35,637 nucleotides of DNA from a virus (lineage: Duplodnaviria; Caudoviricetes): the IMG/VR virus record IMGVR_UViG_3300016484_000704, positions 1 to 35,637 of that record. One strand, 5' to 3'. A model generated the notes under the pieces. It was not told where the DNA came from, ran no database searches, and was given only the letters and a program-made list of their open reading frames with translations. Both the position numbers and the translations under genes were made by a program. This document shows, piece by piece, positions 1 to 35,637 of the stretch. Each line of letters begins with the position of its first letter. The stretch's first letter is position 1.

Positions 1-1
1 A

Positions 2-127
2 TCTATTGAACAGGTAGATTCTCCCATTCCTGGACATTTTCCAGAATGTGGCTGGGACGGACTTGTAAAAACTATAGCCTCTTGTAAATGCTACTATCCA
101 GGCATGGATAGGGAATACGGAAGGTAG
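2..127 (+). CDS. 3' end of a small Cys/His protein truncated by the window edge
   Basis: Frame 2 reads SIEQVDSPIPGHFPECGWDGLVKTIASCKCYYPGMDREYGR*; its HxxxC...CxC spacing resembles the downstream family. Confidence 0.5.
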   Translation, partial: SIEQVDSPIPGHFPECGWDGLVKTIASCKCYYPGMDREYGR

Positions 128-259
128 ATAATAATTGAGACCATTGCTCTAATCATTCTATTTGGATTCCTATTTTTTAGGATTGTTATTCTGGATAGTC
201 GTATTACTCGTATTGAGAATTCTGTTTATCCCTCCCTGAGAAATAGGAAAAAGCCATGA
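128..259 (+). CDS. Small single-TM membrane protein with no ATG/GTG/TTG start (ATA start or TAG readthrough)
   Basis: IIIETIALIILFGFLFFRIVILDSRITRIENSVYPSLRNRKKP*; GGAAGG upstream; stop overlaps the next ATG (ATGA at 256-259). Confidence 0.4.
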   Translation: MIIETIALIILFGFLFFRIVILDSRITRIENSVYPSLRNRKKP

Positions 260-525
260 CTCACGACCCGCTGTGCCCACGATTCATGTATGACATGCCG
301 TGCCTATGCAACCTGATAAAGCGTGTGAGAATCAACGAAAGAGGCAGAACCGTGAAGTCGCCTAGCGTTGTCTGCCCTGAGTGCTTTGAGCACGTTGAGT
401 TGCGTATCGACTTAGTGCAGCATGCGGACGAGGAAGGTGACCTTTCGATACAGGTCAGCGTTGACCCGCAGCCCGTGTGGGATCACGCCGCCAAGCATGT
501 ATGGGATGGCGGTGCCGCTCCATGA
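256..525 (+). CDS. HDPLC-family Cys/His protein 1
   Basis: MTHDPLC...CLCNLIKRVRINER plus CPEC; AGGA upstream. Confidence 0.8.
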   Translation: MTHDPLCPRFMYDMPCLCNLIKRVRINERGRTVKSPSVVCPECFEHVELRIDLVQHADEEGDLSIQVSVDPQPVWDHAAKHVWDGGAAP

Positions 526-866
526 CCCACGACCCGCTGTGCCTGGCCCTAGATGACCAAGGCTTTAGCGTTGCCTATTTTGGTCCAGCCGGAAGTCACG
601 ATGACATTGACTGTCTTTGTTGCTACTTCATAGCCAAGGTAAGGGCTGACGAGCGAGCCAGACAGGACCGCGACGCATTTACTCACGTCAGGTTCGACGG
701 CCTTCGCATGGCGATGGGTAACTTCGACCCCTGCCCCAACTGTGCCAAGCGTCCGTGTGAGTGCAAGCCTGCCCCGTGCTGCGGGGTGCCTTGGAACCCG
801 CGTGACTTCACTAGCGGAAAGGACTGCTGGTGGTGCCAGCGTTCTACTCAGGAGATGAGCGAATGA
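522..866 (+). CDS. HDPLC-family protein 2
   Basis: ATGA overlap with the previous stop; MTHDPLC...CLCCYFIAKVRADER; Cys-rich C-terminus. Confidence 0.8.
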   Translation: MTHDPLCLALDDQGFSVAYFGPAGSHDDIDCLCCYFIAKVRADERARQDRDAFTHVRFDGLRMAMGNFDPCPNCAKRPCECKPAPCCGVPWNPRDFTSGKDCWWCQRSTQEMSE

Positions 867-1585
867 CTCACGACCCGCTGTGCGCCAGAACGCCCACGGA
901 GCGCAGTGTCGCGGATGATCTTCGACGCCTCACTGAATCCCTTCTGGAACTCGGACATGAGACCAGTGGTGGGTTTCTCGGAGGGGAACACGGCTATGGG
1001 GCATACTTCGAAAACGACGTCTTCATGATGCACCCGTACTGCTGGTGTGAACAAGATGACTGCGCCTGGTGTGATCCGTGTGTGTGCCCGGAAGGAGTCG
1101 AGACCTACCTGGTGGACGGCCTTGAGGTAGACACTGAGGTCGACATTGAGGCATGGGTCAACATCCCCAGGGAACGGCGCTCCATTCAGGTGAACAAGGA
1201 CCTGCAATGCGAACGTTGCCGTACTGACCGGCAACCTGCCCCCAACTTCCTACACAAATCGTCAGGCACCCAGGTTCACTGGTATAAGTACATCGGCCGG
1301 GGAATGGAGACCACTATTCACGGCAATTGGGACACGATCATCTCCGAATGCCTCTCCTCACTAGAAACCCCAGTAGACGAACCCCCCGCCCACGACCCGT
1401 TGTGCTACATGGCGGAAGGCAAATGGGACGGCGGCTGTCAATGTGGGCTCATCGCCAGAGTCAGGGCAGACGAGCGCAAGCAAGCAGAAGCAAGGGTGGA
1501 AACGCTGCGTAATTCTGCTGGCGTCATCACTATCTCTGCTGCTGCCGCCCTCGCTGCTGGCGACACTTGGACTTCTCAACTATGA
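863..1585 (+). CDS. HDPLC-family protein 3 (two HDPLC motifs)
   Basis: ATGA overlap; N-terminal MTHDPLC and internal HDPLC...CQCGLIARVRADER. Confidence 0.85.
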   Translation: MTHDPLCARTPTERSVADDLRRLTESLLELGHETSGGFLGGEHGYGAYFENDVFMMHPYCWCEQDDCAWCDPCVCPEGVETYLVDGLEVDTEVDIEAWVNIPRERRSIQVNKDLQCERCRTDRQPAPNFLHKSSGTQVHWYKYIGRGMETTIHGNWDTIISECLSSLETPVDEPPAHDPLCYMAEGKWDGGCQCGLIARVRADERKQAEARVETLRNSAGVITISAAAALAAGDTWTSQL

Positions 1586-1788
1586 CCCACGACCCGCTAT
1601 GCCTGCACGACGGGGGCGCATACCACGAACTGGGCGAGAACTCCTGCGCGTGCGACCTCATCGCCAAGGTTAGGGCTGATGAGCGGTCCCTCAAGGGGGC
1701 CTGTTGGCGAGAAGCAGAAGGATCACAGGTTCCTGCTGGTGCCATTCGCGTGTACCGCGAGGCTGGATGGTTCTGGGAGATGCCGTGA
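1582..1788 (+). CDS. HDPLC-family protein 4
   Basis: ATGA overlap; MTHDPLC...CACDLIAKVRADER. Confidence 0.8.
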   Translation: MTHDPLCLHDGGAYHELGENSCACDLIAKVRADERSLKGACWREAEGSQVPAGAIRVYREAGWFWEMP

Positions 1789-2063
1789 TCCACCACCAGC
1801 TGTGCCCGCAGCAGCCATACGACCCATGGCGTCCCTGCATCTGCGAGTTTCTTATTCTCGCCGAAGCGCGAGGATACGACACGGCAATAGCCGACATGAC
1901 CAGAAACGATCACGGCAGGGAAAAACAAACAGAGCATGACCCGCTATGCCCGGACTATGAAGTTCAACCATGCGGAGACAAAAACTGCCAAGTCTGCTAC
2001 GCCTGCGAATGTGATCTAATCGCCAACGTACGAGAAGACGAAAGAAAAAAGTTAAACGCCTAG
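1785..2063 (+). CDS. HDPLC-family protein 5 (two modules)
   Basis: GTGA overlap; HHQLC...CICEFL and HDPLC...CECDLIANVREDER. Confidence 0.75.
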   Translation: MIHHQLCPQQPYDPWRPCICEFLILAEARGYDTAIADMTRNDHGREKQTEHDPLCPDYEVQPCGDKNCQVCYACECDLIANVREDERKKLNA

Positions 2064-2094
2064 GTAGCCCAAGTACTCCGGAAAGGACCGCGCA

Positions 2095-2376
2095 ATGATA
2101 CACGACAAGCTCTGCCCAGCGCAAGAGTGCGAATCATCATTTGCATCGTGCAATAGCTGTGACCCGGCGTACGAAAACTGCCGATGCGTGTGCGACCTTC
2201 TTCAACAAGCTCGCTACGACGAAGCAGAACAAATTGCCGCGCGCATTAACGCCTACGCCAATAAGCATCACGAACCACACGATCCGCGATACGCGTGCAT
2301 ACGCTGCGACATCACCGCAGCATACCGACTAGCCGCCAAGATGGCCGGAAAGGTCAACCGTGGAACAGTCCCATGA
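2095..2376 (+). CDS. HDPLC-family protein 6
   Basis: AAAGGA RBS; MIHDKLC...CVCDLLQQARYDE. Confidence 0.8.
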   Translation: MIHDKLCPAQECESSFASCNSCDPAYENCRCVCDLLQQARYDEAEQIAARINAYANKHHEPHDPRYACIRCDITAAYRLAAKMAGKVNRGTVP

Positions 2377-2632
2377 CGAGCTCTGCACGTACGAGCCAAT
2401 CAAATGGCACGGGTGGATGCCAGACGAATACACAGGCAACACGCCATGCACATGTAAAACGATCACCGCGATCCGCGACAACACGTATGACAAGGCGCTC
2501 GAGGCCGTCGACTCAATGAAAATGGTGACAGAGAACGGCGAACTCGACGAGCGCGCGACGTCATGGAACTCTGCAATCGACATCGCGTGCTGGGCAATCA
2601 CCGAGATGAAGCGAAACGGAGAACTGCCATGA
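2360..2632 (+). CDS. HDPLC-family protein 7
   Basis: HDELC...CTCKTITAIR; GAAAGG upstream of the GTG. Confidence 0.75.
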   Translation: MEQSHDELCTYEPIKWHGWMPDEYTGNTPCTCKTITAIRDNTYDKALEAVDSMKMVTENGELDERATSWNSAIDIACWAITEMKRNGELP

Positions 2633-2952
2633 GCGCAGAGCACGACACGCTATGCTCACTCGCCAACGGTTGCACATGCCACTGGATCAAGCCGCCGCGA
2701 GCCTGTGACGAATGCAACTGCACGTGCGAAATTGTCGAAGCCGCTCGACAGGACGAGCGCGACAAGTACACGCCGCCGTGGCTCGACGAACAATTCTTCC
2801 TTGGTTACCAGAAAGGCAGACTTGACGCCGCCCGTGCAATCGACAAGTTCTTTGAGCACACAGACAAAGCTGACGAAAATACGAGAAGGACACTACGCCG
2901 AACCGCGCTCGGGTCACGCAGCGACCAGCCACTCAGCAAAGACGGCAGGTAA
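2629..2952 (+). CDS. HDPLC-family protein 8
   Basis: ATGA overlap; HDTLC...CTCEIVEAARQDER. Confidence 0.75.
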   Translation: MSAEHDTLCSLANGCTCHWIKPPRACDECNCTCEIVEAARQDERDKYTPPWLDEQFFLGYQKGRLDAARAIDKFFEHTDKADENTRRTLRRTALGSRSDQPLSKDGR

Positions 2953-2956
2953 GAAA

Positions 2957-3223
2957 ATGAGAGACTACCTCGAAATACCAATCGACTACGAAGGCTACGA
3001 CGACACAGTACGTGACGTGTGGGTAACACTACACAGCGGCAAGGACAAGGACCAGCGCTGGCACGTTCTACACGACACCCAGCACGCGATCCGAGCAGAC
3101 GGGCTCTGGCAAATCACGTACAAAATCGCCGAGAGAATCAACGCCACCGCGTACATTCCAACCGACGAGGTCGCGTACATCAGTGTTGTTGAAAAAGCGC
3201 GAAACGATCACCGCGATGTATGA
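2957..3223 (+). CDS. Hypothetical protein
   Basis: ATG 4 nt after the previous stop; MRDYLEIPID... Confidence 0.65.
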   Translation: MRDYLEIPIDYEGYDDTVRDVWVTLHSGKDKDQRWHVLHDTQHAIRADGLWQITYKIAERINATAYIPTDEVAYISVVEKARNDHRDV

Positions 3224-3860
3224 CGACGAACCCTGCATCGGAAGCGTCGTCGTCTTCAGCGACGTGGCAGGCTATCTGTACAGTGCACGACGAACATACA
3301 CAGGGTGGATATGGAACCCGCCCGCCGCGAATGCTGAAAAAGCATTCCCGTGGGACGACATCTGCATGCCAGGACTTAGCATCGAAGCAGTAATCTCACC
3401 GCCAGCACACGCGTCAGATGAACTTGTCTCGCACGGACGACCGATGCTTAAAACAAAGAAGCGCCCCGCCAAAGGTAAAAAAGCACCGAAACCAGCGCTA
3501 GCCAAGGCAGCTCCAAGAATAAGTCCAGAGTCGCCAGTCTACTTTGAGTCACCAGACGAGCTCGGTGTCAACATCGCGGTACTCGCGGGAGGGCGCACGC
3601 TAACCGGGGTGCACTCACCAGAGCGATGCGCCGGCGACACGTGCGCCATTCACGCCGTTACTCGACACCCGCTATCGGAGTGGCCACAGGAATTTGACCC
3701 AGCCACGCACAGCATATCGCGAGTGTGCGAACACGGCATAATGCACCCAGACCCTGACGAGGCGCCATGGCGTCGCGCAATCGGGCGAAGCGAGGCGCAC
3801 GACTGCGACGGATGCTGCAAAGAGCAATACATGCTCGACGCCATGAAAGGCTGGACGTGA
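3216..3860 (+). CDS. Phage protein with a C-terminal His/Cys metal-binding domain
   Basis: H..C.G..C.IH...H...WP...RVCEHG..HPDPD...HDCDGCC pattern; Lys/Pro-rich linker. Confidence 0.75.
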   Translation: MYDDEPCIGSVVVFSDVAGYLYSARRTYTGWIWNPPAANAEKAFPWDDICMPGLSIEAVISPPAHASDELVSHGRPMLKTKKRPAKGKKAPKPALAKAAPRISPESPVYFESPDELGVNIAVLAGGRTLTGVHSPERCAGDTCAIHAVTRHPLSEWPQEFDPATHSISRVCEHGIMHPDPDEAPWRRAIGRSEAHDCDGCCKEQYMLDAMKGWT

Positions 3861-3988
3861 TGGTTATCGTCGCTACGATGTCGGTAATAATGTTCCTGCT
3901 GCTGTGCTACTTTGTCTGGGCATCCGAATATGGTTACCGCAAGAAGCACACCTGCGAGATCCACTCCGAGGACGGTGACACGCCATGA
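3857..3988 (+). CDS. Small membrane protein
   Basis: GTGA overlap; hydrophobic stretch VIVATMSVIMFLLLCYFVW. Confidence 0.55.
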   Translation: MMVIVATMSVIMFLLLCYFVWASEYGYRKKHTCEIHSEDGDTP

Positions 3989-4224
3989 GCGCTCCCGAAT
4001 TTGACGACATCAACGACAAGGTCGTCGCGGGCATCGCGGAACAACTCATGCAAAAATACGGGTACGACCGCGACGAATGGCCGCTCGAATGGGATCTAAC
4101 AGACCCGTACAGCCAGCTCTCCGCGTGGACCGAAAGCACACGCGACGTGATCACCGCGATTCAGAAACTCGATCGCGAAACACTCGAGGAATGGGTAGAA
4201 GCCCTACAAGGAAGCGAAGCATAA
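3985..4224 (+). CDS. Hypothetical protein
   Basis: ATGA-coupled acidic 79 aa ORF. Confidence 0.7.
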   Translation: MSAPEFDDINDKVVAGIAEQLMQKYGYDRDEWPLEWDLTDPYSQLSAWTESTRDVITAIQKLDRETLEEWVEALQGSEA

Positions 4225-4322
4225 TACACGGGTTTCATTACCGCGAAAATATAATGCTATATGGCACAATGCCACCGCGCTTTCCCGTAGACGACGCCGT
4301 CGGGTAGATATACCATTAGCCC

Positions 4323-4679
4323 ATGCAGGCGCCGGGTATTCTCAACATCACCATCTACCAAGGTGCGTCGTGGGACCTTGCGCTAACCTGGAAGACTGGT
4401 GACCCGGCGACGCTGGTCAACTTGACAGGCTACACCGCGAGAATGCAGATCCGTTCAAAGACTCCCGAAGGAGCTGTCGCCGAGGCACTCACCACCGCGA
4501 ACGGGAAAATCACGCTCGGCGGAGCATTAGGCACCATAACCATGACACTCAACGCCGCGGACACCGCCGCGATCAACGCCGGGCGATACGTCTATGACCT
4601 TGAACTTGTGAGCAGCAGCGGATACGTCACTCGACTCGTCGAGGGGCAGTGCACCGTGTCACCTGAGGTAACACGATGA
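4323..4679 (+). CDS. Virion-associated beta-sandwich protein (LtfC/BppU-like, fibre adaptor)
   Basis: [10 protein letters not shown]...[13 protein letters not shown]...YVYDLEL...TRLVEG...VSPEVTR pattern typical of phage proteins preceding fibre genes. Confidence 0.75.
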
Positions 4680-5014
4680 GCGACGTTGACGTCGACGTTG
4701 TTCCAACACCGCGCGCCCAAGTAATTGTCACGTCACCAACAGCGGCGACCATCATTGTCTCCAACCTTGGGGTGCAGGGGATTCAAGGGCCGACAGGGGC
4801 AACAGGTCCGACGGGGCCAGGGGTTACAGGACCAACCGGGCCTACGGGACCGACAGGGCCTGCAGGTTTTCGCGGCTTCAAAGGCGACACTGGTCCAACT
4901 GGTCCGACCGGTCCGCCAGCGAGCATTAACGGCGCAAATGGAACATTCACGTCGTCAGACGGAAAAATAATCACCGTCACTGCAGGAATCATTAGCAACA
5001 TCGCGGACCTATAA
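4676..5014 (+). CDS. Short collagen-like protein
   Basis: Gly-X-Y (GPT/GAT) repeats; C-terminal [18 protein letters not shown] motif. Confidence 0.8.
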
Positions 5015-5084
5015 ATCTCCACGCACACGGCGATACAATCACAACGAAACACCGTCACCGCGCGTAAGGAACGAGGCAACAACC

Positions 5085-6883
<1,799 letters not shown>

Positions 6884-6887
<4 letters not shown>

Positions 6888-7087
6888 TGCGGTACAAAGT
6901 CGTTGTAATCGTGGTTCCCATGTCGGACACTCTGCGGTCCGTGATGATTGACCGTGGAAATGAGGAGTTTACGTCTTTTCCTGCGACTGTCGGGAATCCG
7001 GTTTATGACTCGTTTCTAGCGTCGCAGTCGCTTACAGATGCCGAGGTGCAGGCGATGGATCCGGACGTCTGGCATGACATGGCCTAG
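6884..7087 (+). CDS. Small protein coupled to the fibre gene (possible fibre chaperone)
   Basis: GTGA overlap; SFP...GNP.Y..FL motif; position directly after the fibre. Confidence 0.6.
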
Positions 7088-7161
7088 GCACTAACCGCAG
7101 CGTTAGGGACAGGGCGTGTCGGCCCGGCCTACCAGTCGCCCCACGCTGGGAGAATAGGCAC

Positions 7162-7341
7162 ATGGCGCAAATGATCCGCTTCACCAAGGCTCAACTACTT
7201 GAGCGGAACCGTGACGCCTTAGAGCGGTGCGGCCTGACTGAGCAGGAACTTGACGCCAAGGTGCGGGGCCGAGAGCCGCTGACCGACCGTGAAGCGCAAG
7301 CGGTCGAGGTGCTGCGAGAGGCCGCCTACCTACTGTCGTGA
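7162..7341 (+). CDS. Small helical hypothetical protein (59 aa)
   Basis: MAQMIRFTKAQLLERNRDALERCGLTEQEL...AAYLLS*; GGGAGA upstream. Confidence 0.6.
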   Translation: MAQMIRFTKAQLLERNRDALERCGLTEQELDAKVRGREPLTDREAQAVEVLREAAYLLS

Positions 7342-7548
7342 AATGTCACGTTAGTGACAATTACATAGCATGTGAAAGCAAGCAAGCAAGCAAGATGAAG
7401 GAAGAAGGCCATGCGTGACCTTTTATCAGCTAGTATTGACTCCGCGTGGATACGCGCTTACACCATACATAACTATCTACGCCAATATGCTCGAAATCAA
7501 CCTACACGGCGCCAACAAGAAATCGAACCAGCGCAGCCAACCGTAGAC

Positions 7549-7707
7549 ATGAGCACGGTCGAAACCCAGTGGCAATGCCCGGACTGCGACGTTCAATGGG
7601 TCGCGCGCGCCGACGGCAACACGTGCTGGATCTGCGCCAAGCCAGGCGTACAAAAAATCTGGCTACAAATCGTCCAACGACACTCGAGCACGAGCTCGGG
7701 CACGTAG
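7549..7707 (+). CDS. Small zinc-ribbon protein (start uncertain; frame open from 7411)
   Basis: WQCPDC...CWIC. Confidence 0.45.
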   Translation: MSTVETQWQCPDCDVQWVARADGNTCWICAKPGVQKIWLQIVQRHSSTSSGT

Positions 7708-7712
7708 CCTAG

Positions 7713-7988
7713 TCAGTCGTCAACTGCGCCAAACCCGCCATCATCATCCAGCGGGCGCTCACGAAGCCTCTCCTCGACGTCCACGTACGTTGGGTCCGTC
7801 GACTCCGTGTAACGACAAATAATCACCGCGAAACGCAACCCCTCACGAAACCAGCGCGCCTCCTGCGCAGACTCAGGAGTCTCAGTGCGCTGACTAGCCG
7901 CGATCGCATCTTCGAGCTGTTCCGCAATAAACGCGCGCCAATAACGCTCATACTCGCGCTCAATCGACTCGAAACTAAAATCCGTCAC
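7713..7988 (-). CDS. Hypothetical protein, the only well-supported minus-strand gene
   Basis: GTG at 7988 lies 6 nt after TATGAT; MTDFSFESIEREYERYWRAFIAEQL...; fills the gap between + genes. Confidence 0.6.
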   Translation of the reverse strand: MTDFSFESIEREYERYWRAFIAEQLEDAIAASQRTETPESAQEARWFREGLRFAVIICRYTESTDPTYVDVEERLRERPLDDDGGFGAVDD

Positions 7989-8023
7989 TCGACAATCATA
8001 ACCCTCCGAAATACAATTCATAA

Positions 8024-8770
8024 ATGATCTGGGAGTGGAAAACATCCGCCGGCGAACGCAACTATGGCGACGCCCTATGGGAACTCGTCGGCGCATCCAA
8101 TGACAAGCTCCTCGAGTCATACGCCCGCGACAACGTGCGCGCACACTGCCTGATCGGAAGCTACATCGACAACACCGTCATCGACGAAATCCTGAACACC
8201 GGACACACGCCCGTCTTCCACAACTGTGGCTGGCGCGGAAACGAACTCGACCCGGAACTCGTCGCGCGATCCATCATCATGGGGTGCCGAGGACCAGCAA
8301 CACAACGCGCACTCCGCCGCGCCGGCAAAAACATCTTCGTCACCGCAGACCCCGGGCGATACGTACCACTCGTCATCAAAAAACCCAAACCACAACGCAA
8401 CGCCCAAACCATACTCGTCCCGCACATACTCGACCCTCGCCGCGACACGCACCGCGCGGAAAACGCCGGAGTCGACACGGTCATATCACCAGCCGTGCAA
8501 ACACGCCAGGACGTCATCGCGCTCACACAAAAAATCGCCACCGCGGAGTTCGTCCTCGCCGGAGCACTACACGCCGCCATCATCGCGCACGCGTACAACG
8601 TGCCCTTCGCGTTCTACAACGGTGGAACCAGCAGAAACATCGACTGCCCCGCCAAGTGGGACGACTGGCTCGAATGGCTCGGAATCGACACCGCGCAACA
8701 AAACCACTGGGCACATAGCTGGGATGGAATCAACTGGTGGGAAAAACACAGGCACGTCATGAACCGATAG
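8024..8770 (+). CDS. Polysaccharide pyruvyl transferase family (ExoV-like) protein
   Basis: NYGDAL, IGSYI, GCRGP, DPG, LVPH and LHAAIIAHAYNVP motifs. Confidence 0.8.
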   Translation: MIWEWKTSAGERNYGDALWELVGASNDKLLESYARDNVRAHCLIGSYIDNTVIDEILNTGHTPVFHNCGWRGNELDPELVARSIIMGCRGPATQRALRRAGKNIFVTADPGRYVPLVIKKPKPQRNAQTILVPHILDPRRDTHRAENAGVDTVISPAVQTRQDVIALTQKIATAEFVLAGALHAAIIAHAYNVPFAFYNGGTSRNIDCPAKWDDWLEWLGIDTAQQNHWAHSWDGINWWEKHRHVMNR

Positions 8771-8779
8771 GATGACCAC

Positions 8780-9574
8780 GTGCTCACAAACCAGGACAAC
8801 GGAATACCCTCCAGCATCAAAGGCGCCATCAATGTGTACGCGCCTAAAGACGAGTACACCTGCGTGCACTGGCGACGCTACGCGCGAAGCCTGCACGTCG
8901 CACTCGACAAGCTACACGGGACAACGTCACGCGTCCTCGAAATCGGGACAAGCACAACCATTCCACTCGTACTCGGCGCACTCGCGCCAGGCGTTGACGT
9001 CGAGGTCACGCAATTAAATGGGGACCAACTCGTCAAAACAGACCACGTGCTCACCGGAGCAGACGGCACAACGAGAACCGTGTGCGCGTACACCGCGGAC
9101 CTCGAGTTCGAACGACTCACGTGCGAGAAAAACCGATTCGACATGGTGCTCTGCCTCGAGGTACTCGAACACATGGAGGTCGACCCGATGGCGCTCCTTG
9201 ACGAAATCAATCGCGTACTCAAACCCGGCGGGACACTCCTGCTCACAACACCAAACATCGCGTCATCACGAGGAATCACCAAGATCCTCGCCGGACGCGA
9301 CCCGTACTTCTACATGCAATACCAGCCGGGCGCGAGCTATCACCGACACAACTACGAGTACTCCGTCTGGTCACTCCGCCTCTTACTCGAGGCCGCCGGA
9401 TTCACCGGAGACATCTGGACCGAGGACACGTGGGAGGACCCGGCAACGAATACGCTCAACACGCTCGCCGCCGCGGGTTACAAGCTCACCGACACCGGTG
9501 ACAACATCTTCGCACTCGTCACCAAAACCGGACCCGTCACAAACCGCTACCCGTCGCCGATCTACGATGCCTAG
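8780..9574 (+). CDS. Class I SAM-dependent methyltransferase
   Basis: VLEIGTS (motif I), FDMVLCLEVLEH, RVLKPGGTLLLTTPN. Confidence 0.9.
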   Translation: MLTNQDNGIPSSIKGAINVYAPKDEYTCVHWRRYARSLHVALDKLHGTTSRVLEIGTSTTIPLVLGALAPGVDVEVTQLNGDQLVKTDHVLTGADGTTRTVCAYTADLEFERLTCEKNRFDMVLCLEVLEHMEVDPMALLDEINRVLKPGGTLLLTTPNIASSRGITKILAGRDPYFYMQYQPGASYHRHNYEYSVWSLRLLLEAAGFTGDIWTEDTWEDPATNTLNTLAAAGYKLTDTGDNIFALVTKTGPVTNRYPSPIYDA

Positions 9575-10616
9575 CATCTGGACCGGAGCGACAACGCTAG
9601 AGAAAAAAGGCGAACCAGCACTCTGGTCCAAGTTCGGTGGGCACGTCGCCCGCATGGAACGCTACATCAACGCGAAGGACGTTGAATGGTCCGCGTTCAA
9701 CCCGTCGCTATGCGTCGCCGAAAACGGAGACACGCTCGTCGCGGTGCGTTCCAGCAACTATGTCATTCTCGAGCACGGCGAACTACACGTGTCAACCGGC
9801 GGTCCAATCCGCAACCGCGTGTACGTCGCGGACATCGAACACGCGGCGGGCAAAAAACTCGCGCAGGATAAATGGTCACTGCGCAACTATCGCCGCGTGT
9901 CCTTTGACGACGTTGCGCGCGAAACCGGGTTAAAAGTCGAGCGCGGAATCGAGGACGCGAAACTCTACCGCCGCGACGGCGAATGGATGATGACCGGTGT
10001 ACTACTCGAACGCGGGCACACACCCGTCGCGCGTCAGGTCACGTGCCAGCTCGAAATCCGAGCACGCAGCGCACGGGCGGTCACAATGGAAAAGCACCCG
10101 GGCGCACTGAGCGTCAAGCCAGAAAAGAACTGGATGACGGGAATGTACGAGAACTCGAAGCAGTTCGACTTCATCTACGGGCCGTACTCCGTCATCCGCT
10201 CGGGCGAGCTGATCACCGCGCTCGGGTACGATGACGACTGGACACTCGGCCTTCGAGGAAACACGCACCTACTCCCCTGGACGGAGGTGGAGGCGGGAGA
10301 AAAGGGTAGAGGCGGGTACCTTGGAGTCATGCACCGGCTCCTAACCAAGCGCGGGAAAATGTGGGACAGCCGCCGCTTCGGAAACGTCGAGTTCTGCCAC
10401 AAGGACTATCACTACTTTCTCGTGCGCTTCGACGAGCGCGGGGGAATCACCGCGATTAGCGAACCATTCCAATTCGCCGGGTACGGAATCGAGTTCGCCG
10501 CCGGACTAGGAATCGTCAACGGGAACCTGGTCGTGACACTCGGGAGAGGCGACATCGAGGCATGGATCGCGTGGATACCCGTCAACAAGGTGGCACGCCT
10601 GCTTCGCGCCGTCTAG
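9567..10616 (+). CDS. GH130/GH43-like five-bladed beta-propeller glycoside hydrolase or phosphorylase
   Basis: FNPS, GIEDAKL, EKNWM, LRG, IEFAAGL and LVVTLG..D motifs; ATG at 9567 overlaps the methyltransferase end. Confidence 0.75.
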   Translation: MPSIWTGATTLEKKGEPALWSKFGGHVARMERYINAKDVEWSAFNPSLCVAENGDTLVAVRSSNYVILEHGELHVSTGGPIRNRVYVADIEHAAGKKLAQDKWSLRNYRRVSFDDVARETGLKVERGIEDAKLYRRDGEWMMTGVLLERGHTPVARQVTCQLEIRARSARAVTMEKHPGALSVKPEKNWMTGMYENSKQFDFIYGPYSVIRSGELITALGYDDDWTLGLRGNTHLLPWTEVEAGEKGRGGYLGVMHRLLTKRGKMWDSRRFGNVEFCHKDYHYFLVRFDERGGITAISEPFQFAGYGIEFAAGLGIVNGNLVVTLGRGDIEAWIAWIPVNKVARLLRAV

Positions 10617-10633
10617 AATGATATAATGAGCGG

Positions 10634-10897
10634 GTGGCTATTGAGTCGAGCGAGACGCGCCGATGCGACACGTGCGCGCGTGAACTCGAACTCGTCTACC
10701 CGGACGGATCACCCGAGGCGCGCGTATATCAATATGCAGACGCCGCCTGGGTGGAGGTGCATGGAGGCTACGGGATGGCGGTCGACAACATTGAACGCCA
10801 ACTCGCCGGAGAGCCAGACGTGCGAATACTACTGTGCGCGAGCTGCCTTGGGTCAGCCATGTCACATCTCGGGCTCCTGGACCGTCTTCATGAATAA
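10634..10897 (+). CDS. Small zinc-binding hypothetical protein
   Basis: CDTC...GGYG...LCASC; TATAAT 6 nt upstream of the GTG. Confidence 0.7.
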   Translation: MAIESSETRRCDTCARELELVYPDGSPEARVYQYADAAWVEVHGGYGMAVDNIERQLAGEPDVRILLCASCLGSAMSHLGLLDRLHE

Positions 10898-11039
10898 AAG
10901 CACTCGAGGATTAAGACGCCACCGTGTCGCGCTTCTTCTCCTGAGCGGATGTGCGCTCGGGTTGGGAGTACTCGCAGGAATCGGGCTAGCGGAAATCGTC
11001 ACCGCGAATGAGCGAGGGCGGACGAGGCGGACGGGGTGA
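10890..11039 (+). CDS. Small membrane protein
   Basis: Basic N-terminus followed by VALLLLSGCALGLGVLAGIGLA; GTGA-coupled to thioredoxin. Confidence 0.5.
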   Translation: MNKSTRGLRRHRVALLLLSGCALGLGVLAGIGLAEIVTANERGRTRRTG

Positions 11040-11386
11040 CAACAGACTACGTGCCCCTCGAACACGGAGGACTTGAGAGGGCGCTAAGAGACGGGCGGGA
11101 TAAACTCGTTGCCGTCGTGTTCTATGCGCCCTGGTGCCCTTCGTGCGCCGACTACTGGGCAACCCTGCGCGAGGTAAGCGACACGGTGCGTGAGCGCACG
11201 GGAATCGACACGATCGTGTACGGAGTCAACGCCGAGGAGGACACGCTACTCACTCGGCGCATGCGCGTCACCGCCGTGCCCACGACGCTGTTCTACTCCT
11301 ATGAGATCCGCGTCGGAGAAATGGTCGGAGCGCGCCCGGCGTTCGCCATACTCGAGGATCTCGACAACGCGCTTTCACGGGAGTAA
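11036..11386 (+). CDS. Thioredoxin family protein
   Basis: FYAPWCPSC active site; cis-Pro motif VTAVPT. Confidence 0.9.
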   Translation: MTTDYVPLEHGGLERALRDGRDKLVAVVFYAPWCPSCADYWATLREVSDTVRERTGIDTIVYGVNAEEDTLLTRRMRVTAVPTTLFYSYEIRVGEMVGARPAFAILEDLDNALSRE

Positions 11387-11898
11387 AAAACAAGATTCTC
11401 TTTGTGGCGTAGTTTATTTATTTTATTTTGGGGTCAACTTCCGTGTAGAAGTCAACAGGTTTACATGTCAAAAAGTTTAAACTATCTTTTCATGCCGCGA
11501 CATACTGTGCAGAAAAAGTAAATCGAAAAGTTTCTTTCACCGCGAGACTATTGCACTATTGCGCACCATTGCGCACCATCGCTTAATATTCACTATATGA
11601 ACTCGGGGGAGAAAGCAGCGCAGAAACATACTAGGCGAAAACGAAATTAGCGAAGAGACAAAGTGACGTAGTACGGAACTAAACTACTAATCTTAAAGCT
11701 GCAAACGAGACTATCTTTCTAATACGCGTATACGTGTACCCTAGGCCCTATCTCAGAAATAGTCTCGTTAACGGGTTCATGATTAGTTGATTATCTTTTA
11801 GCAAAAGTTTCAAGCAGTCAATAGTTTACTAGAAGAGAAACATATGCTATAGTTGACCTGTCAGAGACACGCTACGCACTACGCAAGTCGGGAGAGAG
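11387..11898. other. AT-rich non-coding region, candidate replication origin or control region
   Basis: Sharp GC drop; repeated AAAAGTTT and CGAGACTAT; inverted repeat 11704-11714/11759-11769. Confidence 0.5.
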
Positions 11899-12393
11899 AT
11901 GAGCGACGACGAGAACGAGAAGATGATGACACCGGAAGAGATGCTGGCAAGCATGGGGATCTCGATGGAGGAAGCTGAGGAAGCCAACGAGAACCTGCGA
12001 GTGCGACCAGCGCACGGAGGACGTGACGCGCGGATCTGCATCTGCGGACACGGAGTCTCACGGCACACTGTCACCAACGGAGCAGTGTACTGTAAGCCGA
12101 CGCGCATGGAGTGCCCGTGCAAGAAGGTGCGCGCCGTCATCGAGGCCGAGGACACTCGACCCTTTCTGCGGCGAACCGGAGGAGCCGGTGCGATGCACGC
12201 GCTGTCGCTCGGACTTGTCGGGCTCGCGCAGAAGGGAAGAAGTGCCCGATGGGTTGTCGACCTCGTGTGCGATCGGTGTGGAAAAGAGGACTCGAATGTG
12301 GTACCTGCGGCGGTTACTTCAAATGGTGTGGGAGTCTCTTACCCGACCGGCTACGATGTACTCCTCTGCCCAGGCTGTCGCGAAGCAGTGTAA
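11899..12393 (+). CDS. Cys-rich zinc-binding hypothetical protein
   Basis: CICGH...H...C...CPC and CDRC...LCPGC; GGGAGAG RBS. Confidence 0.8.
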   Translation: MSDDENEKMMTPEEMLASMGISMEEAEEANENLRVRPAHGGRDARICICGHGVSRHTVTNGAVYCKPTRMECPCKKVRAVIEAEDTRPFLRRTGGAGAMHALSLGLVGLAQKGRSARWVVDLVCDRCGKEDSNVVPAAVTSNGVGVSYPTGYDVLLCPGCREAV

Positions 12394-12427
12394 AGTAGAA
12401 ACCCGCGACAGGCGCTATCGGCCTCTC

Positions 12428-12643
12428 GTGCACCTGACCGAGGACGGGATCATGGGCTGCGGGTTCTGCGACTTCTTCACCGACACTCCCGACGTGCGCG
12501 TCGTTCTCGAGCACATGAAACAGGAGCACCCTGAGGAGCTATCCGGTCTCGCGAAATGGCCGGATGGCGAGTTCGTCGTCATCGACGAAACCATGCTCAA
12601 CGGAGAGCTCACGGTGCCCGAGGACTTTCTTCGCGACGAATAA
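12428..12643 (+). CDS. C2H2-like zinc-finger protein (start uncertain)
   Basis: CGFC...EHMKQEH. Confidence 0.6.
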   Translation: MHLTEDGIMGCGFCDFFTDTPDVRVVLEHMKQEHPEELSGLAKWPDGEFVVIDETMLNGELTVPEDFLRDE

Positions 12644-12732
12644 GAGACATCAGGTACTCGAGATCGGACTAAGATAACTGAGTGCGCGGATGACGCGCAA
12701 CCCAAGCGGTAAACTCTCCTAAGGAGAACTCA

Positions 12733-12963
12733 GTGGAAAAGTTCGAGAACTGGCTTGCCAGCAGCCCGCTCGCCTCGGCCGTCAAGGTCTTCATCGCGAT
12801 CGTGCTCTCCATGGCGGTCGCCGACTTCGTGTCCAAGGGCACCATCAACTTCGCCTCATGGCAGACCTGGGTCATCGCCGGTCTCGCCTCGGCGGTGCCC
12901 GTCGTCATCAACTGGCTCAACCCGTCCGACACCCGCTACGGGAAGACGGTGACAAAGAAGTGA
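12733..12963 (+). CDS. Holin
   Basis: Two TM segments; C-terminal WLNPSDTRYG with a basic tail; AAGGAG RBS; upstream of the endolysin. Confidence 0.85.
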   Translation: MEKFENWLASSPLASAVKVFIAIVLSMAVADFVSKGTINFASWQTWVIAGLASAVPVVINWLNPSDTRYGKTVTKK

Positions 12964-13109
12964 GCCCGAGCGAGGAAGTCAACGTCGACGCTGCAGATGT
13001 CGACATCGAGGAGTACAACAAGCAGAACCCCGACTTCGTTCCCGACATTGTTGACGGTGAGCCCGACGCTGCAGATGTTGTCGACCTCGACGAGGAGGCT
13101 GACGCATGA
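12960..13109 (+). CDS. Small highly acidic protein within the lysis cassette
   Basis: GTGA overlap with the holin and ATGA overlap with the lysin; DAADV repeated twice. Confidence 0.6.
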   Translation: MSPSEEVNVDAADVDIEEYNKQNPDFVPDIVDGEPDAADVVDLDEEADA

Positions 13110-14059
13110 GCGGAAACGTAGATCCGAGCCCGTCGCAGATCCTCGCCGCCATGCGCGATCACGGAGTTGACGTTCAGACCTACAAGGGCTGGGACACGAT
13201 CGGACGCCCCTGGGCAGGACCCTCAGGTTCTCCTGGTCTCATGGGAGCCGTCGTGCATCACACGGCAACTTCCTCGGCGACTGGGTCAAAGGGTTGCCCG
13301 ACGCTTGGCTGGGCAGTATCCGCGTACGAGCTCCCAGTCTGCAACCTGCTCGTCGGTCGCGGACCAGGAGACACTTACCTGCTGTCAGGTGGTTCCGTGT
13401 ACCACTGTGGCGACGGTGTCACTCCTGCGTTCCTGGGATCGCAGCGTGGCTTCTTCGGGCAGACCCGTCTCTGGGGTATCGAGATTGATGACCCCGGTGT
13501 CAAGACCGGGAGCATCACCGACTACCAGATCGAGAATGTCGCTCGCACTCTCGCAGCTCTCGCGGACCTCTGCGGATGGGACGTCGACAAGGCTGTCGGC
13601 ACTCACAAGTGCTACACCGACGGGTGCCATGGCTGGCAGCCCAAGGCGAACCCGACTGTCGCGCAGGGTGGAACTCGAGGGCGGAAGAATGACACCCTCG
13701 ACGGTGAATGGGCCGAGTGGCCGGGATCCGATGCGCCCGAGGAGTACAACGCTCCGTTCTGGCGCGCCGAGACAAAGAAGTACCAGGTCGCAGCTCTTCC
13801 CGAGACCTGGGACAAGACGATCCCGAGCCGGGCTGCTGCCCAGCGCGCGATCGACGGGAACATGGCCAATCTCGCTGCCTGGCGCACCGCGTGCCGACTG
13901 CATGACCTTGGCTTCCGCAAGGAGGTCTCGCTCCCTGCAGGAGAGCAGCGGTGGCCGATGAACGCGTACAAGAGGTTCCAGAAGGATCAAGCTCTCGAGC
14001 AGACCGGACGCCCGGACGCGAAGACCTGGCGCCGGTTGTTCGGCAAGGACAAGCCATAA
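13106..14059 (+). CDS. Endolysin: N-acetylmuramoyl-L-alanine amidase with a C-terminal peptidoglycan-binding domain
   Basis: VVHHTA, YHCG, WGIEI, GTHK and RKND amidase_2-like motifs; FQKDQAL..TG..D..TW..LF C-terminus. Confidence 0.9.
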   Translation: MSGNVDPSPSQILAAMRDHGVDVQTYKGWDTIGRPWAGPSGSPGLMGAVVHHTATSSATGSKGCPTLGWAVSAYELPVCNLLVGRGPGDTYLLSGGSVYHCGDGVTPAFLGSQRGFFGQTRLWGIEIDDPGVKTGSITDYQIENVARTLAALADLCGWDVDKAVGTHKCYTDGCHGWQPKANPTVAQGGTRGRKNDTLDGEWAEWPGSDAPEEYNAPFWRAETKKYQVAALPETWDKTIPSRAAAQRAIDGNMANLAAWRTACRLHDLGFRKEVSLPAGEQRWPMNAYKRFQKDQALEQTGRPDAKTWRRLFGKDKP

Positions 14060-14078
14060 GCTAGTTCTGCCAGCAAGA

Positions 14079-14124
14079 CGCCTCCGAGCCCTCGGTAACC
14101 CCGAGGCCGGAGGTGTTCTTGTTT
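14079..14124 (+). terminator. Intrinsic terminator after the lysin
   Basis: CCTCCG..CCTCGG/CCGAGG.CGGAGG stem followed by TTCTTGTTT. Confidence 0.65.
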
Positions 14125-14278
14125 CCCGTGAAAGTTGAAGCAGTACGTGTGCAAGCGCGAAAATCGCGGGAGCAACTGTTAGTGCAGGGTTCTAAGCGAG
14201 GTGGTTTCTCTCCTCTCTCGCCAAAATCCTTCGAGTTTCGCTCGTCCGTTTGTGCTCGCTCGTGTTATGTTTGTGCGT

Positions 14279-15211
14279 ATGAGCAGTGCGCTTCCGGTTC
14301 CGGCGTCGGATGATGACGTGTCTGGCGGGTTGCCTGTGATTGATGAAGCGTTCGATATGCGCCCGATTCTGAGTGATCTTGGTATTCAGGAAGTTGAGCG
14401 GGGCGTGTGCGAGGACACGTACGAGCATCGGCGGATTCTTCGTAAGGCGAAGATGAACTGGGTTCCGGTGTTCGCGGCGAATGGCGCGCCGACGGGTCTT
14501 ATCCAGGCTCGTTCTCCTGAGCAGGAGAAGTCCCGTGTGGTAATGTCGTTGTCGCAGCGGCGCCCGATCATGGTTGATCCTGATTCACCGAACTCGGATT
14601 ATTTGACGGGTCTGGATCTTCTTGCGGAGTCGGCCTCGGATTACCTGGTGCCTCCGTGGGTGCTGGGTGCGACGAAGATGTGGGTGGCGGAGCAGGAGGC
14701 GGGTGGTCAGCCGAATCCGAAGAAGCAGCCGACCGCGTTGCCTCATCGGTGTCGTCACATCAAGGATGACGGGATTCGGTGTCTTCTTTGGAGTTCGGGT
14801 CGCCCGAAGGATGACGGCCTGTGTCGAGTGCATTTGCGTTCGACGAAGAAGCGGCCTGGCGATGACGTGGAGCGGGCTCGGGAGAAGCTTGTGCAGGCGG
14901 CGCCGTACGCGGTGGACGTGCTCGAGGATTTGATGGAGAACGCCTCGTCGGAGCCCGTGCGCTTGAAGGCCAGCACGGAGATCCTCGACCGGGCGGGTGT
15001 TCGCGGCGGCGTGGAGCTGGATGCGCGTGTTGAGGTGAGTGACGGGCGGCCTGCGGAGCAGGTGGTGTTGGAGCGGTTGCAGCGGCTGGCGGCTGGCGCG
15101 GTGGCGGTTGCCGGCGTGCTGGGTGAGTCCGCGGAGATCGTTGACGCGGAAGTTGTTGAAGAGGTAATTACTCGAGTTCCGAGTGACGGCGGCGGCGAGG
15201 GAGATGAGTGA
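14279..15211 (+). CDS. Terminase small subunit-like / DNA-binding phage protein
   Basis: RC...K.DG.RC...GLC..H zinc knuckle followed by REKL..AAP.AV..L..LM...SE.VRLKA..EILDRAG helical motif typical of actinophage TerS-like proteins. Confidence 0.65.
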   Translation: MSSALPVPASDDDVSGGLPVIDEAFDMRPILSDLGIQEVERGVCEDTYEHRRILRKAKMNWVPVFAANGAPTGLIQARSPEQEKSRVVMSLSQRRPIMVDPDSPNSDYLTGLDLLAESASDYLVPPWVLGATKMWVAEQEAGGQPNPKKQPTALPHRCRHIKDDGIRCLLWSSGRPKDDGLCRVHLRSTKKRPGDDVERAREKLVQAAPYAVDVLEDLMENASSEPVRLKASTEILDRAGVRGGVELDARVEVSDGRPAEQVVLERLQRLAAGAVAVAGVLGESAEIVDAEVVEEVITRVPSDGGGEGDE

Positions 15212-15368
15212 CGTGACGGAGGCGGCGGAGGCGGCCCGGCAGCTCGCGGTTGAGCTCGCGGCTGATGTTGAGCAGGCGAAGACTCGTGAGGAGCATATTC
15301 GCGTGACGGCTCGCGCGAATGAGGCGGCCCGGATTGCGTACATGCTGTCGCATTTGCTGCCGGCCTGA
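15204..15368 (+). CDS. Hypothetical protein
   Basis: GAGGGAG RBS; helical 54 aa ORF. Confidence 0.65.
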   Translation: MSDVTEAAEAARQLAVELAADVEQAKTREEHIRVTARANEAARIAYMLSHLLPA

Positions 15369-15460
15369 TGAGCGCGATGAGCGTGGCTGAGTTTGTTTTG
15401 ACGGTGGCGGTGGCGGCCGGGCTTGGCGTGCTGGTGGCGGAGTTCTACCATCGCGGGTGA
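15368..15460 (+). CDS. 30-aa membrane peptide
   Basis: TGATG overlap upstream and GTGA overlap downstream; MSAMSVAEFVLTVAVAAGLGVLVAEFYHRG. Confidence 0.55.
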   Translation: MSAMSVAEFVLTVAVAAGLGVLVAEFYHRG

Positions 15461-15666
15461 GTTCTCCCGTTATAGTTGACGGGTACCCGAAAATAGGAGC
15501 TGAGCTCGCCGTGCAGTATTACCGTATTCTGGAAGTTGTTCGTCAGCAGGAGGAGGCTCGGAGTAGTTCTCCGCGTTTCCGCTTTTTCCGTCGCCGGCCC
15601 GCGCAGGACGCCACTGATTACGAGTGGTACGCCGCGCACCTGAGGCTGCATAACGCGCTTCGCTAA
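15457..15666 (+). CDS. Hypothetical protein
   Basis: GTGA-coupled; ends just before the first promoter repeat. Confidence 0.55.
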   Translation: MSSPVIVDGYPKIGAELAVQYYRILEVVRQQEEARSSSPRFRFFRRRPAQDATDYEWYAAHLRLHNALR

Positions 15667-15687
15667 GCCGCCTGATATAATAGCAAT

Positions 15688-15972
15688 TGAGGTATGGCTA
15701 ACGGACTGTGAATCCGTCGCGGCGTTCCGTGGGAGTCGGAACCGCTCGGTCAGTTTGCGGCGCAATCGCGAGCTGGCCGGAGCCATGCTTCACTTGAGCA
15801 ATAAAAGCTCCGTCGGCCCCTGATGAGAGTATGGCCAGCCGGCGACTAAAATCTCTCCGCTCCTCAGGGCATGAGCGTCGTCTAAACTGCCCACCTCTCG
15901 CGTTACGCCTTTAAGCTGAGCGAGGCTCTCTTTGGAGAGAGCACCTGAGCATGTGCTGGTGGAAACTGCTCA
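15688..15972 (+). ncRNA. Candidate structured non-coding RNA (four-way junction plus pseudoknots)
   Basis: Begins 6-7 nt after TATAAT; 12-bp P1 (15688-15699/15781-15792) encloses three hairpins; two similar H-type pseudoknots follow; no credible ORF. Confidence 0.65.
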
Positions 15973-16038
15973 CTCACCTGATATAATAAGCTCTACCGGC
16001 ACGACGGCCGGCATCACAACGACGAAACGGACTACGCC

Positions 16039-17205
16039 ATGGCACGACTCTCATCTACCGCCCGAGTCTCCATCACTGGCAGAGATGCCGCCGAGGCCCG
16101 CGACGCGGCGATCGAACAGAAAAGCTGGCTGGTTTGGGCGCGAGCGAATTCTCTGCTCGCGGACGGCGGCGGCAAGCCGCAGTCGCTTGACGGCGTGCCG
16201 GGTGTCGCCGGCGAGCTGAATCTTCGCGGTGTCGTGTGCAGGCTGTGGCCTGAGCTCGCGGCGAGCGACAAGCGGCCCGAGATGGATGCGTTCATCGGTC
16301 CGATCTACGAGTATCTCAAGAAATCCGGCAACGCGCGGTGTGTTCTGTCGCCGCCGCCTGGTTCCGGCCGGCGGCCTGTCTGGTGGCTTCGCGGCGAGTG
16401 GCTCGAGGTTCTCGCGGTGCACATCGGCATGTCGACGCGCAAGGAGGACTCGTACCTGTCACGGCGTGAGAAGCAGCTCACGCCGAGCGAGGTCGGCGAG
16501 GACCGGCCCGCGTCGCCGGTCGAGGTCCGGTTCATGGAACCGGCCAGCGACGAGTCGACGGGCAAGGCGACGGAGGCGGTTGACAAGCTGCGCCCGTATC
16601 TGGAGCAGCGGTCGCGCGAGCACGTCGACCTGGTCGGCATGGTGCATCTCGTTCTCGACGACACGACGCAGCCGTTGACCGCGAGCGAAGTGCAGCAGTA
16701 CCTGGAGCGCGAGCTCAACTACGTCTATGAAATCACGACGGTTCGCAACGCGCTCAAGGAATTGCTTGACGGCAAGAAAATCTCGATGCGCAAGGAGACA
16801 TTCGAGGAGCGTCATCTTCGCGCGGGCGGCTCGGCGCTTGGTGCGCACGCTCAGCTTTACTGGGCGCCTGCCGGCGAGGTACCGGCCCGTACGGAGCGCG
16901 AGGCCGTGACGGGCGTGCTTCTCGAGATTGACTGGGCGGCCCGGTTTGGCGCGTCGTCGAGCGAGCCGACGGTGACAGTGACGGACACCGGCCTGGCTAG
17001 CTCGGATCTGACGGGCATCGCGGCGGCGGTGAGCGGCCTGATCGATCGCGAGGTGACCGCGCGGATCGCGGTTGTCGAGGACAGGCTCGTGAAGATGACG
17101 GCGGAGCGTGACCGGCTTGCTGCTGAGCTTAAAGCTCTTGAGCCGTTGCGCGAGCTCGCGGAGTTGACGGCCTCGAACTTGGCAAGTGTTAAAATGTCTA
17201 AGTGA
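16039..17205 (+). CDS. Protein with a winged-HTH-like domain and C-terminal coiled coil
   Basis: PLTASEVQQYL...ITTVRNALKELLDGKKI (BlaI/CopY-like wHTH pattern); promoter repeat at 15977. Confidence 0.75.
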   Translation: MARLSSTARVSITGRDAAEARDAAIEQKSWLVWARANSLLADGGGKPQSLDGVPGVAGELNLRGVVCRLWPELAASDKRPEMDAFIGPIYEYLKKSGNARCVLSPPPGSGRRPVWWLRGEWLEVLAVHIGMSTRKEDSYLSRREKQLTPSEVGEDRPASPVEVRFMEPASDESTGKATEAVDKLRPYLEQRSREHVDLVGMVHLVLDDTTQPLTASEVQQYLERELNYVYEITTVRNALKELLDGKKISMRKETFEERHLRAGGSALGAHAQLYWAPAGEVPARTEREAVTGVLLEIDWAARFGASSSEPTVTVTDTGLASSDLTGIAAAVSGLIDREVTARIAVVEDRLVKMTAERDRLAAELKALEPLRELAELTASNLASVKMSK

Positions 17206-17354
17206 GCAAAGTCGACAGTGCCGCAATTCTTCTCGACAAGATCGAGCCTCCGACACCGGAGGAGGCGGCGCGAGTGCGTGAGCTTGTTCTTCGACAGCCT
17301 GACGGTGAAATGTTTGCGCGAATGCTTGGAGTGAGTGATGAAGACGAGAGTTGA
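17202..17354 (+). CDS. Small hypothetical protein (50 aa)
   Basis: GTGA overlap; MSKVDSAAILLDKIEPP...MLGVSDEDES*. Confidence 0.55.
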   Translation: MSKVDSAAILLDKIEPPTPEEAARVRELVLRQPDGEMFARMLGVSDEDES

Positions 17355-17559
17355 GACAGCCGCGGATGCTCTTGAGGCGCAGCTTGAGCGTAGCGGTGTG
17401 AAGCTTTCCCGCACGGACGTGCTCGAGATGGCGTTGGTCACGTTGATGGCTGGCGATACTCATCTAGAGTCGACGTTGTCGCTTGAGCCGACGACTCGTC
17501 TTCTAAATGGTCTTCGCATCTCGGAGCCGAATGTGGTGGCTCCGGTGAGCGTCGACTAG
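17338..17559 (+). CDS. Hypothetical protein, possibly ribbon-helix-helix-like
   Basis: GGAG upstream; LSRTDVLEMAL. Confidence 0.5.
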   Translation: MKTRVETAADALEAQLERSGVKLSRTDVLEMALVTLMAGDTHLESTLSLEPTTRLLNGLRISEPNVVAPVSVD

Positions 17560-17633
17560 CCCGCTCCACCATACCTGATATAATAGTACCAACGCCGGCA
17601 CGGAGGAGCCGGAAACGACGAAAGGACACGGAA

Positions 17634-18086
17634 ATGAATTCAGCCACCGACGTGATCGGCAAGGCGGTCTACCTCGAGTTTCGCAAGGCCGCATGGACGG
17701 TTCAGATGATTCTGATGCCGGACGGCCACACTCCGATGGGCGCCTACGTCCCGCACACGCTCTATCGCCGGCAGATCAGTGCCGACGCTCCGCGCAAGTC
17801 GTGGAAGACCTCATCCGCGGTTGCCGAGCCCTGGCACGGTGTTCGCCCGCAGATCAGCGACGACTCGGCGCTTAGCTTCGGGCTCTCCCGCTTCGAGTTC
17901 ATGGAGGGCACGCTCGTCAACCTGTCGACCCGCGGCTGGAAGCTCTACAAGAAGCCGGTGATCGTTGAGGTGACTGCTCAGGACATGGACGATGTCCGCC
18001 AGGGCAAGACGCCGTACAAGGTCGTTGCCCGCATCACTCGAGTGCGTCGCGCGCTCGGCTTCGGCGAGGCTCTCTTCGCCTCCTGA
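17634..18086 (+). CDS. Hypothetical cassette protein
   Basis: Promoter at 17574 with ACGACGAAAGGAC leader; its stop is the TGA of the next repeat. Confidence 0.8.
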   Translation: MNSATDVIGKAVYLEFRKAAWTVQMILMPDGHTPMGAYVPHTLYRRQISADAPRKSWKTSSAVAEPWHGVRPQISDDSALSFGLSRFEFMEGTLVNLSTRGWKLYKKPVIVEVTAQDMDDVRQGKTPYKVVARITRVRRALGFGEALFAS

Positions 18087-18141
18087 TATAATAGTACTCG
18101 CACCACGCACCAGCCACAACGACGAAAAGGACGTGATCAAC

Positions 18142-19137
18142 ATGGCAATTCCCAGCGCAGTCCTCGAGGACCTTGTCGATGACCCGAGCGTTACGCCCCT
18201 CCGCGACATCATCGCGGCTGCAGGAGTGCAGTCCGCCAACCCTCACCTGGACGACATTCTCGATAGTATGGTCGAAACCCAGGGCCGCGCGACCAAGCGG
18301 CACGCGACCAAGAAGGCGCCTGTCGTGATCAATGCCGATGCCCTTACCGGCGACTCGACCTACGTTCGCCCGAACGGCGACGTCTACCACACCCGCAAGT
18401 GGGGCGAGCACGACGACGTCGAGGTTCTGCGCAAGGCCCGCGATGCGATGCAGTTCGTGCTGCTCTACGGCGCGCCTGGCTGTGGAAAGACCGCGCTGGT
18501 CGAGGCAGCGTTCGACGACGTGCTCACGCTGCTCGGCTCCGGTGACACCGAGGTCGCCGACCTGGTTGGTGGCTACGTGCAGACTCCGTCCGGCGGTTTC
18601 GTCTGGGAGGACGGCCCTCTGCTCAAGGCGGCGTCTGCCGGCAAGCCCTTCCTCATCGATGAGATCGGTCTCATCGACCCGAAGGTGCTGTCCATCGTCT
18701 ACGGACTCATGGACGGCCGCCGCGAGTACACCGTGACCGCCAACCCCGAGCGCGGCACGGTTCGCGCGGAGGACGGGTTCTACGTCATCGCCGCCACCAA
18801 TCCGAACGCTCCAGGCGTTCGACTGTCCGAGGCTCTGCTGTCTCGTTTCACGATCCAGGTCGAGATGACGACCGACTGGGGTCTCGCCAAGAAGCTTGGT
18901 GTCCCTTCACAGATCGTGACCGCGGCACAGAACCTGAGCAAGAAGCAGCAGAGCTCGGAGGTGAGCTGGGCTCCGCAGATGCGCGAGCTGCTCGCGTTCC
19001 GTGATCTGTCCGAGATGTTCGGCACGAAGTTCGCGATCGCGAACCTCTTGGCCGCTGCCCCCGAGATGGACCGCCCCGTCGTTGCGGACGTCTTCACGAG
19101 GGTCTTCGGCGACGAGTGCCGACCCGCGAAGATCTAG
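18142..19137 (+). CDS. MoxR/CbbQ/CobS-like AAA+ ATPase
   Basis: Walker A GAPGCGKT, DLVG, W.DGPL, Walker B FLIDE, ATNP sensor 1, ALLSRF arginine finger. Confidence 0.93.
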   Translation: MAIPSAVLEDLVDDPSVTPLRDIIAAAGVQSANPHLDDILDSMVETQGRATKRHATKKAPVVINADALTGDSTYVRPNGDVYHTRKWGEHDDVEVLRKARDAMQFVLLYGAPGCGKTALVEAAFDDVLTLLGSGDTEVADLVGGYVQTPSGGFVWEDGPLLKAASAGKPFLIDEIGLIDPKVLSIVYGLMDGRREYTVTANPERGTVRAEDGFYVIAATNPNAPGVRLSEALLSRFTIQVEMTTDWGLAKKLGVPSQIVTAAQNLSKKQQSSEVSWAPQMRELLAFRDLSEMFGTKFAIANLLAAAPEMDRPVVADVFTRVFGDECRPAKI

Positions 19138-19156
19138 CCTCCGGTATCTTCGCGCC

Positions 19157-19196
19157 GAGGGGCGTCGACCACCTGGCTGGTTGGTTGGCGCCCCTC
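19157..19196 (+). terminator. Stem-loop between the AAA gene and the next promoter
   Basis: GAGGGGCGTCGACCA/TGGTTGGCGCCCCTC. Confidence 0.55.
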
Positions 19197-19256
19197 ACAT
19201 GGCACCTGATATAATAGTACTCACGGACGGAAACACGACGACGAGAGGACACGAAC

Positions 19257-21119
19257 ATGGCGCACATCAAGCACACCGCCACTCGCGCGGAGGCAACGCC
19301 TTCCGAGTGGTTGCGCACTGGCGCCCAGCTCGGTGAGCTGGTGAATACCTGGGCAGGACGCAGCGACCTGGTCGCGTACGTCGGACCCGGCGCCGGTGGA
19401 CCTGCGCCCGCCTGCTACAACCCGAAGCTCGCCGAGGTCGAGGTCAACGTTGACGTCGCCTTTGGCAACGTCTCGCCCGAGTTCATCGGCGACCTGCGCG
19501 AGCGCGACACGCAGTTTGACTGGCCTCGCGCCGCTGGCGCCATCTTCCACGAGGCGCTGCACGCGCGCTACTCGCGCTGGAACCTCGACAACGCAATTGC
19601 CGAGCTTCCCAAGCGCGTCTACCAGGCGCTCACTCTTCTCGAGGAGTCCCGCATCGAAGCGTGGGGCGTTCGCGAGATCCCGAGCAATCGCTCGTTTCTG
19701 CGCGCCTGCGCGCTCGACATCGTTCTCGCCGACATTCGCGAGAACCCTGGCGCCGAGCTCGACACCTGGAACGCGGCGCACCTCGCCGGTTTGCTCCACG
19801 CTCGAGTCGACGCCGGCGTTCTCGATCGCGACGACGTTGACGAGGTCATCGCCATTGTCGACGAGCACCTGGGTGCCGAGCTCATGAAGGAGCTCCGCGG
19901 CATCTGGCGCACCTTCCAGTCGCACGCCAATCACTACAACGTCGAGTCGATGTACGGCCTTGCCTACCGCTGGGTCGAGCTTCTCGAGGAGCGCGCCAAG
20001 GAGAAGGGCGAGACCGGAACACCCGGCGGCGCGTCTGGTAAGTCCGGCGACCCGAGCGAGTTTGGTGAGCCTGGCGGCGGCGAAGGCTCCGGTGAGTCCG
20101 GCGAAGGTGATGGTGAAGGCTCTGGCATTAGCATGAGCGACATCCTCGACGCGCTCGAGGACATTCGCGACATGGTTGCGATTGCCGCGGCCGATGACGC
20201 TGCTGATCAGCAGATGGCAGAGGAGTGGGACCGCGAGGTCAAGGCGCGCAGCTCCGCGAGCACCGAGCGCCGTGAGCACGAGGCCGCCGCATCGAAGCTC
20301 TTCTCAAAGGGCACCGGTCCGTCCTCGACGACCAAGTCGGCGTCGCGGCTCGTTGCAACGCGCCAGCCCGCCGGCCCCGAGCGTGCGGCAGCAGTTCGAG
20401 TCGCGCAGATGCTCGACAAGGCGAAGTACCGTGAGCGCGACGAGGTCGAGATCCACTCGGTTCTTCCTCCTGGTCGACTGCGCACTCGCGCAATGGTGCA
20501 GGGTGCCGCGCTTCGGTCGAAGGGTATCCGCGCCGAGGTCGAGCCCTGGCGTCGCACGGCGCGCAAGCACACCGAGGACCCGACGCTCAACATTGGCGTC
20601 ATGGTCGACATCTCCGGCAGCATGAGCGCGGCGATGGAGCCGATGGCAGTCACGGCCTGGGTTATGTCCGAGGCGGCTCGTCGAATCCAGGCGCGCGCGG
20701 CGATGGTGTACTACGGTAGCGGAGTGTTCCCCACGCTCAAGCCCGGGCAGCATCTGTCCGAGGTGCACGTGTACTCCGCACCGGACGGCACGGAGCGTTT
20801 CGACGATGCCTTCAAGGCGCTGGACGGCGGCCTCAATCTGCTGCACGGTACCGGCGCGCGTCTGCTCGTCATTGTGAGTGACGGGTGCTACACGCCGGCT
20901 GAGCAGCGTAACGCTCGCCGCTGGGTGCAGCGTTGCGATCAGGCCGGCGTCGCGGTTCTGTGGCTGCCGTTCGACTCGGACTACTACGCCAAGGAGATCA
21001 TCGGCTCCGCGAGCGCGGCGATCATTCCGGGCTACCTCGATCCGGCCAAGGCCGCGACCGAGATCGGCACCGCGGCTGCGCGGCAGCTCACCAACGCCGG
21101 CGCGAGGCGCGCGGCGTAA
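19257..21119 (+). CDS. vWA-domain (CobT-like) partner of the AAA+ ATPase with an N-terminal HExxH domain
   Basis: FHEALH...LEESRIE; Gly/Glu/Ser linker; MIDAS DISGSM, GT and VSDG. Confidence 0.9.
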   Translation: MAHIKHTATRAEATPSEWLRTGAQLGELVNTWAGRSDLVAYVGPGAGGPAPACYNPKLAEVEVNVDVAFGNVSPEFIGDLRERDTQFDWPRAAGAIFHEALHARYSRWNLDNAIAELPKRVYQALTLLEESRIEAWGVREIPSNRSFLRACALDIVLADIRENPGAELDTWNAAHLAGLLHARVDAGVLDRDDVDEVIAIVDEHLGAELMKELRGIWRTFQSHANHYNVESMYGLAYRWVELLEERAKEKGETGTPGGASGKSGDPSEFGEPGGGEGSGESGEGDGEGSGISMSDILDALEDIRDMVAIAAADDAADQQMAEEWDREVKARSSASTERREHEAAASKLFSKGTGPSSTTKSASRLVATRQPAGPERAAAVRVAQMLDKAKYRERDEVEIHSVLPPGRLRTRAMVQGAALRSKGIRAEVEPWRRTARKHTEDPTLNIGVMVDISGSMSAAMEPMAVTAWVMSEAARRIQARAAMVYYGSGVFPTLKPGQHLSEVHVYSAPDGTERFDDAFKALDGGLNLLHGTGARLLVIVSDGCYTPAEQRNARRWVQRCDQAGVAVLWLPFDSDYYAKEIIGSASAAIIPGYLDPAKAATEIGTAAARQLTNAGARRAA

Positions 21120-21122
21120 GCT

Positions 21123-21182
21123 CCGGCCCGGAGAGGAGCGGTTGTTTCGTCCGTCCTTTCGTCCCGCTCCTCTCCGGGCCGG
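21123..21182 (+). terminator. Perfect 19-bp hairpin whose 22-nt loop is antisense to the cassette leader motif
   Basis: Arms 21123-21141 and 21164-21182; loop TTGTTTCGTCCGTCCTTTCGTC. Confidence 0.75.
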
Positions 21183-21226
21183 CCTTCCTGATATAATAGT
21201 TCCAACGACGGAAGGAAGGCATCAGC

Positions 21227-21367
21227 ATGGACATCAAGATCTCTCCGGAGCAGCAGAAGCTCAATGCTCAGTCGCACCGGCTCGGAAACGTCGACGACTG
21301 CCTTCGCTGCGTCGACTGCGAGGTTGCCGCATGGAACACGTGGCGCGAGCCGTGCCAAGCTCGATAG
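21227..21367 (+). CDS. 46-aa Cys/His protein
   Basis: Follows promoter 21187 and GAAGGAAGG; H...CLRCVDC...C. Confidence 0.65.
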   Translation: MDIKISPEQQKLNAQSHRLGNVDDCLRCVDCEVAAWNTWREPCQAR

Positions 21368-21419
21368 AGTCCGCCTGATATAATAGTACCAACACAACGA
21401 CGAACGGACGGAGAATCAA

Positions 21420-21713
21420 ATGTACGGAGTGAAGCCCGAGGACCCTCGAGTCACCGCCGCCTGCATGATCTGTGACGGCGAAGGCATCGTCGACGGTGGC
21501 GATCGCGTCAACCCGTTCACCAGCATGGCCGAGGCGTACATGACCAGCTGCCAGTGCACCTTCGATACCGAGTGGCAGGGCGTCCTGTGTGTGGCGATCG
21601 AGTGGGGCGCGGTCGACGAGCTCCGCGAGTTCGCCAAGGCCGCGGACTACGACATCGAGAAGACCCTCGACCTGTGGGATGCCTACGAGACCAAGTGCCT
21701 GCAGGGCGCCTGA
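21420..21713 (+). CDS. Hypothetical protein (CxxC...CxC)
   Basis: Follows promoter 21374; its stop is the TGA of repeat 21709. Confidence 0.8.
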   Translation: MYGVKPEDPRVTAACMICDGEGIVDGGDRVNPFTSMAEAYMTSCQCTFDTEWQGVLCVAIEWGAVDELREFAKAADYDIEKTLDLWDAYETKCLQGA

Positions 21714-21749
21714 TATAATAGTACTACCAACGACGAAAGGACACCAGCC

Positions 21750-21953
21750 ATGGCAATGACCAAAGACTCCGAGTACATGTACACCACCATCGAGCAGGCG
21801 ATGCGGGCGCTCCGTGACGCGGAGCATGACGTCGCCGCCGACTACGGCGAGGACATGGTGCAGGAAGGCTACAACGACCTGGTCGACGGCATCGCCTTCG
21901 ACTGCAGCCCGAGCGTGCGCAAGGAATTCCTGCGCCGGACGAGAGGCTTCTGA
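21750..21953 (+). CDS. Hypothetical protein
   Basis: Follows promoter 21709 and ACGACGAAAGGAC. Confidence 0.8.
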   Translation: MAMTKDSEYMYTTIEQAMRALRDAEHDVAADYGEDMVQEGYNDLVDGIAFDCSPSVRKEFLRRTRGF

Positions 21954-22039
21954 TGAGCGGCGGCTGCGGGTGCGCCTGCAACTCCGGTGGATTCTGCGGT
22001 GGCTGCGGTCATCGCGGATGCGGAGGTCGCAATGGATGA
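21953..22039 (+). CDS. 28-aa Gly/Cys-rich micropeptide
   Basis: TGATG overlap; MSGGCGCACNSGGFCGGCGHRGCGGRNG*. Confidence 0.6.
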   Translation: MSGGCGCACNSGGFCGGCGHRGCGGRNG

Positions 22040-22142
22040 CTGCCCGAACCCCGAAGCTCATCCGAGCATGCTCGACTTCTACGGCGAATGCACCTGGTGC
22101 GGCGCCACCGATCTCCCTAAGCCAACCGACGGAAAGGCCTGA
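22032..22142 (+). CDS. 36-aa C..H..CxxC peptide
   Basis: GGAGG RBS; MDDCPNPEAH...ECTWCG... Confidence 0.55.
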   Translation: MDDCPNPEAHPSMLDFYGECTWCGATDLPKPTDGKA

Positions 22143-22143
22143 C

Positions 22144-22314
22144 ATGGGTTACCTAGTACAGAACCGCCGCCGAGGCGGCAAGTGGACGACCCGCTGGGAG
22201 CTCGCCAATGAGACCCAAGCAGTTCACTACTACATCAGCTTGAACACGTTCGGCAACTGGCGCAAGCGCCTGGTCGACCCCGACGGCAACGTCATCGCCC
22301 GTCAAGAGTGGTAG
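22144..22314 (+). CDS. Hypothetical protein
   Basis: GAAAGG RBS; MGYLVQNRRRGGKW... Confidence 0.7.
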   Translation: MGYLVQNRRRGGKWTTRWELANETQAVHYYISLNTFGNWRKRLVDPDGNVIARQEW

Positions 22315-22326
22315 ACCACCCCGACT

Positions 22327-22401
22327 CCGGCGCGCCAAGAGCACGCGACCCGTCACTTCCCCCGGTGACATCGACTCGCTCTCTTGGCGCGCCGGTCTTT
22401 T
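22327..22401 (+). terminator. Long stem-loop with a T-tract
   Basis: CCGGCGCGCCAAGAG/CTCTTGGCGCGCCGG followed by TCTTTT; abuts promoter 22406. Confidence 0.7.
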
Positions 22402-22445
22402 CCCTCCTGATATAATAGTACTAACGACGACGCAAGGGGGACGGA

Positions 22446-22703
22446 ATGTACGTAAACCTGCACACGCTGCCGGCCGGAATGCACATGTACACTGTCTGCA
22501 TCGCTGACCGCGAGGAGCGCAAGGCGTTTCCGACAGACTTCAGCTACGATGAGTTCGACCTTACTGCCCCGCGCAACGCAACAGCCGCGGACATCATCCG
22601 CGCTGCCGAAGAGAGCTCGGACTGGGGCTACGACGGCCCGCACCTCGAGGTCATCGCCGTGATCGATCAATCGACCGGCGAAGTTGTCTGGCAGGCTGCC
22701 TGA
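22446..22703 (+). CDS. Hypothetical protein, paralog of 25365-25625
   Basis: Shared I.DR...P...TA.D...A..D.STGE..W.A; stop lies in repeat 22699. Confidence 0.8.
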   Translation: MYVNLHTLPAGMHMYTVCIADREERKAFPTDFSYDEFDLTAPRNATAADIIRAAEESSDWGYDGPHLEVIAVIDQSTGEVVWQAA

Positions 22704-22742
22704 TATAATAGTACTACAACGACGGAATGAAGGGGGAGCCAC

Positions 22743-23096
22743 ATGACAGTCACAGTCATCGACAAGACACTCGGCACGCTGAGCTTCAAGAAGTCACCGT
22801 ACGGACGCACCTGGGCAAACGGCCCGATCCGATTCAGCGATCGCCCGGACGGCCAGAGCATCGTCTACATCGAGGTCAAGGGCGAGACGATCACCGAGCA
22901 GTTATATGCCCGGCGGACACGTCCGTACACGCTTCTTCGCAAGCCGCTCGAGGATATCCTTCGCGCGAACGGCATTCGCTTCGGCAAGCTGCGCTGGAGC
23001 CAGAGCGCCGGATGCGGAATGTGTCCGTGCAGCCCGGGGTTTGTAATCGAAGGTGGAGACCGCGGGTCAGACTACTGGCTCACGCTCTCGAAGTAG
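22743..23096 (+). CDS. Hypothetical protein
   Basis: WSQSAGCGMCPCSPGF motif; AAGGGGGAG RBS. Confidence 0.8.
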   Translation: MTVTVIDKTLGTLSFKKSPYGRTWANGPIRFSDRPDGQSIVYIEVKGETITEQLYARRTRPYTLLRKPLEDILRANGIRFGKLRWSQSAGCGMCPCSPGFVIEGGDRGSDYWLTLSK

Positions 23097-23104
23097 GCGC
23101 GAAG

Positions 23105-23136
23105 GCCCCGGCGGAACTCCCCGCCGGGGCTCTTCC
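23105..23136 (+). terminator. GC-rich hairpin
   Basis: GCCCCGGCGG-AACTCC-CCGCCGGGGC followed by TCTT. Confidence 0.65.
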
Positions 23137-23213
23137 CTCGGTCAGAGGCACCTGATATAATAGTACCAACGAGGAGCCAAGGGGCGCCTCAAGAGACGAA
23201 GGGAAGTAGTCGA

Positions 23214-23546
23214 ATGGCTAGCACCGTAGTTACCAAGACCACCGAGGTGGTCACCAGCACGACGACCGTCGAGCTCGACTCGACCGATGCCGCGCAGCTC
23301 ATCGCGCGGTTCACTGCCGCCAAGGCGGCCATGAAGGTGCTCGAGGCTGAGAAGGAGTCCGCCGAGGCGGCCATCCGCGAGCTCCTCGGCGATGCCGAGG
23401 TCGGCACCATCGCGGGCGTCGAGCGCGTCCGCATCGCGCAGCGCAACCGGTCGAACATCGACCGCAAGGTCCTCCAGACCGCGTTCCCCGAGGCCTACCA
23501 GGCTTCGCTGTACGAGTCGCCCTACACGGTGCTCATCGCCAAGTAG
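23214..23546 (+). CDS. Hypothetical protein (helical N-half; resembles actinophage nuclease-associated proteins)
   Basis: IRELLGDAEVGTIAG...R..ID.K.L...FPE.Y. Confidence 0.8.
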   Translation: MASTVVTKTTEVVTSTTTVELDSTDAAQLIARFTAAKAAMKVLEAEKESAEAAIRELLGDAEVGTIAGVERVRIAQRNRSNIDRKVLQTAFPEAYQASLYESPYTVLIAK

Positions 23547-23556
23547 GACGCAGCTG

Positions 23557-23603
23557 TCCAGGCGCTCGGCCTTCTTCGTCGGATCAAAGGTCGGGCGCCT
23601 GGA
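23557..23603 (+). terminator. 17-bp hairpin with a CTTCGTCG loop
   Basis: TCCAGGCGCTCGGCCTT/AAGGTCGGGCGCCTGGA with two G-U pairs. Confidence 0.65.
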
Positions 23604-23731
23604 TCGCGTGACGGGTCATCTCTTCGGTAAGGGCAGGTCGCACGACAGGGAGAGTAGCTACCTCAACCGCCACCCGCACGTCACACTCGTCTTGATATAA
23701 TAGTACCAACGACGCAACGACAGGAGGCAAC

Positions 23732-23944
23732 ATGCGGTACATACTCACTGCCCAGCTCGACGGGACTACACGAACTGTCAGAGTTATTGCAGAAGACTCG
23801 TTCGACGCGACCATGCAGGCGATCGACATCGTGCTCGATCGCGCCTCGCGCTTTCCTGCAGGTACCTGGGCACTTGGTCGAATCGAGCTGAAGGACCCCA
23901 CCGGCAAGATCATTCACTACATGAACGCCAAGGCCGCGGCGTGA
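23732..23944 (+). CDS. Hypothetical protein, paralog of the next gene
   Basis: Y.LT....G......A.D..DA...A...V.D.....P.G.W..GRI...D.TG. Confidence 0.8.
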   Translation: MRYILTAQLDGTTRTVRVIAEDSFDATMQAIDIVLDRASRFPAGTWALGRIELKDPTGKIIHYMNAKAAA

Positions 23945-24156
23945 TCTACAGGCTCACGTCTCGCCGGCGCGGCAAGACGTTCGTCATCTACTTCGAAGCC
24001 ACTGATCTCGAGGACGCCAAGGCACGCGCCCTCGAGCTGGTGCGGGATAAGATCGAGCAGGACCCAACCGGCGAGTGGTTCGACGGGCGCATTCGCGTCT
24101 TCGACACAACCGGCACGCCCGTCTTCGTCATCAAGGACCAGGAGGTTCTCTCGTGA
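23941..24156 (+). CDS. Hypothetical protein, tandem paralog
   Basis: Same pattern as 23732-23944; GTGA overlap. Confidence 0.8.
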   Translation: MIYRLTSRRRGKTFVIYFEATDLEDAKARALELVRDKIEQDPTGEWFDGRIRVFDTTGTPVFVIKDQEVLS

Positions 24157-24446
24157 CCGTCATCGCCCGACCTATTCAAGCTTTCGATCTCGGCGTCGGC
24201 GACGCAATCGTTCTGCCGACCGCGTTCGGTGATGAGTGCCTCGTCACCGTCTCTCAGCTCATTCGCGTCAGCACGAACGAAGTCTACGTCGAGTTCGCGG
24301 ATGCGGACGACGTCAAGGGCGCGCCCGAGTCGATGACGGTCACATTCGAGATGCCTCTTCGCATCGAGGAGCGTTTCTGCGTATACCCGAGCTGCGATCG
24401 CCATGCGGCTGGATCCAGCTCGACGTGCGAGTGGCACCTGATATAA
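24153..24446 (+). CDS. Hypothetical protein with a C-terminal C..C...C..H motif
   Basis: GTGA overlap; GGAGG RBS; stop TAA inside repeat 24437. Confidence 0.7.
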   Translation: MTVIARPIQAFDLGVGDAIVLPTAFGDECLVTVSQLIRVSTNEVYVEFADADDVKGAPESMTVTFEMPLRIEERFCVYPSCDRHAAGSSSTCEWHLI

Positions 24447-24485
24447 TAGTACCAACAGCACGGCCCAACGACGAAAGGACACGAC

Positions 24486-24932
24486 ATGGGCTACTACGTT
24501 CAGACCACGGCAGTCGACTGGCTTCTGCCGATCGTCAACGAGTCCGCGGCCCTCGATGCGCTCAAGAAGCTCAACTCGAGCGAGAACGATCACCTCAAGC
24601 GCGGCGGACGCTACGCCGATGGCGGAAAGACCGAGTCCTGGTTCTCCTGGATGCCGACTGACTACGACAAGACGGTCACGTCCGTTGCCCAGGTGCTCGA
24701 CATGCTCGGCTTCGAGACCAAGATTCTGCCCGAAGGCACACGGATCGTCGGATACGACTCCAAGACCGGGCAGGAAGAGCTGTTTCTCGCCACCATCGCG
24801 CACTTCGTTGAGCCCGGTTCGTCAATCGACTGGCGCGGTGAGGACGACGCCATCTGGCGCTACGCGTTCGATGGAACGCGCATGCAGGTCCTTGAAGGAC
24901 GCCTGACGTACTCATTCGGAGAGGAGGAGTGA
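24486..24932 (+). CDS. Conserved-looking phage protein
   Basis: WFSWM, YDSKTGQE..FL..IA..V..GS.I.WRGED...WR motifs; leader ACGACGAAAGGAC. Confidence 0.85.
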   Translation: MGYYVQTTAVDWLLPIVNESAALDALKKLNSSENDHLKRGGRYADGGKTESWFSWMPTDYDKTVTSVAQVLDMLGFETKILPEGTRIVGYDSKTGQEELFLATIAHFVEPGSSIDWRGEDDAIWRYAFDGTRMQVLEGRLTYSFGEEE

Positions 24933-25267
24933 GCATGTTGCTTCTCGAAGAGATCGTGATCGATATCTCGACCGGCGTCTACGACAAGCAGCTCGCCGAC
25001 ATCGAGGCCGCGGTGAAGAAGCGGCAGACCGAGCTTCGGACCACTCGCTCGAAGGGAGACTTCGGAATCGGGCAGAAGGTTCGATTCAACAACCTGTGCG
25101 GGACGAAGTACCTGGTTGGCTCGGTCGGCACCGTCGTCGGACTGCGCCGAACAAAGATCGTCGTCGTGCTCGACAAGCCGGTCGGTCGATTCTCTCGCAT
25201 GAACTCTGACGGCGCCTGCGTCTCACCTGAGATCGTCGTACCGACCTCGATCGTGGACCCGGCATGA
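24929..25267 (+). CDS. Hypothetical protein with an SH3/KOW-like C-terminus
   Basis: F.IGQKVRF...GTVVG.RRTKIVV.LD. Confidence 0.75.
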   Translation: MSMLLLEEIVIDISTGVYDKQLADIEAAVKKRQTELRTTRSKGDFGIGQKVRFNNLCGTKYLVGSVGTVVGLRRTKIVVVLDKPVGRFSRMNSDGACVSPEIVVPTSIVDPA

Positions 25268-25364
25268 CGATTCACGAGCGCAGCCCTGTCTTGTTCGTAG
25301 CCTGGTCATACAGTTACTGGGCACGGCAGATTGTGCGGGACTGCCGGCGCGGAAGGCGGAACGC

Positions 25365-25625
25365 ATGAGACCCGGCGCAACTCTACTTACCGACTACGTC
25401 TTCTACATCTGCGACCGATCGGCGTACAGCTCTGACCCGTTCACCAATGACGCGGTCGAGTATCACGTGCTCGCGGATCCTGGCCTTACGGCAAGTGATC
25501 TTTACTGGTGGTTGCAAACGCACCCGGAGCTGAGTCGCAGGTACGGACTTCACTTCAACGCGATGATTCTCGCGATTGTTGATACATCGACCGGCGAGAT
25601 TCTCTGGACGGCCACGCCGTCCTGA
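25365..25625 (+). CDS. Hypothetical protein, paralog of 22446-22703
   Basis: Shared motifs; its stop is the TGA of repeat 25621. Confidence 0.75.
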   Translation: MRPGATLLTDYVFYICDRSAYSSDPFTNDAVEYHVLADPGLTASDLYWWLQTHPELSRRYGLHFNAMILAIVDTSTGEILWTATPS

Positions 25626-25676
25626 TATAATAATATTAGCACGGCAAACGACAACACGACGAAGCGAGGTGACAAC

Positions 25677-25955
25677 ATGACAACGACCGAAGAGAAGAAG
25701 CCGCGGTGGAAGCCGTATACTCGAGTCGAGCAGCCCGGTGCAATCGCCAAGGGCGTGAAGATTCCTTCCGGTTACACGCCGGCGTACTTCCGCAAGCGCG
25801 CGAGCCTTGCGGTGCTTCGAGCCAACGACTGTTCGCACTACCTGGTCTTCAACACCACTACCGGAGCGCACCTGCCTGTTCCAACATGCAAGGTTGCCTC
25901 GGAAACGATGAGCCAGGTTCGGAAGGGCGAGCTGAAGCTCGAGGCGGCTGCCTGA
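25677..25955 (+). CDS. Basic hypothetical protein
   Basis: GAGGTG RBS after promoter 25621. Confidence 0.75.
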   Translation: MTTTEEKKPRWKPYTRVEQPGAIAKGVKIPSGYTPAYFRKRASLAVLRANDCSHYLVFNTTTGAHLPVPTCKVASETMSQVRKGELKLEAAA

Positions 25956-25959
25956 GCTA

Positions 25960-26000
25960 GTTAGGGCTAGGTGTCCCATTCGTGGGTGCCTAGCCCTAAC
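25960..26000 (+). terminator. Hairpin abutting promoter 26000
   Basis: GTTAGGGCTAGG/CCTAGCCCTAAC stem; loop ATTCGT. Confidence 0.65.
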
Positions 26001-26043
26001 CTGATATAATAGATCTATCAGCCCAACGACGAAAGGACGCAAG

Positions 26044-26265
26044 ATGAGCGCGGTTACAGAGCTTGGCGCCCAGCTCGCTGGAATCATCAGCGACACAGTA
26101 TCCTCGACCACCTCACTCGAGCATGACGCCTCAATCGCGGCCCGTCAGCTCGGCGTCGCGCTCGACACTGTCGCCGACCGGGACGCGGTCGTCGAAGCTG
26201 TCCTCAGCGCCCTCAGCCCATTCATCCTCGAGCAGCTCGAGTGGGCTAATGAGAGTGACGCGTAG
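26044..26265 (+). CDS. Hypothetical protein
   Basis: Leader ACGACGAAAGGAC. Confidence 0.7.
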   Translation: MSAVTELGAQLAGIISDTVSSTTSLEHDASIAARQLGVALDTVADRDAVVEAVLSALSPFILEQLEWANESDA

Positions 26266-26274
26266 CCTACGGGC

Positions 26275-26304
26275 GGGGCACGCGGGCGAAAGCCCGCGTG
26301 TCCC
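26275..26304 (+). terminator. GAAA-tetraloop hairpin
   Basis: GGGGCACGCGGGC-GAAA-GCCCGCGTGTCCC. Confidence 0.6.
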
Positions 26305-26359
26305 ATTCGTGGGTGCCTGATATAATAGTGCCAACGACGAAATGAAAGGGGCAGTCCGA

Positions 26360-26638
26360 ATGCCAAAGACATTCGATCACCAGCTCTCGATTCTCAAGTC
26401 CGCCTACCACCGAAACGGTATCGGCGGCGCGCCGTTCAAGGTTGCGGTTGTTGCCGACCCGAATGAAGACGACGTCAAGCTCGTCATCATGTTCGAGGAC
26501 AAGTGGCACACCGCTGTTCTTTCACTCGCTCAGCTTCAGGAGGACGCCAACATCGAGTTCGGCGAGAACTCCTGGCGCGGTGACTACTACGAGATTCATC
26601 TTCGCGACGAGCTTTGGCCGGAGGAAGACAGTGAGTGA
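26360..26638 (+). CDS. Hypothetical protein
   Basis: YHRNGIGGAPF...NSWRGD motif; AAAGGGG RBS. Confidence 0.8.
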   Translation: MPKTFDHQLSILKSAYHRNGIGGAPFKVAVVADPNEDDVKLVIMFEDKWHTAVLSLAQLQEDANIEFGENSWRGDYYEIHLRDELWPEEDSE

Positions 26639-26870
26639 CCCTGCAGAGATCTCCGCGGCACTTGAAGAAGCTCTTCGAGCTCTTCGAGACGTAGCCGAGC
26701 TCGATCCAACACGCCCGGTAACAAACTCGAGCGAAAAAGTCGCGCGGCGAAGCCTTGAGCGCATCTCACAGCTGATTCAACGAGATGTTGCGGCGCCAGG
26801 TCGAACGCCTCGCCCAGGAGAGAACTCCGACTACCCGGTACTTCGACTTCACGACCCCGACTACTACTAA
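26631..26870 (+). CDS. Hypothetical protein
   Basis: GGAGG RBS before GTG 26631. Confidence 0.6.
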   Translation: MSDPAEISAALEEALRALRDVAELDPTRPVTNSSEKVARRSLERISQLIQRDVAAPGRTPRPGENSDYPVLRLHDPDYY

Positions 26871-26929
26871 ACTTCAATCTCCTCCCTCGCCTGATATAAT
26901 AGATCTACACGCCGAGGAAGGAGACCACA

Positions 26930-27088
26930 ATGGCGAAGACAAAGAAGCCGGCACTCGTGACTCCGGCGTCGCGCGGGATCAGCGTGATCAACCGCGTCAT
27001 CACAAAGTACCAGCATCGCGCAACCAAGCGCCGCCGCTCCCGCGGAGACAAGCGCCGCGCAGCCATCGCCGACTCGAGCGGAGACTGA
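26930..27088 (+). CDS. 52-aa very basic protein
   Basis: AAGGAG RBS after promoter 26890; ...HRATKRRRSRGDKRRAAI... Confidence 0.7.
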   Translation: MAKTKKPALVTPASRGISVINRVITKYQHRATKRRRSRGDKRRAAIADSSGD

Positions 27089-27089
27089 C

Positions 27090-27287
27090 ATGATGAACAA
27101 AGAGCGTCTGCAGGACGTCGGCTACACAATCAAGAAGACACACGGCATCGATCGCGTCGCAGACAAGGCCGGTGTACCACGCCGCACGGTTGTCAAGTTC
27201 TGTAACGACTTCACAAAGATAACCATGCGCGACCTCGAGCGCATCATGAATGCGGTCAACGAGCTGGAGAAAGGCGAGCAACCGTGA
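27090..27287 (+). CDS. XRE/Cro-like HTH protein
   Basis: IDRVADKAGVPRRTVVKF. Confidence 0.7.
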   Translation: MMNKERLQDVGYTIKKTHGIDRVADKAGVPRRTVVKFCNDFTKITMRDLERIMNAVNELEKGEQP

Positions 27288-27868
27288 CTACAACTATTCA
27301 CCCAAGCACGCCGGCAAAGTCTCGATTCGGTGGGCGGTACGCCTACGCGCTTGACTACATCGAACTCAAGCCATACTCCACGCACTACCTGTACATCTTC
27401 AATCGCGTAGGCGCTACTGTTGAGATTCGCACCGAAACTCACAGCGACATCACAGAGCGATTCAAGTACGAGTGGGATGAGTGGGACGCCACCGTCAAGC
27501 GCGAAACCGTAGCTGACGTTCGAAAGCTTAGATCAGCTCGCGCGGCCGAGTCGCTTCTTTCATCTTTCTACGCTGATGACTACTCGAGCGTGCTGCCGAT
27601 GCCAAAACCAAGTGTACTCGGCGCCGTCACCATGAGCTGGGCTGCAGACATCTTGAGCCGAACCGATGGATACGGGTGGATCTACCAGAACGACGAGATC
27701 TGCATCTACCGCCCGGGAATGACCATCGACGTGACTCAAGCAGGGGCAGATCTCGATGACCTGTACAAGCTTACCCGCACGGCTGTAAACAGCGGCGCAG
27801 CAACGCGGTACGTCAGCAATCACCCCGAGCTCTACACGGCGATACGGGAGCTTCTTGAAGAGGTCTAG
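27284..27868 (+). CDS. Hypothetical protein
   Basis: 194 aa ORF, GTGA-coupled. Confidence 0.75.
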   Translation: MTTTIHPSTPAKSRFGGRYAYALDYIELKPYSTHYLYIFNRVGATVEIRTETHSDITERFKYEWDEWDATVKRETVADVRKLRSARAAESLLSSFYADDYSSVLPMPKPSVLGAVTMSWAADILSRTDGYGWIYQNDEICIYRPGMTIDVTQAGADLDDLYKLTRTAVNSGAATRYVSNHPELYTAIRELLEEV

Positions 27869-27895
27869 TTCTACCTCTCAGATAGAATAGCTCCC

Positions 27896-28465
27896 ATGAC
27901 CACGATGGCAGCTGTTCAAGGGCACGGCTGGGCAGTTATTGGTGTCGACTCCCGCGTCGTCGAGGACCGCGGTCGAGTATTCACGCTGCCCGCGAGTCAG
28001 TCAAAACTTCTTCGCCGTGGCCCGTACATCATGAGTGCGGCAGGCGACCTTCGCGCGGTCAACATTCTCGAACACGTATTCGACCCGCCAAACCCAAGCG
28101 ACAAAACCGGGCGCAAGCTCGATCGCTTCATGTCAACAGTGTTCTTGCCCGAGCTCAAGGACTGCTTCGAGTCAGCCGGTTACGGCAAGGACCATTCGCA
28201 CAGCTCGACGATCTTCGTCTGCGTCAATGGCGTCATCTATGAACTCGGCGAGGACTACAGCTACATGCGGGACTCAATCGGCCTGTACGCTTCCGGGTCT
28301 GGCGGAGACTACGCGCTTGGCGCACTGCACACTCTTATTGAAGACCCAATCGACGCCCGTGACGTGGAACATGCCAAGGCCGCGGTAAAGTACGCGCTTG
28401 GCGTTGCTGGCAAGCTCGACAATGGAACAGGCCCGCCGTACACGATCGCGGTTCAATATCCATAG
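27896..28465 (+). CDS. Proteasome beta-subunit/HslV-like N-terminal threonine (Ntn) protease
   Basis: M-T-T N-terminus, GVDSR, conserved K, AGD, SGSGGDYALGAL, D..TG. Confidence 0.88.
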   Translation: MTTMAAVQGHGWAVIGVDSRVVEDRGRVFTLPASQSKLLRRGPYIMSAAGDLRAVNILEHVFDPPNPSDKTGRKLDRFMSTVFLPELKDCFESAGYGKDHSHSSTIFVCVNGVIYELGEDYSYMRDSIGLYASGSGGDYALGALHTLIEDPIDARDVEHAKAAVKYALGVAGKLDNGTGPPYTIAVQYP

Positions 28466-28506
28466 GCACTTGATATAATAGCGCTAGAGACGAAAGGAGG
28501 TACGCA

Positions 28507-28677
28507 ATGAACTGCCCGTACGTCAATGTATTTGCGCCGACAGGCGAGTGGCTCGGTATGTTCATGAGCGACGAGCTCGCGCGGGACTGGCTTCAAAAGA
28601 CAAAAAGAGACGTAACGACACACGAGGTGGCGCCGGTTGGCGAGCGTGAAGCTCGAACGACCAAGGCGCCCGCGTGA
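28507..28677 (+). CDS. 56-aa hypothetical protein
   Basis: AAGGAGGT RBS after promoter 28469; MNCPYVNVFAPTGEWLGMF... Confidence 0.7.
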   Translation: MNCPYVNVFAPTGEWLGMFMSDELARDWLQKTKRDVTTHEVAPVGEREARTTKAPA

Positions 28678-28898
28678 AGGTCGGCGACACTTGCTTTCAC
28701 TTCGAGCTCGACGTAACGGACGAAGGCAACGTCGTCTGCTATACATGCGGCAGGCCGTTCTGCGCTGTTCCGAGCTGCCCGGTGCTTGCGGACTTTATCT
28801 CAGAAGGCAAGCTAGCTTACTGCTCAGAACATATTCTCGACGACGAGCCGCGAAACGGAGAATCCCTCTGTGAGCAAGAAGAAGCACGAAGCTCCTGA
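28674..28898 (+). CDS. Cys-rich hypothetical protein
   Basis: C.H...CYTC..C...C...YCSEH; GTGA overlap. Confidence 0.6.
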   Translation: MKVGDTCFHFELDVTDEGNVVCYTCGRPFCAVPSCPVLADFISEGKLAYCSEHILDDEPRNGESLCEQEEARSS

Positions 28899-29175
28899 AG
28901 ACTACAAGGGTCCACGCACACCGATTCGACTTCGCTCGCGTTGCGGATGGTGCATGGGCGAAGAGCTTGACTCAGAGCAGCACGCGAAATGCAAGCGGGA
29001 AACAGCCTGGTACGAAAAGCTGTGGGTTTGCGGTTGTCCCTGCGCGGATGAACATTGGAACACTGTAGCGAAGGTAGAGACTAGTGACGACGCTAACGAC
29101 GATGGCGAAGCCGAGAGGGTTGCCGGCGAAGATAGTAGCGAGGCACCTGCGAGCAGCGATGAGGCAGGGAGCTAG
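28870..29175 (+). CDS. Zinc-binding hypothetical protein
   Basis: CGWC...H..C...CGCPC; acidic tail. Confidence 0.7.
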   Translation: MSKKKHEAPEDYKGPRTPIRLRSRCGWCMGEELDSEQHAKCKRETAWYEKLWVCGCPCADEHWNTVAKVETSDDANDDGEAERVAGEDSSEAPASSDEAGS

Positions 29176-29677
29176 CTACAAGGACGTCGAGGCGCGGACT
29201 GGAGTCAGCGAGCGCACGATCCGATATGTTCTTAGCGCTCCGCCCGATCGCGTTGTGTATCGCCGAACAGCCTCGAGGCTCATGTCGCTGCCTCTGCTGC
29301 CTGCAAGTAAGCGCATGGTGCCTGGTGTAGGCACGCGCAGACGAATCGAAGCTCTAGCTTTGCTTGGGTGGACTCGAGGAGAGATCGCCGAGCGCGCGGG
29401 AGTCTCAAAGTCGACGCTTCGGCCGGTCAATATGCGCCGAAAGGTCTATGCAAGCACAGCAAGCGCGGTGGCTCGTGTCTACAACGAGCTGAGAATGACT
29501 CCGCGGACTGGCTGGCAGGCTGAGAGGATCATCAAGCTGTCCCGCGAGCTCGGGTATGTTCCCGGGTGGGCTTGGAGGCAAGGAGACCTCGACTCCGAGC
29601 TCGCTCAGCCCAATCTATCCTTGATCGAAGATTCGGCATGGCGAAATGCGATCAAAAACCGGATCTACCCGATATAA
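29102..29677 (+). CDS. Double-HTH DNA-binding protein
   Basis: SYKDVEARTGVSERTI and RRRIEALALLGWTRGEIAERAGVS; stop lies inside repeat 29668; start may be GTG 29084. Confidence 0.85.
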   Translation: MAKPRGLPAKIVARHLRAAMRQGASYKDVEARTGVSERTIRYVLSAPPDRVVYRRTASRLMSLPLLPASKRMVPGVGTRRRIEALALLGWTRGEIAERAGVSKSTLRPVNMRRKVYASTASAVARVYNELRMTPRTGWQAERIIKLSRELGYVPGWAWRQGDLDSELAQPNLSLIEDSAWRNAIKNRIYPI

Positions 29678-29708
29678 TAGATCTACAGCACCGACCAAGG
29701 AGGTAGAG

Positions 29709-29879
29709 ATGAACGACATTCGACTCACGCGGCGCGGCAAGATCGTTCTCGCTCTCGCGATCATTGCTACAGCCATTGGCGTCAACTCTCTCGTCTGGGG
29801 CAAGAACATTGCCTGCGACTGGCGCGGAGGGTCAATTGAACCGTGCACGGTTCAGCCAATGATTCCGGAGACGAGGTGA
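29709..29879 (+). CDS. Small membrane protein
   Basis: AAGGAGG RBS; RLTRRGK followed by a TM helix. Confidence 0.75.
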   Translation: MNDIRLTRRGKIVLALAIIATAIGVNSLVWGKNIACDWRGGSIEPCTVQPMIPETR

Positions 29880-29887
29880 GCTAGCTG

Positions 29888-30178
29888 ATGGTGTTCTACG
29901 TCTTCAGCCAAAACAATAGCGGAGGCAACTTCATCAACCCGGCGATCGTCGTAGCCGTCGAAGCACAGAGTGCCGACGAAGCAAACCGCAAGGCAGAGAA
30001 GATCGGAGTCTACTTCGACTCCGAGCGAGACTGCCCGTGCTGCGGAAGCCGCTGGGATGCGGTTGATGAGTGGAGTGAGATGTTCAATACCTTTCCCGAC
30101 GTCATCGATGCGCACTTGACATATGCGAAGGAGCAATCCGAGTACGGAGATGTTCCCGCAATGATTCTGGTCATCTAA
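29888..30178 (+). CDS. Conserved-type phage protein
   Basis: F.QNNSGG.F...EA.S..EA...YFD...DCPCCG.RW motif. Confidence 0.85.
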   Translation: MVFYVFSQNNSGGNFINPAIVVAVEAQSADEANRKAEKIGVYFDSERDCPCCGSRWDAVDEWSEMFNTFPDVIDAHLTYAKEQSEYGDVPAMILVI

Positions 30179-30379
30179 ACTTCCAATGTACTTTTTACTC
30201 AACCTGTAGTACTGTAGATCCCGTGCGGTACGAAACGACGAGGTGACATGATCGACAACAAAACTTCGGCAGGCAGAGATCTCCTTGCCGAAGCTGCGCA
30301 GCTAATCTCTCGAGCTCGAGAGGAGCTAGCAGCTGTACCACAACAAACAACAGAACGACACTCCGAGGAGAAGACAGCA

Positions 30380-30583
30380 ATGGATACAACCAGCACAGCG
30401 AGCGCAAGCCAGGCGGCTTCGCTCTACACTTCAGGTAAGTCCGTCGTCGAGGTCGCATCCGAGCTCGGCATCACGTACGGTAAGGCCCGTAAGCTCATCG
30501 TCGATTCCGGTACGCCGATTCGCGATGCCAGCTCAAGGCTCAAGGGGCGCACGCGCAAGCCTGCGACCGGCGAGGTAAGCTAA
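30380..30583 (+). CDS. Small HTH DNA-binding protein (frame open from 30248)
   Basis: LYTSGKSVVEVASELGITYGKARKLI..G..IR; GAGGAG RBS. Confidence 0.8.
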   Translation: MDTTSTASASQAASLYTSGKSVVEVASELGITYGKARKLIVDSGTPIRDASSRLKGRTRKPATGEVS

Positions 30584-30586
30584 GAC

Positions 30587-30748
30587 GTGAAGCGTCGCCG
30601 CGTCGCAATCTTTCCGATCGTTGCCGCAGCTCTTGGCGCGGTCGGTCTGCTTCTACTCGCGTTTAGCTCGCCGACACGTGTAGAGAACGCGATTGGTCTG
30701 CTGATTGCCAGCGTCACCATCGCGGTTCTTTCTCTTCGCGAGGAATAA
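30587..30748 (+). CDS. Two-TM small membrane protein
   Basis: MKRRR followed by two hydrophobic segments; GAGGT upstream. Confidence 0.65.
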   Translation: MKRRRVAIFPIVAAALGAVGLLLLAFSSPTRVENAIGLLIASVTIAVLSLREE

Positions 30749-30762
30749 GCTCAGCTCAACGC

Positions 30763-30805
30763 GCAAAGGCGCCGTCCATCGAAATGATGGGCGGCGCTTT
30801 TGCTT
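30763..30805 (+). terminator. Intrinsic terminator
   Basis: GCAAAGGCGCCGTCCATC/GATGGGCGGCGCTTTTGC. Confidence 0.7.
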
Positions 30806-30898
30806 GCGCCTAAACTCCTAGTACGGCACCGCCTAACTCCAGTTCCTGATATAATAGTACTAACGCCGGGGGACACCGGCCAGGGACAAGGAGACGAA

Positions 30899-31039
30899 AT
30901 GACGAAGACCGCCACGCAGATCTGCGAGTGGTTTGCCCGCTGCGACAAGCCCGCCGATGGAACCGTCTACCACCCGATCATCGGATCGGTGCCCACCTGC
31001 AAGCGGTGCGCCGAGAAGCTGGAGCTCACTTTCGAGTGA
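30899..31039 (+). CDS. 46-aa zinc-finger-like protein
   Basis: CEWFARC...HP..G.VPTCKRC; AAGGAG RBS. Confidence 0.75.
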   Translation: MTKTATQICEWFARCDKPADGTVYHPIIGSVPTCKRCAEKLELTFE

Positions 31040-31128
31040 GCTTCAGCTCCCTGAACTTCAGACCTGATATAATAGTACTAACGCCGGAACGACGAACCGG
31101 CGAAAACGACGAAACGACGGAGGACAAA

Positions 31129-31371
31129 ATGAACTCGAAGTGGTGCCTGCTGAAGGAGTCTGACGGGGCTCGCGGAGCCAACGGCAAGAAGAAGGTGTAC
31201 GAGATCGTGATCGACGGATCGATCGTGCGGACCTCGTGGGGAATGGCCGAGAAGACTCGGCGCCAGCACTCCTCGCAGTACTTCGCCACCGAGTCCGCGG
31301 CGCGGCAGTTCGCGCTCAACAAGCGCTACGAGAAGCTCGCCAAGGGCTACGAGCTCGCTTACGCGGTCTGA
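31129..31371 (+). CDS. Stand-alone WGR-domain protein
   Basis: K.YEI.I.G..V...WG.......F.T...A........EKL.KGY. Confidence 0.8.
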   Translation: MNSKWCLLKESDGARGANGKKKVYEIVIDGSIVRTSWGMAEKTRRQHSSQYFATESAARQFALNKRYEKLAKGYELAYAV

Positions 31372-31391
31372 GAAGGGAATGGAGCGCCTAC

Positions 31392-31538
31392 ATGACAACC
31401 ATCCGTGGATTCTACCACTGCCCGTCATGTAGGCGGCTCCATTCATTCTCTGGCGGCTTTCTGAGGGTGCATTGCCCGTGCGGGTTGGTCATCGACCAGC
31501 TCAAGGTCGCTCAAGGGTCAGTCGAGCGCCCATCCTGA
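31392..31538 (+). CDS. Small zinc-ribbon protein
   Basis: CPSC...CPCG; GGAG RBS; its stop is the TGA of repeat 31534. Confidence 0.6.
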   Translation: MTTIRGFYHCPSCRRLHSFSGGFLRVHCPCGLVIDQLKVAQGSVERPS

Positions 31539-31578
31539 TATAATAGTTCTATAAGGACGCCAACGACTGGAGGACGCA

Positions 31579-31710
31579 ATGGACAGCAGGATCGATCGCC
31601 AGGGCCGGACACTTCACTACGGCCAGGTCGCCTTCAACGGCCAGTGCGACTACGAAGGGTGCAAGCACCACCGATTCTCTGGCCGGTTCTGCGCCAGCCA
31701 TCAGCGCTAG
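31579..31710 (+). CDS. 43-aa C..C...C..H protein
   Basis: GGAGG RBS; CDYEGC...RFCASH. Confidence 0.65.
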   Translation: MDSRIDRQGRTLHYGQVAFNGQCDYEGCKHHRFSGRFCASHQR

Positions 31711-31732
31711 ACGAGACGAAGGGAGCACGGCA

Positions 31733-31933
31733 TTGGCTAACACCACCGTCACCATGATGCCCGCCATCGAGTGGGAGATCCCAGACGGCGCCGGAATCGA
31801 AAGCGGCGTCACAGTTCTCTGGCCCGACACGCCGGACCCGAAGAACACCGAGCTCAACATCATCCGCTCGGTCATCAACCAGGGTGGAACCTGGACCAAG
31901 ACCATCGTCGCGGTTGCCACTCGCGTCGACTAG
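31733..31933 (+). CDS. Hypothetical protein
   Basis: GACGAAGGGAG leader before a TTG start. Confidence 0.65.
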   Translation: MANTTVTMMPAIEWEIPDGAGIESGVTVLWPDTPDPKNTELNIIRSVINQGGTWTKTIVAVATRVD

Positions 31934-31996
31934 CTTGACCTGATATAATAGTACCATCGCCAGGGGAACCTGGCAAACGACGAAGGGACACCGAAC

Positions 31997-32242
31997 ATGG
32001 CAACTCTCATCACCAACGACATCGCCGGCCGCTGGGTCGACGGCCTCTCGCTCGTCACCTCAGACATCGGAATGATCTGGGCCGGCGAGTTCGTCACGAC
32101 GCTGGGCGACGGCAAGGTTGCCGACTTCGTGAGCTCCGCACTCGTCGCGGGCGCCAAGCTCGAGGAGGTTCGCCTCTGGAACTCCAAGACCGAGGAGCTC
32201 ATCATCGCCGAGCCCATCGAGTGCGTCGTCAACAGCCTCTAA
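31997..32242 (+). CDS. Hypothetical protein
   Basis: Promoter 31939 with ACGACGAAGGGAC leader. Confidence 0.75.
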   Translation: MATLITNDIAGRWVDGLSLVTSDIGMIWAGEFVTTLGDGKVADFVSSALVAGAKLEEVRLWNSKTEELIIAEPIECVVNSL

Positions 32243-32246
32243 GCTT

Positions 32247-32296
32247 CACGAGCACTGGCCCTCCCGGGTGACTACCCCTCGGGAGGGTTGCTCGTG
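32247..32296 (+). terminator. Extended stem-loop before promoter 32305
   Basis: CACGAGCA/TGCTCGTG enclosing CCCTCCCG/CGGGAGGG. Confidence 0.6.
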
Positions 32297-32341
32297 TACG
32301 GGCACCTGATATAATAGTACTACAACGACGACGAAAGGACG

Positions 32342-32926
32342 GTGAACGACATGGCAACAGCCACAATTGCACCCGCCACCGGCGCGCAGGTCAGCTACAT
32401 TCGCAACCTGCTCGAGCTCCGCGTGGTCGACGAGGTCGCGGCCTCCATCATCCGGGACAGCATCCCGCTCATGAGCAAGGCAGACGCCAGCCGCACAATC
32501 GACCACCTCAAGACGCTGCCGATCGCGCCCAAGTACACGCCGGCCAGCTCACCCTCACCCGCTCAGTCAGCTCTCGCGGGCATCCCCAAGAGCAAGTACG
32601 CGATCCCCGTCGAAGAACTTGAGTTCCTCGAGCTCGACGCATCCGCGAGCATTCACGGCGACCTCCTCTTCATCGAGGTGCGCGAGTACATGCGCACGCT
32701 CTACATGCGTCGCCTCACCGGCAGCGTGGGTTCATTCACTCGCCACAAGCTCACGCACAAGGACACGCTCACGCTCGTCGAACTCATCGAGCGCGACCCC
32801 TACAGGTACGCCCGGCTCTTCGGGCTGCACTACAGCTGCTGCGGTAAGTGTGGAGCCGAGCTCACCGACCCCGTCAGCCGTAAGCTCCAGCTCGGCCCCG
32901 AGTGCCGCAAGGCGTTCGGCTTCTAG
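32342..32926 (+). CDS. DUF6011-like zinc-finger protein
   Basis: C-terminal CGKCGAELTDPVSR..QLGPEC; N-terminal AT.AQ..YI..LL...SK..AS..I..LK. Confidence 0.85.
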   Translation: MNDMATATIAPATGAQVSYIRNLLELRVVDEVAASIIRDSIPLMSKADASRTIDHLKTLPIAPKYTPASSPSPAQSALAGIPKSKYAIPVEELEFLELDASASIHGDLLFIEVREYMRTLYMRRLTGSVGSFTRHKLTHKDTLTLVELIERDPYRYARLFGLHYSCCGKCGAELTDPVSRKLQLGPECRKAFGF

Positions 32927-32936
32927 CTCACGACGC

Positions 32937-32972
32937 AGCGCACTTCGCCTCAATCTCGAGGCGGAGTGCGCT
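32937..32972 (+). terminator. Hairpin closing the cassette region
   Basis: AGCGCACTTCGCCTC/GAGGCGGAGTGCGCT. Confidence 0.6.
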
Positions 32973-33005
32973 TGCCCGTGATACGATCAACACTCGTTCA
33001 AGGAG

Positions 33006-33203
33006 GTGCACATGGATGACGCGGTAGCAGGGTACAAGCTCATCGCCACAAAGAAACAAGACCGCGGCGACACGATCAACTACACTCGCATCGTCAAGCC
33101 AGACGAAAAGCACGGAGTCAAGCGCATGCTCGAAGAGCAAGGCTACGAAGTTGAGGTAGTCGAGGCAAGCGAAGAAGAAATGCGGCAAGCCGAACAAGCG
33201 TAG
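33006..33203 (+). CDS. Hypothetical protein (ATG 33012 is a likely start)
   Basis: AAGGAGG RBS; TG-A-TACGAT upstream. Confidence 0.7.
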   Translation: MHMDDAVAGYKLIATKKQDRGDTINYTRIVKPDEKHGVKRMLEEQGYEVEVVEASEEEMRQAEQA

Positions 33204-33252
33204 CCGCTGCCGTAAACAGACACAGAGACACAGAGAAGAAGGAGACAAGCCT

Positions 33253-33639
33253 ATGTGGCTATTCACGCAAGATGGATTCATTAGCATCGTCGCGCATCGA
33301 CGCAAGCACGACGTCGCACTCGTTCGAGCACGTGACGCCGAGTCGCTACTGCCACTCGTCGCGTACAGCGACAGCCCCGACCTGCCTAATGAGATCACGC
33401 GCACACCCGACGCGGACTACCCTTACCGCCTCGAGATCGCATGGCGCCAGCTGTCCAAGTACCTCGTCGACCAGGTCTACAGCATCACCTACGACAACTT
33501 CAAGAACCAGGTGCACGATACACGCGGTGACGACTTCGCAGCGCCACTGCACAAGGTCTGGTCAGTCATGCACGAGGTCGAAGACTCGAGTGCACGGCAG
33601 ACGCAGAAGCGCGGAAAGGTCGCAGCAACAATGACCTGA
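33253..33639 (+). CDS. Conserved-type hypothetical protein
   Basis: MWLFT..GF.S.V...VRAR...DY.YR...I.Y.NFK motif; AAGGAG RBS. Confidence 0.85.
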   Translation: MWLFTQDGFISIVAHRRKHDVALVRARDAESLLPLVAYSDSPDLPNEITRTPDADYPYRLEIAWRQLSKYLVDQVYSITYDNFKNQVHDTRGDDFAAPLHKVWSVMHEVEDSSARQTQKRGKVAATMT

Positions 33640-33673
33640 CGCGCTTGTCCTGTCCCCGAGAGAAAGGAAACAC

Positions 33674-34354
33674 ATGAGTAACACTGATAGCAATAGACAG
33701 AGCCGTCGAACGCTACTCGTAGCATTCGGCATCGTGGCAATCGTAGCAGCGACAGTGTTCGCAATGCTTTCCTACAACTCGCACCAAGCCGGCGCAGCGA
33801 CAAGCTCGACGACAAAGCAAGCCGTCGCGGCTAGCGCGACAAGCGCGGTGAACACGACAACGACAATGACCGTAGCAACAACGACCAGACAAAAGGACGA
33901 CAAGCCAAAGCCCGAGCCAAAACCAAAACCAGAGTGGAAGTGCAAGAACCAGCTCGCGAACGTACTACATGCGGCAGGCTTCACTGGCTACTCACACCAG
34001 ATGGCATGGGCAATCACGATGCGCGAATCCAAGGGACAAAACCTTGACGAGTCGTCGCCCTGGTACACTGGCGCGCTCGGCATCTGGCAGATCCAAACCT
34101 CCGCGCACTCCGGCAAGCCCTGGTGGTCACGCGGTGCAATGCTCGACCCGTATACGCAGTCGCGCATCGTCTACAAGCACATGACCAACAAGGGCAAGTA
34201 CTGGGTCCCGTGGGGACTTAACTCCGACGGCTCACTCAACACTTCGCAATACGGTGGATGGTCTTCATGGCAGCATGAGAATTGGATCATGGCCCCGTTT
34301 CGTCAGTTCATGAGCGAGTACCCGTGCAAGAGCACACCACCGAAGAAAGGCTAG
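33674..34354 (+). CDS. Membrane-anchored or secreted lytic transglycosylase (lysozyme-like fold)
   Basis: N-terminal TM, Thr-rich and PKPE linker, AWAITMRES (catalytic Glu), GIWQI, DP...W.PW. Confidence 0.85.
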   Translation: MSNTDSNRQSRRTLLVAFGIVAIVAATVFAMLSYNSHQAGAATSSTTKQAVAASATSAVNTTTTMTVATTTRQKDDKPKPEPKPKPEWKCKNQLANVLHAAGFTGYSHQMAWAITMRESKGQNLDESSPWYTGALGIWQIQTSAHSGKPWWSRGAMLDPYTQSRIVYKHMTNKGKYWVPWGLNSDGSLNTSQYGGWSSWQHENWIMAPFRQFMSEYPCKSTPPKKG

Positions 34355-34383
34355 CAAGCCGATAGTAAGAAGGGACGCACAAC

Positions 34384-34695
34384 ATGGCAGCAACCAAGCC
34401 GAAGACACCAACAGACGACGAGATCCTCGCAGCACTTCGCGTGCTCGAGGAACTCGGCTCACGCGACGACTACGCTTATCAGAAGCTGGCGCAGAAGCTC
34501 CCAAAGGCAAAGCGCCCACCGATAAGCAACCCGATAACGGCAAACCTGTCTCTGATTGGCAACGAGGATATCTACGACGTGCCTAACGCGACGATGGACA
34601 AGATCGAAGCAGCAGTCAAGGCAGCATGGAAGCCAGTGACCGCCAAGATCGGAGCAAAGACGTACACCGTTGAGTTCAACGACATCGAGTTCTAG
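34384..34695 (+). CDS. Hypothetical protein
   Basis: AAGGGA RBS. Confidence 0.75.
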   Translation: MAATKPKTPTDDEILAALRVLEELGSRDDYAYQKLAQKLPKAKRPPISNPITANLSLIGNEDIYDVPNATMDKIEAAVKAAWKPVTAKIGAKTYTVEFNDIEF

Positions 34696-34713
34696 CGCAA
34701 CAACAGCTGCACG

Positions 34714-34750
34714 GGAAGGGCCCTCGAGCAATCGAGGGTCCTTTCCTTTG
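34714..34750 (+). terminator. Intrinsic terminator
   Basis: GGAAGGGCCCTCGA-GCAA-TCGAGGGTCCTTTCC followed by TTT. Confidence 0.7.
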
Positions 34751-34823
34751 CGGTCACGTCGACACACACGCCCCTATAATTGTGACGATCAGCAGCACGC
34801 CACAAGGAAGGGACACCACGATC

Positions 34824-35069
34824 GTGGCACAAGCCAAGGCAAGCAAGACCGCAGCAGCCAAGAAGCCTGCGGCAAAGAAGCCTGCAGCCAAGAAGGCAGC
34901 TACGCCGGCCGCCAAGAAGCCAGCTGCCAAGAAGCCAGCCGCCGCCAAGAAGGCAGCAGCTACGCCGACCAAGCCTCGCGCCAAGAAGGCAGCAGCGCCA
35001 GCTTCTGCGGCAACACCCAGCCCGAAGCCCAAGCTGAGCGAGCGCATCCGCGCCTGGCTCGGCCTGTAA
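34824..35069 (+). CDS. Histone H1-like Lys/Ala/Pro-rich protein
   Basis: AAKKP repeats; TATAAT at 34775 and AAGGAAGGGA RBS before GTG 34824. Confidence 0.8.
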   Translation: MAQAKASKTAAAKKPAAKKPAAKKAATPAAKKPAAKKPAAAKKAAATPTKPRAKKAAAPASAATPSPKPKLSERIRAWLGL

Positions 35070-35102
35070 ACTACAGCCAGCCAACAAGAAAGAAGCTTGC
35101 CG

Positions 35103-35627
35103 ATGAGTGAAGAGCCCGTAGACCAGACTGAGGTTGCGGCTGAGGTAGAGGCTGACGCGGTCGAGGTAGGGCGACCCAAGCCTCGCGTCAAGCCAAAGCC
35201 TGACCTGCCCGCGGAGGAACTCCAGGACCCCGACCTAGCTCACGAGGTCGCAGGCGAGCCGGAGGCGCAGCAGGCGGAGCCTGCGGCTGAGCCACAGTCG
35301 CAGCCTCAGTCTACACCAGCACCCACCGAGCCTGCGGTATACCAAGCTGCGGTAACCGGTGAGCGCGACGACGTGTACCTTGACAAGTGCATCGTCAAGA
35401 ATGTCTACAACAAGAAGAGCCTAACGGTCCACCACCTGCAGCGTCGACTGTGGGAACTCGGCTTCACGTCAGCTGCCGAGGACAAGGACGGTTACTACAG
35501 CGACCTGACCATTGACGCCGTGGCTGCCTTCCAGGCAGCTAATGGTCTCGATGAGACAGGCATCGTCGACGAGGAAACTTTCAAGGCGATCTTCAATGGT
35601 GACCCGATCGTGATCGTCCACGTCTAG
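35103..35627 (+). CDS. Peptidoglycan-binding domain protein with an acidic disordered N-terminus
   Basis: V..LQRRL.ELGF...DG.Y...T..AV.AFQ..NGL..TGIVD..T. Confidence 0.85.
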   Translation: MSEEPVDQTEVAAEVEADAVEVGRPKPRVKPKPDLPAEELQDPDLAHEVAGEPEAQQAEPAAEPQSQPQSTPAPTEPAVYQAAVTGERDDVYLDKCIVKNVYNKKSLTVHHLQRRLWELGFTSAAEDKDGYYSDLTIDAVAAFQAANGLDETGIVDEETFKAIFNGDPIVIVHV

Positions 35628-35637
35628 CCCAACAACC

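Follow-up and report, generated by a model that had tools for sequence, protein, structure and literature searches.

From about position 15,600 onward, the window (the whole stretch of phage DNA analysed, 35,637 nt) is a string of small + strand cassettes. The cassette motif GATATAATA, which from its consensus (TGnTATAAT) we take to be an extended -10 promoter element, is found in 24 exact copies between 15600 and 32350, with no copies on the minus strand of the window; downstream of it comes an A/C-rich leader whose Shine-Dalgarno sequence resembles GAAAGGA. Small CCGG-closed hairpins open several of the leaders (15980, 17577, 30848, 31066, 31942), and other long hairpins lie just ahead of promoters (22327-22395, 23105-23130, 25960-26000, 26266-26313, 31363-31457, 32245-32300); two of the latter (at about 25972 and 26299) have a 20-nt stretch in common.

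The cassette considered here carries a vWA gene with a hairpin immediately behind it. With the gene upstream, its features are:

18142..19137, + strand: AAA+ ATPase gene (AAA_5, MoxR/CobS-like), separately promoted, directly upstream of the vWA gene
19205..19217, + strand: predicted promoter for the vWA cassette, an extended -10 element (TGnTATAAT) among the 24 exact motif copies
19223..19235, + strand: own leader box 1, at the predicted mRNA 5' end; single occurrence in the window
19240..19250, + strand: own leader box 2, with the Shine-Dalgarno sequence; target of the 3' half of the loop
19257..21119, + strand: vWA gene (620 aa), with an N-terminal HExxH, a long helical linker and a C-terminal vWA/MIDAS domain
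21123..21141, + strand: 5' arm of the stem, beginning 3 nt past the vWA stop codon
21142..21163, + strand: 22-nt loop between the two arms
21164..21182, + strand: 3' arm of the stem, with no U-tract after it
21187..21199, + strand: promoter motif heading the following cassette, 5 nt past the stem

An AAA_5 ATPase adjoining a MIDAS-bearing vWA protein, the two genes are a MoxR AAA+/vWA chaperone pair. The second is identified as a probable vWA protein by its motifs and predicted fold: H98, E99 and H102 and the DxSxS motif are invariant, and a model of one homologue (L087) has the NorD vWA domain as its best match, while Pfam, NCBIfam and PHROGs yielded no match to the protein. A two-gene pair of an AAA_5 ATPase and a vWA protein with an N-terminal HExxH has been described in jumbo phages, and proposed as a virion-assembly chaperone (PMC7824862). 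The window pair has the same architecture but sits among small, separately promoted cassettes, and has an RNA element, of which the passages on the jumbo-phage pair make no mention (PMC7824862). The nearest named relative, at 54% identity, is the metagenome-assembled phage DSL-LC01, for which Actinomycetia are the predicted hosts (PMC10611076). A 50%-identical vWA gene with phage-like promoters (L091) is in a Ca. Limnocylindrus assembly; either the contig is phage DNA binned wrongly, or the gene points to a different host. In one relative (L013, about 1900-2500) the gap between the AAA and vWA genes is 737 nt, versus the usual ~120, which suggests an inserted element.

The stem is, as the earlier note on this DNA had it, a perfect one of 19 bp: 21123-21141 and 21164-21182 pair without mismatch, forming the longest perfect inverted repeat in the window with a loop of up to 60 nt. 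The predicted fold has an energy of -44.5 kcal/mol (z -8.3), and none of 200 shuffled sequences was as stable. The conserved loop on a covarying stem that the note had proposed as a check is found in close relatives: in three of these the loop is identical, and the stem has two compensatory pairs and one G-U, too few for significance. A cassette-motif scan of the window found no promoter motif inside the vWA gene ahead of the hairpin, and a promoter and terminator consensus scan of 19000-21500 found no site. Rfam searches returned sub-threshold matches only for the window from 15000 to 35637, and for 10 related loci one tRNA and nothing else at gathering threshold. A search of sequencing runs with 17500-21800 of the window listed no RNA dataset containing it. 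Inspection by eye also raised a hammerhead-like fold for the minus strand, which was discarded for want of a catalytic core motif ahead of it.

Loop complementarity to leaders within the window

The sequence GACGAAAGGAC has five + strand copies in the window (17617, 21732, 24470, 26028, 32330), and its sole minus-strand copy lies in the hairpin loop. An exact 11-nt complement is present in all five leaders to which the earlier note had matched the loop (those of genes 17634, 21750, 24486, 26044 and 32342); the 13-nt match it gave for the 32342 leader is real, and the pairing it saw with the vWA gene's own leader, including one G-U, amounts to 11 bp at 19240-19250. From base composition, the chance of finding such an 11-mer in the 12 positions of the loop is ~1.4e-6, for one hairpin considered alone.

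The loop can be divided into two halves. The 3' half (21153-21163) is complementary to own box 2 and to the five other cassette leaders; its pairing with box 2 contains the one G-U in the window and is perfect in two relatives (L011 and L013). The 5' half (21143-21154), which the earlier note had overlooked, pairs with own box 1 with one bulge. Among 24 promoter-defined leaders box 1 is the best target of this 5' half (rank 1), and it takes first place too in L011 (19 leaders) and L013 (12 leaders). For the 3' half, the five other leaders equal or surpass the own leader in binding, and they outrank it in single best helix within the window, and the 32342 leader ranks first by whole-loop duplex energy; only the own leader is at the top for both halves. 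Own-specificity in this window is confined to the 5' half of the loop. The window is among the loci with many matching leaders because the common motif of the phage is also that of its vWA leader, and since half of the loop fits five cassette leaders, some action in trans could still occur.

On the strength of such matches, the earlier note had proposed a 3'-UTR-derived antisense RNA shutting off many early cassette mRNAs together. The exact 11-nt complement in five other leaders, reaching 13 nt in that of 32342, argues for this, as do a match of 12-13 nt to the 32342 leader kept in three close relatives and 17 copies of a 9-nt target in DSL-LC01. The comparisons among relatives given below make it improbable.

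Covariation of loop and leader among related phages

Viral contigs were scanned twice, and the best 80 of 191 and best 80 of 242 relatives taken. After duplicates, missing ends and uncalled starts were dropped, 78 distinct loci are listed, with the window and DSL-LC01 added; identity of the vWA protein across them is about 45-95%. A promoter-like hexamer precedes the vWA gene in 61 of the 78 listed loci, and 67 have the stem, with a median of 13 bp, a median loop of 22 nt and a median start 10 nt after the stop codon's first base. A U-tract follows the hairpin in only 6 of the 78; considering this together with the loop length and the blank terminator scan, classification as a canonical intrinsic terminator was rejected. 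With U-tracts so rare, a 3' end of the mRNA at the hairpin is only presumed, and transcripts running on past it could carry other cassette leaders as well.

Internal mismatches in the 58 distinct stems comprise 45 G-U and 3 A-C, an excess indicating that the structure is one of + strand RNA. The earlier note's second suggestion, a decoy for a leader-binding factor, is disfavoured on this point, since it needs the minus strand as RNA. Between clades the stem sequence is not conserved, and the loop changes along with the gene's own leader; separate well-supported branches carry distinct loop/leader pairs: ACCTTTCTTGT / ACAAGAAAGGT in L087, TCGTCCTTTTC / GAAAAGGACGA in L085, TTCCTCTC / GAGAGGAA in L068, CCTGTCTC / GAGACAGG in L186, and GTTTACTTGTCCT / AGGACAAGTAAAC in DSL-LC01. 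In a loop-loop form, CTTCCGAAC / GTTCGGAAG (L084) stands against CTTCCAA / TTGGAAG (L189).

A perfect loop-leader match of at least 8 nt is found in 59 of the 78 listed loci, versus 19% with swapped and 4.5% with shuffled sequences, so that the pairing surpasses both kinds of control, the shuffled one being that which the original proposal demanded; the matching segment is unpaired in 58 of the 59. Accessibility-corrected pairing energy for 66 non-redundant loci is -9.2 kcal/mol with the own leader and -5.0 with swapped leaders, a gap reached by none of 100,000 permutations. It persists when one random member is drawn per cluster at 80, 70 or 62% identity (50, 39 and 19 clusters), none of the 3000 permutations reaching it in any of 30 draws; 9 of 12 loci added afterwards fit the own-leader pattern. 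Most match cores (56 of 68) overlap leader positions -16 to -5, the Shine-Dalgarno region. Counting differently, an 8-mer against the own -20 to -4 region is present in the 85-nt tail of 52 of the 78 listed loci, where 0.35 would be expected; over the whole 1.8-kb coding region, only 6 of the 78 have one. Two sites are found in 36 of the 78, versus 23% of swapped combinations.

The loop-leader helix itself is less informative as to strand, with 4 G-U versus 5 A-C, too even to indicate one. Nearest-neighbour comparison of this helix counted 31 breaks, mostly at helix ends, to only 6 compensatory changes and 8 wobble changes; the count is biased, the longer core being its reference. The pairing is absent from the minimum-energy fold of the whole mRNA, a nested model that cannot represent pairing into a hairpin loop.

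Formally, a leader box and the loop are inverted repeats around the gene, and the even wobble count on their helix would suit a function in DNA, a minus-strand decoy, or a plain terminator with an accidental loop. These are extremely improbable. The G-U bias of the stems and the placing of the match in unpaired RNA positions speak against them; the AAA gene is upstream on the same strand in 71 of the 78 listed loci, with no inverted state seen; and chance is excluded by the swap permutations, the cluster resampling and the 8-mer count in tails.

Two variants of the arrangement were noted in passing. In one (L041, L045, L046, L050, L051, L053, L059, L062, L075, L085), an anti-Shine-Dalgarno segment is joined by a GTGTC segment that complements a GACAC box at the 5' end, and the segments are so ordered that both pairings can form together. 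In the other, the vWA leader opens with a GGAAG-loop hairpin (L056, L063, L069, L073, L076, L084, L088, L090, L189) whose loop complements a CTTCC loop nested in the 3' element; the flanks covary, and the two loops are predicted to form a kissing pair.

The match does not extend to every homologue. For those from bacterial assemblies, mostly ending in short-loop hairpins, own and swapped leaders scored alike in the 39 of 51 loci that allowed scoring (-2.0 vs -2.0, p 0.50). In the records of six isolate phages whose vWA homologues are distant (Pumpernickel, Cece, Big4, Phendrix, GMA2 and Sixama), nothing matches the gene's own ribosome-binding region, and so no cultured model was found; Cece has a 7-nt match 50 nt upstream, before a promoter-like site. 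In the Microbacterium phages Pumpernickel, Cece and Big4 the vWA homologue ends in a hairpin with a shared TGYCCCG loop motif, and two of these homologues look leaderless by eye. The coordinates of these hairpins are:

7972-8020 of L010: TGYCCCG-loop hairpin, Microbacterium phage
3196-3245 of L243: TGYCCCG-loop hairpin, Microbacterium phage
3202-3250 of L244: TGYCCCG-loop hairpin, Microbacterium phage

Within the lineage, the own-leader match is missing from four loci (L032, L033, L035, L181) and weak in three (L063, L074, L083). Two more (L205, L210) carry the anti-Shine-Dalgarno loop on a second hairpin, 70-110 nt past the vWA stop, and were scored as misses because this lies outside the 85-nt scoring window.

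Own leader, other leaders and the AAA gene

A swap between genomes cannot separate a gene's own leader from the common leader of its genome, and further tests were therefore done within genomes, with neighbouring gene starts taken from a simple ORF and Shine-Dalgarno caller, errors included. The own leader is the best of ~23 local leaders at 27 of 65 loci, against 2.9 expected. Of 1392 other genes, 513 passed a fold filter for a structured tail, and their own leader is best in 16 of the 513, against 21.8 expected. An extension of the self-match to all cassettes was accordingly rejected: no own-leader match was found at the family level beyond the AAA and vWA genes. In DSL-LC01, of which about 116 of 129 kb were examined, the own leader is first of 122, with a unique 13-nt match, and the 17 copies of the 9-nt target are sub-matches to this.

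These comparisons bear directly on the shut-off of many cassettes. The loop follows its own leader where that leader departs from the common motif; over 68 loci, a median of 10% of the other local leaders match it at 8 nt or longer, and in 14 loci none does. Another local leader has a longer perfect match at 15 of the 68, with ties at 21. The 32342 homologue, the sole candidate followed across genomes, was rejected as a conserved trans target, its leader having a match of at least 9 nt in 4 of 13 genomes (swap p 0.067); in 11 of the same 13, the own leader has a match of at least 8 nt. What stands of the earlier proposal is a 3'-end loop able to pair with a Shine-Dalgarno leader; global shut-off as its main function is not supported, because the loop, over the family as a whole, varies with the leader of its own gene and not with the phage-wide motif.

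The adjacent AAA gene has a tail of its own, with a corresponding box in its leader:

18109..18116, + strand: C/A-rich box of the AAA leader, with complementarity to the loop of the AAA 3' hairpin
19157..19196, + strand: AAA 3' hairpin, loop segment 19174-19181 complementary to 18109-18116

The two tails do not appear to cross-react. The vWA tail scores -9.0 with its own leader and -3.4 with the AAA leader, preferring its own at 68 of 71 loci and the AAA leader at only 3, which further weakens the case for many targets; the AAA tail scores -6.0 with its own leader and -3.0 with that of the vWA gene, preferring its own at 58 of 71.

The AAA tails take two forms. In that of the window, a U/G-rich loop faces a C/A-rich box upstream of the Shine-Dalgarno sequence, and many relatives have TGGGTG / CACCCA equivalents of this match. 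In the second, an anti-own-Shine-Dalgarno segment lies directly behind the stop codon, 2-20 nt away, in 31 of 69 AAA genes (other genes, 22 of 851), and in 26 of these 31 the stop codon closes a mini-hairpin displaying it (other genes, 206 of 851); L058, L068, L074, L086, L087, L188 and L198 are examples. Stop and partner covary: among 27 distinct ends, from related sequences, there are 13 TAG/CTA and 10 TAA/TTA pairs, no cross combinations, and 4 without a partner.

A ribosome at such a stop would have to open the mini-hairpin, and this is the basis for supposing that the pairing keeps stop and start in contact and that each finishing ribosome melts the element and frees the Shine-Dalgarno sequence for another round, so that the number of ribosomes per message is fixed and the message is not switched off. 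The position of the AAA segments, their closure by the stop codon and the stop-partner covariation all favour such gating by termination. It looks quite unlikely all the same, as the vWA matching segment starts a median of 29 nt from the stop codon, the AAA gene of the window lacks the stop-closed form, and the closed-loop literature found is almost entirely eukaryotic. By its footprint, a terminating ribosome does not reach 29 nt from the stop codon.

Possible mechanism and known systems

The best explanation, and a reasonably probable one, is that the 3' loop pairs back onto its own leader and silences the completed mRNA. In a finished vWA message, the loop of the 3' hairpin would capture the ribosome-binding leader in vivo and within the same molecule, occluding the Shine-Dalgarno sequence and blocking new ribosome loading; the pairing would probably also accelerate decay. 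Given this occlusion, initiation would be mostly limited to nascent transcripts: ribosomes could load freely only while the 1.9-kb vWA gene was still under transcription, and each message would give a limited burst of the vWA/peptidase subunit. It may be speculated that this keeps the vWA subunit below its hexameric AAA+ partner, or limits a harmful activity.

A repressive direction is proposed because it follows icaR (PMC3868564), aapA3 (PMC6733600) and a Bacillus subtilis screen of distal anti-Shine-Dalgarno sequences (PMC12697547). In this screen such sequences blocked translation and sped decay, with an effect that drops with distance (44% beyond 500 nt; PMC12697547); at the vWA locus, leader and hairpin are 1.9 kb apart. 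In Staphylococcus aureus icaR, a 3'-UTR segment complements the Shine-Dalgarno sequence of its own mRNA, blocks ribosome loading and promotes decay by RNase III (PMC3868564). The phage hairpin likewise has a 3' segment complementary to its own Shine-Dalgarno sequence, and at the family level the match appears, as in icaR, to be specific for the own mRNA. The icaR motif is 7 nt long and ~260 nt into a long UTR (PMC3868564), whereas the phage match is of 8-15 nt, displayed in the loop of a hairpin no more than about 10 nt from the stop codon, and often has a second site. Further, the icaR motif is missing from S. epidermidis icaR (PMC7821165), while covariation appears to keep the phage match across dozens of lineages and on two adjacent genes of separate specificities.

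The type I toxin mRNAs hok and aapA have a 3' anti-Shine-Dalgarno segment that keeps the full-length message silent (PMC6733600). Both mRNAs are short, encode toxins, have an antisense antitoxin and become active when their 3' end is trimmed (PMC6733600), unlike the phage genes of 1.0 and 1.9 kb, for which no antitoxin or metastable hairpin of the nascent chain was identified. Assignment to the type I toxins was rejected, the product being a 620-aa HExxH/vWA protein and not a small toxin ORF.

In hbs of B. subtilis, about 14 nt of pairing between the mRNA ends protects against RNase Y (PMC7821165). The phage element resembles it in that, judging by complementarity, two ends of one mRNA could pair, and several clades have a second target at the extreme 5' end of the leader; the tail might then shield the leader from nucleases and stabilise the message. 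This is very improbable: 56 of the 68 match cores cover the Shine-Dalgarno region, and pairing there promoted decay in both tested cases (PMC3868564, PMC12697547).

The covariation would be explained equally well by pairing between copies of the same gene's message, or by a released fragment. In Vibrio cholerae, the autoregulatory sRNAs OppZ and CarZ are released from 3' ends by RNase E (PMC7821165). Like them, the phage hairpin has 3'-end sequence complementary to the initiation region of its own transcript. OppZ and CarZ depend on Hfq. A hairpin released in this manner could accumulate and repress messages newly made from its own gene, affecting as well the cassettes that share the leader motif, and the same own-leader covariation would be predicted; the stem is very stable, and at 29 of 68 loci three or more other leaders have matches of at least 8 nt. 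Such feedback in trans is nonetheless rather unlikely, given that an ectopic icaR 3'-UTR left the chromosomal copy unchanged (PMC3868564), and that the AAA anti-Shine-Dalgarno segment, right after the stop codon in a mini-hairpin of 3-7 bp, would make a poor free small RNA.

A bolder extension of self-pairing, put forward tentatively and with little confidence, is a closed-loop mRNA made by RNA only: AAA+ and vWA messages would each clasp their own start with an orthogonal 3' loop, termination at a stop-closed end would unlock the next initiation, and end-to-end pairing would set ribosome number and subunit ratio.

The principle of pairing between 5' and 3' mRNA ends is already known, with few long-range interactions of this kind recorded for bacterial mRNAs (PMC12697547). 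A search of the literature outside most subscription papers found no report of a phage-borne, loop-displayed, widely covarying example on two adjacent genes. Evolution has here produced dozens of compensatory pairs spanning 1-2 kb, on two neighbouring genes without cross-reaction; they are a panel for asking whether the ends of bacterial mRNAs communicate in cis, suit questions of transcription-limited translation and termination-gated initiation, and are a possible source of portable self-limiting expression parts.

Three other regions of the window were noted. Between 15674 and 15980, a promoter is followed by ~300 nt with several hairpins, no clear gene and no Rfam match, possibly a non-coding RNA; L011 has an extra promoter in the equivalent region. 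An AT-rich imperfect inverted repeat at 11680-11793, intergenic and at a local GC minimum, is possibly an origin or genome-end signal. From 246 to 2117, seven short genes (families D10 and D18) share a near-identical 33-nt start and an internal repeat, and are a tandem paralogue array.
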